DNA of 64,000 bases from Cyanobacteriota bacterium (GTDB lineage Bacteria; Cyanobacteriota; Cyanobacteriia; Thermostichales; Thermostichaceae): contig JANRIL010000019.1 of NCBI GenBank assembly GCA_033764955.1, positions 116,098 through 180,097 on the forward strand, written 5' to 3'. Of the stretch, positions 1 through 64,000 are shown in pieces. The translations under genes were made by a program, and so were the position numbers. Position 1 is the first letter of the stretch, and the number at the start of each line of letters is the position of its first letter. The notes beneath the pieces were generated by a model that was not told where the DNA came from, ran no database searches, and saw nothing but the letters and a program-made list of their open reading frames with translations.

Positions 1-1
1 A

Positions 2-646
2 ACCGCCGGACAGATCAAAACCCTCTTGTTAACCTCGGCAATTCCTTCAGAAGGGAAGTCAACGGTCAGTTTTTGTTTAGGGATGGCTCTGGCGGATTTA
101 GGACACCGCGTCCTGATTGTGGATGCGGACATGCGTAAGCCAGGCATCCACGGTCTGCTCAATCAGCCTAACGCCCAGGGATTGAGCAGTGTGATTGCCT
201 CAGATCGCCCTTGGCCTTCCCTGATTCACCTCTATTCGGATCATCTGCATGTCTTGACGGCAGGTCCAGTTCCCCCCAATCCGATTGCCCTCTTGGGTTC
301 CTCCAAGATGACGCAGCTTTTGGCCGAGTGGCGACAACGATATGACTATGTGTTAGTAGATACGCCACCCGTTTCTGGGATCGCGGACGCCCAAAGTATT
401 GCCAATCAAGTAGATGGTGTGGTCTATGTCTTGGGCATAGAACGTTCCGATCGGCAAATTATTGCGAGGGCCTTAGAACTACTCAAAAGCACCCAGGCAA
501 ATTTGGTGGGTATGGTGGTCAATCTTGTGGATGCCAAACAAAATGCTTACCACTATCGCTACTACACCGCCTACTATGGCAAGCCTTCCGACCAAAAGAA
601 AACGACAAGTCGAGCGACATCTAGCCGCTTGAAGGAGAATTCTTAA
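2..646 (+). CDS. C-terminal part of a CpsD/CapB/Wzc-type bacterial tyrosine kinase (exopolysaccharide export), truncated by the window edge
   Basis: Frame is open from base 2. Walker A (SAIPSEGKST), A' (VLIVDADMRKP) and B (YVLVDTPP) motifs, plus a C-terminal Tyr cluster (YHYRYYTAYY). Confidence 0.9.
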   Translation, partial: TAGQIKTLLLTSAIPSEGKSTVSFCLGMALADLGHRVLIVDADMRKPGIHGLLNQPNAQGLSSVIASDRPWPSLIHLYSDHLHVLTAGPVPPNPIALLGSSKMTQLLAEWRQRYDYVLVDTPPVSGIADAQSIANQVDGVVYVLGIERSDRQIIARALELLKSTQANLVGMVVNLVDAKQNAYHYRYYTAYYGKPSDQKKTTSRATSSRLKENS

Positions 647-896
647 GGCTTAAATTTTTAGCGATTAAAATAGGGATCCCGGCCTTTTACTCCCCGCCTA
701 ACGCTACTCAGCCAAAAATGCTTAAGGATCATCATTGCAAAAATCTATACCAGGGTCTAGTGTGGATCTAGTCTGGATCTTGTGGAAAGACTTGAGTTCC
801 CTGTGGTGCTGCACGATAGATTGAATAGTTTCCCAGATTTTCTCGATCTGGCTATAGCTTTGGTGCAAAATTACTTAGGAACTACCTTCCACCTCT

Positions 897-1469
897 ATGG
901 AATATGCATTAGTAATTGACTCTTGGCCAACTGTTTGTCAAGTTTCCTTTTTTGAACAGTGGCAAGAAATGCTGTCTAGTCTATTTCGTGGAGATAGGCT
1001 GGGTAAACAGGCGGCTTATCGGAAGCGCATGACCACTGTGGACTGGGTGATCCCGGGTAAGTTGGCGGTGGGATCCTTACCTCGTCCTGGTGACAGTGCT
1101 ATCCTGGCGAAAGCGAAAATTCAAGTCATCTTTTCCCTTTGTGCCCCAACCGAAGGCTCCTTACCACCGGATGTTCGCAAGCAGTTTTACTGTGGCAATT
1201 TAGTCTTGCCCGATAGCCACTGGAAGCACCCGATTCGGGTTGAGCAGTTGCGGCGGGCTGTCGAAGTGGTGCATCGAAGCGTTGAGAAAAATATGCCCAT
1301 TTATGTGCATTGTTTAGCGGGCATCGAGCGCTCCCCATTGGTTTGTATTGCCTATCTGTGTTGCTATCAAAACCTGCAACTGCAAGATGCCCTTACCTGG
1401 GTTAAACAGGTGCATCCACGCACCATGCCCACTCGTGATCAACTGAATGTTATTAAGCAGTTATTGTGA
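897..1469 (+). CDS. Dual-specificity protein phosphatase family protein (start may be ATG 969 or 1029)
   Basis: CX5R catalytic loop VHCLAGIERS; N-terminal DWVIPGKLAVG typical of this family. Confidence 0.85.
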   Translation: MEYALVIDSWPTVCQVSFFEQWQEMLSSLFRGDRLGKQAAYRKRMTTVDWVIPGKLAVGSLPRPGDSAILAKAKIQVIFSLCAPTEGSLPPDVRKQFYCGNLVLPDSHWKHPIRVEQLRRAVEVVHRSVEKNMPIYVHCLAGIERSPLVCIAYLCCYQNLQLQDALTWVKQVHPRTMPTRDQLNVIKQLL

Positions 1470-1643
1470 ATTTCCTGACTGCCCAGCGGGTTTGATTGCC
1501 GCCTTGAATCTAAAGAACTTTGGAAGTTGTGGTAGAGCTAACCATGCCTTTAATGGAGAATCAGCTAAGCTATCCCTGGTGGGTTCTACTCCCTATCAAT
1601 AAGGGTTTGAGCCGGTTCTCAACGACAATCAGGACAGGAATCT

Positions 1644-1781
1644 ATGGCAAACTTCAATCGTGGCATCATGCGATTTGCTGGAGCCGATAGCCCTCTAGCA
1701 ATAGCCCTCTCCACAGGGGTTGTGATAGGTGTTGTGGGATCCTTAATTTGGTGGGCGCTGCATTCTGCCTACAGTCTTTAG
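1644..1781 (+). CDS. 45-aa single-pass membrane microprotein (MANFNRGIMRFAGADSPLAIALSTGVVIGVVGSLIWWALHSAYSL), absent from the ORF track
   Basis: ATG 1644 preceded by purine-rich AGGACAGGA; hydrophobic C-terminal half; TAG 1779-1781 just before mutY. NRGIMxFxGAD recalled as a motif of a conserved cyanobacterial small protein. Confidence 0.7.
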   Translation: MANFNRGIMRFAGADSPLAIALSTGVVIGVVGSLIWWALHSAYSL

Positions 1782-1808
1782 CCCCTCTGACTCCCCCTTG
1801 CCCCTCCG

Positions 1809-2906
1809 ATGTGGACTCCTGAGCAACAGCAACGTCTGCGTCATCGGCTTTTGGATTGGTATGGGCAGCAGGGCAGAGATCTGCCGTGGCGACACACCAG
1901 GGATCCCTATGCCATTTGGGTCTCTGAGATCATGCTGCAACAAACCCAGGTGACAACGGTTTTGCCCTACTTTCAGCGCTGGTTAGAGCAACTCCCCCAC
2001 ATCCAGGACTTAGCTGTCGCTGCTCCGGCTCAGGTACTCAAGCTCTGGGAAGGGTTGGGCTATTATCGACGGGCACGCTACCTCCAGCAGGCGGCTCAGC
2101 AGTTAGTCGCCGAACGACAGGGAGTGTTTCCCACCACTTTGGAAGAAGCGATGGGATTGCCGGGGATTGGTCGCACCACAGCGGCGGGGATCCTGAGTGC
2201 TGCTTTTGATCGACCGCTCCCTATTCTGGATGGTAATGTCAAGCGGATATTGGCTCGTTTGGGGGCGTTGCCGGTTCCTCCCCGCAGGGCAACTCGGCAG
2301 CTTTGGCAATGGTCGGAGACTTTATTGGATCGGCAGCATCCCCGCGACTTTAACCAAGCTCTGATGGATTTGGGGGCGCTGATCTGTCGTCCCCGACAGC
2401 CTCACTGTAGAGAGTGCCCTTGGCAAGAGGATTGCACCGCTTACAATCACAGACAGCAAGATCACTATCCTATGTCTGAACCCACCCCACCCCGCCCCCA
2501 CAAAACCATTGCTGTTGCCGTCGTTTGGCAAGGGGAGCAGTTGCTCATTGATCAACGGTTGGAAAGTTCGATGCTGGGGGGCTTATGGGAATTTCCGGGG
2601 GGGAAGATTGAGGAGGGAGAAACGGCGGCGGAATGCGTCGTGCGGGAGGTGAAAGAGGAAATTGGCATTGATGTGGTGGTGGAATCGGCGCTGACCACTA
2701 TCGACCATGCCTACAGCCATTTTACGATTACGCTCATTGCCTTCATTTGTCGCTATGTGGCGGGAGAAGCGCGGGCGTTGCAATGCAGTGATGTGCGCTG
2801 GATTTATCCTTCTCAACTGAGTGAGTATGCCTTCCCTTCTGCCAATCAAAAACTTTTTCCGGCTCTCTACGAATGGCTGAACACCCAATCCTCCAGTACC
2901 TCTTAA
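1809..2906 (+). CDS. mutY: A/G-specific adenine glycosylase MutY with C-terminal MutT/Nudix domain
   Basis: WVSEIMLQQT, HhH-GPD (LPGIGRTTA...DGNV), Fe-S motif CX6CX2CX5C, and Nudix box GKIEEGETAAECVVREVKEEIGI. Confidence 0.93.
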   Translation: MWTPEQQQRLRHRLLDWYGQQGRDLPWRHTRDPYAIWVSEIMLQQTQVTTVLPYFQRWLEQLPHIQDLAVAAPAQVLKLWEGLGYYRRARYLQQAAQQLVAERQGVFPTTLEEAMGLPGIGRTTAAGILSAAFDRPLPILDGNVKRILARLGALPVPPRRATRQLWQWSETLLDRQHPRDFNQALMDLGALICRPRQPHCRECPWQEDCTAYNHRQQDHYPMSEPTPPRPHKTIAVAVVWQGEQLLIDQRLESSMLGGLWEFPGGKIEEGETAAECVVREVKEEIGIDVVVESALTTIDHAYSHFTITLIAFICRYVAGEARALQCSDVRWIYPSQLSEYAFPSANQKLFPALYEWLNTQSSSTS

Positions 2907-3032
2907 TTCAGACTGATGACCACTTTTTTTCTGCTGGTTGAGACCCTCTGCCCGGAAGGGTGTCATTGCAGATTTTGTTCACAAAGACGGAACCACAACT
3001 ATTTTGTATAGGCAAGTTGGGGCGAGGAATCG

Positions 3033-4214
3033 ATGAAATCATATGACTGGATCGTGGTAGGCGGCGGCATCACCGGAAGTTTGCTGGCCTATCATTTGGT
3101 TCGCCAACCATCCCGTGTTTTATGGCTGGAAAAAGATGTATCCCTGCGGGGAGCCAGCCGCTATAGCTATGGTGGATTTAGTTATTGGGCGGCCAAAACC
3201 CCTCTGCAACAGACCCTCGCCCAACGGAGTTTTGATCGCTATTTTGAGTTGCAAGACGAATTGCCAGAGAATTTCCGACTGCGCTTGCTTGACTTGGTCA
3301 TGCCCATTTTGCCGGGATGGGATCCCCAGCAGGTGCTAGCCATGCACGCCGATATGCGGATCCCGCCCCAACTGATTGATGTTCCGTCGGCTTGCCAATT
3401 GGAGCCGCTCCTCAACCCAACCGCCTTTGATGCCGCTCTCACCGTTCAGCACGGCCACCTTCATCCGGGACGATTGGTCAAAGCTTTGCAAGCTGCTTTC
3501 CAGGCGTTGGGGGGCGACGTGATCATTCAGCCCGTCACAGGTTTTTTGGGTCAGCCCAGCATCAGCGGTGTCACCACCCCAACCCACACCTATAGCGGAT
3601 CGCAGGTAATTGTCTGTGCAGGTGGTTGGAGTCGGCAGTTGGTCAACCAAACGGGGTTGTCGATCCCCCTTTACTTCACCCATGCCGAGTCGATAGAAAT
3701 TCCCCCTCCGCCTGACCTACACCTGCGGGCATTGGTCAACCCCATTCCCCTCAAGCGTTTTGACCTAGAAGCGGAGTCTTGTCGGCCTGAGAAAATCGGT
3801 TTGTGGGCAGCCGCGGGGCATGAGGCAGCGCCACCCATCCTGGATGTGGGGGCAGTGCCATTTGGAGAGGAGGGGATCCGCATCGGGCAGGTGAGCCGCA
3901 CCTTGACGGATCCAGAGGCAAGGGTGGATCCCGTCAGCAGCGAGGCGGCCATGCGGCAGGGATTGCGCCCCTATCTTCCCAGCCTTGCCGATCTGCCGGG
4001 GCAGTGGTACGAATGTTTGGTGGCGTTTACGGCTGACCAGTTGCCCCTCGTGGGATCCCTCCAGCCGGGGCTGTCGATTTTTTCTGGATTTAGCAATCCA
4101 CTGGCTACCGTACCCGCCCTAGCCGAGCGCTTTGCTACCCATCTCACCGCCGGAACGGTTGACCGGGATCCGCTGCTAGCACCGCTATCCCCCAGCCGCT
4201 TTGGCAAGGGGTGA
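3033..4214 (+). CDS. FAD-dependent oxidoreductase, DAO/glycine oxidase-like
   Basis: N-terminal VVGGGITG Rossmann motif, CAGGWS, and C-terminal TADQLPLVG. Confidence 0.8.
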   Translation: MKSYDWIVVGGGITGSLLAYHLVRQPSRVLWLEKDVSLRGASRYSYGGFSYWAAKTPLQQTLAQRSFDRYFELQDELPENFRLRLLDLVMPILPGWDPQQVLAMHADMRIPPQLIDVPSACQLEPLLNPTAFDAALTVQHGHLHPGRLVKALQAAFQALGGDVIIQPVTGFLGQPSISGVTTPTHTYSGSQVIVCAGGWSRQLVNQTGLSIPLYFTHAESIEIPPPPDLHLRALVNPIPLKRFDLEAESCRPEKIGLWAAAGHEAAPPILDVGAVPFGEEGIRIGQVSRTLTDPEARVDPVSSEAAMRQGLRPYLPSLADLPGQWYECLVAFTADQLPLVGSLQPGLSIFSGFSNPLATVPALAERFATHLTAGTVDRDPLLAPLSPSRFGKG

Positions 4215-4227
4215 GGATCCCCCCAGT

Positions 4228-6678
4228 TCAACAAGCCACTTCCGAGTCGAGATGAAAAGGGATCCGCACGGTAAAGGTGGTCTGGTTGTTTTCACTTTCG
4301 ACAGCGATACTGCCATCCAAAAGAGAAACCCGTTGCTGAACCAGGGCTAAGCCTAATCCTGTACCCCCTTGCCGCCAGGGATCCGCATTGGGCACTCGAT
4401 AAAACTTCTCAAAAATATGGGGAAGCTCACGACTAGGAATTTCTACCCCCGTATTGCGGACAACAATCATCAAATGTTGTCTATTGGCGGTTACCTGCAC
4501 AAAAATATCCTCATGAGGGGGGGTATATTTGCAGGCGTTGTTGAGCAGCTCGCTCAAAATTTGCTCCAGACCCAACGGCAGCGCATAAATTTGAGGCAAG
4601 TTTTGGGACAATTCGACGGTTAAGGTTTGTTGACGGCTTTGGGCACGGTCATAAAAGGGCTTGATAACCGTTGGGATCCAACTTTGTAGATCCATCTGCT
4701 GAAATTGTTGGGGATCGGGATTGGCTTCCAATCGTTGCAGATCCAGCAGATCGTTAATCAGGCGAATTTCCCGCTCACATTCCTCCTGCAAAATTTGCAG
4801 ATAACGAGTGATTTTGGCAGCATCCTGCAAATGGGTTACCTGGGGATGAAGCAGGCTAGTCAGGAGTTGAATAGCCATCCGAATACTGGAAAGTGGTGTA
4901 CGTAACTCATGGGAAACGGTACTCAAAAAGTCATTTTTGAGGGCATCCAGACGACGTAGTTCTATGACTTGAGCATTGAGTTGGGCGGTGCGATCCTGAA
5001 CTTTGGCCTCTAAATCTTGGTTGAGGGTTTGGATTTGCCCAAACAGTTGACCCTGTTGAATGGCAATAGCTAACTGATCGGCAATCGCCTCCACCAGAAC
5101 CTTTTCAGAATTGAGCCACTGTGCCGATAGATTTTCACTGGCTAAGGCTAAATATCCCCAAAAAGTTGTGGGGTTGGATTCAGAAATAGGTTGGGGGATC
5201 TGCGAACTCAGGGATAGGGGTACAAATAGAGAAGTCCTGGCCTTATCCATTAACCAATGGGGGGATGGTTGGGATCCCGTCTGCTGGATGAAGGTCATGG
5301 ATTCATTACTACCAGAAGCTAATGACGGAAGACTCGCTTCTGCCGCTAAGAGAGTGACGATTTCAAACCGTTTGAGATGCTGGGTAATGGGATGGGGTTG
5401 ATCGGGCAAAATAGAGCCTAATTCATCCAAATGACTGTGATGGCGGCGATAGTCGGCTCGATTGATCCAAACCGCTTGTTCGGGCAGATATTGGGCGATA
5501 ATCACCTGATCCACATGCAAAATTTGGCTAATGGCTGCCACAGCCGTTGAAAAGATATCTTCCAAATGCAGCGAGTTGCGAATGGCTTGAATGACTTGGT
5601 TGAGGGCACGTTCCCGTTGTGCCTGTTGCTGACTGTGCTGATAAAGTTGACTTTGTTGAATAGCACTTTCCACCTGAGATCCCAGGTTTTCCAAAAAGTG
5701 CATCTGCCAGGAATGCCAATGGCGGGGATGCAGGTAGTGATGCACCACCAATAGACCCCAAAACTCCTCCCCCTGCATGAAGGGAAAACAAAGCAGCGAC
5801 TTAATGGGAGGGGCGATCGGGCTAAAAGGAATGTCAGCAAGAGGAGACTGAAACAGATCCGGTAGAGCATAGCTGCGTCCGGCCTGCAAATGGGGGAGCA
5901 GTTGTTGACACCACTCGCGGTTGAGGGAGGTTTGCAGGAGGCTGGGGTGCTCGGCCTGATGAGCCTCAGCAATCACAAGCGGGGATCCCTGCGGCCATTT
6001 ACGACAGATCAAGACACTATCCGCCTGCAAAAACTGCCGCACCTCTTGCACCGTCGTGGTCAAAATATCATTTAAATCGAGGGATTGACGAATATGAGCT
6101 GTGATGGTGCTCAGCAGTTGTTCTTGGCGATTTTGTTGTTGCAGCGTTTCGAGGGTGCGACTCGCTTGGAGTAGCCGTTGCATCCGTTGTCGCAACACCG
6201 CCCAATGGATAGGCTTGGTCACATAATCGGCGGCTCCAGCGGCAAAAGCCCGATCCACCGAAACACTATCCTCCAAACCTGTGATCATCAAAACAGGGGT
6301 ATTGTGGCTATTGGGCAGGGCTTTCAGGTGGCTACAACAGGCAAACCCGTCCATAACGGGCATGATGGCATCCAGCAGGATAATGTCCGGTTGCAACTGT
6401 TGAAAGAGTCGCAAACACTCCTCCCCATCAATGGCCTCGACAACGCGATATCCTTCCCCAGCTACCAGATGACGTAGCCATTGTCGCGTGACCCGATCAT
6501 CATCCACCAATAACACCAAGGGATCCATGGTGGGGGTGGGGGGTGGGATGGGGTCGAGGGTCTCTAGAAGCATCGATAGCTGGAGATATGGAGGAACCTG
6601 CTGAGCAGGATCAAGCAGCAGCCCATGTTGAGAAACACGAACTGTATCTATTTTCAACCGCGAAATGGCTGGGCGCAT
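4228..6678 (-). CDS. Hybrid sensor kinase REC-GAF-GAF-HisKA-HATPase (true start probably ATG 6573 or 6528)
   Basis: Receiver domain (LLVDDD, ILLDAIMP, TKP), two GAF domains (IRQSLDL/IRNSLHL), H-box SHELRTPL, N-box ELLNNACKYT, G2 box GGTGLGL. Confidence 0.9.
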   Translation of the reverse strand: MRPAISRLKIDTVRVSQHGLLLDPAQQVPPYLQLSMLLETLDPIPPPTPTMDPLVLLVDDDRVTRQWLRHLVAGEGYRVVEAIDGEECLRLFQQLQPDIILLDAIMPVMDGFACCSHLKALPNSHNTPVLMITGLEDSVSVDRAFAAGAADYVTKPIHWAVLRQRMQRLLQASRTLETLQQQNRQEQLLSTITAHIRQSLDLNDILTTTVQEVRQFLQADSVLICRKWPQGSPLVIAEAHQAEHPSLLQTSLNREWCQQLLPHLQAGRSYALPDLFQSPLADIPFSPIAPPIKSLLCFPFMQGEEFWGLLVVHHYLHPRHWHSWQMHFLENLGSQVESAIQQSQLYQHSQQQAQRERALNQVIQAIRNSLHLEDIFSTAVAAISQILHVDQVIIAQYLPEQAVWINRADYRRHHSHLDELGSILPDQPHPITQHLKRFEIVTLLAAEASLPSLASGSNESMTFIQQTGSQPSPHWLMDKARTSLFVPLSLSSQIPQPISESNPTTFWGYLALASENLSAQWLNSEKVLVEAIADQLAIAIQQGQLFGQIQTLNQDLEAKVQDRTAQLNAQVIELRRLDALKNDFLSTVSHELRTPLSSIRMAIQLLTSLLHPQVTHLQDAAKITRYLQILQEECEREIRLINDLLDLQRLEANPDPQQFQQMDLQSWIPTVIKPFYDRAQSRQQTLTVELSQNLPQIYALPLGLEQILSELLNNACKYTPPHEDIFVQVTANRQHLMIVVRNTGVEIPSRELPHIFEKFYRVPNADPWRQGGTGLGLALVQQRVSLLDGSIAVESENNQTTFTVRIPFHLDSEVAC

Positions 6679-6807
6679 CCTGATTTCTACTACAGAAACC
6701 GATCAATTGGTTGCTCTGGAGTTACAAGAGTCTGGAGGCACAACCTCCCGCACAAACTAGGACGTTCTTCCCCTTGTTCCCCACTCCTTCCCCACCGCAT
6801 CTGTTCT

Positions 6808-6895
6808 GGGCAACACCCCAAATCAGCGGTGGCTAGTAGCCTTGGTAACCCAACCAACTATCTTTATACCGTCCGCTGCATTTGGATTATTAGAC
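6808..6895 (-). repeat. attC-like (59-be) recombination site closing the cassette
   Basis: Minus strand reads GTCTAAT-AATCCAAAT[G]CAGCGG[A]CGG...CCACCGCTGATTTGG-GGT-GTTGCCC: an 88-bp imperfect palindrome with two unpaired bases, starting 18 nt after the upstream stop codon. Confidence 0.75.
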
Positions 6896-6913
6896 CTTGC
6901 GCAAAGACATCAT

Positions 6914-8020
6914 TCATAGTATTACCGCTTCAACTGGTCGCCGTAGTGATCGCTGAGTCTCAGTACCATATCCAAAACGGACAACTAGATCTGGTCTGAG
7001 ATCACCAATGCCAAGATAAGTAGCGAATTGTGGACGTAATGATAAAACCTCAACTGGCTGGTTCAAAAATGCATTTTTTATGCCTAGTGCAGTTGCTTGC
7101 AAGGCGAACCGCTCGTAACATCGTCCTGTTTCAACCCAATGTTCCTTATCGTTACGCTCAGACACAAATACAGCAATCCCCGCAGAGGTACGAATGTGTT
7201 TAGCATATTTGTCGTTTTCACTCTTGGTTGTAAAAAACAAATTCAACAATCTCATCCCCAGCCAGCGAGGAACAATAGGATTTCCTGACGAACCAGCAAA
7301 TAGCCCATCCCTTTTGCTCAAGACTTCGTCATGGCTGAATCTAATCCAAGATTTCAGTTCCTCAACAAAGGCTCGATCATTCATCTGCGCTGTATTACCC
7401 TGAACAACATACTCCAGGATGTTCTCAATTTGGGCTTTTTCGGTGATCAGCAATATCCTGACCCCATTGCCCTGCCCTGTCGCTTCAAGGGAGGCTAAAT
7501 CAGCGGTGCTTAATTTTCTACCGTCATACTCAACTCGACTGCATTGACGTTGAGGAATCGCATTAAAAAGGTCAGAAGATATTATTTTTGAGGGTTCTAA
7601 GGTGACTTTCACCCTGTCATCAACAGAATCGAAATGTGCAAATCCGTGCTTGCCAAATGCCTGTGCCGCTTGAATCAGATTTTCGGCAGCACAGCCTAAA
7701 CTCACAAACAAATGATGGTCATCAGGATCAACAGCAGGGCATCTCCGTGCCCAGTCTGGCAAAATTGAAATGGTTTGATCTGCAATCGTGAATTTCCAGC
7801 ATTGCGTATTATGACTCGACGCAGCTAAGGTAGCGTAGCGAACCAGTTCATGATTGACTGCTATCAGGTCGTTCGTTGAGTTATCTAAGGTATGTCGCCA
7901 AGTATCACGGACGGTATTGTTGTATCGACCGTTAGACTGATGAGCAGTTCCTATTGCATATGTCATTGCTCCTCCCGTCAGTGCAGTAAGACCTAAAATA
8001 ATTTGTCTTCGACTCAGCAT
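6914..8020 (-). CDS. Acg-like FMN-binding nitroreductase-family protein with a twin-arginine-like signal
   Basis: LAASSHNTQCWKF, SLGCAAENL and C-terminal RFGYG...RSLRRP motifs; N-terminal SRRQII followed by a hydrophobic stretch. Confidence 0.8.
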   Translation of the reverse strand: MLSRRQIILGLTALTGGAMTYAIGTAHQSNGRYNNTVRDTWRHTLDNSTNDLIAVNHELVRYATLAASSHNTQCWKFTIADQTISILPDWARRCPAVDPDDHHLFVSLGCAAENLIQAAQAFGKHGFAHFDSVDDRVKVTLEPSKIISSDLFNAIPQRQCSRVEYDGRKLSTADLASLEATGQGNGVRILLITEKAQIENILEYVVQGNTAQMNDRAFVEELKSWIRFSHDEVLSKRDGLFAGSSGNPIVPRWLGMRLLNLFFTTKSENDKYAKHIRTSAGIAVFVSERNDKEHWVETGRCYERFALQATALGIKNAFLNQPVEVLSLRPQFATYLGIGDLRPDLVVRFGYGTETQRSLRRPVEAVIL

Positions 8021-8030
8021 CAGTAAACCC

Positions 8031-8447
8031 TCAGTCTGAAACTTGGAGTGATACCCTACGGATTTTTGCAGCGATGAGCGGGGATAGCATTAACCAGACT
8101 AAGCCAATAGGCATTAAGCCACCTTGCAACAAATTATAGTCAGCACCGATTTGCTGCCATGAATAGCCTAAGACAAAAAAACCCAGACTAATCTCGAATA
8201 CGACGGTTAGCAGCAGCCACAGTATACCAATGCCCAAAAGTTGGGAAAAGTGCGATACATGAAGCCATCGGATAAATAACGTGGCGATCATCAACACCAA
8301 TACTGATCCAATAGCAAATGAAACTTGATGAGCAAGAGGATCACCCAGAAATGGCACTAGGCAAAAGATCCGAGCAGCACCATTTAAGCTCTCCACAAGA
8401 ATAAATACAAGCCAAATCACAATGCTTTTCAGGATGATTATGGTCAT
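8031..8447 (-). CDS. Hypothetical integral membrane protein (about 4 TM segments)
   Basis: 138 aa, strongly hydrophobic; AAGGA RBS upstream; ends 10 nt before the nitroreductase-like gene. Confidence 0.75.
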   Translation of the reverse strand: MTIIILKSIVIWLVFILVESLNGAARIFCLVPFLGDPLAHQVSFAIGSVLVLMIATLFIRWLHVSHFSQLLGIGILWLLLTVVFEISLGFFVLGYSWQQIGADYNLLQGGLMPIGLVWLMLSPLIAAKIRRVSLQVSD

Positions 8448-8568
8448 ATGTCATGTCCTTACAACCAAAGTGCCCTCTAGCTATGAGAGTAAAACTGAAA
8501 ACTGAGTAACTTGTGAGAAATTCTTGCGATTATAATTCCGATCAGTTGGTTTCGGTCTAACAAAGCGG

Positions 8569-9534
8569 TTAAGCGGGGAAAAGGGTTTGGAGCACCTGAG
8601 CGGGCAAAATAGAGGTAATCTTTTGATCGGCAGCCCGCACCCAGCGATAGGGGCCTTGGGAGGGCAGGAGGCGATGGGGATCCGTTGGGCCAAAGAGAGC
8701 CAGCAAAGGGGTTTGGGTGGCAACGGCTAGGTGCATGGGGGCGCTATCGGTGCAGAGGAGCAGGGTGGCTCCGGCGATCATGCCCGTCAGTTGACTGATC
8801 TGGCGAGGACGGGTTAGGTAGAGATCCGGTTGCCGATCCAAAAAGGCTTGGGCTAGCTCCTGATCCTCAGGGCCAATCAACAGAACCATCGGCAGCTCAG
8901 GCCGTTTTTTCTGAAAGCCCTGCATGATCTCTAGCCAACGCTCCACCGGATAAATCTTTTGAATACCCTTGTTGATGGAGATCTGACTGGCTCCGGGATG
9001 GATCAACACATAATCAGACTTGTCGCCAAACAAACGCTGCCGCTCCTGTTCACACCAATCGAGAGCCGGCTTTTTGAGGCGAATTTGCGGTAGGGGAGTG
9101 GTGGTAGCCCCCGGAAATCCTTGCAGCAGATCCGCATACATACTCGCGGCATACTGCTCCTCTTTGAGGGGGACTGCATCCGTTAACCACGGACCTGTTG
9201 TTTGTCCATAGCCCACCCGCTTGGGGATCCCGGTCAACCAGAGCAGCAGCTTCAGCCCCCAGGAACGCCCTAGACTGACAACCCCGTCATATTGCCGCTC
9301 CCGAATCCGCCCCAAGAGATCGCTGAGATCCCCCAAAGACACCTGTTCCTTAAAGGCAAAGGTGAGGACACGATCCACGGAAGGACAGACCTCATAAGCC
9401 CCCGCCGCTCGTGGTTCCACCATCACCTCGATTTCCGCCTGGGGAAACCGTTGCCGCAGCCCCGCCAGTGTGGGAAAAAATAAGATCTGATCGCCGATTC
9501 CACCGGGAACAAGGGCTAAAATACGCTCGTGCAT
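8569..9534 (-). CDS. Glycosyltransferase family 9 (heptosyltransferase-like)
   Basis: GGIGDQIL, IHPGAS and DSAPMHLAVA...LFGPT motifs. Confidence 0.9.
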   Translation of the reverse strand: MHERILALVPGGIGDQILFFPTLAGLRQRFPQAEIEVMVEPRAAGAYEVCPSVDRVLTFAFKEQVSLGDLSDLLGRIRERQYDGVVSLGRSWGLKLLLWLTGIPKRVGYGQTTGPWLTDAVPLKEEQYAASMYADLLQGFPGATTTPLPQIRLKKPALDWCEQERQRLFGDKSDYVLIHPGASQISINKGIQKIYPVERWLEIMQGFQKKRPELPMVLLIGPEDQELAQAFLDRQPDLYLTRPRQISQLTGMIAGATLLLCTDSAPMHLAVATQTPLLALFGPTDPHRLLPSQGPYRWVRAADQKITSILPAQVLQTLFPA

Positions 9535-9748
9535 GGGGTTGACCTGCGTAAGAGAGATCAGGAACGTGGCCGAGGAACAGGACTTAGGCTAATTATGAGC
9601 TTAATTATGAATGGGATCAGGAATTAAGGATAATTAAACTGGCCGATTTCGCGGATGCTGAGTTAAGTATTTCTGCTGTGACGGCTGAATAACCTTAACT
9701 ATTGTAACGGCTTCAGTCCCTGGATCATCCTTATTCTCCCCAGTCTGC

Positions 9749-10897
9749 ATGGATTCTATTCCCCTTCTTGATCTCCGCCAGCAATACCAGGCGTTAGCCC
9801 CTGAGTTAGTTCCCCAGATTGAAGCCCTTTTGGCCTCTGGTTATTACATTGGTGGAACCGCCGTTCAACAGTTTGAGGAAGCGTTTGCTCAGTTTCTGGG
9901 ATCCGGATCCCCAACCCCTCTAGAAGTGATTGGCTGCAACTCCGGTACCGATGCCCTCTATTTGGCGCTACGGGGTCTGGGCATTCAAGCAGGGGATGAG
10001 GTGTTAACCAGCGCCTTTAGTTTTTTTGCCTCGACGGGGGTGATTTCTCAGGTGGGAGCACGCCCTGTCTTTATCGATATCAACCCGCAAACCTTTAATC
10101 TGGATCCGAGCCAGATTGCTCGCCACATTACCCCCCGCACCAAGGCGATCATTCCCGTGCATTTGTTTGGGCAGCCCCTCGATATGACGGCTGTGATGGC
10201 GATTGCCCGCCAGCATCAATTAGCAGTGATTGAAGACTGCGCCCAAGCGGTGGGAGCCTGCTGGGCTGGTCAAACGGTGGGCACGTTTGGGGAGGTGGGC
10301 TGTTTTAGTTTCTTCCCCACCAAAAACTTGGGGGCGGCGGGAGATGCCGGAGCAATGGTCGTCCGGGATCCCCATCTTGCAAAAACTCTGCGGATCCTCA
10401 AAGATCACGGCCAAAGCCAGCAATATCGCCATGAGGTGGTGGGCATCAACAGTCGTCTGGATGCGCTGCAAGCCGTCATTTTATCGGTCAAATTGCGCCA
10501 TCTGCGGGAGTGGAATGGGCGACGCCGCAGTTTAGCCGACAGCTATACCCACCTGCTGCATGGGATCCCTGATCTCCTTCTCCCCAGCGCCATTGTAGGG
10601 GGAAATAGCGTCTGGCATCAGTACACGGTACGCATTTTGGGGGATCCGACTCGGCGGCGGGATCGGGTACGCGACTATCTACAACGCATCGGCATCAGCA
10701 GTCGCATTTATTATCCGGTTCCTCTGCACTTACAGGCGGTTTATCACCCCTTGGGCTATCAAGTGGGGGACTATCCAGAAGCGGAAAGGACAGCTCAGCA
10801 AGTGTTGTCATTGCCCTTTTTCCCAGAGCTAACCTTGGCTCAGCAAAAACGGGTGGCTAGTGGGTTAGCCAGCGCGATGCAAGCGACTACCACCTAG
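9749..10897 (+). CDS. DegT/DnrJ/EryC1/StrS PLP-dependent sugar aminotransferase
   Basis: NSGTDAL, EDCAQA, SFFPTKNLG (PLP lysine), NSRLD. Confidence 0.93.
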   Translation: MDSIPLLDLRQQYQALAPELVPQIEALLASGYYIGGTAVQQFEEAFAQFLGSGSPTPLEVIGCNSGTDALYLALRGLGIQAGDEVLTSAFSFFASTGVISQVGARPVFIDINPQTFNLDPSQIARHITPRTKAIIPVHLFGQPLDMTAVMAIARQHQLAVIEDCAQAVGACWAGQTVGTFGEVGCFSFFPTKNLGAAGDAGAMVVRDPHLAKTLRILKDHGQSQQYRHEVVGINSRLDALQAVILSVKLRHLREWNGRRRSLADSYTHLLHGIPDLLLPSAIVGGNSVWHQYTVRILGDPTRRRDRVRDYLQRIGISSRIYYPVPLHLQAVYHPLGYQVGDYPEAERTAQQVLSLPFFPELTLAQQKRVASGLASAMQATTT

Positions 10898-10904
10898 CTT
10901 GTCT

Positions 10905-11001
10905 GCCTAACGCCCTGCCGCTCAGCCGCGAGCGGCGGGCGCGGCTGAGAGAAGGAGTCTAATGCAACTCGCCGCTTGTCGGCTGCAGCGGCTGGTTAGG
11001 C
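10905..11001 (-). repeat. Solitary attC-like site
   Basis: Minus strand reads GCCTAAC-CAGCC-GCT[G]CAGCCG[A]C...GCGGCTGAGC-GGCAGGGC-GTTAGGC. RYYYAAC/GTTRRRY ends are perfectly complementary; 97 bp. Confidence 0.8.
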
Positions 11002-11290
11002 AGGGCGAGGCTACAGACTAAGCTCGACCCGCAGGGCTACACCGAAGGCTATATTGATGCCACTATTTGTGACATTTTCTCTGCGTTTTGCCACAAAACC
11101 CCCTTTCTGAAAAATCGGGGGTGGTAGCTGAGCGGTGGTTTTGTTATCCTGTCGCTAACACTTGCTCATCGTGCCCTCAAACCCTCACCTTGAGAGGCAT
11201 ACAGCAAATTTCATCAGCGTTGGGTAGAGTGTCTTCCCCCGTTGATTGTGCGTTAAATGGCAGGCAATTTCAGGCTTGGAGAAAAGCGCC

Positions 11291-12052
11291 ATGTTTACCC
11301 TCATCTGGACAAAAAAGTATTCCCGAATGACCGAGCGGCTGAAAAGCTTGGAGGCAACCCGTGAAGAGCATGTTTTTTCTCCCGATCTGAGTGCCCAGAC
11401 TTTAGAAGTGGCTCCTGACTTTTGGCAACGCCAGCAGCAAGCCTTCAGCTATGTCAATCAGCAGATTCAAAAGGTCAATCGCCGTACCCGTGTCTGGGGG
11501 ACGATGGCGCTTATGGCTATCTTGGCGGATGCCACCCTATTTGTCGGGGGGTTGATGGCCTTTCAAGCTTTTCAACAATATCAAGCGAATAACTCCCTGC
11601 AACGGTTAGCCCAGGGGGACAAAGCCACCGATCCCATTCAAAAAACGATTGATGAAATTTTTGAGCAGCTCCCTCACATGGATCCCACTCAGCGGATTCA
11701 GGCTCTGCAACAACTGGAGCTACTCACTCAGGCTAGTCAATATTCCGACATTCCCACTTACGGATCCTCGGTATTCACGACAGGGGCGGTGGCACTCTCT
11801 CCCTTAGAGATGCAGCTCCAGGCGATTAGTCAATTGGGGGATCGACGCACCCTAGAAGCCGTTCCCGCCCTCCTGACCAAGCTAAGCGATGGAGAGGCTA
11901 ATATTCGGGCGGCGGCGGCGCAAGCCCTTGGCAATATCGGGGATCTGCGGGCACTGCAAAGCCTACATCAGCGTCTCTTGAATGAAAAGAATGAAATGGT
12001 CAGGCAGTCTTTGATCTATGCCGCAGCTCAGTTAAAAATGAATGGGTCATAG
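11291..12052 (+). CDS. Membrane-anchored HEAT-repeat (PBS lyase-like) protein
   Basis: One TM segment followed by HEAT repeats (AISQLGD...AVPALL...IRAAAAQALGNIGD). Confidence 0.7.
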   Translation: MFTLIWTKKYSRMTERLKSLEATREEHVFSPDLSAQTLEVAPDFWQRQQQAFSYVNQQIQKVNRRTRVWGTMALMAILADATLFVGGLMAFQAFQQYQANNSLQRLAQGDKATDPIQKTIDEIFEQLPHMDPTQRIQALQQLELLTQASQYSDIPTYGSSVFTTGAVALSPLEMQLQAISQLGDRRTLEAVPALLTKLSDGEANIRAAAAQALGNIGDLRALQSLHQRLLNEKNEMVRQSLIYAAAQLKMNGS

Positions 12053-12109
12053 CGGTCAGTCTGACCTGCTCAGAAAGGTTGCACGATATTTGGGTGGTGG
12101 TGTTTGGTT

Positions 12110-13015
12110 ATGAAACGCAAGCAAGGATTATCCAGGGCATCCTGGCTTAGCCTATCTTTGATCGGGCTATTGTGGGGTTGGGGGGAGGTGAGTTGGGCTA
12201 AGGATCCCTTCCGCACGGGGTCAGAGGCTCGTGAGATGAGCGCCGAAGTAGCGGCGGCGTTTGAAGAGTTTTTTTGTGCGGGCAACTATAGCGATAGTCG
12301 CGGCAAGCTGATGGCAGCCCAGCAGGCTTCCCCCGATGAACCCATGGTCTATGCTCTCTTGGCTGCCTTGGCCTATTTGGATGGGGACTACGAGGCATTA
12401 GCCCGCCTCTCTAGCGAAACCCGTCAGGTTGCCACCCGACTCAAAAGTACGGATCCCTTGCGGGGCAATCTTTATGAGGGGGTGGGGTATGGTCTGGAGG
12501 CTGCTAATGTGGTGATTCAAGATGGGGTAGTGTTGGGGCTACCGAAGGCGTTGCCCACCCTTAATCAGTTGTTTGGCTCGATTCGTGCCGCGCAAGCTGT
12601 GGATGCTGAGGATCCCGAACTGAACCTGATCAATGGGTATATGGATCTTCTACTCACCTATCGGGATAAAGCCCTCACGCAGTTTCAAAAGTCTGCTCCT
12701 GAATATATGGCCTATCGGGGTCAAGCCCTCGCCTACCGTGATTTAGAAAAATATCCCGAAGCTCTGGCGGCGGTCGATCAGGCTATCGCTGCCTCCTGTG
12801 AGAATCCTGAACTGTATTATCTGAAGGCGCAAATTTTGGTAACCCAGGGCCAAGATGCGGCGGCAGTGCCTCTGTTTGACCAAGCCCTAGCGGGATCCCA
12901 ACAACTCCCCCAGCCCTTGACCATTCAAATTCAACTGGAGCGGGATCGAGCTGCCCAACGCAGTGCCGAAACCACTGGATCCCTGCCTCCTCCCACCCCG
13001 ACACCTTCTCCTTAG
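12110..13015 (+). CDS. Secreted TPR protein (Sll0314/Alr1548-like)
   Basis: Signal peptide ending SWA-KDPFR; DPLRGNLY and DPELNLI motifs; TPR helices. Confidence 0.75.
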   Translation: MKRKQGLSRASWLSLSLIGLLWGWGEVSWAKDPFRTGSEAREMSAEVAAAFEEFFCAGNYSDSRGKLMAAQQASPDEPMVYALLAALAYLDGDYEALARLSSETRQVATRLKSTDPLRGNLYEGVGYGLEAANVVIQDGVVLGLPKALPTLNQLFGSIRAAQAVDAEDPELNLINGYMDLLLTYRDKALTQFQKSAPEYMAYRGQALAYRDLEKYPEALAAVDQAIAASCENPELYYLKAQILVTQGQDAAAVPLFDQALAGSQQLPQPLTIQIQLERDRAAQRSAETTGSLPPPTPTPSP

Positions 13016-13023
13016 CCCTGAAT

Positions 13024-13470
13024 TTATCCGCGAGCCGCTAGCACCTGCAAATCTTCCTCATCCAACTCAACGGGAGTACCGCTGCGAATTAACTCAGCAA
13101 AATCTTCGTTGGGGATCATAATACAGAGAGCATACAAGCGGCCTGCCCCCGTATTTTGGATCTCATGGATGCCTGTGGCAGGAACCAACAAGCTATCTCC
13201 TGCTCGAATAGGAACGGCTTTCCCATCACAAATAGCGATCCCTTCCCCCTTTAGCACGAAAAACATCTCAACAGCCAACTGATGCCGATTGGGAGGAGTT
13301 TTTCCCCCTTCGTCGAAGATCTCAACGCAAAAAGTCAGGGAAACATTGGCACTGGTTTGATCAAAGACAATCGCCAGACGGTTGCTGTCATGGGGGCTAA
13401 TGCGAAAGGCTTGATAATCTTTGGGGGATTTGAGGAGGGGAATCACACAGCGGGTGGCAGTTTCCATCAT
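13024..13470 (-). CDS. Cupin domain protein
   Basis: Cupin motifs GGKTPPNRH..AVEMFFVLKGEG and GDSLLVPATGIHEIQN. Confidence 0.85.
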   Translation of the reverse strand: MMETATRCVIPLLKSPKDYQAFRISPHDSNRLAIVFDQTSANVSLTFCVEIFDEGGKTPPNRHQLAVEMFFVLKGEGIAICDGKAVPIRAGDSLLVPATGIHEIQNTGAGRLYALCIMIPNEDFAELIRSGTPVELDEEDLQVLAARG

Positions 13471-13544
13471 AGGGATCCTCGGTCAATAGTCATGGATTGG
13501 GCTATGCGGTTCTATCCGGTCGGGTCGATGGGGGCTGGGTCTGG

Positions 13545-14351
13545 TTAAGCTAGGGCAGCCAATAAATCATCAGAGGTGGCAACAAACCCAAAGCATTGGT
13601 TGACGTTGTAAAAAGTGGCCTTCAAACAGTAGTCGGGCGAGGTGGTGGCTGTGGCGTCGGAGAGCAAAATGCAGTCGTAGCCGAGAAAGTTGGCATCTTG
13701 TAGGGTGGCTATCACACATTGATCGGCATTCACCCCAGCAAAAAAGAGGCTGGTGCGTCCCAAGTTACGCAGGATACTGTCGAGGGGGGTATCCCAAAAA
13801 CCGCTCATGCGATATTTATCCACAAAAAAATCACTGGCATCCGTTGCCAATTCCTCAACGATGGCTGCCGCCCAACTGCCTTTGGTAAGCACCGGAGCCT
13901 GCCGTTCCGGCAGCAGATCCCCCAAACCAATGCCTTGTCCGGTTGGGTTATAGACATGCAGCAATCCGGCACTGATGTTGAGTAAGTCCGGGCGGTTGCC
14001 CCAGTTCACCCAAATGATTGGTACCTGTTGCTGACGGAGGATGGGGAGCAGTTTTTGCAGAGGGGAAATGGGATCCCTGGCAGGGCTAACATCCACACCA
14101 ATACCCGCCAGCCAACCCTGGGGATGGCAGAAATCGTTTTGCATATCTATTACCAGGAGAGCCGCCTTGGCCAGATCCAACTTAAGGGTTTTGCTGCGGG
14201 TGGGCAGAAGCATCGGGCGGGGAGGAAGGGGGGGGCGCGTGATATCGGCTACCTCACCATTCACCCACCAGGCATTGGGATCCCGGCCTAGTTTTTGCAA
14301 GCTTAGTCCGTCAAAAACTGTCAGATTGAGGGGGCGAGAAGCTACGTTCAT
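13545..14351 (-). CDS. Isochorismatase-family cysteine hydrolase
   Basis: D-K-C triad motifs VIDMQNDF, DKYRMSGF and GVNADQCV. Confidence 0.88.
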   Translation of the reverse strand: MNVASRPLNLTVFDGLSLQKLGRDPNAWWVNGEVADITRPPLPPRPMLLPTRSKTLKLDLAKAALLVIDMQNDFCHPQGWLAGIGVDVSPARDPISPLQKLLPILRQQQVPIIWVNWGNRPDLLNISAGLLHVYNPTGQGIGLGDLLPERQAPVLTKGSWAAAIVEELATDASDFFVDKYRMSGFWDTPLDSILRNLGRTSLFFAGVNADQCVIATLQDANFLGYDCILLSDATATTSPDYCLKATFYNVNQCFGFVATSDDLLAALA

Positions 14352-14546
14352 AGGCTGCTAGGTTCGCAAGACAACCCACATCCTAATCTACGCTTTGCTG
14401 GCCGATGGGATAGCAAAACACAGATTGATGATTTTGCCAAAGAAGTTGGTAACGCAATCCCCACAACACCGTTTAGAATGGCCAGCAGGTTCTGGAACCC
14501 TCTCTCCTTGCCTGCGTCAGCACTAAATATGTGTTGTAGGTTCATT

Positions 14547-15188
14547 ATGACGAATTCTCCCTCTTGGCTAGGGCTATCTGCCTGGCGGACGATGGCTCCG
14601 CTACTAGTTGGTATGCTGAGCGGATCCCTAGTTGCCTATGCTCCTGCCTGGGGGATCCCTGGGCAATCTACCGATGCCACTCTGGCCTGGATCCGAGAAA
14701 ATCCTTATTTGCAAGCCAAGCCGAGCGATCAATACTCCGTCAACCGCACCGAGCCAGATGGATCGCGATTTACCTTTTTGGCTTCGGTAGCCCCCCCCGG
14801 ACGGGTGATTGCTCCCGCCGATAAAGAGACGATTCGTTCAGAGCGCATGACCTTTTTTAGACCAAATGGGTTGGATGCCGAGCAACTCAATCAAGCTATC
14901 CGTGATTTGTATGGCCCCGAAATTGCGGCGGATTTAGATCAAGCGGTGGAGGTGGTTCGTTATCCCTCGCTGGACGTGCTCAATCAACCCCCCTCTGGTA
15001 ATAATCTGCAACAGGCGATTCAAGGGGTTATCCGCCAGGGACAACAGCTCACCTACTGGTTAGAACTCACTCAAAATCCCGATGGAACGGTGCAACAGGG
15101 TCAGGTGGTGGTTTTCGAGGCGGAGTGGCTGGACAAAGTGAAGGGGGAATTGGCCGCCCGCACCACTCTCACCGTCACTCAACCCTAA
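14547..15188 (+). CDS. Hypothetical exported protein
   Basis: Signal peptide-like N-terminus ending PAWG-IPGQ; long open frame. Confidence 0.65.
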   Translation: MTNSPSWLGLSAWRTMAPLLVGMLSGSLVAYAPAWGIPGQSTDATLAWIRENPYLQAKPSDQYSVNRTEPDGSRFTFLASVAPPGRVIAPADKETIRSERMTFFRPNGLDAEQLNQAIRDLYGPEIAADLDQAVEVVRYPSLDVLNQPPSGNNLQQAIQGVIRQGQQLTYWLELTQNPDGTVQQGQVVVFEAEWLDKVKGELAARTTLTVTQP

Positions 15189-15274
15189 CCCTGGGCAACA
15201 GGCGCGCTCCCTAGGGATCCCCCTTGGTGGCGAGGATCCCACTGCTACCCTAAGCCGCGACCCCTAAGCCCGGA

Positions 15275-15973
15275 TTAGGCCAGATCAAACAGGAGAATTT
15301 CGCTGCCGACATCGCTGCTGATGCTCAGGGATCCCTCTTGAATCAGCGCCATCGCATCCCCCTCCCGCAGTTCCACCCCGTTCAAGCGGACAATCCCTTG
15401 CGCGACGTGCAGCCAGCCATAGCGTCGGTTGGCAAGCTGATAATCCAGTTGTTCCCCAGCCGCCAAGCGTCCGGCGTAAAGAGCGACATCCTGATGAATT
15501 GTGACCACTCCCCCTTGTCCTTCGGGGGCGGCGATCAGTTTGAGTTGGCTGGGTTGATCCGCCCAGTCGATGGTTTTTTGTTCATAGCTGGGGGCTAGCC
15601 CTTCTTTTTCGGGCAAGATCCAGATCTGCAAAAGATGCACCGGATCGGAGGGAGAAGGGTTGAACTCGCTGTGCTGGATGCCTGTGCCCGCGCTCATCCG
15701 TTGAATTTCTCCGGGGCGGATGATCGAGCCATTCCCCAGACTGTCTTTATGTTCCAGGGATCCGGACAAAACATAGGTGACAATCTCCATGTCGCGGTGA
15801 CTATGGGTAGGAAAACCCGCTCCAGGGGCTACCCGGTCATCATTGATCACCCGCAAAGCCCGAAACCCCATGTGTTTGGGATCGTAATAGCTACCAAAGG
15901 AAAAGGTGTGATAGGTATTCAGCCAACCAAAGTCTAAATGGCCCCGATCATGTCGGCTGCGTAGCGTCATCAT
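15275..15973 (-). CDS. Pirin family protein (YhhW-like)
   Basis: HTFSF..YYDP, LRVINDD, GFPTHSHRDMEI, MSAGTGIQHSE. Confidence 0.93.
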   Translation of the reverse strand: MMTLRSRHDRGHLDFGWLNTYHTFSFGSYYDPKHMGFRALRVINDDRVAPGAGFPTHSHRDMEIVTYVLSGSLEHKDSLGNGSIIRPGEIQRMSAGTGIQHSEFNPSPSDPVHLLQIWILPEKEGLAPSYEQKTIDWADQPSQLKLIAAPEGQGGVVTIHQDVALYAGRLAAGEQLDYQLANRRYGWLHVAQGIVRLNGVELREGDAMALIQEGSLSISSDVGSEILLFDLA

Positions 15974-16154
15974 AACCCGATCGATCCTCCTTAAGTTGAT
16001 AATCTTATCCTAGATTGTTTGAATTATGACTGTCAATGCCATCAGCAACCTCTGTGATTATCCACCCATCTAATGCCATTCCCAGGGATCCCTAAGTGGC
16101 TGGGCTTGGAGATGGTTAAACTAAGGCAACGGAGTCAAACGGAGAGAAACCCAA

Positions 16155-16847
16155 TTACGCCTGCACCTGGCTAATCTCCACAATTTCACCCGCCGCATCC
16201 CGCACCCAAAAGGTGAGGGGTTTCTCAGAACGGACACTGTGGGTAATCCGTTGTTTAATCACATATTGCAACAACGCTTTGATGGTGTCGCGGTCATAGC
16301 TGGTATGACGGAAGCGGGAGGTAGGGGATCCGCTGGGGCGCGGGTAGGGGGATCCCACGGATCCCACCGATCCATAGGGGCTGCCTAAGCCACTGCTCAT
16401 GCTAGAGACCACGCTGCTATTGGCACGGTCGTTATCGGGGGAACCTGGAATGACGTGAAGTTGGGCATTGTCCGAAAGTTGATACCACAGCCCTGGCGTA
16501 TCGGGGGGAGCGGTCGTGACGCTGCGGGGGGAGGTATAGTCTATGCGCCGTCCTGACAAATCAGCCGGGAAGTAGGGAGCATCAAAAGAGGATCCCATCA
16601 AGCCCTGTTCATAACCGTAGTAGTATTGCAGGGGTAGCTCCGCCTCTGACATTTTGAGGTGCTCTTCATAAAACTTGCGGGCACGCTCCAGATCGGGCAC
16701 CATCACCGTATGCACCCGTGGCGCTCCACTGAGAAATGTCCACATCGCCCCCCCATAAGCCGAGAGCAATAAAAACATCAATCCTTTGGTGGAAAGCAAA
16801 ACGCCAATGGGGATGAGAGGAAGCAGGATCGCAACAGGGGTGAGCAT
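16155..16847 (-). CDS. Glyoxalase/VOC-like protein with N-terminal membrane anchor
   Basis: VHTVMVPDLERARKFYE, GLWYQL..NAQLHVI, WVRDAAGEIVEI; contains a Ser/Gly/Pro-rich stretch. Confidence 0.7.
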   Translation of the reverse strand: MLTPVAILLPLIPIGVLLSTKGLMFLLLSAYGGAMWTFLSGAPRVHTVMVPDLERARKFYEEHLKMSEAELPLQYYYGYEQGLMGSSFDAPYFPADLSGRRIDYTSPRSVTTAPPDTPGLWYQLSDNAQLHVIPGSPDNDRANSSVVSSMSSGLGSPYGSVGSVGSPYPRPSGSPTSRFRHTSYDRDTIKALLQYVIKQRITHSVRSEKPLTFWVRDAAGEIVEISQVQA

Positions 16848-16953
16848 CGTTTCAGATTAGGAAAGCACCTTTCTTTATAGTTTGGCATACTCATTCCCTT
16901 TTGCTTGAGCTTTGACGTTGCTGACAACGTTGGGGTAATATAGCAACCTTTAG

Positions 16954-17550
16954 ATGGGGCATGGACGCGTGAGTGGGATTACGCTAGCATCTCAAACTCA
17001 AGCCGCTTGGATTGAACAGGCGGTGGGTCACATTGACATCATTTTGATAGATCATGCCAATTGTGAGAAAAAAGCAGCCGGAAATGCCCTCAGCTTACTG
17101 TTCCGTTATCCCGAATATCCCTCCTTAAACGCCGCTCTTTCTCCCCTAGCGCGTGAAGAGCTACAGCACTTTGAAAAGGTCAATCGCCATCTGGAACGCT
17201 TAGGGATCCCGATGAAACGGCTGACTCCTGCCCCTTATGCCAGTCAGTTAGCCAAACAGATGAAACGGCAGGAACCCGACTATTTGTTGGATTCGTTGCT
17301 AACGGCAGCCGTGATTGAAGCCCGCAGTCATGAGCGCCTCAGTTTGTTAGGGATCCATTGCCTGGACGCCGAACTTCGAGATTTTTATGCCTGGTTGAGT
17401 GTTGCCGAAGAACGACACTTACGCTTATATCTTGACCTCGCCTTAGAATACTTTTCCGGTCAGCAGGTCGAGCAACGGCTAGCAGAATGGCTGACTTTTG
17501 AAGCAGGCATCTTAGAACATTTGTATTCTCAACCGCGTGTGCATAGCTGA
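16954..17550 (+). CDS. miaE: tRNA-(ms2io6A) hydroxylase MiaE
   Basis: Di-iron motifs DHANCEKKAA, EELQHF, IEARSHER, EERH. Confidence 0.88.
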   Translation: MGHGRVSGITLASQTQAAWIEQAVGHIDIILIDHANCEKKAAGNALSLLFRYPEYPSLNAALSPLAREELQHFEKVNRHLERLGIPMKRLTPAPYASQLAKQMKRQEPDYLLDSLLTAAVIEARSHERLSLLGIHCLDAELRDFYAWLSVAEERHLRLYLDLALEYFSGQQVEQRLAEWLTFEAGILEHLYSQPRVHS

Positions 17551-17629
17551 ATAGCTAAATAAAACACCAGACAAAAAACCTAGCTTGCCATCAACCGTCC
17601 TTACTTTTATTTTCAGATCCCAATAGCTT

Positions 17630-18805
17630 ATGGCTGATCACTTAACCCGTATGCAGGCTGTCCAGTCCCCCATTATCCCGATTGTGGCCGATTTAATTCG
17701 CCAACATCCCGGCACTATTTCCCTCGGACAAGGAATTGCCTATTATGGTCCGCCACCACAAGCCCTTGAGCAGATCCAAGCCTTTCTTGAAGATCCCACT
17801 AATCATCAATACAAAGCTGTACAGGGGATCCCGAATTTAATCACAGCCATCGAGAAAAAGCTAATTACCGATAATCAAATTTTCATTGAACCTGATCGCA
17901 ACTGTATTGTGGTGACTGCGGGTAGCAATATGGCATTTACCAATGCGGTATTGGCGATTACACAGACAGGCGACGAAATCATCTTACAAAGCCCTTACTA
18001 TTTCAATCATGAAATGGCGATTGTCATGGCGGATTGCCAGCCTGTGATTGTACCCACCAATGCCAACTATCAACTGCAAATAGAGGTGATGGCGGCGGCT
18101 ATAACCCCACGGACCAAAGCCATCGTAACAATCTCCCCTAATAACCCCAGCGGAGCTATTTATCCTGAGGCAGACCTACGGGCGGTCAATCAACTCTGTC
18201 AAGCCCACGGGATTTATCACATTCACGATCAGACCTACGAATACTTCACTTATGACGGGATCCCTTCTTTTTCTCCTGCTTCTATTCTTGGTAGCAGCGA
18301 TTACACCATTTCCTTATTTTCGTTTTCCAAAGCGTATGGGTTAGCAGGATGGCGGGTGGGATATATGGTGATTCCTGCCGCCCTATTCTTTTCCGTCCTC
18401 AAAATTCAAGATACCGTTCTAATTTGTCCCCCCATTATTTCTCAATATGCGGCGTTGGGAGCGCTGCAAGCAGGAGCTAACTATTGTCTAGAAAAATGCC
18501 AGATGATCCAACAGGTGCGGCAGATCGCTTTAGAGTCTCTCAGCGATTTGGGGGAGTGGTGCCGGATCCCGGCGGCAGCGGGAGCTTTTTATTTTCTCTT
18601 GCAAATCGACACCCCGCAAAAGACAATGACGGTGGTAGAACGCTTAATTCGGGAGCATGGCGTAGCCGTTATTCCCGGTACCACCTTTGGCATGGATTAC
18701 GGCTGCTATCTGCGGGTCGCCTACGGTGCCTTGCAAAGAGAAACAGCCGCCACAGGAATCGGACGGCTGGTTAAGGGGCTAAAAGCGGTGGTCAAAGGAT
18801 CCTAG
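17630..18805 (+). CDS. PLP-dependent class I/II aminotransferase
   Basis: SPNNPSG, HDQTYE, SFSKAYGLAGWRVGY. Confidence 0.92.
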   Translation: MADHLTRMQAVQSPIIPIVADLIRQHPGTISLGQGIAYYGPPPQALEQIQAFLEDPTNHQYKAVQGIPNLITAIEKKLITDNQIFIEPDRNCIVVTAGSNMAFTNAVLAITQTGDEIILQSPYYFNHEMAIVMADCQPVIVPTNANYQLQIEVMAAAITPRTKAIVTISPNNPSGAIYPEADLRAVNQLCQAHGIYHIHDQTYEYFTYDGIPSFSPASILGSSDYTISLFSFSKAYGLAGWRVGYMVIPAALFFSVLKIQDTVLICPPIISQYAALGALQAGANYCLEKCQMIQQVRQIALESLSDLGEWCRIPAAAGAFYFLLQIDTPQKTMTVVERLIREHGVAVIPGTTFGMDYGCYLRVAYGALQRETAATGIGRLVKGLKAVVKGS

Positions 18806-18817
18806 AGCAAGACCCCA

Positions 18818-19318
18818 TTACCCTTGCAAATGGGCTTCGATGAACCACATATCTTTGTCGATCTGGCGAGAAATTTCGGTATAAAGGTCGGCGGTATCCG
18901 CATCCCCCAAGCCACCCGACCGATCAATAGCACTGCGAACTTGGCTGGCATACTGTCCGTAGCGGCTGAGCAACGCTTCCAGATGCTCTTTCCCTTCCAC
19001 GGCGGCCAGATTGTATTCCGGTAGGGTGGAATTGTTGGCCGCGATGCGGGTTGTGCCCATTGCTACACCGCCCAGAGCCGTCACCCGCTCCGCAATCATA
19101 TCCACAAACTCTTCTAGGGTCGTGGCAAATTTGTCAAACATCTCGTGCAGAGCAATAAAGTTTATCCCTTTCACGTTCCAGTGGGCTTGTTTGACCTGGG
19201 TCTTGAGATCCAAAGTGTCTGCTAAAGATTGATTCAAAAGCTTAATCAATTGGCTCCGCACCTCCTCATCAAGATCAATATGGCTGGCGTAGAGGCGTGT
19301 TTTTTCGGTGGTTAGCAT
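18818..19318 (-). CDS. dps: DNA starvation/stationary phase protection protein Dps
   Basis: KQAHWNVKG..F..LHEMFD...DMIAER signature; ATG at 19318. Confidence 0.93.
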   Translation of the reverse strand: MLTTEKTRLYASHIDLDEEVRSQLIKLLNQSLADTLDLKTQVKQAHWNVKGINFIALHEMFDKFATTLEEFVDMIAERVTALGGVAMGTTRIAANNSTLPEYNLAAVEGKEHLEALLSRYGQYASQVRSAIDRSGGLGDADTADLYTEISRQIDKDMWFIEAHLQG

Positions 19319-19440
19319 GGACAATCTCCCGTTTAGTGGCCTAGCTGCTATTATCACCCAACCCGTCTGAGGCTTCTGACTTCCCCTCGCTCAGGGATCC
19401 CAAGGCTGCTTCCGATCCGGTAGGGTGGTCTAGCATTAAG

Positions 19441-19455
19441 TCATAGTCGTTATGA
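19441..19455. promoter_or_regulatory. Fur/PerR-like 7-1-7 palindrome upstream of dps
   Basis: TCATAGTCGTTATGA (reverse complement TCATAACGACTATGA) resembles TTATAATNATTATAA; AT-rich flanks. Confidence 0.45.
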
Positions 19456-19614
19456 GTTTATTATAGTCTATTGGGTTGGTATAGCTAGTTTCGGGATCCC
19501 TATCTACATGGAGGGCGGATCGGGGGGCTACAATTGTTTACGAGTTTTGTAACGAACTCTTGAGCTGCTTACCCTTAGACTGGTCATCCCCCTCTTCTGC
19601 TGGAGATCCCAAAG

Positions 19615-21333
19615 ATGCTACGCCTCGAACACATCAGCAAAATTTATCCGACAGGGGAAGTCCTCAGGGATGTCACCTGGGAGGTCAAGCCGGGGGATCG
19701 GATCGGGTTGGTGGGGGTAAATGGAGCGGGTAAGTCCACCCAACTCAAAATCATCGCCGGGGAAATCGAGCCAACGGGGGGAGAAATTATCCGCCCCGCC
19801 AGCCTGCACATTGCCTACCTCACCCAAGAGTTTGAGGTGGATCCGGCGCGCACCGTGCGGGAGGAGTTTTGGACGGTTTTTCAAGAAGCCAATCGTATTC
19901 AGATTTCACTAGCAGATGTCCATCGCCAGATGGAAACCGCTTCACCGGAGCTTTTGGATAAACTTCTCAACCAGATGGATCGGTTGCAGCGCCAGTTTGA
20001 AGCTATGCATGGGTATGAACTGGATGCCCGTATTGATAAAATTTTACCGGAAATGGGCTTTGAACTGGATGATGCGGATCGCTTAGTCAGCGCTTTTAGC
20101 GGCGGCTGGCAAATGCGGATGAGCTTGGGCAAGATTCTCCTCCAGAAGCCTGATGTATTGCTATTGGATGAACCCACCAACCACCTCGATCTAGAAACGA
20201 TTGAATGGTTGGAGAATTATCTCAAGAACCTAACGATTCCAATGGTGATTGTCTCCCATGACCGTGAGTTTTTGGATCGGTTATGCACTCAAATCGTGGA
20301 AACAGAGCGGGGCGTATCGACCACCTATTTGGGTAACTATTCCACCTATCTGCAACAGAAACAGGAACAAAAGAACGCCCAACTTAGCGCCTATGAACGG
20401 CAACAAAAGGAACTGGAAAAACAGCAGGTATTCATCGATCGCTTTCGAGCCAGTGCCACCCGCAGTACCCAAGCCAAAAGCCGTGAAAAACTACTGGAAA
20501 AGGTTGAACGCATTGAGGTGCCGATTAGTGATGTTCGCACCCTACATTTTCGCTTTCCCCCCTCTCCACGCAGCGGTCGGGAGGTCGTCGAGATTAAAGA
20601 TTTGGTGCATCAATATGGAGACAAAATCCTTTTTCTGGGGGCTAACCTTTTAATCGAACGAGGGGATCGGATTGCTTTTTTAGGCCCGAATGGGGCTGGT
20701 AAATCAACGTTGCTGCATTTGATTATGGGCATGGAAAAACCTAGCGACGGCTTGGTCAAGCTCGGCGATCATGGAGTGATTCCTGCTTATTTTGAGCAGA
20801 ATCAGGCAGAAGCTCTCGACCTCAATAGAACCGTCATGGAAACGATCCATGATGAAGTTCCCCAGTGGAAGAATGAAGAGGTGAGAACGCTCTTAGGCCG
20901 CTTTTTATTTAGCGGAGATACCGTTTTCAAAAAAGTAGAAGCCCTGAGTGGAGGCGAGAAGGCTCGACTGGCTTTAGCCAAAATGCTGCTCAAGCCTGCC
21001 AATCTATTGATTTTAGATGAACCCACTAATCACCTAGATATTCCTGCTAAAGAAATGTTGGAAGAGGCGATTCAAAACTATGATGGCACGGTCATTGTTG
21101 TTTCCCATGATCGCTATTTCATCTCCCAGATTGCTAACAAAATTGTAGAGATCCGTGATGGTGAGTTAATTCCTTATGCCGGAGACTATTCCTATTATCT
21201 GAGCAAAATTGAAGAAGAGAAAGAAAAGGCTAGGCAAGCCAAAATGGCCAGCGAAAAGGCCGATAAGGCAGCCGCTAAGCGCGCCAAAGAGCGGGAGAAA
21301 GAGAAGGCTAAAAAAGCAGCCGCTAAGTCTTAA
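19615..21333 (+). CDS. ABC-F family ATPase
   Basis: Two ABC domains (GVNGAGKST and GPNGAGKST; DEPTNHLD twice), an inter-domain linker, no TM segments. Confidence 0.95.
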   Translation: MLRLEHISKIYPTGEVLRDVTWEVKPGDRIGLVGVNGAGKSTQLKIIAGEIEPTGGEIIRPASLHIAYLTQEFEVDPARTVREEFWTVFQEANRIQISLADVHRQMETASPELLDKLLNQMDRLQRQFEAMHGYELDARIDKILPEMGFELDDADRLVSAFSGGWQMRMSLGKILLQKPDVLLLDEPTNHLDLETIEWLENYLKNLTIPMVIVSHDREFLDRLCTQIVETERGVSTTYLGNYSTYLQQKQEQKNAQLSAYERQQKELEKQQVFIDRFRASATRSTQAKSREKLLEKVERIEVPISDVRTLHFRFPPSPRSGREVVEIKDLVHQYGDKILFLGANLLIERGDRIAFLGPNGAGKSTLLHLIMGMEKPSDGLVKLGDHGVIPAYFEQNQAEALDLNRTVMETIHDEVPQWKNEEVRTLLGRFLFSGDTVFKKVEALSGGEKARLALAKMLLKPANLLILDEPTNHLDIPAKEMLEEAIQNYDGTVIVVSHDRYFISQIANKIVEIRDGELIPYAGDYSYYLSKIEEEKEKARQAKMASEKADKAAAKRAKEREKEKAKKAAAKS

Positions 21334-21387
21334 TGGTTTCAGTTGATTGTTCAGTAAAAATTGGTTGGATTGATTCCTTGAGTTCCC

Positions 21388-23283
21388 TTAATCCCAGTCC
21401 GCCCACTCTGTCTCGGTAATAGTTGTGCCAGGAAATTCAATCGGGTTACCCAGTTGAATGATTTGTTCTTGGAGTCGGCGTAGGGTTTGTTGCTGCCTGA
21501 GGGAGGGTTGGGGGATCCCGGCGGGGTAAATATCTTGCTCTAGGGCAAAGGAGGCCACATGTCCGGCAGCCGTACCAATTGCCCATTCCACTGGATGAAC
21601 CCGATAGGCGGCGCTGGCGATGCGGGTAGTGGCGATATTTTTGGCTCCCGCCAGCAAATTATCCAGCTTTTGAGGAATCAACGCCCGCAGAGGAATTTGA
21701 AAAGGGTAACCAGGGGACTGAGAATCTTTGTTGTTGGCGGGAGGCAACGAGAAATCTGGCTGAAGACAGTCATGGAAATCGATGGCATACTGCCCTACCC
21801 CAACGCTGTCATAAAATACATAGGGTCTCCCCCGCTGCGACTCCGACGGTTTGCGGGTGAAGTCGCTTTCGTAGATGGCAAACCCATCGGGATATCCCAA
21901 ACTAGGGCGACCAATCAGCCGCCGCGCCTCTCGAATGTAGGGATACTTAGAAAGACCGGAAGCGGATCCCATCGGGCTATCGGATCCCTGTAGGTACTTA
22001 AAGCGCAGGTAATAGTCCTTCTGAAAACTGGGATCCTCCTGTTGCAGCAAAAAATCGGTGGTTCCGGCCACCAGCCAATAGAAAAATCCTAGGGCATGTT
22101 CTTCTCCTTGCTGCAAGGCTTCTGGGCGCAATCCTCCCCGCCAACCTCCTGCCTCCAGTTGTCCAGACTCCGCCAGTTGAGCCTGGGTGAGAATAAAATT
22201 AGAGTCGGGGGTGCTAATTCGCCAGTCATTCCCCCATGTCCAATTTTGCATGGACTGATCCCCAACCCGAATGGCCTCGGCTGTGGTTCCGGCTACCTCT
22301 CCTTTAATACGACGGTAGGTAAAAATGAGAGGGAAGTTGAAACGGGGCAGCTCATAGCTATAGTAGGGGCCATGTTCCGGCTCATCATAAAAATCTGGCT
22401 TGACGGGTAGTTGCGGAAACTCCGTATGCTCCATCACAAAGGTATAGGTAAACCCCTGCGTGCAATAGGGATCTACAATAGGCTTGCCGCTGGGTTCCCA
22501 GATGGTTTTTTCATCCGTACCCAAACGGTAGGGGACATCCGCCAACGGCCATAGTTCTCCGGTCTCGGTGGCATCAATCACCATCCAAGGGATGCGGTTT
22601 TCGCTCCGTTCCGGCGGCGGCAGAAAGGTGATGAGTTCCTTATCCCAGTTCTCAGAGGGGTTAGGGTCATACCAATCCAAAAAATACTCCGAGAGATTGC
22701 CCCGCTGCCCCCCCACCAGTTCTAGCTTTTTGGGAATATGGCGGATGGCCTGCACCGAGCGAATCAAATTGTCTTGGGTTTCTAAATCTTTGATCACCGT
22801 ATCGGTGAACAGGTGCAGTTGCCCACTGTCGATATAGGGTTTGAGCATCTCATTCAACACCTGATGCCCCACCTGGGGAGAAAAACAGAGGACGCTCACC
22901 CAGCACTTACCCGGATTGGGATCCCCGCCATAAGCCGCGATCACCCGCTCCCGAAACTCTTCGTAGCCCGCCGGAAAAATGAACTGCTCCCGTTGCAGCC
23001 GCCGTTCATCCAGAGCCGATACCCCCTGCGCCGACACTTGCCCGCCAATCCAGTCGGTGATTTCGGTCATACAGACCTGCCGCCCCAACCGCAAACTGTC
23101 AAAGGCTGCCGCCACCCCGCCCAACCCTCCCCCGGCCACTAAGATCTCACAGGCAACGGTGCGGGGTGGCAGGTCGGGAGAATTGTCCTGAGCCTGTACG
23201 GAGGGGAAAAGGGATCCCAGCCCTAGCATGAGTAGACTTAGTTTGAGGGCGGTAGCAACGCTCGTCGAAAGAAAAGGTGACAT
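21388..23283 (-). CDS. Secreted FAD-dependent oxidoreductase (FAD_oxidored-like)
   Basis: Signal peptide, VAGGGLGG, IDATETGE, PYIREARR, YRVHPVEW. Confidence 0.8.
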   Translation of the reverse strand: MSPFLSTSVATALKLSLLMLGLGSLFPSVQAQDNSPDLPPRTVACEILVAGGGLGGVAAAFDSLRLGRQVCMTEITDWIGGQVSAQGVSALDERRLQREQFIFPAGYEEFRERVIAAYGGDPNPGKCWVSVLCFSPQVGHQVLNEMLKPYIDSGQLHLFTDTVIKDLETQDNLIRSVQAIRHIPKKLELVGGQRGNLSEYFLDWYDPNPSENWDKELITFLPPPERSENRIPWMVIDATETGELWPLADVPYRLGTDEKTIWEPSGKPIVDPYCTQGFTYTFVMEHTEFPQLPVKPDFYDEPEHGPYYSYELPRFNFPLIFTYRRIKGEVAGTTAEAIRVGDQSMQNWTWGNDWRISTPDSNFILTQAQLAESGQLEAGGWRGGLRPEALQQGEEHALGFFYWLVAGTTDFLLQQEDPSFQKDYYLRFKYLQGSDSPMGSASGLSKYPYIREARRLIGRPSLGYPDGFAIYESDFTRKPSESQRGRPYVFYDSVGVGQYAIDFHDCLQPDFSLPPANNKDSQSPGYPFQIPLRALIPQKLDNLLAGAKNIATTRIASAAYRVHPVEWAIGTAAGHVASFALEQDIYPAGIPQPSLRQQQTLRRLQEQIIQLGNPIEFPGTTITETEWADWD

Positions 23284-23472
23284 TGATTGGGGATCCCGGA
23301 CATTCTCAACACTCGTTTTCTCAGCCTATCAAACCTTGACCCCCTAGCCAGCAGCAGGTCATCCCGCAGGAGGGTTATTGCCAGAGAAAATCGACAGAAA
23401 AATAGTGAGATAACCAAGGAAACAACTCCACAGCATCCTTTCAGGAGAATCGGGCTGTGCAATCCAAAAAAA

Positions 23473-23546
<74 letters not shown>

Positions 23547-23576
23547 TTAGCGGACTGGGTTGAAACCAGCTTGTTC

Positions 23577-23606
23577 ACTATAGCCTGTTTGTTACAAAAT
23601 CAGCAA
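23577..23606 (-). promoter_or_regulatory. Sigma70-type promoter for tRNA-fMet
   Basis: TTGCTG-N18-TATAGT, 30 nt upstream of the tRNA. Confidence 0.55.
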
Positions 23607-23909
23607 GCGGTGGATCCCTTAGGGATCGAGAGCGTTCATGCTGAAATCAGCAAGAAAGAGACCAAACAAGACACTTTGCCAGACTTCACTAATTAAGATA
23701 TGCTAAATGTCCCAAGCTGTATGTCAACCCGCATCAGCAAGGGATCCGGACTACAAAAGTTGACTGAATCAAATTGATTGTGGTCAAAACTTCCTTTGCC
23801 AGGAGTTCAGTCTCTCGGAAGTTCCCTTCCCTAGTATTCCTTGTGACATCCTTCCCCTGGTTTGTATCTTAGGCTCGTTGCTAACCTTGACTCCCCATCG
23901 CTCACCGCC

Positions 23910-26900
23910 ATGCATCACCCCTCCCTTTCTTCCCCATCACGCCATTGGGATCGTTGGTTAACTCAAGAACGTGATGCCTGTGGGGTGGGTTTTTTGGTAG
24001 ATCAACAGGGTCGGGCTAGCCACCATCTGATCCAACAGACCTTGACGGCTCTCACCTGTATGGAGCATCGCGGTGGCTGCGGCGGTGACAATGAAAGCGG
24101 AGACGGAGCAGGGATCACAACGGCGATTCCGTGGGCACTCCTGCAGCAGTGGGCGGAGACCCAAGGGTTAGGGCAATTGGATCCCAGCCATAGCGCGGTG
24201 GGGATGATCTTTCTGCCTCAGGATCCCCATCTGGCGGAGCAAGTGTGTCAATCCATTACTGAGCATGTGGCGACCACGGAGTGGCGGATCCTGGGCTGGC
24301 GGGAGGTGCCCGTTGCACCGGAGCGGTTGGGGCCAATGGCTCGGCAAAATCAGCCTCAGATTAGGCAACTGCTCCTGCGCCATCCTCAACTGGTAGGGGA
24401 TCCCTTAGAACGCGAGCTTTATCTCCTCAGAAAGCGGCTGGAGCACAAGGTCACCCGTACCTTTGGCTCGGATGCCCTCTACTTTGTTTCTCTCTCCTCC
24501 CGCACGATTGTCTACAAGGGGATGGTGCAGTCAGCGGTTCTGGGACAGTTTTATCTCGATCTGCAAAATCCCGCCTACGTCAGCTTCTATGCCGCCTATC
24601 ACCGCCGCTTCAGCACCAATACCCTCCCCCGCTGGCCGTTGGCGCAGCCGATGCGCTATCTCGGTCATAACGGCGAGATCAACACCTTTTTAGGCAATGT
24701 CAACTGGATGATGGCGCGGGAGCAAACCCTGGCTCATCCCTGCTGGGGGGAACAGGTGAAGGATCTCGAACCGATTGTGGATCCCGATGCCAGCGATTCT
24801 GCCGCCCTCGATAATGTCCTGGAACTCTTGGTGCGTTCAGGACATTCTCCCCTTCAGGCCATGATGATCTTGATTCCTGAAGCCTACCGCAACCAGCCGG
24901 AATTACAGCCCTATCCTGAGGTGGCGGATTTCTACGAATTTTATGGAGGCTTGCAGGAACCGTGGGACGGCCCCGCTATGGTGGTGTTTTGTGATGGCAA
25001 GTGGATTGGCGCTACTTTAGACCGCAACGGATTACGGCCTGCTCGCTATGCTATTACCCGTGATGGGTTGATCTCCGTTGGCTCGGAAGCGGGGGTCATT
25101 GATCTGCCAGAATCCGAAATCCTGGAAAAAGGCCGCTTGGGACCCGGACAAATGCTCGCCTTCGACCTAGAGGAGCGGCAGGTTTTGAAAAATTGGCAAA
25201 TCAAGCGACAAGTTGCCAGCCAAAAACCCTATGGAGCTTGGTTAGCGGCTCATCGCTCCGCTTTGGTGGCGCATACCTTTGATACGCACACCCATCTCAG
25301 TGAAAGTCAGTTATTGCAGGCTCAAACAGCTTTTGGCTATTCCGCCGAAGATGTAGAGATGGTTTTGGAGGATATGGCGGCTACCGGTAAAGAGCCAACC
25401 TTCTGCATGGGGGATGACACTCCTCTGGCGGTACTATCTACCCAGCCCCACCCCCTCTACGACTATTTCAAGCAACGCTTTGCCCAGGTGACGAATCCGC
25501 CCATTGATCCGCTGCGGGAAAGCTTGGTCATGTCCCTGGATGTCTATCTGGGATCCCGTGGCAACTTGCTTGATGCCCAACCCGAAGCCGCTCGTCTCTT
25601 ACATCTGCGTAGCCCTGTTTTGAATGAGGCGGAGTTAGAAGCCTTACGGCAGAGCCATCTGACTAGCCAAACCCTCTCTATGTTGTTCCCAGTAGCAGAG
25701 GGATCCCTAGCTCTGGCTTCTACCCTAGAAAGCCTTTGCCAAGCGGCGGCAGAGGCCGTCAGAAATGGCGTAGAAATCTTAATTTTATCGGATCGAGGAC
25801 TGGACGCCGAACAAGCCTTGATCCCCCCTTTGTTGGCAGTGGGATCCATTCATCACTATCTGATTCGCCAAGGGATCCGTCTTCAGGTCTCCCTGCTGGT
25901 AGAAACCGCTCAATGCTGGAGTACCCACCACTTTGCCTGTTTGATCGGTTACGGAGCCAGTGCCATTTGTCCGTATCTGGCCTACGAAACCGTGCGGCAA
26001 TGGTGGCACAAACCCAAGACCCAAACCCAGATGACTGGCAGTGGATTGCCCGCCCTCTCGTTGACGGAGGTGCAGTTAAAATATCGCGCCGCCATTGAAG
26101 CCGGACTGCTCAAAATTCTCTCCAAAATGGGTATCTCCCTGCTTTCCAGCTATCATGGTGCCCAAATTTTTGAAGCGATTGGTCTCAGTTCAGAAGTTGT
26201 ACAACTGGCTTTTTGCGGTACGGTTTCCCGTGTGGGAGGGATGACCCTGGAGGATCTAGCACGGGAAGTTAGGATCAATCACGAGAAGGCTTTCCCTGAG
26301 CTACAGACGAGTAAGCTGGAAAACTTTGGCTTTATTCAGTCCCGTCCCAAGGGGGAATATCACATCAACAGCCCGCAAATGGCTAAGCTTTTGCACAAAG
26401 CCATTGCCTCCAAACAGCCGGATCACTACGACATCTATCGTCGTTCCCTGCAAGAGCGTCCAGCCACGGCACTGCGCGACCTGCTGGAGTTTAGCAGTGA
26501 TCGTTCCCCTATCTCTATTGAGGAAGTCGAACCAGCCAGCCATCTGTATAGCCGCTTTGCTACCGGCGGCATGTCGTTGGGAGCGCTTAGCCGCGAAGCC
26601 CATGAGACCCTGGCGATTGCCATGAATCGGATTGGCGGCAAATCCAACTCTGGTGAGGGGGGGGAGGATCCGGATCGCTATCTGATGATTGCGGATGTGA
26701 CCGCCGATGGTCGGTCAACCCTCTTTCCCCACCTCAAAGGGTTACAGGCGGGGGATAGCGCCAGTTCTGCTATCAAGCAGGTGGCCTCCGGTCGCTTTGG
26801 CGTCACCCCTGAATACTTACTTAATGCCCAACAAATCGAGATCAAGATTGCCCAAGGTGCTAAACCGGGGGAAGGCGGGCAACTTCCTGGCAAAAAGGTA

Positions 26901-28508
26901 AGTCCTTACATTGCGCGGTTGCGCCGCTCTAAAGCGGGTGTGCCTCTGATTTCACCCCCTCCCCACCACGATATTTACTCGATTGAAGATCTGGCGCAAT
27001 TGATTTTCGACCTGCATCAAATCAACCCACGGGCAAAGGTTTCCGTCAAACTGGTGGCTGAGATTGGTATTGGGACGATTGCAGCGGGAGTGGCGAAGGC
27101 CAACGCGGATGTCATCCAAATTTCTGGGCATGACGGGGGGACGGGAGCTTCTCCCCTCAGCTCTATTAAACATGCGGGTGGCCCCTGGGAATTGGGGCTG
27201 ACAGAGGTACATCGTGCCCTGTTGCTGAACGGGCTGCGGGATCGCTCAGTTTTGCGGGTGGATGGTGGGATCCGCACCGGTTGGGAAGTGGTGATGGCGG
27301 CCATGCTGGGAGCCGAAGAGTTTGGCTTTGGCACGGTGGCAATGATTGCTGAAGGCTGCATCATGGCGCGGGTCTGCCACATGAACACCTGTCCGGTGGG
27401 GGTAACCAGTCAAAAAGAAGAACTGCGTGCCCGCTTCCCTGGTACTCCCGACCATGTGGTGACCTTTTTTGTCTACATAGCTGAGGAGATCCGCCAGATA
27501 TTGGCTCGATTGGGCTATCGTTCTCTGCGGGATGTGATTGGGCGGGCGGATTTGCTGCAACCTCGCCGAGATGTTACCCTCGCCAAAACGGACAAGCTGG
27601 ATCTGGCCTGTCTCCTGGAACTGCCGGATGCGGATTCTGAAGCAGGACGGTATTGGCTGCACCACGAAGCGGTTCACTCCAACGGCTGGGTGCTCGATGA
27701 TCAGATCCTTCAGGATCCTCAACTACAGACCGCTATCCAAACCTGTGGTTCTGCCAAGCTAGAAAGCAAAATTGTCAACACTGATCGCACCGTGGGTGGA
27801 CGGATTGCCGGGGTGGTTGCTCAGCAATACGGCGACACTGGTTTTGCTCAGCGGGGTGGGCAGATTGACCTGCATTTTGTGGGCAGTGCTGGACAAAGTT
27901 TTGCCGCGTTTAATCTGGCCGGCATCCGCTTGCTGCTGACGGGCGAGGCCAATGACTATGTGGGCAAGAGCATGTGTGGTGGGGAGATCATTCTCAAGCC
28001 CCCCTCCGACTGCCCACGGGATCCCTCGCAAAACGTGATTCTGGGCAACACCTGCCTCTACGGAGCCACTGGGGGATATCTGTTTGCTAATGGGCAGGCG
28101 GGCGAACGATTTGCCGTGCGAAACTCTGGTGCTCAGGCGGTGATCGAGGGCAGTGGGGATCACTGCTGTGAATATATGACCGGGGGTGTGGTGGTGGTAC
28201 TGGGATCCGTGGGTCGCAATGTGGGGGCGGGCATGACCGGTGGCCTCGCCTACATTTTGGATGAATCCGGGGACTTCGCGGCTAAGGTTAACTCTGAAAT
28301 TGTTCGCATTCAACGGGTGCAGACGGCGGCGGCAGAGCAGCAGGTACGGCAGTTGGTAGAACAGCACTATGACCGTACCCAAAGCCCAAAAGCTCTGGAG
28401 ATTTTGCAAAACTGGCAAACTTATTTGCCCAAGTTCTGGCAGGTGATCCCCCCCTCCGAAGACAACTCCGAGTTCACGCATCCGCAATTGCAGACCGCCC
28501 AGGTGTGA
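23910..28508 (+). CDS. glsF: Ferredoxin-dependent glutamate synthase (GOGAT large-subunit family)
   Basis: ERDA|CGVGF amidotransferase start, FMN-domain motifs, 3Fe-4[19 protein letters not shown]-terminal domain; no gltD follows. Confidence 0.92.
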
Positions 28509-28522
28509 GGGATCCCCTCGCT

Positions 28523-29152
28523 TTAGCTGTCCATCATCTGCCAAAGCTGCCACCCCCCCAACAGAAGGAACAGCCCTCCCGCTATCCAGGTCAGCATCCG
28601 CTCCGAGAGGGAGTAGGCTAGCCAGCGTCCGCTCAACACGGCTAAACTGGCGCAAATGCCATGGCCGAGGATGGCTCCTAAAACCGTCGTCCAGAGCGGA
28701 TAAGCGGAGGAGAGGGCGATGGTGGTAATCTGGGTGCGGTCTCCCCACTCGCCTAAAAAGGTGAGTCCAAAGGCTTGGCACGCTGTTCGCACGGGCAAGG
28801 ATCCCCAACTGAACAGGGGAAGTGCAGGGGATCCCGTCACGGTTGATGCGGCTCCCTCCCACTCCGAACAGGCTGCGCTGGGATCCATCCCGTAGGCTTG
28901 GTAGAGTAGCTTGGCGGCAAATCCCCAAAATAAGAGCAAGACGGCGAGATCGATGAAGTGCTGGGGCAGCCAAACCAACACTTGCCCCAGCAGCGCGGAA
29001 ATCAACGTCATCAAAGCTAAGGCGGTGATCACCCCGCTGAACACCCAAACTCGCGGCAAACGGGTGGCTAAAATCATCGCAATGAAGAAGGTCTTATCCC
29101 CCAATTCGGAAATAGTAATCAGAAATAGGGCTGAAATAAATCCCAGGCTCAT
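28523..29152 (-). CDS. TMEM165/GDT1 (UPF0016) family cation (Mn2+/Ca2+) transporter
   Basis: Two signature motifs, ELGDKT and EWGDRT. Confidence 0.9.
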   Translation of the reverse strand: MSLGFISALFLITISELGDKTFFIAMILATRLPRVWVFSGVITALALMTLISALLGQVLVWLPQHFIDLAVLLLFWGFAAKLLYQAYGMDPSAACSEWEGAASTVTGSPALPLFSWGSLPVRTACQAFGLTFLGEWGDRTQITTIALSSAYPLWTTVLGAILGHGICASLAVLSGRWLAYSLSERMLTWIAGGLFLLLGGWQLWQMMDS

Positions 29153-29421
29153 TATCTCTTCATCCCAAATTGCAAAACAGAGGCAAGCAATACCTTATCA
29201 AGGTAGCAGCTTCCCAAGTTAATTACTTTCATAATTGGGTCATCATCAAATCATCATTGATTCATAGTTTTCCTGTCAGAATCTAATTCAGAAAACCTAC
29301 CACTTCCCCTAGACATCATCCGCTAACTTTCTCTTTTTAGCGAACCTCCCCTTAAAACTCCGATACAAACGTTAAGATCGATAGGATCTGTCCGTCGTGT
29401 TTTGGGGTTGAGGAGTGAGGC

Positions 29422-32340
29422 ATGTCCAATCAGCAGGAAATTCGTATCGTTGGGGCACGGCAGCACAACCTCAAAAATGTCAACCTGACGATCCCGCGCA
29501 ACCAGTTGGTGGTCTTCACGGGCGTATCCGGCTCTGGCAAGTCTTCTCTGGCCTTTGACACGATTTTTGCGGAAGGACAGCGCCGTTATGTGGAATCTCT
29601 GAGCGCCTATGCCCGCCAGTTTTTGGGACAACTGGACAAACCGGATGTGGATCGCATTGAGGGGCTGAGTCCGGCGATTTCCATCGATCAAAAGTCCACT
29701 AGCCATAACCCCCGCTCCACCGTCGGCACCGTCACTGAAATTTATGATTACCTGCGCCTGCTTTATGGGCGGGCGGGGATCCCCCATTGCCCCCATTGTG
29801 ATCGCCCGATTGCTCCCCAAACCGTTGATCAAATCGTCGATCAAGTCATGCAGCTTCCCGATCAGACCCGTTTTCAGTTGCTAGCTCCGGTGGTGAAGGG
29901 GAAAAAAGGATCCCATACTCAACTGTTGCAAAGTTTGGCGCACCAGGGGTTTGTGCGGGTGCGGGTGGATGGACAGGTCAAAGATCTGAGCGAGCCGATC
30001 AAACTCAACAAAAACCAAGCCCATGACATCGAGGTAGTGGTGGATCGGTTGGTGAAACAACCGGATTTGATGGAACGTCTGACCGACTCCCTGACCACCT
30101 GTTTACGGCAATCGGAAGGGGTGGCGGTGGTGGAGCTGATGCCACGGGAAGCGGAAGCCCCCGAACTGTTGCGAAAAGTCGCGGAATCAGCAGGGCAATA
30201 TCTGAACGGCAAACCTACAGAACTCATCTTTTCGGAGAAATTTGCCTGTCCAGTGCATGGCTCGGTTATGGATGAATTATCCCCTCGGTTGTTTTCCTTT
30301 AATTCTCCGATTGGTGCGTGTCCGGCTTGTCATGGATTGGGTTTTGTGCCCACCTTTGATCCCGATTTGATCATCACGGATCCCACTTTGCCAGTGTATG
30401 CTGCTATCACTCCCTGGGCAGAAAAAGATAATCCCTATTATCTTGCTCTTTTGGTGGGAGCGGCCAAAGCATTTGGTTTTGAAATTAGTGACCGTTGGCA
30501 GCAACTTCCCGAAAAGATCCAGCATATTTTGCTCTATGGATCGGAAGAAGATATCTATGTGGAAGCAGAATCCCACTATCGTTCTACGCAGGGTTATCAT
30601 CGTCGCTATGAAGGGGTGATTCCTCAACTACAACGACACTATCAAGAAACCAATTCGGAAGCCTATCGACAAAAATTAGAAGTGTTTCTTGCCAATCGTC
30701 CCTGTAGCACCTGTGGGGGATCCCGTCTCAAGCCGGAAGTGTTGTCGGTGAGAATCGGCGGCTATCGCATTACCGAATTGACAGAGATTCCTGTGCATGA
30801 ATGTTTGCATCGACTGCACCACCTAACCTTAAATCCTCGCCAAGCCCAAATTGGGGAATTGGTCTTAAAAGAAATTCGTGCCCGTTTGCAGTTTTTAGTA
30901 GATGTTGGGCTTGATTATTTAACGTTGGCTCGACCCGCCATGACCCTATCGGGAGGAGAAGCCCAGCGGATTCGTTTAGCCACCCAAATTGGTTCTGGTT
31001 TGACAGGAGTTTTGTATGTTTTGGATGAACCCTCGATTGGTCTGCATCAACGGGATAACGAGCGGCTGCTCCATACGCTGCTGCGGCTGCGGGATCTCGA
31101 TAACACGCTGGTGGTGGTAGAGCACGACGAAGAAACGATTCGGGCGGCGGATCATCTCGTGGATATCGGACCAGGGGCGGGTGTGCATGGGGGAGAAATT
31201 GTGGCTCAGGGATCCGTAGCCGATATCGAAGCCTGTCAGCGATCGATTACTGGACAGTATCTCTCTGGGCGGGTGGGGATCCCGACTCCTGCCCAGCGAC
31301 GGGCTGGCAAGGCGCAATCTCTAAAAATCGTCAATGCCCATCGCAATAACCTCAAGCATGTCAGTGTGGAGATCCCGTTAGGTAAATTGGTTTGCGTTAC
31401 CGGTGTTTCTGGATCCGGTAAATCCACCCTGATCAACGAGTTGCTCTATCCGGCTCTTTGCCATCATCTGGGTCAAAAAGTAGCCAAACCCGCTGATTTA
31501 GAAAAGTTAGAGGGTACAGATTTCTTGGACAAAGTGATTGTGATCGATCAATCTCCCATCGGTAGAACTCCCCGCTCTAACCCCGCCACTTATACCGGGT
31601 TGTTTGATCCGATTCGCCAAACTTTTGCCCAAAGTTTAGATGCTAAATCCAGAGGTTATCAGTCAGGACATTTCTCTTTTAACGTTAAAGGGGGACGTTG
31701 TGAAGCCTGTAAAGGACAGGGCGTTAATGTGATTGAAATGAATTTCTTACCCGATGTTTATGTGACCTGCGATGTTTGTGGGGGATCCCGTTATAGCCGC
31801 GAGACGTTGCAAGTCAAATATAAAGGAAAAACCATTGCTGATGTCCTAGAAATGACGGTGGGACAGGCTTTGGAATTCTTTTCGGCTTTGCCCCCTGCGG
31901 CCAAAATCTTGCAAACATTGGCGGATGTTGGCCTAGACTATGTGCGATTGGGGCAGTCGGCTCCCACCTTATCGGGTGGGGAAGCCCAACGGGTAAAACT
32001 GGCTTCTGAATTGGCTCGCCGCTCTACGGGTAAAACCCTTTATCTTTTGGATGAGCCTTCCACCGGATTATCTTTTTATGATGTCCATAAATTGCTCAAT
32101 GTTTTGCAGCGTTTGGTCGATACAGGTAACACCGTTTTGGTGATTGAACACAATCTTGATATTTTGCGATGTGCCGATTGGATCATTGACTTAGGGCCGG
32201 AAGGAGGCAATCGCGGCGGAGAAATTATTGCCGTTGGTACCCCTGAATTCGTTGCCGAAGTGCCGGGATCCCATACGGGTCGTTATCTCAAGCAAGTCTT
32301 GCAGCAACATCCACCCCATGTCGATTTAATGGAGAGTTAA
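29422..32340 (+). CDS. uvrA: Excinuclease ABC subunit A
   Basis: GARQHNLKN, two GVSGSGKS Walker A motifs, zinc fingers, LSGGEAQR twice. Confidence 0.98.
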
Positions 32341-32365
32341 TGACGGCTGACTCAATGGCAGGCAC

Positions 32366-33238
32366 TTAGTTGAAGGAAGAAACGGGCCGCTCATAAACCT
32401 GTTCTTTCACTTCCCCAAAGCTGCCCATCACCCCCAAATCCTGATTATTAAACGTCACCAAAACCCCACCTGCATTACCCGCCCGTAGGACAATTGACTG
32501 ATCGGCAGAATAATTTAGCTCAGCTCCGGGTTGTAGGGTTGCTTCAAACACCGTTTGTCCATCCGCAACCACCCGCAGCCAAGAGGGACGTTCTACAACG
32601 CGGATATCCAGTTGCACGGGTTTGCTACTGTCGGCGGTAATGGGGGAAGGGGGAAAAACTCCGGCAATCGCTGTCCATTGAGTAATATCGGCAAAAACCT
32701 GGCGGGGAGTCTGATCCAGAGACTCTGTAGTAGTGGGAGGGGACTGGCTAACTCCCTCTGGCTGGGGGGGCCAAGGGACGGATCTGACCCATTTCAAGGG
32801 TTGTAACCAGCCCTTAAAGGGGTTAATGCCCCCCTCCAAAAAGGCTGATAGACTGCCGATGGCGACCACAATCAACACAACATAGGCCGTCCACAGGTGA
32901 AGGGGACGCAGAGAGAAGTTGGGCTTGGGTTGGGCGGCGATGGGTTTGAGAGCCTCACGGCGGGTGAAAAGGGGCAACGCCCGCTTGACAATCACCTCGC
33001 CTTCTAGCCCCAGATAGTCGGCGTAGCGCTTGAGAAAACCTCGCACATAAATGGCTTCGGGTAACTGCGAGGGTTTGCCGTTTTCTAGGGCTTCTAAATA
33101 GGTCAGACGAATATAGGTGTCGTGGGAGACTTCCCCTAAGGTTAATCCTCTCGCTTCCCGAGTTTGGCGGAGCAGTGTCCCTAGCGACTCTAATGAGGCG
33201 AAGGGTTCGTTGGTGGGTAGCATTGGATCAACAGACAT
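32366..33238 (-). CDS. RodZ-like protein (HTH_25, TM segment, DUF4115)
   Basis: LGTLLRQTRE...YLEALE...YVRGFLKRYA, a TM segment, and SWLRV...LRAGNAGG. Confidence 0.85.
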   Translation of the reverse strand: MSVDPMLPTNEPFASLESLGTLLRQTREARGLTLGEVSHDTYIRLTYLEALENGKPSQLPEAIYVRGFLKRYADYLGLEGEVIVKRALPLFTRREALKPIAAQPKPNFSLRPLHLWTAYVVLIVVAIGSLSAFLEGGINPFKGWLQPLKWVRSVPWPPQPEGVSQSPPTTTESLDQTPRQVFADITQWTAIAGVFPPSPITADSSKPVQLDIRVVERPSWLRVVADGQTVFEATLQPGAELNYSADQSIVLRAGNAGGVLVTFNNQDLGVMGSFGEVKEQVYERPVSSFN

Positions 33239-34055
33239 GATCGGCTTGCGACTCGTGATGAAGGTTGGCAAGCTCAGTGCTACTGAGCCATCGAAACTGG
33301 CCTGGGAGCAATGCCCCTAACGAGAGAGAACCAATCGCTTGCCGATGAAGATAGACCACGGGGTGACCCAGATAGTCGGCGATGCGGCGAATTTGCCGTT
33401 TGCGCCCCTCTCTCATGACAATCATAAGCCAGGTCATATCGTCATGTTGCCCTGGAGGAGTGATTGGATCAGGGATCCCAAGCCCAACAGCAGGACAATA
33501 GTCTACCTGAGCAGGCAAAGTTGTCCCTTCTTCTAAGTCTACTCCTTCTCGCCATTGTTGTAGGGTTGCCTCCCCCACTCTCCCCTTCACCCCCACCCGA
33601 TAGGTTTTGGGAATGTGGTAACGGGGATGGGTCAGGCGCAAGGCCAACTCGCCATCATTGGTTAACAAAATCGCCCCCGTGCTGTCCCGGTCGAGCCGTC
33701 CTACTGGATAAAGTCGGTAGGCTTGGCGAAGCGAAGTAGGTAGCAGATCCAAAACAGTGCGGCGTTGCTGGGGATCCCGACAGGTGGAGAGAATCCCCAC
33801 GGGTTTGTGGAGCAGTAGGGTGACCGTTGCAGGAGGAGAGGCCGTGTTGCTGGCAAGGGATCCCCCCGATAGGCGGCGGCCATCCAGCCAAATCTCATCC
33901 CGCTCCAGATCAACCTTGTAGCCCAGTTCCCTAATCACCGCCTGGTTAACCTGCACCCTTCCTGCCACAATCATCCCTTCCGCCTGCCGACGGGAGGCTA
34001 CTCCCAGATGAGCCAGAACTTTTTGCAGACGGTGCGAACCTTGCAGGGATCCCAT
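33228..34055 (-). CDS. S4-domain rRNA pseudouridine synthase (RsuA/RluB family)
   Basis: RLQKVLA..G.ASRR, GRLDRDSTG, EGRKRQIRR. Confidence 0.93.
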   Translation of the reverse strand: MGSLQGSHRLQKVLAHLGVASRRQAEGMIVAGRVQVNQAVIRELGYKVDLERDEIWLDGRRLSGGSLASNTASPPATVTLLLHKPVGILSTCRDPQQRRTVLDLLPTSLRQAYRLYPVGRLDRDSTGAILLTNDGELALRLTHPRYHIPKTYRVGVKGRVGEATLQQWREGVDLEEGTTLPAQVDYCPAVGLGIPDPITPPGQHDDMTWLMIVMREGRKRQIRRIADYLGHPVVYLHRQAIGSLSLGALLPGQFRWLSSTELANLHHESQADHVC

Positions 34056-34070
34056 GCGCTTGAGTCCGAT

Positions 34071-34589
34071 CTAGCTAGCAGCAGGTTGTTCGGAGGAGGG
34101 AGGTAAGGGGTCAAAAAAACCGGAGGAGCTGCCTCGTTCCGAAAGAATGGAGCGGGGAAAAGATTCTGACCGTGAGGGAGAAAGACTGCCAATAAACGAG
34201 TAAACCAACCCGCAATCAAACTCCTCCGCCAGCCGACAGACCTCCTTCAGATCGGCCACCGACCAGATGCTCCAACTGCCGCGAATTTCATTATCTACCC
34301 GCACTTCCACACGATTGCCATCAATATAGATCAACCGTTGAGTGGGAATTTCCGGCTCGAGGGGATGATAGCCCGCCTGAATGGGATCCACCCCCAAAGC
34401 GGTCAGGGCAATTAACAACTGGGGTAGCGCTGCCAACAATTGCTGGCTGGCTCGATCTGGCTGACCCTTGATGCAGGCCAGCAAGGCTTCCGTGACCGTT
34501 TCGTTGAGATTTTTGAGGGCTTGTAGGGGAGGGATAGACTCAGCCTCTGAGGTTTGCTGAATTTGCTTCAGAGCACTTTGCAGATCCAT
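34071..34589 (-). CDS. Hypothetical protein
   Basis: 172-aa ORF with an AGGAGG-type sequence upstream; co-oriented with the pseudouridine synthase gene. Confidence 0.6.
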   Translation of the reverse strand: MDLQSALKQIQQTSEAESIPPLQALKNLNETVTEALLACIKGQPDRASQQLLAALPQLLIALTALGVDPIQAGYHPLEPEIPTQRLIYIDGNRVEVRVDNEIRGSWSIWSVADLKEVCRLAEEFDCGLVYSFIGSLSPSRSESFPRSILSERGSSSGFFDPLPPSSEQPAAS

Positions 34590-35006
34590 GCTGAGGAGGT
34601 GGGTGAAGGAGCTTTATCCATTTAAGGATGAATTAATCATAGCAAGTCCTTGTTTTCGATGAGCGATTTTTCGGCACTTGTGGGGAGAAAGATTGGCTTG
34701 AGAAGCCTTGCTTTTGTTTTTCGATAGTGACTTCCTGATAGGCCGCTCATTTTTCTCATCCTGATCGAAGCAGTTTTCTAGAAAGTTAGTGAAGGATTGA
34801 GGCGATGAGATCTATCAATCTAGGGCGGTTGGGATCCCTCTCCATCTCTTTTCAGGAGGAGTCGCTTCGATTCTCTTCCCTAAGGGTTTACTGACCATCG
34901 GGATCCCTCGCTTCCCTTTCCACCAGCTATCTTCAAAGAGGACAGCGACCCCAGCCCGTCTGAGTTTCCATCCTCCAGGCTGCCCATCGCCAATTTCTGA
35001 AAAGTT

Positions 35007-36173
35007 ATGGTCACACTTACCACCCTGCTGCGGACAGGGCTGATCGGGGGGATCAGCGCCCTACTCCTTTTCACGGATCCCGTTTCCCCTCATCCCACCG
35101 CATCACTACCGATTTCCGGTCTTACCCTCTGGGGAGAAGCCATCTTACCCCATGGATCGGTCACAGTAGCAGGCACACCAATGGGAGGACTCTCCGGTCT
35201 CACCTATGATGCCAAGCGCCATCTCTACTACGCCGTATCCGATGATCCCTCCCAGAACGGCCCAGCGCGGTTCTATACCCTAACCATTCAGGGGGGAGCA
35301 AAACCCCGTGATCCGATGCGGGTGGAGGTGGTCGGGGTCACTCCACTGCGGCGTCCCGATGGGCAACCTTTTGGCAAGGGGACTGTGGATCCCGAAGGAA
35401 TTGCCTACACCACCCAAGACTCCCTGTGGATTGCTTCGGAAGGGATAGTGAATCGGCAGGGAAACCGCTTGATTACCCCCTTCATTCATGAGTTTGATCG
35501 ACAGGGTAGACATCGAGGAGCGTTGCCCATTCCTCCTAAGGTCATGCCGCGGCTGGTCAACGGCATCCCTGTCGCCGGGATCCGCCATAATTTGTCGTTA
35601 GAAAGTTTGACATTGACTCCTGACCAGAGATTTTTGCTGACTGCCACTGAGAATGCCTTGGTGCCAGATGGGGAGGTGGCTAGCCCGACTTCCGGCAGCT
35701 TAGCGCGGATTCTTAAATATGATCTAAGGCAAGGAACGGTTGTGCGGGAAGCTCTCTATGTGACGGATCCCGTAGCGGCTCCTCCTTTGATAGCCAATGG
35801 ATTTCAAACCAGCGGCTTGGTGGAACTCCTGGCGTTGGACAATTCTGGCGAGCAATTGCTGGCTTTAGAGCGCTCGTTTGCGGTGGGACGCGGGCATCGC
35901 ATCACGATTTATCGAGTTGATCTGGCTGGGGCCACCCCAATTCAGGAGATAGACAGCCTAAAAGCTATCGATATTTCCAGCATCGTGCCCGCTCAAAAAC
36001 AATTGCTCCTCAGTTTAGAAACCTTGCGCCTACCCAATGGTTTATCCAATCTGGAAGGAATGACCCTGGGATCCCTTCTCCCCAATGGACAGCCCAGCCT
36101 AGTCTTGATCAGCGATGACAATTTTCAAGCAGGGCAATTCACGCAGGTTTTGCTGTTTAGCCTTGATTTTTAG
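35007..36173 (+). CDS. Esterase-like activity of phytase family protein (secreted beta-propeller)
   Basis: GGLSGL.YD, YAVSDD, DPEGI, NLEGM, LISDDNF. Confidence 0.88.
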   Translation: MVTLTTLLRTGLIGGISALLLFTDPVSPHPTASLPISGLTLWGEAILPHGSVTVAGTPMGGLSGLTYDAKRHLYYAVSDDPSQNGPARFYTLTIQGGAKPRDPMRVEVVGVTPLRRPDGQPFGKGTVDPEGIAYTTQDSLWIASEGIVNRQGNRLITPFIHEFDRQGRHRGALPIPPKVMPRLVNGIPVAGIRHNLSLESLTLTPDQRFLLTATENALVPDGEVASPTSGSLARILKYDLRQGTVVREALYVTDPVAAPPLIANGFQTSGLVELLALDNSGEQLLALERSFAVGRGHRITIYRVDLAGATPIQEIDSLKAIDISSIVPAQKQLLLSLETLRLPNGLSNLEGMTLGSLLPNGQPSLVLISDDNFQAGQFTQVLLFSLDF

Positions 36174-36240
36174 CGGGTTGTATGGATTAACTATGAGGAT
36201 TCCAGACCGGACAACCCTCTCTTTCAACAGATTCTTTCTT

Positions 36241-36939
36241 TCAACAGCTTTGTCTCTCGACAGGGATCCTCAGTTTGTCATAGCTCATTTTCTCATAGTA
36301 AAGAATCGACTCTAGTTCGGCTAAGGCCGTTTCAACATTGTCATTCACAATTAAATAATCAAACTCACCACTGGCCGCCAGTTCTGCCTCCGCCTGTGCT
36401 AGCCGCTTTTGAATACTGGCTTCCGAGTCCTGGGCACGTTCCCGCAACCGTCGTTCCAACTCCGCCAGCGAAGGGGGGCTGATAAAAATGCGAATGGCCT
36501 CCGGACAGCGCTGAGCAATTTGCCGGGATCCCTCTAGCTCAATCTCCAACAACACATCCTGCCCCTGTTGGAGTTGCTGCTGCACGGTGGCTAGGGGAGT
36601 GCCATAAAAGTTGCCCGCATATTCTGCCCATTCCAATAGTCCGCCTGCTTCTTGCAGTTGCAAAAACTCTTCCCGGCTCCGAAAGAAATAATTGACACCT
36701 TCTGCTTCTCCGGGGCGAGGGGGGCGGGTGGTCACAGAGACCGAAAAATGTAGGTCAGGATGGTGCCGGCGCAACTGTTTGACTAGGGTGCCTTTGCCCA
36801 CTCCGCTGGGGCCGGTGACCACCAGCAAGCGACCCGCTTGAGAGGGAGCCGGCGGATCTGTGGGGAAAAGCTCAGACAGCTCAGGCTCTAGGGTGGATGG
36901 GCAGTCTGGCGGCATTGATGCGGTAAGGGGATTAACCAT
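36241..36939 (-). CDS. gmk: Guanylate kinase
   Basis: [27 protein letters not shown]. Confidence 0.96.
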
Positions 36940-37029
36940 AAATCCAAAGAAGCGGGGGGAGGTTTTGGATCAAGACGCCGGAAACGCCGCCGGGGTGTCT
37001 TTGGGAAAAACTTGTTTTTTTAGGATATC

Positions 37030-37296
37030 TCACTCCTCCTCCAGTAAGCTGCTGCGGCTGGTCATAAATCGGTTGGCTACGGTTTCCGGCTGAATGGCGG
37101 ATAAGATGACATGCCCAGAATCCGCAATAATCACCGCACGGGTACGGCGACCATAGGTGGCATCGATCAGCTGTCCACGCTCACGGGCGTCTTGGATCGT
37201 GCGTTTGATGGGAGCTGACTCTGGACTGACAATGGCAATCACCCGTCCTGCTGCCACAATGTTGCCAAAGCCAATGTTAATGAGTCGAATATCCAT
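37030..37296 (-). CDS. DUF370/RemA-family protein
   Basis: LINIGFGN...SPESAPIKR...[12 protein letters not shown]; conserved position upstream of gmk. Confidence 0.9.
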
Positions 37297-37536
37297 AGGT
37301 TCAAAAGTGCGGGCAGCGCCATCTGCCAAAACTTTAACAGAATCCCTCCCTCCAGCCATTTCGTATCCCTCTCCGATCCGACAAGCGAGGGATCCCTAAA
37401 TCCAATCGATCAATCTTGACAAGCCGTGGAGTCAGATGAAACTGAGAGATGGAAAAAGCTGGTTTTCCTCTGCAATACTTGACTTAACCTAACCCATCCG
37501 TTAATTCATCAATCAACCCATCAACAGTAGGCAGCT

Positions 37537-37752
37537 ATGGCAATTAAACGTGGATCGATGGTCAAAGCCGTTCGAGAAAAGCTGATCAACAGCCTGGAAT
37601 CTTTGGCGAATGACTCCTTGATTCCGGAGTATGTGTTTCAGACTCCCGGAGAAGTGGTGGATTTGAAGGACAACTACGCCCAAGTCAAGTTTTTGGCGGT
37701 TCCTACCCCCACAGTCTGGCTACAGATTGAGCAGTTGGAGGAAGTGGCCTAA
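37537..37752 (+). CDS. ndhO: NDH-1 subunit O
   Basis: [20 protein letters not shown]...YVF..PGE...VPTP..W. Confidence 0.88.
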
Positions 37753-37828
37753 TTTTTTTTGTTTGTATTTGATACAGAATCTTTGGCTTGTGATTGAATA
37801 GCAACTAGGGCTAACTTCGCTTCTCCCG

Positions 37829-38692
37829 ATGCCAAACGCAGACTTTCTCCCCCCGTTAACAGCTCCCACCCGTGAACAGTTAATGCAGCGTCGTCAGCAG
37901 TTACGGCAACAGCGTCGCCATCGCACCCTTCAGGGTACCTGGCGGGTGGTTTCAACGGTTGTGCTGTTGGGGGGGCTGGTACAAGGGATCCGCCAACCCT
38001 ACTGGCAATTGCAACAGGCCAACCAAATTGAAATAGAGGGCAACCAGTGGTTAACGGATCAGCAGATTCGCGCCCAGTTGCCTTTAAGCTTTCCAATCAA
38101 TGTCTGGCAGGTTCAGCCCCAGCAAATTCAACAGGCGCTGCTCAACCAACCCGAGGAGGATCCCTGGCAGGCTTCCCCCATACGCCAAGTGTCGGTGCGG
38201 CGACAATTATTTCCCCCCCTAGTCAGCCTCCAGATTGAGGAGCGACAACCGCTTGCCCGCAGTCAGGTCAAAGGGGTGATGGGATTGGTGGATGGGGAAG
38301 GTCTCTGGCTCTCTTTGAAAAACTATCCGACTTTAGCGGCCAGCCGTGATCTGCCCAGCCTGACCCTCTTAGGATGGGAACTTCACCCTCCCCAGCAGTG
38401 GGCTAGCCTATTAGCGGCGTTGCAAACCTCATCAGTCAAGGTAGAGGCTGTGGATTGGCAAAGTACGGAAGCGCTCTATTTGCTGACCGAATTGGGCAAA
38501 GTGTATCTGGGATCCCTGACCCCTCAACTGCCCCAACAACTGCAAGCCCTGGCTCAAATGCGCGATCTGCAACGCTACTGCCAGTGTGATCCACGGGATA
38601 TTGACTACATCGACCTGAGTAGTCCGACGGTTCCCACCATTCAACTCACCCCCCAAGCCGCCGCCCAACGCTGGGGGGAGCCTTCCCCATAA
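37829..38692 (+). CDS. ftsQ: Cell division protein FtsQ/DivIB
   Basis: Basic N-terminus, TM segment, POTRA domain (IEGNQ...RQLFPP...IEERQP), C-terminal YIDL motif. Confidence 0.85.
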   Translation: MPNADFLPPLTAPTREQLMQRRQQLRQQRRHRTLQGTWRVVSTVVLLGGLVQGIRQPYWQLQQANQIEIEGNQWLTDQQIRAQLPLSFPINVWQVQPQQIQQALLNQPEEDPWQASPIRQVSVRRQLFPPLVSLQIEERQPLARSQVKGVMGLVDGEGLWLSLKNYPTLAASRDLPSLTLLGWELHPPQQWASLLAALQTSSVKVEAVDWQSTEALYLLTELGKVYLGSLTPQLPQQLQALAQMRDLQRYCQCDPRDIDYIDLSSPTVPTIQLTPQAAAQRWGEPSP

Positions 38693-38705
38693 GCTAGGCC
38701 ACCAG

Positions 38706-39974
38706 CTAGGTTCTCCTAGCCTGCTCACCAGGATCCCCATCAACAGGACTTTTGCTGGGGTCAACCTCCCCTCGTTCCAGAAGGCGGGGGGCAAAGGTAG
38801 GAATAGCCCAGGCTCCCAAGGGGGCTGTCAAGAGAATTGAGAGGGCGGAGAGCGCCAAAATGTCTTCTCCTCCCGACAGTCCTTGGCTGAGGGGAATCGC
38901 TCCAATCGCCGCTTGAACGGTGGCCTTAGCAGAATTAGCGGGCAGCAAAAACAGCCGTTCTTTGAGAGTCCAATTGCTGCCCACAGTGGATAGATACCAG
39001 CCCAAACTACGGCCCAGCAGCGTGCCTATGCCCAAGATCAAGATCCCCACCCCCAGCCGTTCCGTTAGCACCGACAGAGGCAGTTGGGATCCCAGCAACA
39101 CAAACAAAAAAATTTCGGCACCCACCCAGAGGTGGTCAAATCCCCTCCGTAATCGATCAGCCAGAGGCGGATCCATTTCGATGAGAAAAAAGCCTGCCGC
39201 CATCACGGCCAAATAACCGGAAAAAATGGGCAATCGCTCAGCCGCAACCACCATCCCCAAGGCAAAAGCCGCCGTGATCAACACCTCCTGTCCGACATTC
39301 TGGGCCCAGTGGTGTTGGGTGAAAAGCCATCGCTCCAGCCTTGCCATCCACCATCCTGCCACAATGCCCAAGCCGATTTGGCAGACCACCTGTAGAGAGA
39401 AGCCCAGCCAGATGGGTAACTCCAACCCCTCCCCTCCCCTCTCTGGGGACAAGCCAGCCATCAGCAGACTAAACAGCAGCAATAGCAACACATCCGAGAG
39501 GGCGCTCCCCGTCAAGATGGCGTCCGGGATCCCTTTGCTCACCCCCCAACCCAAACTTTTGAGGCGCAGCATCCCCGGCACAATCACCGCCGGAGACTCT
39601 GCCCCAATCACACAGCCCAATATCAGACCCGTTCGCCAATCCAAGCCCAGCAGGCCAACGCTAGCCACCGCGATGAGCAGTGCTTCGCTGAGAGCTGGCA
39701 AAAACCCCAACCGCAAGGCCACACTTCCCTGCTGACGGAGCTTCTGTCGATCTAAACCCAACCCCGCCTTCATCAAGATGATCATGACGGCGATGGTGCG
39801 AAAGGCTGCTGCTGCCCCCAATAGCTCTGTATCTAAGAGTCCGCTCACCTCTGGCCCCAGCAGGATGCCAGCCCCCACCATGCCCAGCAAGGGAGGCAGC
39901 CCCAGGCGTCTCACCCCCTGCCCCGCCCAAAATCCGGCCAAGATAATCCAAACGATACTGATCAGACTTGCCAT
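38706..39974 (-). CDS. Cation:proton antiporter
   Basis: Many TM segments; SPAVIVP, SALSDV and PANSAKATVQAAIG motifs. Confidence 0.85.
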   Translation of the reverse strand: MASLISIVWIILAGFWAGQGVRRLGLPPLLGMVGAGILLGPEVSGLLDTELLGAAAAFRTIAVMIILMKAGLGLDRQKLRQQGSVALRLGFLPALSEALLIAVASVGLLGLDWRTGLILGCVIGAESPAVIVPGMLRLKSLGWGVSKGIPDAILTGSALSDVLLLLLFSLLMAGLSPERGGEGLELPIWLGFSLQVVCQIGLGIVAGWWMARLERWLFTQHHWAQNVGQEVLITAAFALGMVVAAERLPIFSGYLAVMAAGFFLIEMDPPLADRLRRGFDHLWVGAEIFLFVLLGSQLPLSVLTERLGVGILILGIGTLLGRSLGWYLSTVGSNWTLKERLFLLPANSAKATVQAAIGAIPLSQGLSGGEDILALSALSILLTAPLGAWAIPTFAPRLLERGEVDPSKSPVDGDPGEQARRT

Positions 39975-40257
39975 GCTGACTCCTAATGGAAGGGGATCCC
40001 TGGGCAGTCTTGCCATCCTCCCCCTAACTCAGCAATAAATCGCAACTTGCCAGCCAGAATTTATGAAGACTTAAGACAAAACGATCAAGGGTTAAGGGAT
40101 CCCGTTCTAATTTAATGGCGGCTTGCTCTCATGCAACCTCAACGGCAATCGTAAAATCTCAAGGCTGTGCGGATCCCTACAGGAAATATCCCTTGATATT
40201 TTGTGGATGTCGGTAATTGCTGTAAAGTTTCTCTACGTTTCTTTAAGGATTATCCTC

Positions 40258-40560
40258 ATGATTTTCGCTGTTATTCCTCCTACTCCGGTTTGGTCTCCTT
40301 CTATCGCTATCGTGATGATCGCCTGTAACGTAGCCGCCGTTCTCCTTTGGAAAACGATTGTTCCCTTGATTAACAGTTGGCTGGGAGCGATTGGCTATGA
40401 AGCGCGCAGCGTTTTAACGATTCCTGCGGGCAGCGAAATTTACACATTTAATTTTCCAGGGCTGACCCTAACCCTGCCAGAGTTGCTGGCTGCCGCTAGT
40501 TTTGGACATTTGATCGGAGCCGGAGTGATTTTGGGGTTAACCCGTTTAGGGGCGCTCTAA
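40258..40560 (+). CDS. psaK: Photosystem I subunit PsaK (100 aa, long loop)
   Basis: WSPSIAIVMIACN...PELLAAASFGHLIGAGVILGL; ATG 40258 preferred over the TTG at 40123. Confidence 0.88.
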   Translation: MIFAVIPPTPVWSPSIAIVMIACNVAAVLLWKTIVPLINSWLGAIGYEARSVLTIPAGSEIYTFNFPGLTLTLPELLAAASFGHLIGAGVILGLTRLGAL

Positions 40561-40762
40561 AACGAACTTCACAAACTTTCCGTCATTTTTTACTCGGCAG
40601 GGAAATTGGAGTCAGAAATTTGAGGTTTTGGCTATCGACACCTGAGAATTTTGGGACTATCAAGGATGGAAGAGAGTTTTTTCTCTGGCCTAGCCAGAAT
40701 CTCATATCGAGAAGCTAAAGTGGGTCAATCAGTTCTCTAGCACTTTCTCTAGGGTCACTCCT

Positions 40763-41320
40763 ATGAACCTATCATCTAACCTGACTAAGCTGGCGCTTGC
40801 TTTTCCGGCCACACTACTGGTAGCTAGCGTAGCCACTGCCTATCCCTGTAATCGTGCCAAGTCGGTCAACGTTGTGGAAACCTCTTCCCAACGGATCCGC
40901 ATTGAACAGGTGGATTCCCCTTCCGGGACTATTTTTCGGGTGATCCCCGCGTCTTTTTCTTCTGACCCACAAGCCACTGGTTTTATTGGGGTTGCCATTG
41001 AGCAACTCACTCCTGAGCGGGCTGAAGATCTGAATCGGCAACGCACCTTTGGTCGCTCCATTCCTGAAACGGAAGGGGTATTGGTCTTGAGAACCCTCAG
41101 CGATGGCCCCGCCGAACTGGCTGGCTTACAAGCCGGAGATGTGCTGTTGGGGGTAAATGGCGAAATGGTGACGAGTGTGCAGCAGGTGCAACAGTTGATT
41201 GGCGGTAGCCAGGTGGGACAGATGGTTCCTGTTACCTACCAGCGGGGTCGGGCTGTTGATACCACGGTGGTGTCGGTGGGGGATGCTCAGGTGCTGCGGG
41301 GCAGAATGCTCAGAGAATAG
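40763..41320 (+). CDS. Secreted single-PDZ-domain protein
   Basis: Signal peptide, GFIGV...GVLV...DGPAELAGLQAGDV; no trypsin domain. Confidence 0.8.
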   Translation: MNLSSNLTKLALAFPATLLVASVATAYPCNRAKSVNVVETSSQRIRIEQVDSPSGTIFRVIPASFSSDPQATGFIGVAIEQLTPERAEDLNRQRTFGRSIPETEGVLVLRTLSDGPAELAGLQAGDVLLGVNGEMVTSVQQVQQLIGGSQVGQMVPVTYQRGRAVDTTVVSVGDAQVLRGRMLRE

Positions 41321-41349
41321 CTCCGGTTAGATAGCTTGCAACAATGGGG

Positions 41350-41385
41350 GTGGCGACTGGATCGGGTTGCCACTTTCGTTGTTTT
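41350..41385 (+). terminator. Intrinsic terminator
   Basis: GTGGCGAC-loop-GTTGCCAC followed by TTTCGTTGTTTT. Confidence 0.55.
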
Positions 41386-41467
41386 ATAGGTTGGGGGTGG
41401 GGGCTAATGGGTCGGCGGGGAGGCATCCCCAGCTTGTAGAAGATAGAAGATATAGGAGATAGACCCT

Positions 41468-41767
41468 GTGATTGTGGTGGTTTGTTTGGTCAATGCCCTG
41501 TTATTTTTGGCTTTGCTCTGGGCTTTGCCTGCCATCTGGGGAGTGCGGGAAGCCTTACGCATCACAGCGGGGCTGATGACGGAGTGGGCGGAGGCGGCAG
41601 AGGCAGCCTTGCACCCCGCGCCCGCCGCACTGGGGCAGTTACGGCAATCCTTACGGCAAAGCCGCGCCCGTTTGACGGAATGGCAACAACGGTTGAAGCT
41701 GTGGCGGGGGCTGATGGGTGTGGGGCGTTGGGTGTGGCAACAATGGATCGGCTCGGCGGCGAGGTAA
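41468..41767 (+). CDS. Small hypothetical membrane protein
   Basis: AGGAG upstream of a GTG start; N-terminal TM segment; ends 6 nt before the next gene. Confidence 0.55.
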   Translation: MIVVVCLVNALLFLALLWALPAIWGVREALRITAGLMTEWAEAAEAALHPAPAALGQLRQSLRQSRARLTEWQQRLKLWRGLMGVGRWVWQQWIGSAAR

Positions 41768-41773
41768 CCAGGC

Positions 41774-43381
41774 ATGACCGCTTTCGGGATCCCCTCCCCC
41801 AACCCTATCCAAACCGAGGTGATGGCCAGTGCGTTGGCGGGTATTGCCGAAGAAATGGGGGCACGTCTAATCCAAGCATCCTATTCCTCCAATATTAAGG
41901 AGCGGCGGGACTGTTCCACAGCTCTCTTCGATGGGGGGGGGCGGCTGTTGGCGCAGGCGGCGCATATTCCTGTCCATTTGGGGGCATTGGCGGAAGCGGT
42001 GCAGGCGGTGATGGCCTGTCAACCCCAGCCTGGGGATAGCTATCTGCTCAACGATCCCTTTCATGGGGGATCCCATTTGCCGGATCTAACGTTGGTGACG
42101 GCGATGGGTAGCTTGGCGGATCCCGAACGGGTGGTGGCGTTTGCGGTGAATCGCGCTCACCACGCTGATGTCGGGGGGATGCGTCCCGGATCGATGCCCG
42201 CCGATTCCACTGATATTTGGCAGGAGGGACTGGTGATTCCGCCGATCCGGTTGGCTCGTTGGCGGCAGGGAGAACCGGAATGGGATCCCATGGTGCTACG
42301 CCTGATTTTGGCGAATGTGCGGCGACCGGAACAACGGCGGGGAGATTTGTTAGCGCAACTGGGGGCTAACCGAGTCGGCTTCCAACGGTTTCATGAGTTG
42401 CTCCGCCAACAGGGGGAAGCCACCGTTTGGCAGCGCATCCAGCAGGTGATCGACTCCAGTGAACAGCGGATGCGAGCCTGCATTGAAGCGTTACCCGACG
42501 GGGAGTATGCCGCCACTGACTATCTGGAACCGGACGATTGGAATCCGCAAGGGATCCGCTTGCAGGTGGTGGTCAGGGTGAAAGGATCCGATCTGGAGGT
42601 GGATTTTTCGGGAACTGAGGCAGCGGTTGTCAACAATTTGAATGCCCCTTTGGCAGTGACCCGCTCGGCGGTATTGTTTGCCCTGCGCTGTTTGCTCGAT
42701 CCGACGGCTCCCAGCAATGGGGGCAGTGAGCGGCCTTTGCATATTCACGTTCCGGTGGGATGTCTATTAAATGCCCAATTTCCGGCGGCGGTGGTGGCGG
42801 GCAATGTGGAAACCTCGCAGCGGGTAGCAGATCTACTCTTAACCGCTTTATCCCCTGTAGCCGGAGAACGGGCAATGGCTCAGGGACAAGGCACGATGAA
42901 CAACGTGATTCTGGGTAACGCTCATTTCACCTATTACGAGACGTTAGGGGGAGGGCAGGGGGCTAGTCAACGAGGACCAGGACTGGACGGCGTGCATGTG
43001 GGAATGAGCAACACCCTCAATACTCCCATCGAAAGCCTGGAGTTGGAATATCCCCTGCGGGTGATCGCCTATCAACTGCGGAGTGACAGTGGCGGGGCAG
43101 GGCAGCAGCGAGGGGGATGGGGATTAACTCGTTCCCTACAGATTTTGGAGAACTGCACCCTTTCGTTATTAACCGAGCGACGCCGTTTTGCTCCCCAAGG
43201 ACTGGCACAGGGATCCCCTGGGCAGGTCGGGCAAAATCTGGTGAATGGACAACCGATCGCGGGCAAGACGTCCTGTCGGTTGCGGGCGGGGGATATGCTC
43301 ACCCTCCATACGCCGGGTGGGGGAGGGTTTGGGGATGCAGAGGTGGGGACGGTGAATGTAGTTTCCACTACAGAAAGCTAA
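41774..43381 (+). CDS. Hydantoinase B / 5-oxoprolinase family protein
   Basis: SSNIKERRDCS, HIPVHLG, NDPFHGGSHLPD, HHADVGG, TPGGGG. Confidence 0.92.
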   Translation: MTAFGIPSPNPIQTEVMASALAGIAEEMGARLIQASYSSNIKERRDCSTALFDGGGRLLAQAAHIPVHLGALAEAVQAVMACQPQPGDSYLLNDPFHGGSHLPDLTLVTAMGSLADPERVVAFAVNRAHHADVGGMRPGSMPADSTDIWQEGLVIPPIRLARWRQGEPEWDPMVLRLILANVRRPEQRRGDLLAQLGANRVGFQRFHELLRQQGEATVWQRIQQVIDSSEQRMRACIEALPDGEYAATDYLEPDDWNPQGIRLQVVVRVKGSDLEVDFSGTEAAVVNNLNAPLAVTRSAVLFALRCLLDPTAPSNGGSERPLHIHVPVGCLLNAQFPAAVVAGNVETSQRVADLLLTALSPVAGERAMAQGQGTMNNVILGNAHFTYYETLGGGQGASQRGPGLDGVHVGMSNTLNTPIESLELEYPLRVIAYQLRSDSGGAGQQRGGWGLTRSLQILENCTLSLLTERRRFAPQGLAQGSPGQVGQNLVNGQPIAGKTSCRLRAGDMLTLHTPGGGGFGDAEVGTVNVVSTTES

Positions 43382-43399
43382 GGGAGAGGGGCTTAGCGT
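43357..43399 (+). promoter_or_regulatory. NtcA-activated (class II) promoter
   Basis: TGTAGTTTCCACTACA (GTA-N8-TAC at 43358-43371), then N22, then TAGCGT (43394-43399). Confidence 0.7.
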
Positions 43400-43430
43400 G
43401 AGGGCGTTACGTGATACTCTGCAACCCTCC

Positions 43431-44558
43431 ATGCCTATGTCTTTTGTGAAGTCTTTTCTCCCCCTATTGACCACGCTAGCGGCTGGGGTGACCACCTTAA
43501 CAGTAACGGCTTTTTCTGGCCTAACCCTGCGGGCTGCCCCACTTGTAGATACCCATCCTCCCCTATTGGCGCAAAATCAATCCCTCACCCCCGTCAAATT
43601 CACCTTGTCTTGGCTATTGCAGGGAGTAGATGCCCCCCTCACTACCGCTATCGAAAAGGGCTACTTTGCGGAGGAAGGGTTGCAGGTCACGTTTGAACGG
43701 GGATTTGGCTCCGCCGACTCGATTGGCAAGATTGCAGCAGGTCAATACGATCTGGGGTTTGGGGATCCCTATTCGATGATCGAGTTTAACGAAAAGAACC
43801 CTGACCAAAAGCTGATCACGATTGCGGTTCCCTACAACAAAGCCCCCTTCACGATCATTTCTTTGAAAAAATCTGGCATCAATAGCCCTGCTGATCTGGC
43901 AGGCAAAAAATTGGGTGCGCCCGCCGGAGATGCCCCCCGCCGCCTCTGGCCTGTGTTTGCCAGTCAAACCGGAGTCCCGGTGGATGGGGTGGAATGGATC
44001 ACGATGGAGGCCAAGTTGCGCGAGACCTTTTTGCTGCAAGGGCAGGTGGATGCTATCAGTGGCTTTGTTTATTCGGCGTTGCCCTCCCTAATCAAAGGGG
44101 GAGCAGGAGTAGAGGACCTCAATATTTTCTACTACACCGACAATGGTTTAGATTTTTATGGCAACTCTGTGATTACGCGGGTAGATTATGCTCAAAAAAA
44201 TCCTGAAGTTCTGAAAAAATTTCTAAAAGCCTACATTCGTGGCATTCAAGATACGATTCGGGATCCGGCGGCAGGCTTAGCCACCGTCCTCAAGGCGGAT
44301 ACGGGGGGGCTGATGCAGGAGGCAGATGAAAAGCTGCGTCTTCAGTTGGTGCTGGATCGCTTGCTGATCAACCCGGAGGTGGAGGCCAATGGTTTAGCAA
44401 CGGTGGATCCGGTACGTTTTCAAAAAAGTATTGAACAAACCGTCCAAGGCTTTGGGTTAGCCAGCCAACCCCCGTTAGAAGCCGTTTTTGACGATAGCTT
44501 TTTGCCCCCCAAAGAGGAGCGTTTGTTACCTCCTGCCAGCGAACGCCAGTCTCTCTAA
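43431..44558 (+). CDS. ABC transporter substrate-binding protein, NMT1/THI5-like
   Basis: Signal peptide, FTLSW, KGYFAEEGL, GFGSAD, GQVDAI, YGN motifs. ATG 43431 or 43437 lies downstream of the NtcA promoter. Confidence 0.85.
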   Translation: MPMSFVKSFLPLLTTLAAGVTTLTVTAFSGLTLRAAPLVDTHPPLLAQNQSLTPVKFTLSWLLQGVDAPLTTAIEKGYFAEEGLQVTFERGFGSADSIGKIAAGQYDLGFGDPYSMIEFNEKNPDQKLITIAVPYNKAPFTIISLKKSGINSPADLAGKKLGAPAGDAPRRLWPVFASQTGVPVDGVEWITMEAKLRETFLLQGQVDAISGFVYSALPSLIKGGAGVEDLNIFYYTDNGLDFYGNSVITRVDYAQKNPEVLKKFLKAYIRGIQDTIRDPAAGLATVLKADTGGLMQEADEKLRLQLVLDRLLINPEVEANGLATVDPVRFQKSIEQTVQGFGLASQPPLEAVFDDSFLPPKEERLLPPASERQSL

Positions 44559-44594
44559 CGATAAACTGGAGGGAGTTTCACCACTGAGCGGCCT

Positions 44595-45656
44595 ATGAAT
44601 CCCCAAGCGGTTGCCCGTGTTCTGGATGCTAACCTCGATCGTGCGCGGGAGGGGTTACGGGTTTTAGAAGAGTGGTTTCGCTTGGGGTTGGAGTCGGTAA
44701 ACTGGGCGGCGGAATGCAAGGATATGCGCCAGGAGCTAGGGGGGTGGCATCACCCCAGTTTGCGCTCTGCCCGAGATATCACCACCGATCCCGGCACCCA
44801 ACTGGAGCATCCCCAGGAGCAACAACGTCGGGATTTGGAACACCTTTTGCAGGCCAATTGCAGCCGCGTGCAGGAGTCGCTGCGGGTATTGGAGGAATAC
44901 GGCAAATTGGGGGAATCTCGGCAGTGGTTGCCCCCCACTATGCCCCAGGTCTGTAAACAGATGCGCTATCGTCTCTACGAAATGGAGAGCATTTTGCTGG
45001 CTACGACTTTACGTCGCCGCCTAGAACGGGCGCAGCTTTATTTGATCACCAGTCCGATCGAGGGTTGGCTAGCCGCTGTGGAACAGGCATTGCAAGGGGG
45101 TGTCACTCTCGTGCAGTATCGCCACAAAACCGCTACCCCACGAGAAAAATTACGGGACTTAGAGCAGCTCAAGCTCCTCTGTCAGCGCTATCACGCTTTG
45201 CTCATCGTCAACGATCATGTGGATTTAGCCCTGCTGGTGGATGCCGATGGGGTACATCTCGGACAGACGGACATGCCCGTGGCGGCGGCTCGCCAATTAC
45301 TGGGATCCCAGAAGCTGATCGGGCAATCGACCACCAATAGCCAGGAGTTACAGGCGGCTCTGGCGACTTCTGCGGATTATGTGGGGGTTGGGCCGGTCTA
45401 TGCTACCCCCACCAAAGCCGGCAAAGCCCCCGCCGGACTGGATTATGTGCGTTTAGCGGCTGCGACCGTCCGCCTGCCTTGGTTCGCCATTGGTGGAATT
45501 GACGCCGACAATTTGCCGGCAGTCTGTGCCGCCGGAGCCAGCCGAGTGTCGGTCGTGCGTTCCTTGATGGAGGCGGTGGATCCGGCTCAAACGGCACGGC
45601 TCATGTTGACCCAGATACAATCCCAGACCACAACGATCCCGGTCAGCGGTTGTTGA
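44595..45656 (+). CDS. thiE: Thiamine-phosphate synthase (cyanobacterial long form)
   Basis: DANLDRAREGLRVLEE N-domain; QYRHK, ND..D, GVHLGQ.D, TPTK, AIGGI. Confidence 0.95.
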   Translation: MNPQAVARVLDANLDRAREGLRVLEEWFRLGLESVNWAAECKDMRQELGGWHHPSLRSARDITTDPGTQLEHPQEQQRRDLEHLLQANCSRVQESLRVLEEYGKLGESRQWLPPTMPQVCKQMRYRLYEMESILLATTLRRRLERAQLYLITSPIEGWLAAVEQALQGGVTLVQYRHKTATPREKLRDLEQLKLLCQRYHALLIVNDHVDLALLVDADGVHLGQTDMPVAAARQLLGSQKLIGQSTTNSQELQAALATSADYVGVGPVYATPTKAGKAPAGLDYVRLAAATVRLPWFAIGGIDADNLPAVCAAGASRVSVVRSLMEAVDPAQTARLMLTQIQSQTTTIPVSGC

Positions 45657-45781
45657 AAATTTTGCAACATCACAAGCGACTTTGGTTGATTGGTTGCACT
45701 AGAATTGCTATACCGTTTCAGAAGCCTACTATAGTGGAGATTGCTAAAGTGTATTGAACTTAAGTGCTAACAGCCAACTGG

Positions 45782-46837
45782 CTAACGGGAGGTACAAACT
45801 TGGGATCCCACCTGCTGACGGATGGCTTGCAGTTGCTCCAGTTTGGCCAAGGCATCTCCAGCAGCCAAAATGGCTTGAGCAAGCGCCATACCCGCCCGTA
45901 AATCCGCTGCATGACCCGCCTGCCAGAGATAAAATCCGCCATTCCACACCACGGCTGCTGATAGAGGAGTGAGGGATCCCTCTAGCGTTTGCTGCATTTG
46001 CTCAATCAAGAGGGGGAAATCCGGCAAGGGGGGAGAAGCCGCCGCCATCCCATAGTCGCGGGGGCGCAGCAACAACCGCTCCTGACCCAGGCTCAAAATC
46101 ACCGTCCGATCCTGAGGCAAATCACAACTGCCCTCCAAGCCTTTGACCGTGATCCACGACTCAACCCCCCGCAAGCTCAAGGTAGTGTGCATCGTCTCCT
46201 CAGTCGGGGGATGGACAAACCCAGATATCAAACGAAACGAGCCAGCATAGGGAGTCCAGATCAGTTCAAGGGTGGCTAAAGGAGGCCGTTTGCCTATTTG
46301 ATCGCGGTAGCTCATCAACATCTGCGCTGCTGGGAAATGATCGGGCAGATAGAGAAACCCCAGCCCTGTTGCCTGCAAAATCTGCCCCATCTCGGCCAAC
46401 TCCAGCCCCCGCCAATCCACCCCTAACCCTAACCAGAGATCGAGTAAGGGGATCCCGTATTTGGTGGGGCATCGCCCAGAACCATGCAACAGCACAGGGG
46501 ATCCCGCTACCGCCAGGAGGAGAGCCACCAACGCCGCCAGCGGAGCCGTGCGCGACCGCCCATCATAGGGATGCCCGAAGATGAGCAGGGGACGAGCCAG
46601 GGGTAAGGGGGGGAGCAGTGGACCCAGTTCGCTGTAGGCATCAAGCATTCCCGCCAATTCAGATGGAGTAGGACGTTTAATGCGGTGGGCAATCAAAAAA
46701 GCGCCGATTTGAGCCGGAGTGGCTTCCCCCGTCAGCATCATTCGCATGGCTTGGGCGGCTTCTTCCCGATTGAGATCCTGGCTGGTGTGCTGTCCACTGC
46801 CTACTTTTTTCACCCATTCCCGAAAGCGTTCACTCAT
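45782..46837 (-). CDS. cnaT: Anthranilate phosphoribosyltransferase-like protein, CnaT-like
   Basis: FREWVKKVGSG, AQIGAFLIAHRIK, YDGRSR, GFVHPP; lies directly downstream of an ntcB-like gene. Confidence 0.72.
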   Translation of the reverse strand: MSERFREWVKKVGSGQHTSQDLNREEAAQAMRMMLTGEATPAQIGAFLIAHRIKRPTPSELAGMLDAYSELGPLLPPLPLARPLLIFGHPYDGRSRTAPLAALVALLLAVAGSPVLLHGSGRCPTKYGIPLLDLWLGLGVDWRGLELAEMGQILQATGLGFLYLPDHFPAAQMLMSYRDQIGKRPPLATLELIWTPYAGSFRLISGFVHPPTEETMHTTLSLRGVESWITVKGLEGSCDLPQDRTVILSLGQERLLLRPRDYGMAAASPPLPDFPLLIEQMQQTLEGSLTPLSAAVVWNGGFYLWQAGHAADLRAGMALAQAILAAGDALAKLEQLQAIRQQVGSQVCTSR

Positions 46838-46895
46838 AGTTGATGCTCAAACCACATGTCTCAACCTTTCTTCCCTAACTGGATCTACCCCACCA

Positions 46896-47837
46896 TCAAC
46901 CCACCACAGCTAGCGGACTAACCCTAGGAACACTGGCTTGAGCCGTTTTGGGGATTAGCTCTGTGGCTAACTGAAAGAACCGTTGAATCGGCGGGATCCC
47001 TTGCCGATCTGAGGTGGTTACCAACACCACCTGCCGCCGGAGGACGGGTTCAACGGTAGGGCGGACCGTCAATTCAGGGGTTTGGATCAGGTCACCCATC
47101 GCCGAGAGGGGCAATAGCGCCACCAGATTGCCTTGCTTAACTACCCCGCGAAAAGCATCCAGGGTATTCAACTCTAGCGCGGCCTGTAGGGATAATCCCA
47201 GGGAGTGCAGATGATTTTGCACCAGGCTACGCATACCATACCCATCCTTAAAAACAACCTGGGGATAGCTGGCTAACCGATCCCAAGGGATGGCGGGCCA
47301 AGCACTTAACGGATGATCCTCAGCCATTAGGACATGAATCGGTTCTTCATAGAGAGGCTCAACTACCATCTCTGGGGTGCGGGTGAGCAGGGGGTTATCC
47401 ATCACAATCGCCACATCCACCAGCCCATCTTTCAAAACTTTTAAGGCTCGATCACTGCCAAGAGCGGTCACCCGCAGTTGTGTTTGCGGATAGTCTTTAC
47501 AAAATTGTTCAAGAACGGGGGGCAAATAATAGGCGCAGAGGGAGTGAATGCCGGCAATACAAAGTTCCTGTTGTTGACCCTTCAGCAACTCGCTGATCTC
47601 CGCTTGCACCCGTCCCCATTCCTGGCAGATCTTGCGGGCATGGGGCAGCAGGCGCTCTCCAGCCAAAGTGAGTTTGACTTGATTGGTGCGATGCAGCAGT
47701 GAAGTACCGAGATCCTCTTCTAGCGCTTGCACCTGCCGACTGACGGTAGACTGGGTCACACCACAGGCACGGGCGGCGGCTTGAAAACTCCCCCTTTCAA
47801 TCACGGCCACAAAAGCCTGTAGCTGCTCGATTCGCAC
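46896..47837 (-). CDS. ntcB: LysR-family regulator, NtcB-like
   Basis: LysR HTH (MRIEQLQAF...GVTQSTVSRQ), LGSDRALKVL; linked to a cnaT-like gene and preceded by an NtcA site. Confidence 0.72.
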   Translation of the reverse strand: MRIEQLQAFVAVIERGSFQAAARACGVTQSTVSRQVQALEEDLGTSLLHRTNQVKLTLAGERLLPHARKICQEWGRVQAEISELLKGQQQELCIAGIHSLCAYYLPPVLEQFCKDYPQTQLRVTALGSDRALKVLKDGLVDVAIVMDNPLLTRTPEMVVEPLYEEPIHVLMAEDHPLSAWPAIPWDRLASYPQVVFKDGYGMRSLVQNHLHSLGLSLQAALELNTLDAFRGVVKQGNLVALLPLSAMGDLIQTPELTVRPTVEPVLRRQVVLVTTSDRQGIPPIQRFFQLATELIPKTAQASVPRVSPLAVVG

Positions 47838-47964
47838 AAATAGTCCTCTTAATTTTTGATCTTTAATTAATTTCGTTAATGTTGCTCGAATAGACTCCGA
47901 TGCCGACTTGTAGATCCGAAGAGTTTGAGCGACCTCTACGCCCCTTCAACGGTTGGGTGGGTCG

Positions 47965-48007
47965 ATCTTAGGGCAGCCGCCTCTTTAGCATTTGTAAGAA
48001 CCGTTAC
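47965..48007 (-). promoter_or_regulatory. NtcA-activated promoter of ntcB
   Basis: Minus strand GTAACGGTTCTTAC (48007-47994), then N23, then TAAGAT (47970-47965). Confidence 0.7.
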
Positions 48008-48143
48008 GATCCTTGCAAGTCCTTGTTGGGCTGATATCCTTCCTGATCGGGATTCTGAATCAGGCGGGAAAGGAGTATGAGGTGGACAGGCAAGTTGCTT
48101 CTTCATCCGTTTGGCTAAGTTGGATGCGGGTGACTCTGGGATA

Positions 48144-49013
48144 TTAGCGCTGTCGTTGCCAAAACAACAGGCGTTTTTCCAAGAGGTCAATACTCTGCAC
48201 CAAGCCAATCCCTAAGCCTGCTGCCACCAGCATGATCACCCACAATCCCACCATGTCGCTGTAATAGGAACGACTCAGCAGCATCGGCCCCAATCCGGCA
48301 AAGCTGACAATCGAGATCTCCGCCACAATGGATCCCACCAATGCCATCGCCGCCGAAATTTTTAGACTAGTCAACAAAATCGGCAGGGCAATCGGCAACC
48401 GCAGCCAAACATAGACCTGCCAGGCCCGAGCGTGATAGGTGTGCATCAAATCCAGTTGCAGGGAGGGAACGCTGCGTAAGCCTTTGGCAATCCCAATCGA
48501 CAATGGGAAAAAAGCAATGTAGGCCGCCACAATCCCTTTGGGCAAAAGCCCCTGCACACCATATTGCCCCAATAAAACCGCCAAAACAGGAGCCAGGGCA
48601 ACAATCGGCACATTTTGGGAGGCCACGATCCAGGGCAAAATCATCCGCTCACTAGCCCGCGACATCACCAGCAAAGTTGCGGTGAGCAATCCCAGCGTGA
48701 GGGCTAAAGCCAAACCTAACAGGGTTTCCCCCAGGGTGATCAAGCCGTTAAACAAAACCGTATCGGTGGAGAAGAGGGGGGTGGCCATCTGGTAAAACCC
48801 TCTCAACAACTGGGGGGGCGAGGGAATGATCGGGTTACGCAACTGAAAGGCGCAGGCAAACACTGAGGAGCAATCGGCATTGCCTCTCGCCAGCAGATCC
48901 TGGGATCCCGACCAATTGGTCAGCAGCATGAGGGGCACCCAGAGCAAGAGGATCGCTCCCCCCACCAGCAACGGCGGCAACCAAGGCGGGGTGGCAGGGG
49001 GAGGGTTAGGCAT
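48144..49013 (-). CDS. ABC transporter permease (SsuC/TauC/CytW-like)
   Basis: SQNVPIVALAP and the EAA-like loop KGLRSV...LRLP..LP. Confidence 0.88.
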   Translation of the reverse strand: MPNPPPATPPWLPPLLVGGAILLLWVPLMLLTNWSGSQDLLARGNADCSSVFACAFQLRNPIIPSPPQLLRGFYQMATPLFSTDTVLFNGLITLGETLLGLALALTLGLLTATLLVMSRASERMILPWIVASQNVPIVALAPVLAVLLGQYGVQGLLPKGIVAAYIAFFPLSIGIAKGLRSVPSLQLDLMHTYHARAWQVYVWLRLPIALPILLTSLKISAAMALVGSIVAEISIVSFAGLGPMLLSRSYYSDMVGLWVIMLVAAGLGIGLVQSIDLLEKRLLFWQRQR

Positions 49014-49833
49014 AGACTTCCCGTAGGCTTTCTAGCACCTGCGTGGTCAGTTGAAAGAAGCGGGGATCCTTCCAGGTCTCAAAGCCACGGGGCTGAGGCA
49101 AATCGATGGGGATGATCTGGGCAATCTGCCCGGGATTAGGGGTCATCACCACTACCCGTGTGGAGAGAAAGACGGCCTCTTGAATAGAGTGGGTGACAAA
49201 AAAGATGGTTTTATGGGTGGCTTCCCAAAGGCGCAACAGTTCTAAATTCATCTTTTCACGGGTGATCTCATCCAACGCTCCAAAGGGTTCGTCCATCAGC
49301 AAGACATCGGGATCAAACGCCAAGGCGCGGGCAATCGACACCCGTTGCTGCATCCCCCCCGACAGTTGCCAGGGGTAGTTGTGGTGAAACAACTCCAGTC
49401 CGACCAGTTTCAGCATAGTGCGGGCTTTTTCCAGCCGTTCGGCGGCGGGCCAGTTCATCACCTGCAACGGCAGCAGCACGTTTTGCAGGGCGGTTCGCCA
49501 TTCTAAGAGGGTGGGAGCCTGAAAAATATAGCCGTATAAACGGTCTTGGCGAGCCTGCTGGGGAGAGCGTCCGGCCATTTGCACCGTTCCCTGGGTGGGT
49601 TGATCCAAATCCGCCAAAATTCTCAATAGCGTGGTTTTGCCACAGCCGGAAGGGCCAATCAAGGCAATAAACTCCCCCGCTGCCACCTCCAGGCTGACAT
49701 GGTGCAGCGCCACTACGGGATCCCGTCCCAACACCGGATAGATTTTGGAAACCCCCTGCACAGTAACCAATGGGGCAGGAGAGCCTTGAGGTTGAGAATG
49801 GGTAAGCAGGCAGGGATCAGTCAAATTAGTCAT
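49006..49833 (-). CDS. ABC transporter ATP-binding protein (SsuB/TauB-like)
   Basis: GPSGCGKTT, LSGGMQQR, MDEPFGALD; overlaps the permease start codon. Confidence 0.93.
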   Translation of the reverse strand: MTNLTDPCLLTHSQPQGSPAPLVTVQGVSKIYPVLGRDPVVALHHVSLEVAAGEFIALIGPSGCGKTTLLRILADLDQPTQGTVQMAGRSPQQARQDRLYGYIFQAPTLLEWRTALQNVLLPLQVMNWPAAERLEKARTMLKLVGLELFHHNYPWQLSGGMQQRVSIARALAFDPDVLLMDEPFGALDEITREKMNLELLRLWEATHKTIFFVTHSIQEAVFLSTRVVVMTPNPGQIAQIIPIDLPQPRGFETWKDPRFFQLTTQVLESLREVYA

Positions 49834-50046
49834 GAGGAATTAGCAGAAGCATCGACAAAATTATTGGGGAGGATGGGCATACTCTCTATTAGAGATCTGG
49901 AGAGGAATTCTGACCAGTAGGGATCCCTGGTTGTTTCTTAAGATTCGTGCATCCGCTACCCAATTCTGACAAACTCAAGCAGTTTCAAGAAGATCTCTAG
50001 TCAGATCTGCTTAAATCGATGAGGAGGCAGATTCCTGGGTCATGCT

Positions 50047-50595
50047 ATGTATTCATCTGATGCCGCACCCGTGAAAGGGGCGATCAACCTACTCAAAAAC
50101 TATGCCGTGGGGGATCGCAGCTTTTTGAGAGCCGATTTAGAGAAAGCAGATCTGCGGGGCATAACCCTAACCGGGGTGGATCTATCAAGCGCTAACCTGC
50201 ATGAGGCCAACCTGACCGGCATCTCCCTCCGCAATGTTAATCTGGCCGAGGCCAAGTTGATGGGGGTCAATTTGCGGGATGCCTATCTCAAAAACGTCTC
50301 CTTGAGCCATGCCGATCTAACAGGAGCCAATTTGATCGGGGCGAATCTGCGTGGGGTAGATCTGAGTGGATCCCGCTTGGGGGGAACCAATCTGAAAGAG
50401 ACCTATTTCAAAGATGTCAACTTTAGCCAAGCCAAAATGATCGGAACGGCATTTAGCGGTGCCAAGTTTGTAGGAGTAGATTTTAGCCAAGCTAACTTGA
50501 GTGAGGCCTATTGGAAGGGAGCTATTTATGATGTCAACACCCGTTTCCCTGAGGGTTTTGATCCCGTGAAAGCTGGTATGCAAAAAGCGGAGTGA
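50047..50595 (+). CDS. Pentapeptide repeat protein
   Basis: A(D/N)LXX repeats; C-terminal TRFPEGFDP; GAGGAGG upstream. Confidence 0.9.
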   Translation: MYSSDAAPVKGAINLLKNYAVGDRSFLRADLEKADLRGITLTGVDLSSANLHEANLTGISLRNVNLAEAKLMGVNLRDAYLKNVSLSHADLTGANLIGANLRGVDLSGSRLGGTNLKETYFKDVNFSQAKMIGTAFSGAKFVGVDFSQANLSEAYWKGAIYDVNTRFPEGFDPVKAGMQKAE

Positions 50596-50757
50596 GACAA
50601 CCCTTGCCTGAAGGATCCTCTCCATCCACCCCTAAAGGCTGCAAAATTTCTGATCTTTGGCTGATGTCAAGCTTATCTATTTTCTGTTTTATTTCAAATA
50701 GTTCTAAGACTTTTAGGTAAGACCCTATGCAGATGTTGTTAGTCCCAGGAGCGATTC

Positions 50758-51399
50758 ATGCCTAAAATCACTACGGTCAGCGACTTGTTAGCCAGTTATC
50801 AAGCGGGCGAGCGGGAGTTCCAGGGATCCCAACTGAGTCGCGCCTTGCTGAGGGGCTTGGCTCTAGTGGACGTGGATTTGCGGGGAGCCAATCTGAATGG
50901 AGCTGATCTGAGTGAGGGGGATTTGACCCGCGCCAATCTCAGTCAAAGCTATCTGCGGGGAGCTGATCTCGAGGCGGTGGATCTGGAGGCTGCCGATTTA
51001 AGCGGAGCTAAGCTGCGGGAGGTGATTCTCACCGGGGCGCGCCTCTATAAATCCCGTTTGCAGGAGGCCGATCTGAGTGGAGCCATTCTGCGTAAGACCA
51101 ACTTGCAGGAGGCGGATTTGCAGCGAGCTTGTTTGTGGGGGGCTAGTCTGCGGGGGGCACAGTTACAGGGAGCCAATTTGACGGGAGCCGCCCTTTGTGG
51201 CACTAACCTCTGGATGAGCGATCTCAATCAGGCGGATTTGCAGGGAGCCAACTTTGACAAGGCCGATCTGAGCAACGCTGATCTCACCACCGCCCATCTC
51301 TGGCAGGCACAGTTGGCCGGAGCCTACTACAACCATCACACGCGGTTTCCGGTGGGGTTTGATCCAGAAGCTTTGGGAATGCAGGTTTTGTGGGAGTAG
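50758..51399 (+). CDS. Pentapeptide repeat protein
   Basis: A(D/N)LXX repeats; C-terminal TRFPVGFDP; AGGAG RBS. Confidence 0.9.
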   Translation: MPKITTVSDLLASYQAGEREFQGSQLSRALLRGLALVDVDLRGANLNGADLSEGDLTRANLSQSYLRGADLEAVDLEAADLSGAKLREVILTGARLYKSRLQEADLSGAILRKTNLQEADLQRACLWGASLRGAQLQGANLTGAALCGTNLWMSDLNQADLQGANFDKADLSNADLTTAHLWQAQLAGAYYNHHTRFPVGFDPEALGMQVLWE

Positions 51400-51451
51400 C
51401 CCCAGTTTTCCTGAATAAAACGGTGTCCCTCGGTATGGTGGAACCCTCCAT

Positions 51452-51520
51452 AAGAAAACCGCCAGACTGCACGCCTAGCGGAAGATGGTGTGAGGAGTGA
51501 ACGGAAACATGCGTCTCCGC
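51452..51520 (-). ncRNA. yfr1: Yfr1 small RNA
   Basis: GCGGAGAC-GCAT-GTTTCCGT hairpin, unpaired ACTCCTCACAC (51498-51488), terminator CCGCTAGGC/GTCTGGCGG-TTTTCTT; -10 TATCAT at 51533-51528. Confidence 0.92.
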
Positions 51521-51555
51521 TTTATCTATGATAGTGGAATCTTTGATAGAGGGGC

Positions 51556-51575
51556 AAAAGCAGCAGGCTTGCTAC
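51556..51575 (-). terminator. Short intrinsic terminator after gabD
   Basis: GTAGCA-AGCC-TGCTGC-TTTT, 6 nt after the stop codon. Confidence 0.45.
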
Positions 51576-51581
51576 GAGTGA

Positions 51582-52949
51582 TTATCGAACCCAAATCGTC
51601 TTGATGTTGACAAATTCTAGGATCCCCTCTCGGCTGAGTTCTCGCCCATAGCCGGAGCGTTTGATGCCGCCGAAAGGTAGCCTGGGATCCGACTTGACCA
51701 TGCCGTTGATGAATACGGATCCCGCGGCAATCTCATTAATCAGTTGTTCTTGTTCGTTAGGTTGGGTTGTCCAAGCACTCGCCCCCAATCCGAACGGGGT
51801 TCCATTCGCCAGTTGAATGGCTGCCGCCAAATCGGGAACTCGAAAGAGCAGAGCCACGGGGCCAAAGACTTCCTGAGTGGCAATAGGAGCCTGGGCAGGG
51901 ATCCCGCTCACAATCGTGGGGGGATAAAAATATCCAGGCCGATCTGAGTAGGGGGATCCCCCCACTAAAACTGTGGCTCCCGCCGCCACCGCCTCCTTCA
52001 CCTGTTCACTGATTTCTTGTAGCATGGCAGGCGTGGCTAAAGGCCCAATATCCGTTTCAGGGTCTAGGGGATCCCCTACTTTGAGGGCTTGAAAGGCGGC
52101 GACCAATCCCTGTTCAAACGCCTCGGCTACGGACTCCTGCACAATGAACCGTTTGGCTGCAATACAGGATTGTCCGTTACTAATCATGCGAGCGGTGACG
52201 GCGGTGGCAATGGCTTGGGGTAGATCCGCACTTTCCAACACAATGAATGGATCGCTGCCTCCTAACTCCAACACGGTTTTTTTGAGGTGCTTACCCGCCT
52301 GAGCTGCCAGGCTGGATCCGGCGGCCTCACTGCCCGTCAAGGCGGCTCCTTTAAGGCGGGGATCCGCTACCAAATCGCTGACCCGCTCGGATCCCAGCAG
52401 CAGGGTTTGAAAAGATCCGGCAGGCCAGCCTGCCCGGTCAAAGATCTCCTCAATAGCCAAGGCGGATTGGGGGACGTTGGAGGCATGTTTCAAGAGCACC
52501 GTATTCCCCGCCATCAACGCTGGAGCCGCGCAGCGAAACACCTGCCAAAAGGGAAAATTCCAGGGCATCACCGCCAAAATCACCCCCAAAGGCTGATAAC
52601 GCACAAAGCTGCGGCTGGCATCGCTGGAGATCTCGTGATCCGCCAAAAACTCGCCGGCCTGTTCGGCATAATAGCGACATACCCAGGCGGATTTCTCCAC
52701 CTCCGCGATAGCGGATTTGAGGGTCTTGCCCATTTCTACCGTGATCATCTGCCCAAAGGTGGCTTTTTCGGCCAGCAAGATCGCCGCCACCTTCTGCAAC
52801 GCCACCGCTCGCTGGGGGATAGGAGCCAATCGATAGTGCCAAAATGTGGCTTCTGCCAGAGCTAGCTTACTTTCTAGCTGGGCAGGTGAGAGGGGATCCC
52901 AGCGCTTGAGCACTTCCCCCGTTGCCGGATTGATACTGGCAATTGCCAT
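51582..52949 (-). CDS. gabD: NAD(P)-dependent succinate-semialdehyde dehydrogenase
   Basis: MAIASINPATGE, MPWNFP, LELGGSD, GQSCIAAKR, PFGGIKRSGYGREL; ATG 52949. Confidence 0.88.
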   Translation of the reverse strand: MAIASINPATGEVLKRWDPLSPAQLESKLALAEATFWHYRLAPIPQRAVALQKVAAILLAEKATFGQMITVEMGKTLKSAIAEVEKSAWVCRYYAEQAGEFLADHEISSDASRSFVRYQPLGVILAVMPWNFPFWQVFRCAAPALMAGNTVLLKHASNVPQSALAIEEIFDRAGWPAGSFQTLLLGSERVSDLVADPRLKGAALTGSEAAGSSLAAQAGKHLKKTVLELGGSDPFIVLESADLPQAIATAVTARMISNGQSCIAAKRFIVQESVAEAFEQGLVAAFQALKVGDPLDPETDIGPLATPAMLQEISEQVKEAVAAGATVLVGGSPYSDRPGYFYPPTIVSGIPAQAPIATQEVFGPVALLFRVPDLAAAIQLANGTPFGLGASAWTTQPNEQEQLINEIAAGSVFINGMVKSDPRLPFGGIKRSGYGRELSREGILEFVNIKTIWVR

Positions 52950-53113
52950 AGCTCCGTCCCCCTTCCTGGCACCCCTTTGTTTTACTTTGACCGGTTCCCC
53001 CACCCCAAAGAGGGACTGATACAAATTGTTGCCGTTGAGACTTGTCCAACGGTGTTGTCATCCAGACGAGGGATCCCCTTGCTGGGCAAAACAAGCGGGA
53101 GTCAGTTAAAGCG

Positions 53114-53677
53114 TTACGGGGATCCCTGAGCCGGATGGAGGGGAGTCAGCAGGGATTCACCGCTGGGGGTGACAAACTCTAGGGCCTTGCCCATCAGAAC
53201 CAGGGTTTTGCTGGTGTTTTCCACAAAGCCGATCCGCTCATAAAACGCCTGCTGGTGGGTGGTAAATAGATAAACGCGCTCCACTCCCTGCACATGGGGG
53301 TGGCTAATCAAGGTTTCCACCAGCTTGCGACCCAAGCCCTGCCGCCGATAGTCAAGATCCACCACAACATCCCAAATCACCGCCCGATAGACGCCATCGG
53401 AGGTGATCCGACCAAACCCAATCATCCGCGAGCCATCCCAAACACTCACCACCGGATTGCTAAACTCGACGGCTCGTTTCATCTCGTCGATCTGGCGATC
53501 CTGCGCCCAAAAAGCATTGCGCTGAAAAAGAATCATCAGTTGCTCAAAATCGACTTCTGAGCGATCCAGAGAAAAACGAATATGGCGATTGTCCACGGAG
53601 GAGCTTGCGGATGATGAAGGGATAGGCGCAGGCTCCGGTGGCAAAGACTGAGGGGTCATGGGCAGGTCAATCCTCAC
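53114..53677 (-). CDS. GNAT acetyltransferase (Ycf52-like)
   Basis: IGFGR.TSDG, DVVV...RRQGLGR, FYERIGF. Confidence 0.88.
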   Translation of the reverse strand: MRIDLPMTPQSLPPEPAPIPSSSASSSVDNRHIRFSLDRSEVDFEQLMILFQRNAFWAQDRQIDEMKRAVEFSNPVVSVWDGSRMIGFGRITSDGVYRAVIWDVVVDLDYRRQGLGRKLVETLISHPHVQGVERVYLFTTHQQAFYERIGFVENTSKTLVLMGKALEFVTPSGESLLTPLHPAQGSP

Positions 53678-53785
53678 ACAGACGAAAGAAAAATAGGTGG
53701 ACTCCGGTGGACAGACGGACTAAAGAGCTTTGCTCGTAAAGAATAGATACTTATTCTTCCTGAGCACTAGAGATCCACTAAGCTC

Positions 53786-54229
53786 TCAAACAGATCGGGT
53801 CTGGTCGAGGGCATAGGTGCGGAACCGCTCCAAATCCTCTTGTAGGCTAGATTCAACAATCTTGCCCAAAAACAAACCATCCATGATCTTACCGAGGATG
53901 CCGGGCAAAACATAGGCGACTGATAGCTTGACAATCGTGCTACCCTTCCGGTCATAAAAACGCAGCGTACCGCGATTGGCTAACCCATCCACTGATTTCC
54001 AGCTAATGATCTGATGTTTGATCAAGGTCGTGATGCGGGATGTCCAGCTAAAGTTGAAGCCCCGCGCATCCAATGTCCATTTGGAAATCTCGTCGTCGAT
54101 CAACTCCACGGAGCGGATCCACTTCATCCAGTGGGGCATCAATTCTAGGCTAGCCCACAGTTCCCATACCCGCTCGATGCCTATTGGAACCTCCACCTGT
54201 ACGGTATGCTCTAACCAATCTTCAGCCAT
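53786..54229 (-). CDS. SRPBCC (cyclase/dehydrase) family protein
   Basis: WLEHTVQVEV...WMKWI...W.SVDGL.NRG. Confidence 0.88.
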   Translation of the reverse strand: MAEDWLEHTVQVEVPIGIERVWELWASLELMPHWMKWIRSVELIDDEISKWTLDARGFNFSWTSRITTLIKHQIISWKSVDGLANRGTLRFYDRKGSTIVKLSVAYVLPGILGKIMDGLFLGKIVESSLQEDLERFRTYALDQTRSV

Positions 54230-54427
54230 GCGCTCTCTCCCCAGATGGAAGCGGGATCCCTTTACAAATTTTCATGTCAACCTAAGATAGCATTTGAGGG
54301 GTCTGGGGGAGGGCAGATCGAAACCACTTCCAGGGTAGTCTTAATAAAATCTTGAGGTAGCCAATCTCAGATCCCATCGTTACAGGTTCAATTTCTCGCA
54401 TTCAAGTTTCTCAGATTAGGTGAGCAT

Positions 54428-55228
54428 GTGAGCATGTTTTCAGACTGGAAGCAGCATCTCAAAAATTATTTTGTGGCTGGGCTATTGGTGGTCATTCCCC
54501 TCGCCACCACGATTTGGTTGATGGTCGAGGTAGCCACCTGGAGCATTGACTTTCTCACCAGCATCCCCAAGCAATTCAATCCGATCCAGGGTTTGCATCC
54601 CCTCCTGATCAACCTGATTGATCTGAGTGTGGGGATCCTGGCTCCCCTGCTGTTTATTCTGTTGATTGGCTTTATGGCTCGTAATATTGTCGGGCAATGG
54701 CTCCTCAACATCAGTGAACAGTTGCTTCATGCCATTCCGATTGCTGGCCTGGTCTACAAAACCCTTAAACAACTGCTCAGCACCCTTTTTACCACCTCAG
54801 AAGATAAAAAGTTTCGGCGGGTAGTTTTGATCGAGTATCCCCGCGCGGGGACATGGGCACTGGGATTTGTCACGGGCACAGTGTCAGCGGAGTTGAAAGG
54901 GGATCCCTCCTGCCGTTGGCTAAGTGTTTTTGTCCCGACGACCCCTAACCCGACCACCGGATGGTATGCAATTGTGGCCGAGCAAGACACTATCGAAGTG
55001 TTTATGCCGGTGGAAGATGCCTTCAAAATGCTCATCTCCGGGGGGATTGTCACCCCTGAGACTTTTGAGACGGGCTTGCAGTGGCGGCGTACCCATAACC
55101 CCAATTTGTCCAGCGTTTCCCCGACGATGCCCAGCCTGCGGGAGTTGGTGGAGACGGAGCGATCGACCCCCCCCTCCGCAGATGGGAGCAGCCTCAGGAG
55201 CAATCCAGAACCCGATACCGCCCTCTGA
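54428..55228 (+). CDS. DUF502 membrane protein
   Basis: AGLLVVIPLATT, IEYPR.G, FVPTTPNPTTG. Confidence 0.9.
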   Translation: MSMFSDWKQHLKNYFVAGLLVVIPLATTIWLMVEVATWSIDFLTSIPKQFNPIQGLHPLLINLIDLSVGILAPLLFILLIGFMARNIVGQWLLNISEQLLHAIPIAGLVYKTLKQLLSTLFTTSEDKKFRRVVLIEYPRAGTWALGFVTGTVSAELKGDPSCRWLSVFVPTTPNPTTGWYAIVAEQDTIEVFMPVEDAFKMLISGGIVTPETFETGLQWRRTHNPNLSSVSPTMPSLRELVETERSTPPSADGSSLRSNPEPDTAL

Positions 55229-55260
55229 AGGGATCCCCTTCCCCCCATCTAGCTGAGCCA

Positions 55261-55863
55261 TCAGATGAATTGGCGGATACATTGTCGAATCGCCAGGTTT
55301 TCTTCCGCAAGGTTACTGTAGCCTGAGATAACTTTTCCATCTCCATCCAACAAGAGCAGGGCAGCTTGCTTGCGGATATTGAGCTGGGGAAGCACTTTTT
55401 GAGCAACGGTTTGTAGGGGGGTGACCACATCTCCGTCAAAATCGGCGGCCACGGCGACATGTTTTGATAGAAGGGAGGGATCCTCTGGCACGCTCTTTTT
55501 GATCTCACTGATCACCAAATCTTTGACTAACGACAATCCAGTTCCATCCAATAAAACGATCTGGCGAAGTCGCGGGTTTTTGCCAAACTCTACTACCAAG
55601 CTTTCGGACAGGGAGACCGACTGATTCCGGCTCGTGGCATTGGTCAAAATTAACGCCTGGATGCCGTCATAGCGACTCAGTTCGAGCGGATCCCCAATGA
55701 CTGGACTGATGGCTCCGCTGACATTGTGGGGAATCGGTGGGCTGGGGCAACCCCCATTGTTAGCCCACAGGGGAGTTGCTGGGATCCCGATGCTGAGGAT
55801 CCCCAACCATAAGCACAGTCGTCTTTTCATAGGCAAAATGGTGGTGTGGTTGGGGATCAGCAT
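55261..55863 (-). CDS. Hypothetical exported protein
   Basis: Signal-peptide-like MKRRLCLWLGIL...LWA; fills the gap between DUF502 and rpsU. Confidence 0.6.
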   Translation of the reverse strand: MLIPNHTTILPMKRRLCLWLGILSIGIPATPLWANNGGCPSPPIPHNVSGAISPVIGDPLELSRYDGIQALILTNATSRNQSVSLSESLVVEFGKNPRLRQIVLLDGTGLSLVKDLVISEIKKSVPEDPSLLSKHVAVAADFDGDVVTPLQTVAQKVLPQLNIRKQAALLLLDGDGKVISGYSNLAEENLAIRQCIRQFI

Positions 55864-56057
55864 AACGAATCCAGTTTTTTTCGGTTTGGGCTGAGGCGTA
55901 TAGTTCTCTACCTTAAAGCCCTATTTGCCATGCCTGTGTCGAGAGCTAGTCCTTCCCTGCTATCGTCTCAACCGCCCTATCCCCTTCCGCCACGAGATCC
56001 GCTACTATAGGGATCCCTTATCTCAACCCATCCCCACAAACCAATGGAGAGCACCCC

Positions 56058-56249
56058 ATGACCCAGGTAACGATTGGCGAAAACGAAGGCATTGAGTCAG
56101 CTTTGCGCCGTTTTAAGCGACAGGTCTCGAAAGCAGGTATCCTGCGGGATCTGAGAAACCATCGTCACTTTGAGACAGCGCTAGAAAAGCGGAAACGGAA
56201 AGCCGTTGCCGTCCGTCGCAATCGCCGTAAAACGGGCGGGGGAGCCTAA
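56058..56249 (+). CDS. rpsU: 30S ribosomal protein bS21
   Basis: [22 protein letters not shown]...RHFET..EKRKRK. Confidence 0.96.
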
Positions 56250-56343
56250 TCGGGCTGGTTTTTCGTTAGCCTGCCCGTCGAGACCAGCTTGTTGATAGCT
56301 TGCTGGTTAACTTTCTAGATCAAATCATCCATCTGAGTCATCC

Positions 56344-57846
56344 ATGACACCCGCCTCAGCGAAATCCCCCGCGAAATCTCTGATGGTTGTGGGTACCTCC
56401 TCCCATGTCGGCAAATCATTGGTGGTTACCGCCCTCTGCCGCCTTTTGTCCCGACAAGGGTGGCGGGTCGCTCCCTTCAAGGCTCAAAATATGTCCCTCA
56501 ATGCCTATGTAACGGCTGAGGGAGGGGAAATTGCCTATGCGCAAGCCCTGCAAGCCTGGGCCGCCGGCATCGAACCAACCGTTTTGTTGAACCCTATTTT
56601 GCTCAAACCCCAGGGGCAGATGACCTCCCAGGTGATCCTGAATGGGAGGGTAGCAGGAACCTATCGTGCCGGGGACTATTATGAGCAATTTTTTGCCCAG
56701 GGATGGCAGGCTGTCACCGATGCCCTCACTCAATTACGGGATCCCTATGACTGGCTCATTATTGAGGGGGCGGGTAGTCCTGCCGAAATCAACCTGCGCC
56801 ACCGCGATTTGACGAATATGCGGGTTGCCTGTCATCTCAATGCGCCCACTTGGTTGGTGGCTGACATTGACCGTGGGGGAGCTTTAGCCCATGTGGTGGG
56901 CACGTTGCAGTTGCTCTTGCCGGAGGAACGACGCCTCATCCAAGGGATCTTGATCAACAAATTTCGCGGTGTGCGGGAATTGTTGCAGCCGGGATTAGAC
57001 TGGCTAGCCGACTATACCCAGGTGCCCATCGTCGGGGTCTTACCCTGGCTAGACTTTGCCCTCCCTCAGGAGGATTCTCTCTCCCTGATCGAGCCACGCC
57101 GTGAACATTTTGATTCAGGCGACTCAAAACGGTTGCAAATCGTGGTGATCCATCTTCCCCACATCGCCAATTTCACCGATTTTGATCCATTGCTGGCGGA
57201 ACCTTCCGTCCATCTGCGGTTTGTTAAACCAGGGGATCTGGGGTCAGGGGATCTTTGGAGGGGGGCGGATGTGCTGATCCTACCCGGAAGCAAAACAACT
57301 ATGGCAGATTTAGCGGCTCTGCGGGGGAGTGGCTTTCCTCAGCGCCTCGCCCAGTTTTCGGGAGAGATTATTGGTATTTGTGGGGGGTTACAAATGCTAG
57401 CCAGTCGGATTGGGGATCCCGATGGGTGGGAAGGAGCGCCCGGATGGGTGGGGGGTTTGGGACTCCTGGCCGGAGAAACCGTTCTAGAGGCCAACAAAGT
57501 TACCCGCCAAGTCACCACCCAGTCCATATGGCCGGAGGTTGCTCCCATCCAGGGCTACGAAATTCACCAAGGACGCTCAACGTTTGCCCATTCTTTATTT
57601 CCGCTATTTTCAAGCCCACAATTGGGAGTACGCAGTCGAGATGGACGTATCTGGGGAACCTATCTGCATGGCTTGTTCGATAATCATCTCTGGCGCAGGC
57701 AATGGCTAAATCGGTTACGTCACCAAAAAGGATGGGATCCCTTGCCCCTCCTGGAAGGCCACTACAGCCAACAACGCACCGCCCTCTTGGATCGTCTGGC
57801 CGACTGCTGGGAACCCCACCTAGATTTACAGTTATGGCGGAGCTAG
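56344..57846 (+). CDS. cobQ: Cobyric acid synthase
   Basis: GTSSHVGKS, PFKAQNM, EGAGSPAEINL, DIDRGG, GICGGLQML, GTYLHG. Confidence 0.96.
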   Translation: MTPASAKSPAKSLMVVGTSSHVGKSLVVTALCRLLSRQGWRVAPFKAQNMSLNAYVTAEGGEIAYAQALQAWAAGIEPTVLLNPILLKPQGQMTSQVILNGRVAGTYRAGDYYEQFFAQGWQAVTDALTQLRDPYDWLIIEGAGSPAEINLRHRDLTNMRVACHLNAPTWLVADIDRGGALAHVVGTLQLLLPEERRLIQGILINKFRGVRELLQPGLDWLADYTQVPIVGVLPWLDFALPQEDSLSLIEPRREHFDSGDSKRLQIVVIHLPHIANFTDFDPLLAEPSVHLRFVKPGDLGSGDLWRGADVLILPGSKTTMADLAALRGSGFPQRLAQFSGEIIGICGGLQMLASRIGDPDGWEGAPGWVGGLGLLAGETVLEANKVTRQVTTQSIWPEVAPIQGYEIHQGRSTFAHSLFPLFSSPQLGVRSRDGRIWGTYLHGLFDNHLWRRQWLNRLRHQKGWDPLPLLEGHYSQQRTALLDRLADCWEPHLDLQLWRS

Positions 57847-59337
57847 CGATTGACTTCGCAAGGCATGGGGTAGTCCCAAAGGGTCGGAGCCAATCTGGGG
57901 AGTGACGGAACGCTGTTCCAGCCAGCGCTTCAGGAGATAGGTAGCGCGACAGTCATCTTCGTTATAAGTGAGGGAAAGCTCCATAAACTGATAATCTTGG
58001 GTTTCTATCCACTGGGCATACCAATAAATCGATTGCGCCCCATTGGCGTCAGACTGCTGCCAATCAAATCCCAGCCAACGAGCAATATTTTTCAGCGAAT
58101 AACTTTCCACAGGCAAAACTACTTTTTGGGTGACCAAATCGTGCAAATCCACCATCCGCTGCACCAATGACCGCAAGAGCGGTGTGGGGGTGCCGTAGCG
58201 TTCCGCTAACTTTTGACAGGTATGCACCTCAAAGGCATGAAAGTGAAAAATTGGGGCAGTGGGATAGCGGGTGACTAGGCTTAAAAAGGCTTGCCAAGCC
58301 TCCCCTTCTTCAGCGGGTGAGAGGGCTAAACAGGGATGGTAATGGGTCTGTTGGGATCCCCGATCCACCAACAAAACCCCCAACAAATAGGCCACATCCT
58401 GCTGGGGATCCCCTTCCACATCAAAATACAGTTCCACATTGGCCTGGGGCAACTGGGGTGGGTGTAACCAAATCGCTTCCTGCCGCAGCGTCGCCTGAGC
58501 CTGACGAATCAACTGCTGGGCTACTTTGTGTCCCATGCCTTCTAGAGCACCCAGACTTCTCACCTTGGCGCTGGCCAGATCACTGACGCTGCTAATGCCC
58601 GCCGCCCGCAGGAGGGGATATCGACTGCCCGTTACCCCCGGCAAGAGGGTTAAGGGATCCCTGGTGACCGCCAGATGACGGCAATGATGACGCCAGCTAC
58701 ACAAGCCACAGCGACTCCGCGCCATATAGACAAGGGGTAATTCTGCCGACTGGAGCGCCGCCCACAACTCCTGCAGGAGGACGATCACCTGAGCCAGTCT
58801 TCGCCGCAGATTCACCCCATACCAACGCTCATCCCGCAGGATCACCATGCCCTGAAGAGGGGTAGTTCCTTGCAGTTGTCCCAAGACATAGGCATGGATC
58901 GCCAGCATCAGTTCGTAATCCGGTTTAACCCGCTTGCCGGTACGAATCTCCACAGGGATGTAGTGGGCTTCGTTGGCTTGCCAAACCAGGAGATCCGGTT
59001 GACTGATAATCGAGAGGGGAGGGGAGAGAGCATCCGTTTCTAGAGAACCAGCCAAGGTTGCTTGATAAATCGGTTGCGGAGCCTGTTGGAGTTGCCTAAA
59101 CTGTTCAGCCGTTAAGGGATCCCCTTGTGAGGCTGCTACTCGCCCTGGGTGCTGCTGCTGGATCCGCTCCCGCAAAAGCAGGCGTTCTTTACGCAGTTGT
59201 TTGAGATAGTCATCGGTAGGCAGCTTTTCGGATTGTGGGCCGAGGCGTTGTAAGTAAGGCAGGCGGCGACAACGATAGAACTCCAGCAGTTCCTCCGCTT
59301 GGATGAAGTAGGGAGTAGGATTCGATGCGTAATCCAA
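57832..59337 (-). CDS. TM0106-family RecB-like nuclease with RNase H-like C-terminal domain
   Basis: PDLL...YIPVEIR, Cys cluster CGLCSW...C, HhH motifs, YFDVE, YSLK, YNEDD. Confidence 0.85.
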   Translation of the reverse strand: MDYASNPTPYFIQAEELLEFYRCRRLPYLQRLGPQSEKLPTDDYLKQLRKERLLLRERIQQQHPGRVAASQGDPLTAEQFRQLQQAPQPIYQATLAGSLETDALSPPLSIISQPDLLVWQANEAHYIPVEIRTGKRVKPDYELMLAIHAYVLGQLQGTTPLQGMVILRDERWYGVNLRRRLAQVIVLLQELWAALQSAELPLVYMARSRCGLCSWRHHCRHLAVTRDPLTLLPGVTGSRYPLLRAAGISSVSDLASAKVRSLGALEGMGHKVAQQLIRQAQATLRQEAIWLHPPQLPQANVELYFDVEGDPQQDVAYLLGVLLVDRGSQQTHYHPCLALSPAEEGEAWQAFLSLVTRYPTAPIFHFHAFEVHTCQKLAERYGTPTPLLRSLVQRMVDLHDLVTQKVVLPVESYSLKNIARWLGFDWQQSDANGAQSIYWYAQWIETQDYQFMELSLTYNEDDCRATYLLKRWLEQRSVTPQIGSDPLGLPHALRSQSLAPP

Positions 59338-59605
59338 AATCCACCTGTTAGGCCATCTGCCTTTACTCTAGTCGAAGATATGGGAGGATTCCTGAGATTG
59401 GTAACGCGTCCGCAATTCGTCTATCTCGATACACCTCGATCCGTCGAGTTAGGTTAGGGTGCAAGCGGTTGATAAGCTAAGTTTCAGCCCAGTCGAGTGT
59501 AAATAAACCTGACAGACTGCTGAAAGGATCAAGGTAGTCTGTTCTAATAGATTGACGTTTGTCACTATCCGACATATGTCCTTGAGAAAAAGGAAGTTAC
59601 TGCCC

Positions 59606-60514
59606 ATGAAAAAATTAGCCGTATTTCTATCCGTCATTTTGCTACTGGCGATGGCTTGTCTGGTTCCCAGCAAGGCACAAGAGGCTCCTCCTGCTCAGTT
59701 ATATGGAGCTTTACAAAAAATCAAAGAATCCGGCAAGGTCGTGATTGGTCATCGAGAAGCTTCGGTTCCCTTTTCTTTTTTAGATGATCAAAAGCAGCCG
59801 GCTGGATTTTCTGTTGATCTTTGCCTGCAGATTGTTGAAGAGATCAAAACCGAGCTAGGGATGCCGGACTTAACCGTAGAATTTACAGCCGTTAATCCAC
59901 AAACTCGGATCCCTCTTATTGCTAACAACACCATCGATTTAGAATGTGGTTCTACTACCAATAACCTAACTCGCCGTAAACAGGTAGATTATGCCTTGAC
60001 TACTTTTGTGACGGGGACAAAACTACTCGTCAAAAAAGATTCCGGTATTAAAGAAATTGAGGATCTGGCCGGAAAATCGGTTGCTGTTTCTCAAGGAACT
60101 ACTAATGAGCGGGTGATCAAAGCCTTTATTGAGGCCAATAATATTGATGCCAGAATTGTCAATGTCAAGGAGGTGGCTGAAGGATTACTATCGTTGGAAA
60201 CGGATCGGGTGGACGCTCTGGGTAGTGACGATATTCTGCTCTACGGTCAAATTGTCCGATCCAAAACTCCTGATACATTAGAGGTGGTGGGGCGTCGTCT
60301 ATCCTATGATCCCTATGCCATCATGATGCGGAGAGATGACTCAGCTCTGCGGCTAGTAGCGGATCGTAGACTATCCAAACTATTTGCTTCAGGAGAATTT
60401 AACACCATCTATAGCAAGTGGTTTGAACCTCTCAAAATCGGCGAGAATACTGTGCCTGTACCGATGGGTGATGGCCTCAAAAATGCAGTTGAACTGCAAG
60501 CTTTCCCCGAATAA
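59606..60514 (+). CDS. Polar amino-acid ABC substrate-binding protein, GltI-like
   Basis: GHREASVPFS, RIPL, DLECGSTTNN, GTTNE, DDILL. Confidence 0.88.
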   Translation: MKKLAVFLSVILLLAMACLVPSKAQEAPPAQLYGALQKIKESGKVVIGHREASVPFSFLDDQKQPAGFSVDLCLQIVEEIKTELGMPDLTVEFTAVNPQTRIPLIANNTIDLECGSTTNNLTRRKQVDYALTTFVTGTKLLVKKDSGIKEIEDLAGKSVAVSQGTTNERVIKAFIEANNIDARIVNVKEVAEGLLSLETDRVDALGSDDILLYGQIVRSKTPDTLEVVGRRLSYDPYAIMMRRDDSALRLVADRRLSKLFASGEFNTIYSKWFEPLKIGENTVPVPMGDGLKNAVELQAFPE

Positions 60515-60576
60515 AAGGTAGGTTATCCCAATTAAGTTCTTGCTAAAAATGTGAACTCACTAACTGGGAATCACCC

Positions 60577-61296
60577 ATGCGCTACAACTGGAACTGGAGC
60601 ATTCTATTTGAGGATCCTTACCTGGGGTGGATTCTTTCTGGATTGGGCTTAACGGTACTGGTTTCTAGTTTGGCCTGGGTGATTGCCCTAGTGTTGGGAT
60701 CCTTGGTTGGGATTGCTCGAACCGTTCCCGTTGCTTGGGTGCGCACACTAGCTGGGTTTTATGTTGAGCCATTTCGCAATATTCCCCTGCTGGTACAGAT
60801 GTTTCTCTGGTTTTTTGTCTTGCCAGAAATTGTTCCTGAAGGCATGGGTCGTTGGTTAAAGCGGGATTTACCCTACCCCGAATTTTGGACAACGGTAATT
60901 GGGTTGGGGTTTTACACCGCTGCCCGTGTTGCGGATCAAGTGAGAGCGGGTATCGAATCGGTTCCCAAAGGAAAAACTCAGGCGGGCTTAGCTAGTGGAT
61001 TAACCTGGACGCAGATTTATCGCTTTATTTTGTTACCCCTCAGCTATCGGTTGATGTTGCCTCCTTTGACTTCTGAATTTCTGATTATCTATAAGAATTC
61101 TTCTCTAGGTTTAACCATTGGCCTGCTGGAGTTAACCGCTCAAGCTCGCCAAATTGAAGATTATACCTTTCAAGGGTTTGAAGCTTATATTACCGCCAGT
61201 CTTTTGTATGCTCTAATCACTATTTTATTGTTGGTAGCTACCCAAGGACTAGAACGGCAGTTGCGGATCCCTGGATTGATTCAGCGGGGTACTTAG
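60577..61296 (+). CDS. Amino-acid ABC permease, GltJ-like
   Basis: YNWNW, FRNIPLLVQ, PPLTSE...KNSS. Confidence 0.88.
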   Translation: MRYNWNWSILFEDPYLGWILSGLGLTVLVSSLAWVIALVLGSLVGIARTVPVAWVRTLAGFYVEPFRNIPLLVQMFLWFFVLPEIVPEGMGRWLKRDLPYPEFWTTVIGLGFYTAARVADQVRAGIESVPKGKTQAGLASGLTWTQIYRFILLPLSYRLMLPPLTSEFLIIYKNSSLGLTIGLLELTAQARQIEDYTFQGFEAYITASLLYALITILLLVATQGLERQLRIPGLIQRGT

Positions 61297-61395
61297 TTAA
61301 GTGAGGTAGTTAAGTTAAATGGATAGTGAAAGAATGCTTAAGTGAGATGATTGGGCAGATAATAATTAGGTAAAAAAGGGAAATGTCAGGTATTT

Positions 61396-62091
61396 ATGCT
61401 CAACTTTGATCTTCAGGTGATTTGGCAAGAACTGCCCTTTTTGGGTCAGGGGCTGCTCACCACCCTACTATTTGCCACATTATCTATTCTGGTTGGATTG
61501 GTTCTGGGAACGCTATTAGCTCTTATGCGGCTCTCGCCATTTCCCCCTTTTTTCTGGTTGGCGACAGCCTATATTAATTTGTTCCGTTCTATTCCTATTC
61601 TATTAGGTATTTTTTGGTTTTACTTTCTTGTTCCTTTTATCATTGGACGTTCATTGGGAAACTTTGCTTCTGCTTTTATCGCCTTTGTTCAGTTTGAGGC
61701 TGCCTATTATTCAGAAATCATTAGAGCCGGAATTCAAAGTGTCCCTCAGGGACAAATTGGAGCAGGATTGGCTTCTGGATTAAATTATCCACAGGTCATG
61801 TGGTTGATTGTCTTACCTCAGGCTTTTCGCAATATGATTCCGCCTTTGTTAACGCAAAGCATCGTTCTATTTCAAGATACTTCCTTAATCTCTGTAATTA
61901 ATGTCAGGGAGTTTATGGGTGCTAGCCGCATCATTGCCGAAAAAGAAGGGCGACCGGTAGAAATTTATATTTTTGCCGCGTTGATTTATCTACTGGTTTG
62001 TTTGATCTCTTCTCAGTTGGTCAAATTTCTAGAGCAGCGCACGGATCCCAAGCGAAGGAGATCAACCGAAACGGTAGCGGTAGTAGGCTAG
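61396..62091 (+). CDS. Amino-acid ABC permease, GltK-like
   Basis: FRSIP, FEAAYYSEIIRAGIQS, LPQAFRNM, LFQDTSL. Confidence 0.88.
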   Translation: MLNFDLQVIWQELPFLGQGLLTTLLFATLSILVGLVLGTLLALMRLSPFPPFFWLATAYINLFRSIPILLGIFWFYFLVPFIIGRSLGNFASAFIAFVQFEAAYYSEIIRAGIQSVPQGQIGAGLASGLNYPQVMWLIVLPQAFRNMIPPLLTQSIVLFQDTSLISVINVREFMGASRIIAEKEGRPVEIYIFAALIYLLVCLISSQLVKFLEQRTDPKRRRSTETVAVVG

Positions 62092-62118
62092 GTTTAACCA
62101 GTATGAGAGGCAAATTCA

Positions 62119-62847
62119 ATGATAGAGATTGAGAATGTTAGTAAATGGTATGGCTCTTTTCAAGTCCTGAAGGACTGCTCAACAGAGGTACGAAAAGGGG
62201 AAGTCATCGTCGTCTGCGGCCCTTCCGGATCGGGCAAAAGCACGCTGATCAAGTGTGTCAATTTTTTGGAGCCTTTTCAGAAGGGGAAAATTCTTGTCAA
62301 TGGGGTTTCGGTGGCGGAGAAGACGACGGATCTGCCCAAATTGCGCTCCCATGTTGGCATGGTATTTCAAAGTTTTGAACTGTATCCCCACATGTCCACA
62401 TTACAAAATGTTTGTCTTGCCCAAATCCATGTCTTAAAACGCTCCGCATCGGAAGCCGAGGAAAAAGCGGTGCAACTCCTCAAACGAGTCGGTTTAGAGG
62501 ATCATATTCGCAAGTTTCCTGGACAACTTTCGGGTGGACAACAACAGCGGGTAGCCATTGCCCGATCACTAGCGATGGATCCGATTGCCATGCTGTTTGA
62601 CGAGCCAACCTCAGCTTTGGATCCGGAAATGATTAACGAGGTTTTGGACGTTATGGTGGAGTTGGCTCAAGAAGGTATGACCATGATGGTGGTTACCCAC
62701 GAAATGGGGTTTGCCCGCAAAGTCGCCCATCGTGTGGTCTTTATGGATGGGGGATCCATTTTAGAAGATCGACCTACTGAAGCCTTTTTTCAGGATCCCC
62801 AAACCGATCGATCCCAACAATTTCTCTCCAAGATTTTGCACCATTAG
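62119..62847 (+). CDS. Amino-acid ABC ATPase, GltL-like
   Basis: [42 protein letters not shown]. Confidence 0.92.
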   Translation: MIEIENVSKWYGSFQVLKDCSTEVRKGEVIVVCGPSGSGKSTLIKCVNFLEPFQKGKILVNGVSVAEKTTDLPKLRSHVGMVFQSFELYPHMSTLQNVCLAQIHVLKRSASEAEEKAVQLLKRVGLEDHIRKFPGQLSGGQQQRVAIARSLAMDPIAMLFDEPTSALDPEMINEVLDVMVELAQEGMTMMVVTHEMGFARKVAHRVVFMDGGSILEDRPTEAFFQDPQTDRSQQFLSKILHH

Positions 62848-62872
62848 GTTCTATTCTCAAAAACCTATAAAA

Positions 62873-63316
62873 TCACCAAGGCCAAGCAGGTCGTTTGGGT
62901 TTTTGACAGGTTTCAAAGGCTCTAGCTTTTTGTAGACACTCACGGTAGATAGCATCTGCCTTTTGATAGGCTCGCCATCCTGAGGAACGATTTTCGGCAA
63001 GCTGTTCACGGGCTAACCCAGAACTACCTTGCACCTCCCCCAGCAGGTCAGCCCATTCTTGCCAGATATCATAGTCCTGGCTACCCGATGGAGTGGGTAG
63101 CGGATCAAACAACAGGGGGATCAGCCAAAAGCCGGCCACTAAGCCAACTCCCACTGCACCCAGGCTAGCCAAAGGGATCCTCCAATGGAGGCGAGGGTGG
63201 GCTTGTTTACGGGTGTCTTTTTCCGGCAGGGAATACGGTTGCTCCTCTTTTCGTTCTCGATAAAGGGGGGGCTTGGTCGATTTGAGATCGGTGCGAACCA
63301 CAAAGTTATGGGACAT
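62873..63316 (-). CDS. Hypothetical single-pass membrane protein
   Basis: 147-aa ORF with a central TM segment; convergent with the gltL-like gene. Confidence 0.55.
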   Translation of the reverse strand: MSHNFVVRTDLKSTKPPLYRERKEEQPYSLPEKDTRKQAHPRLHWRIPLASLGAVGVGLVAGFWLIPLLFDPLPTPSGSQDYDIWQEWADLLGEVQGSSGLAREQLAENRSSGWRAYQKADAIYRECLQKARAFETCQKPKRPAWPW

Positions 63317-64000
63317 CGTTATGGCAGATAGCTAGCCAACAAATAATCTGATCTTTATCATAACGAGTGAATCAGCGGGGAAGAAGGTCGAGAGACATCT
63401 TCTCGGTTCTCATCTCGTTGGATTCGTGGCTAGTTCCCCTTCTCTCTTATGCTTCCTCACCAAACTTAGATTTCAATAGGATAAAACTCTCCACAAGTCG
63501 GTAGAACTCTCTGAAGTCGATTTCCGAGATTGTTGCCGGAAGTCTTGGCCAAGGTAGGCTACAGACCTAGCTTATTGAGAATAGACAAGATGGAATGAGG
63601 ATTGTGGACTTCGTTCATCCTCAATATGTATCCTGCTAAATTTATCAGCATTACCTCTGAGGCACTACCCAGAGTTCTATCTGCGAGTGATTTCTAAGTT
63701 CGAGGAGCGGTTAACCGACTGTGGCAGAGTAAGGGAATTTTGGCTCAATCATAGTGATTTGGCTAAGCATAAATTGGTCGTTGCACCAGCCAGCTATGGT
63801 TGATTCAGATAAGAATGGGACAAACAAGTCTGGTAAAATCCATGCTTGGAAAGCATTGTAGGGAACCTCGAAAAATACAATACTCTCCTATAGCCAAGCG
63901 ACTCAAGTAGGAGAGCACTCGTCATTGAAGCTCTTGTCAAATCAATTGGGCTTCTTATACTTGTTACCAATTTAATTTATTAGTTTGTCTCAGTACTTAC

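Follow-up and report, generated by a model that had tools for sequence, protein, structure and literature searches.

Our results suggest, with a probability of roughly 0.85, that positions 8560 to 6814 of the analysed window are an intact two-gene integron cassette with its attC site, which was inserted by an integron integrase at a secondary, non-att GTT lying 8 nt past the stop codon of a family-9 glycosyltransferase (GT9) gene. The window is the whole stretch of 64,000 nt (G000:C9:116098-180097, G000 being the genome studied and C9 the window's contig), and all the features described here are on its minus strand. The upstream flank is the native host GT9 gene (8569-9534; Pfam PF01075, E 1.6e-25), whose stop codon TAA (8571-8569) is followed by CCGCTTT and then by G(8561)|TTAGACC (8560-8554). 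The 8 nt from the stop codon to the crossover (8561-8568), with G8561 as the last base, are the left half of the target. The cassette itself is 1747 nt long (6814-8560) and runs from TT (8560-8559) through the G of the attC site (6814). It starts with a leader of 113 nt that has TTAGACC as its first bases (8448-8560) and is conserved in an array copy of another genome (L010, see below). The leader is followed by a gene for a hydrophobic, presumably membrane protein of 138 aa without an assigned family (8031-8447), by the gene for a 368-aa Acg-family FMN-binding oxidoreductase (6914-8020; NF047509 and Pfam Nitroreductase), the two ORFs being 11 nt apart, and by the attC site (6797-6904). The right half of the target, with TTGCCC first, is a 135-nt intergenic stretch (6679-6813) that reaches up to the downstream flank, a response-regulator/GAF/histidine-kinase hybrid gene (4228-6678; Pfam Response_reg, GAF, HisKA and HATPase_c).

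As criterion for the ends of an attC site we used an inverse core RYYYAAC on the 5' side and a core G|TTRRRY on the 3' side. In the window, R'' (GGTCTAAT, 6896-6889) begins 17 nt past the stop codon of the 368-aa ORF and not 18 nt, as given in the first-pass annotation; the other sequence features that it listed, read on the minus strand, are all in place. L'' (6885-6873) lies in the 5' arm of the hairpin, CCAAAT[G]CAGCGG[A] (6885-6872), in which G6879 and A6872 are extrahelical. After a loop of about 40 nt comes the 3' arm, CCGCTGATTTGG, which contains L' (6829-6818), and then G(6814)|TTGCCC, the crossover being located between G6814 and TT6813-6812. R'' reads GTCTAAT, with T and not C as the final base, and its AAT is shared with 6 of the 39 family members described below. 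Joined to the cassette's own start, R' gives GTTAGAC, in agreement with GTTRRRY; with its present neighbour it gives GTTGCCC, as an insertion would be expected to leave it. It had been proposed that the inverse core pairs with the 5' end of its own cassette and not with the TTGCCC that follows it, and this is indeed the case: the 5 nt preceding the AAT pair at 5/5 positions with the cassette's own start and at about 1/5 with the present 3' neighbour. The inverse core would still match the cassette's own first bases, and not TTGCCC, because the cassette was inserted at a host G|TT.

Next, we looked for relatives of the hairpin. The search with this locus gave short hairpin matches elsewhere in its own genome and in other genomes. 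A loose pattern collected 7 distinct sites (one matched on both strands), an nhmmer profile made from these 7 seed sites extended the collection to about 60 sites, and the 39 best sites of the genome, with the window copy left out, were aligned (alignment A1). The family layout opens with YTAAC and a short spacer, which lead into a variable stem bulged at a G, then CAGCGG, a bulged A and a conserved loop; on the 3' side come CCGCTG, the second half of the variable stem and GTTA. In the 39-site alignment, 75.4% of the cells were paired, compared with 67.6% in shuffled alignments (none of 500 shuffles reached 75.4%), and double-change cells numbered 94, compared with 47.5 after shuffling (0/500). 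The covariation score was 0.281, against 0.151 in the shuffled alignments and 0.05-0.11 with the partners slid by 1-3 columns, a comparison in which the consensus structure is favoured over the slid versions, having been written from the same 39 sequences. The L stem was 85% paired, and compensatory changes were present in 10 of its 13 pairs.

The covariance model R1 was built here and used in place of the curated IntegronFinder attC model, which Rfam does not contain. R1 matched the window hairpin over the full model length with 68.6 bits (E 1.1e-16), and the array sites adjoining the intI genes of this genome scored 37.7-102.5 bits with the same model, which bears out the earlier proposal that the hairpin is an attC site. 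Note that the 7 seeds included the window copy, and the family members were thus not chosen in full independence of it, although the model itself excludes the window copy. By these results, the window hairpin belongs to the attC family of this genome.

The same data bear on another explanation: a native operon of two genes, followed by a terminator or by a generic repeated palindrome that merely looks like an attC site. The short distance of 17 nt between stop codon and hairpin would suit a terminator, and the folding energy of the hairpin is unremarkable on its own (z -1.46 and -1.87). Moreover, two other copies of the gene pair (L064 and L065) have no attC site detectable with R1. However, the terminator scan found no T-run terminator at the hairpin position, and the significance of the hairpin comes from the family model, at E 1.1e-16, and not from the fold energy. 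The same repeat makes up the arrays adjoining intI, and R1 matched nothing in 9 of the 41 genomes searched, which shows that it is not triggered by hairpins in general. The composition of the segment and its conservation in another genus (both described below) also argue against a native operon, and we consider this explanation very improbable.

The islet had been described as AT-richer than its surroundings and as lacking a host motif. The first part holds: the cassette has a GC content of 0.439, below that of GT9 (0.569), of the kinase gene (0.502) and of the whole genome (0.515), a composition that supports a foreign origin. The motif GGGATCCC is also absent from the cassette, as stated, but with only 2.26 copies expected (P0 = 0.10) its absence is weak evidence. 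The abundant host sequence GGATCC occurs 3.08 times per kb genome-wide and not once between 6521 and 8678. As for other signals, Rfam gave no match at E <= 1 over 6400-8800, and the promoter and terminator scan of 6500-9000 found 3 of each, compared with 3.0 and 2.4 expected; at this chance level, the promoter counts are no evidence for a cassette promoter.

Both extrahelical bases of the family belong to the top-strand AAC arm and are separated by a stem of 6 bp. All 39 sites have A as the second base (T on the bottom strand), and 35 of the 39 have G on top as the first (C on the recombining bottom strand). According to the accessible text of PMC5027507, the extrahelical bases of attC sites are on the arm opposite the bottom-strand AAC and enclose a 6-bp stem, the bottom strand has a conserved T, and the first extrahelical base is usually G on the recombining strand. 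Thus, of the unpaired bases that had been put forward as attC hallmarks, the 6-bp geometry and the invariant A agree with the known sites, whereas the first base, C on the bottom strand, differs from the usual G. This C may hint at a co-adapted integrase pocket.

To characterise the split cores we used 26 consecutive attC pairs of the genome. The inverse core matched the start of its own cassette at 3.96 of 5 positions, with 14 perfect matches, compared with 1.85/5 for the start of the next cassette and 2.02 +/- 0.22 for random starts; the window cassette has 5/5. This test is symmetric and cannot tell which of the two neighbouring attC sites travels with the ORF. It is the comparison across genomes at both ends of the cassette (L010 and L098) that identifies the downstream attC as the one that travels.

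In support of this, G010, which belongs to another genus of the same family, carries the same cassette in an array (L010), 90% identical over 8561-6884. The order in this array is an ORF, an attC site ending in G|TTATGC, a membrane-protein ORF with its own attC site, and then the window's two genes; the attC of the membrane-protein ORF begins with GCATAAC and ends in G|TTAGACC. The two L010 sites upstream of the shared cassette scored 64.0 and 61.3 bits with R1. L063 gave the same R1 scores as L010 and is not counted as independent. In the alignment, the homology between L010 and the window begins exactly at G|TT, with an attC site preceding it in L010; the leader homology with L065 begins only about 35 nt further in than G|TT. 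In addition, two freshwater metagenome runs have contigs that match over 7793-8562 and diverge from there on. The 5' boundary of the cassette at G|TT is thus confirmed by an independent array copy and by the metagenome contigs. At the 3' end, the attC copies of the window, L010 and L098 are homologous, show compensatory changes in the stem and diverge past G|TT, and the 3' boundary is likewise confirmed by the two other copies. Note also that the GT9 of G010 is only 67% identical to that of the window, against 90% for the cassette, which marks the cassette as mobile cargo.

Among the best 80 loci with relatives of the oxidoreductase, an attC-like site was found directly 3' of the gene in L098 and L140, and 0.4-0.8 kb 3' of it in L120 and L067. 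In six other loci, mostly betaproteobacterial records, the attC-like site was 5' of the oxidoreductase gene (L080, L081, L130, L141, L128 and L093).

Delivery of the segment by an IS, a MITE or a phage-type integrase, with G|TT ends that are coincidental, is to our mind the least probable of the explanations. We found nothing that supports it, and considered it only since the islet is AT-richer than its flanks. The segment has no transposase, inverted terminal repeat or target duplication, and its flanks are the GT9 and kinase genes. Moreover, both ends fall on the integron crossover and recur in other genomes, and all the other copies with defined ends are bounded by attC sites.

We next analysed the insertion site. 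The C-terminus of GT9 (...QTLFPA*) and the position of its stop codon are kept in 9 relatives, none of them of the same genus; the sequence is therefore host sequence up to 8 nt or less from the crossover. Eight of these 9 relatives also keep the divergent DegT gene beside GT9. The gene 3' of GT9 is different in each of the 9 and is never the kinase gene. The target carries G|TT, with host DNA on both sides (GT9 and 8 nt on one side, the 135 nt before the kinase gene on the other). It fits 5'-GWT-3', the sequence reported for genome insertion sites, attG, in the accessible text of bioRxiv 10.1101/2022.09.11.507474. Insertion by an integron integrase at a secondary site, as proposed in the first-pass annotation, is well supported by the attC family, the array copy, the G|TT boundaries and this native flank.

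No empty site was found among the 9 GT9-bearing relatives, in a metagenome scan or in sequencing runs. The metagenome scan with GT9 gave just two distant matches, with 22% and 54% identity over parts of the protein. The run index pointed to three runs, with small shares of 0.05-0.06, and when these were searched against 5800-9600 they contained variants of the cassette and many attC copies, without strain-level flanks. No contigs that skip the cassette were present in the three runs, whose reads lack the flanks; a lone joint skips 66 nt within the membrane-protein gene. Since no empty site was found, we infer the insertion from the junctions only.

The cassette could alternatively be the last survivor of a former array or integron at this place that lost its upstream cassettes and attI/intI through deletion or rearrangement. 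Arrays do break up in this genome, as shown by its intI fragments and its many attC clusters without an integrase, and integrase loss and rearrangement are listed among the origins of such elements (Cury et al., PMC4889954, accessible text). In addition, CCGCTT occurs twice just upstream of the crossover, in the 8 nt before it and in the end of GT9, and resembles the L' consensus of the family; a remnant of an older site is excluded for the coding part only. Against this, the junction is exactly G|TT, 8 nt past the stop of a GT9 gene with a conserved C-terminus and its DegT partner, and a random deletion is not expected to stop on the crossover base. Furthermore, there is no attC-like match within 39 kb on either side of the cassette. 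The two R1 matches of the contig that come closest to it, both weak, have 32.9 bits (C9:161714, at a distance of 39 kb) and 25.3 bits (C9:43277, at 79 kb). We therefore regard survival from an array as unlikely, and favour insertion of a single cassette at the host G|TT.

It had been noted that there is no integrase nearby and proposed that the enzyme was encoded elsewhere or since lost. The absence is correct for the window; the genome, however, contains two full-length intI genes, one of them on the window's contig, about 122 kb from the cassette. Of the two proposals, it is thus the first that stands and not the loss. The gene at C9:19-960 (-) scored 462.5 bits and that at C38:63588-64529 (+) 451 bits, compared with a TIGR02249 cut-off of 265. 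Both are without stops, in open frames of 366 and 351 aa, and residues 54-365 of the C9 integrase align with residues 6-318 of the Vibrio IntI4 (2A3V) with E 6e-92. The intI fragments are on C36, C4, C30 and C38. Eight attC sites at C9:1685-8481 (+) adjoin the C9 integrase gene, and five at C38:53270-61840 (-) adjoin the other one; both loci show the classical divergent layout.

From these results we propose the following sequence of events. A free cassette, excised from an array or arriving by transfer, would present its folded bottom-strand attC, and one of the genome's integron integrases would exchange a single strand between the G|TT of this attC and the chromosomal G|TT. Replication would then resolve the junction, giving the product [host ...G]|[TTAGACC ... 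cassette ... attC ...G]|[TTGCCC host]. With no att site at its upstream junction, the cassette is probably hard to excise. Since the cassette and GT9 have the same orientation, read-through from GT9 would be the likeliest source of its transcription.

Regarding the cargo, the 368-aa protein matched NF047509 with 290.9 bits (cut-off 199) over the whole profile. No HMM match for a Tat signal was obtained for the oxidoreductase; its N-terminal SRRQII motif is Tat-like by eye only. The Acg-type FMN oxidoreductase is probably exported. The 138-aa protein had no Pfam or NCBIfam match, and the Atlas returned only clusters of hypothetical membrane proteins. In L063, L064 and L065 the membrane ORF is 11 nt ahead of the oxidoreductase gene, and in L119 the gap is 56 nt; in L075, L076 and L138 the order is reversed, the membrane ORF coming directly after the oxidoreductase gene. 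In view of this recurrent adjacency, the two proteins are probably partners.

Finally, we measured how common such sites are in the genome and in the lineage. R1 found 80 sites in the genome at E <= 0.01. With a 4-kb rule these form 51 loci: 38 single sites, an upper bound since some 'single' sites have attC-like sequence upstream, five loci of 2, five of 3, and one each of 4, 5 and 8. Thirty of the single sites, on 21 contigs, have E <= 1e-4 and are more than 4 kb from a contig end. For 35 single sites we searched for the cassette's own start, as the 7-mer made of TT and the complement of the inverse core. It was present within 3 kb upstream in 11 of the 35, compared with 1 downstream, 5 on the other strand and 6.3 +/- 2.2 for permuted k-mers. 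In 8 of these 11 the 7-mer is preceded by G, and some of the 8 have attC-like sequence just upstream.

Among 41 genomes, including the one studied here, 32 had R1 matches at E <= 1e-4, with counts of 1 to 93, and intI was above the cut-off in 20. In complete chromosomes of related genera, sites of the same attC family are scattered, including in one genome without a detectable integrase. It is conceivable, though we would put it at slightly less than even odds, that off-array insertion is one of the main ways in which this cyanobacterium and its relatives gain genes, and not a rare accident.

The mechanism is already published and our analysis reveals no new one: the novelty claimed in the first-pass annotation, array-free dispersal of cassettes, was overstated, since SALINs and insertion at attG are described in bioRxiv 10.1101/2022.09.11.507474 and an origin by secondary-site insertion in PMC4889954 (accessible text of both). 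According to the former, SALINs are isolated cassettes formed by attC x attG recombination, expressed from host promoters and occasionally excised, and 1847 of 2469 SALIN-bearing genomes have only one. The accessible text of PMC4889954 covers CALINs, single attC sites and integrons of Cyanobacteria, and proposes secondary-site insertion as one origin of CALINs; that of PMC8618304 also deals with CALINs, single attC sites, secondary-site insertion and cyanobacterial integrons. On cassette dispersal in cyanobacterial chromosomes, the literature searched gave only passing mentions of Cyanobacteria. What the window offers is a clear case from nature of a cassette taking the genome-insertion route: both junctions are intact, a sister copy is still in an array in another genus, and candidate integrases are in the same genome. 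It also comes from a phylum whose integrons have received very little study. Two points deserve further attention, namely how many lone sites there are and the unusual base in the first extrahelical position. With dozens of lone attC sites, the genome may be a natural system for the site choice of non-proteobacterial integrases and for the continued mobility of cassettes, and these sites could show which share of the cyanobacterial accessory genes arrived by off-array insertion.

Compared with the known systems, as far as their accessible texts go, the window element resembles a SALIN in consisting of one cassette and one attC, without another att site or intI in its neighbourhood, in its minimal 5'-GWT-3' target (here GTT) in ordinary chromosomal DNA, and in its reliance on a neighbouring host promoter, which would here be that of GT9 read-through. 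Unlike the sites of that study, which are class 1 or Vibrio sites in E. coli or V. cholerae, it is a natural cyanobacterial case with its own attC family, and unlike the genomes of the SALIN survey, this one has two intact integrases and up to 38 single sites. As occurs with CALINs and sedentary chromosomal integrons (Cury et al. 2016, PMC4889954), the attC family is homogeneous and lineage-specific, and as in the latter, arrays beside a divergent intI coexist with integrase-less clusters elsewhere. Elements with only one attC, such as that of the window, were set aside there as possibly false positive; this one is validated by an independent array copy and by exact boundaries. Finally, the family shares with attC-aadA7 and VCR (Nivina et al. 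2016, PMC5027507) the R and L boxes, the AAC/GTT crossover and the geometry of the extrahelical bases, and differs from them in the first extrahelical base, C on the bottom strand, in a short spacer between the boxes, with 2-3 nt unpaired, and in a loop region whose sequence is unusually conserved within the family.

Immediately 5' of the cassette crossover (window 8563-8576, minus strand), the motif CCGCTT occurs twice, once in the last codons of the family-9 glycosyltransferase gene (GT9) and once in the 8-nt spacer. The motif is similar to CCGCTGA, the L' consensus of the genome's attC family, its distance to G|TT is about right, and it might have aided the integrase's choice of site. Moreover, a tRNA-like sequence, recognised by eye on the opposite strand, lies directly 3' of GT9 in several relatives (loci L016, L019 and L015), indicating that this flank is a recurrent synteny break point in the host's family.

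The membrane-protein/oxidoreductase pair is also present in Pseudanabaena mucicola FACHB-723 (locus L064) and in a Leptolyngbyaceae MAG (L065), with 77-86% identity to the cassette pair and an identical 11-nt gap between the genes. The attC model, a covariance model built from 39 attC sites of the genome, detected no attC after the pair in either locus, and the leader of L065 shares with that of the cassette only the part beyond roughly the first 35 nt. These pairs may be domesticated or pre-cassette forms.

Besides two intact genes, the genome carries integron integrase fragments or pseudogenes at C36:180-860, C4:4-123, C30:655-831 and C38:182627-182934 (contig:positions). Some contain in-frame stops, and attC sites lie at most a few kb from several of them. 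Note that in G037, a complete one-contig genome among the 41 scanned, the attC model matched 8 sites at E <= 1e-4, but the search for integron integrases gave nothing at E <= 1e-30. Thus, cassette sites persist in this genome although no integrase is detectable there.

Scanning the window with the same model revealed a second, weaker attC-like match at 45617-45722 on the minus strand (32.9 bits, E 1.2e-6), which may be a decayed lone attC. The 351-aa ORF just upstream (45782-46837) is host-like, with a GC content of about 0.58 and several GGGATCCC motifs. This motif is a hyper-abundant, lineage-specific palindrome: 4915 copies were counted genome-wide (1.29 per kb), 84 of them in the window, versus only 109 of the classical cyanobacterial palindrome GCGATCGC. 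Another palindrome (10894-11010, minus strand; GC 0.68), with the ends GCCTAAC ... GTTAGGC, is a weak match to the model (23.6 bits, E 5e-4); it directly follows the stop of the DegT aminotransferase gene, and no minus-strand ORF is found upstream of it.

Finally, we inspected columns 37 and 45 of the alignment underlying the model, from which the cassette's own attC was left out. The first extrahelical base is a top-strand G in 35 of the 39 sites, and hence C on the recombining strand, while the second is A in all 39. According to the literature (PMC5027507), the first extrahelical base on the recombining strand of attC sites is usually G.
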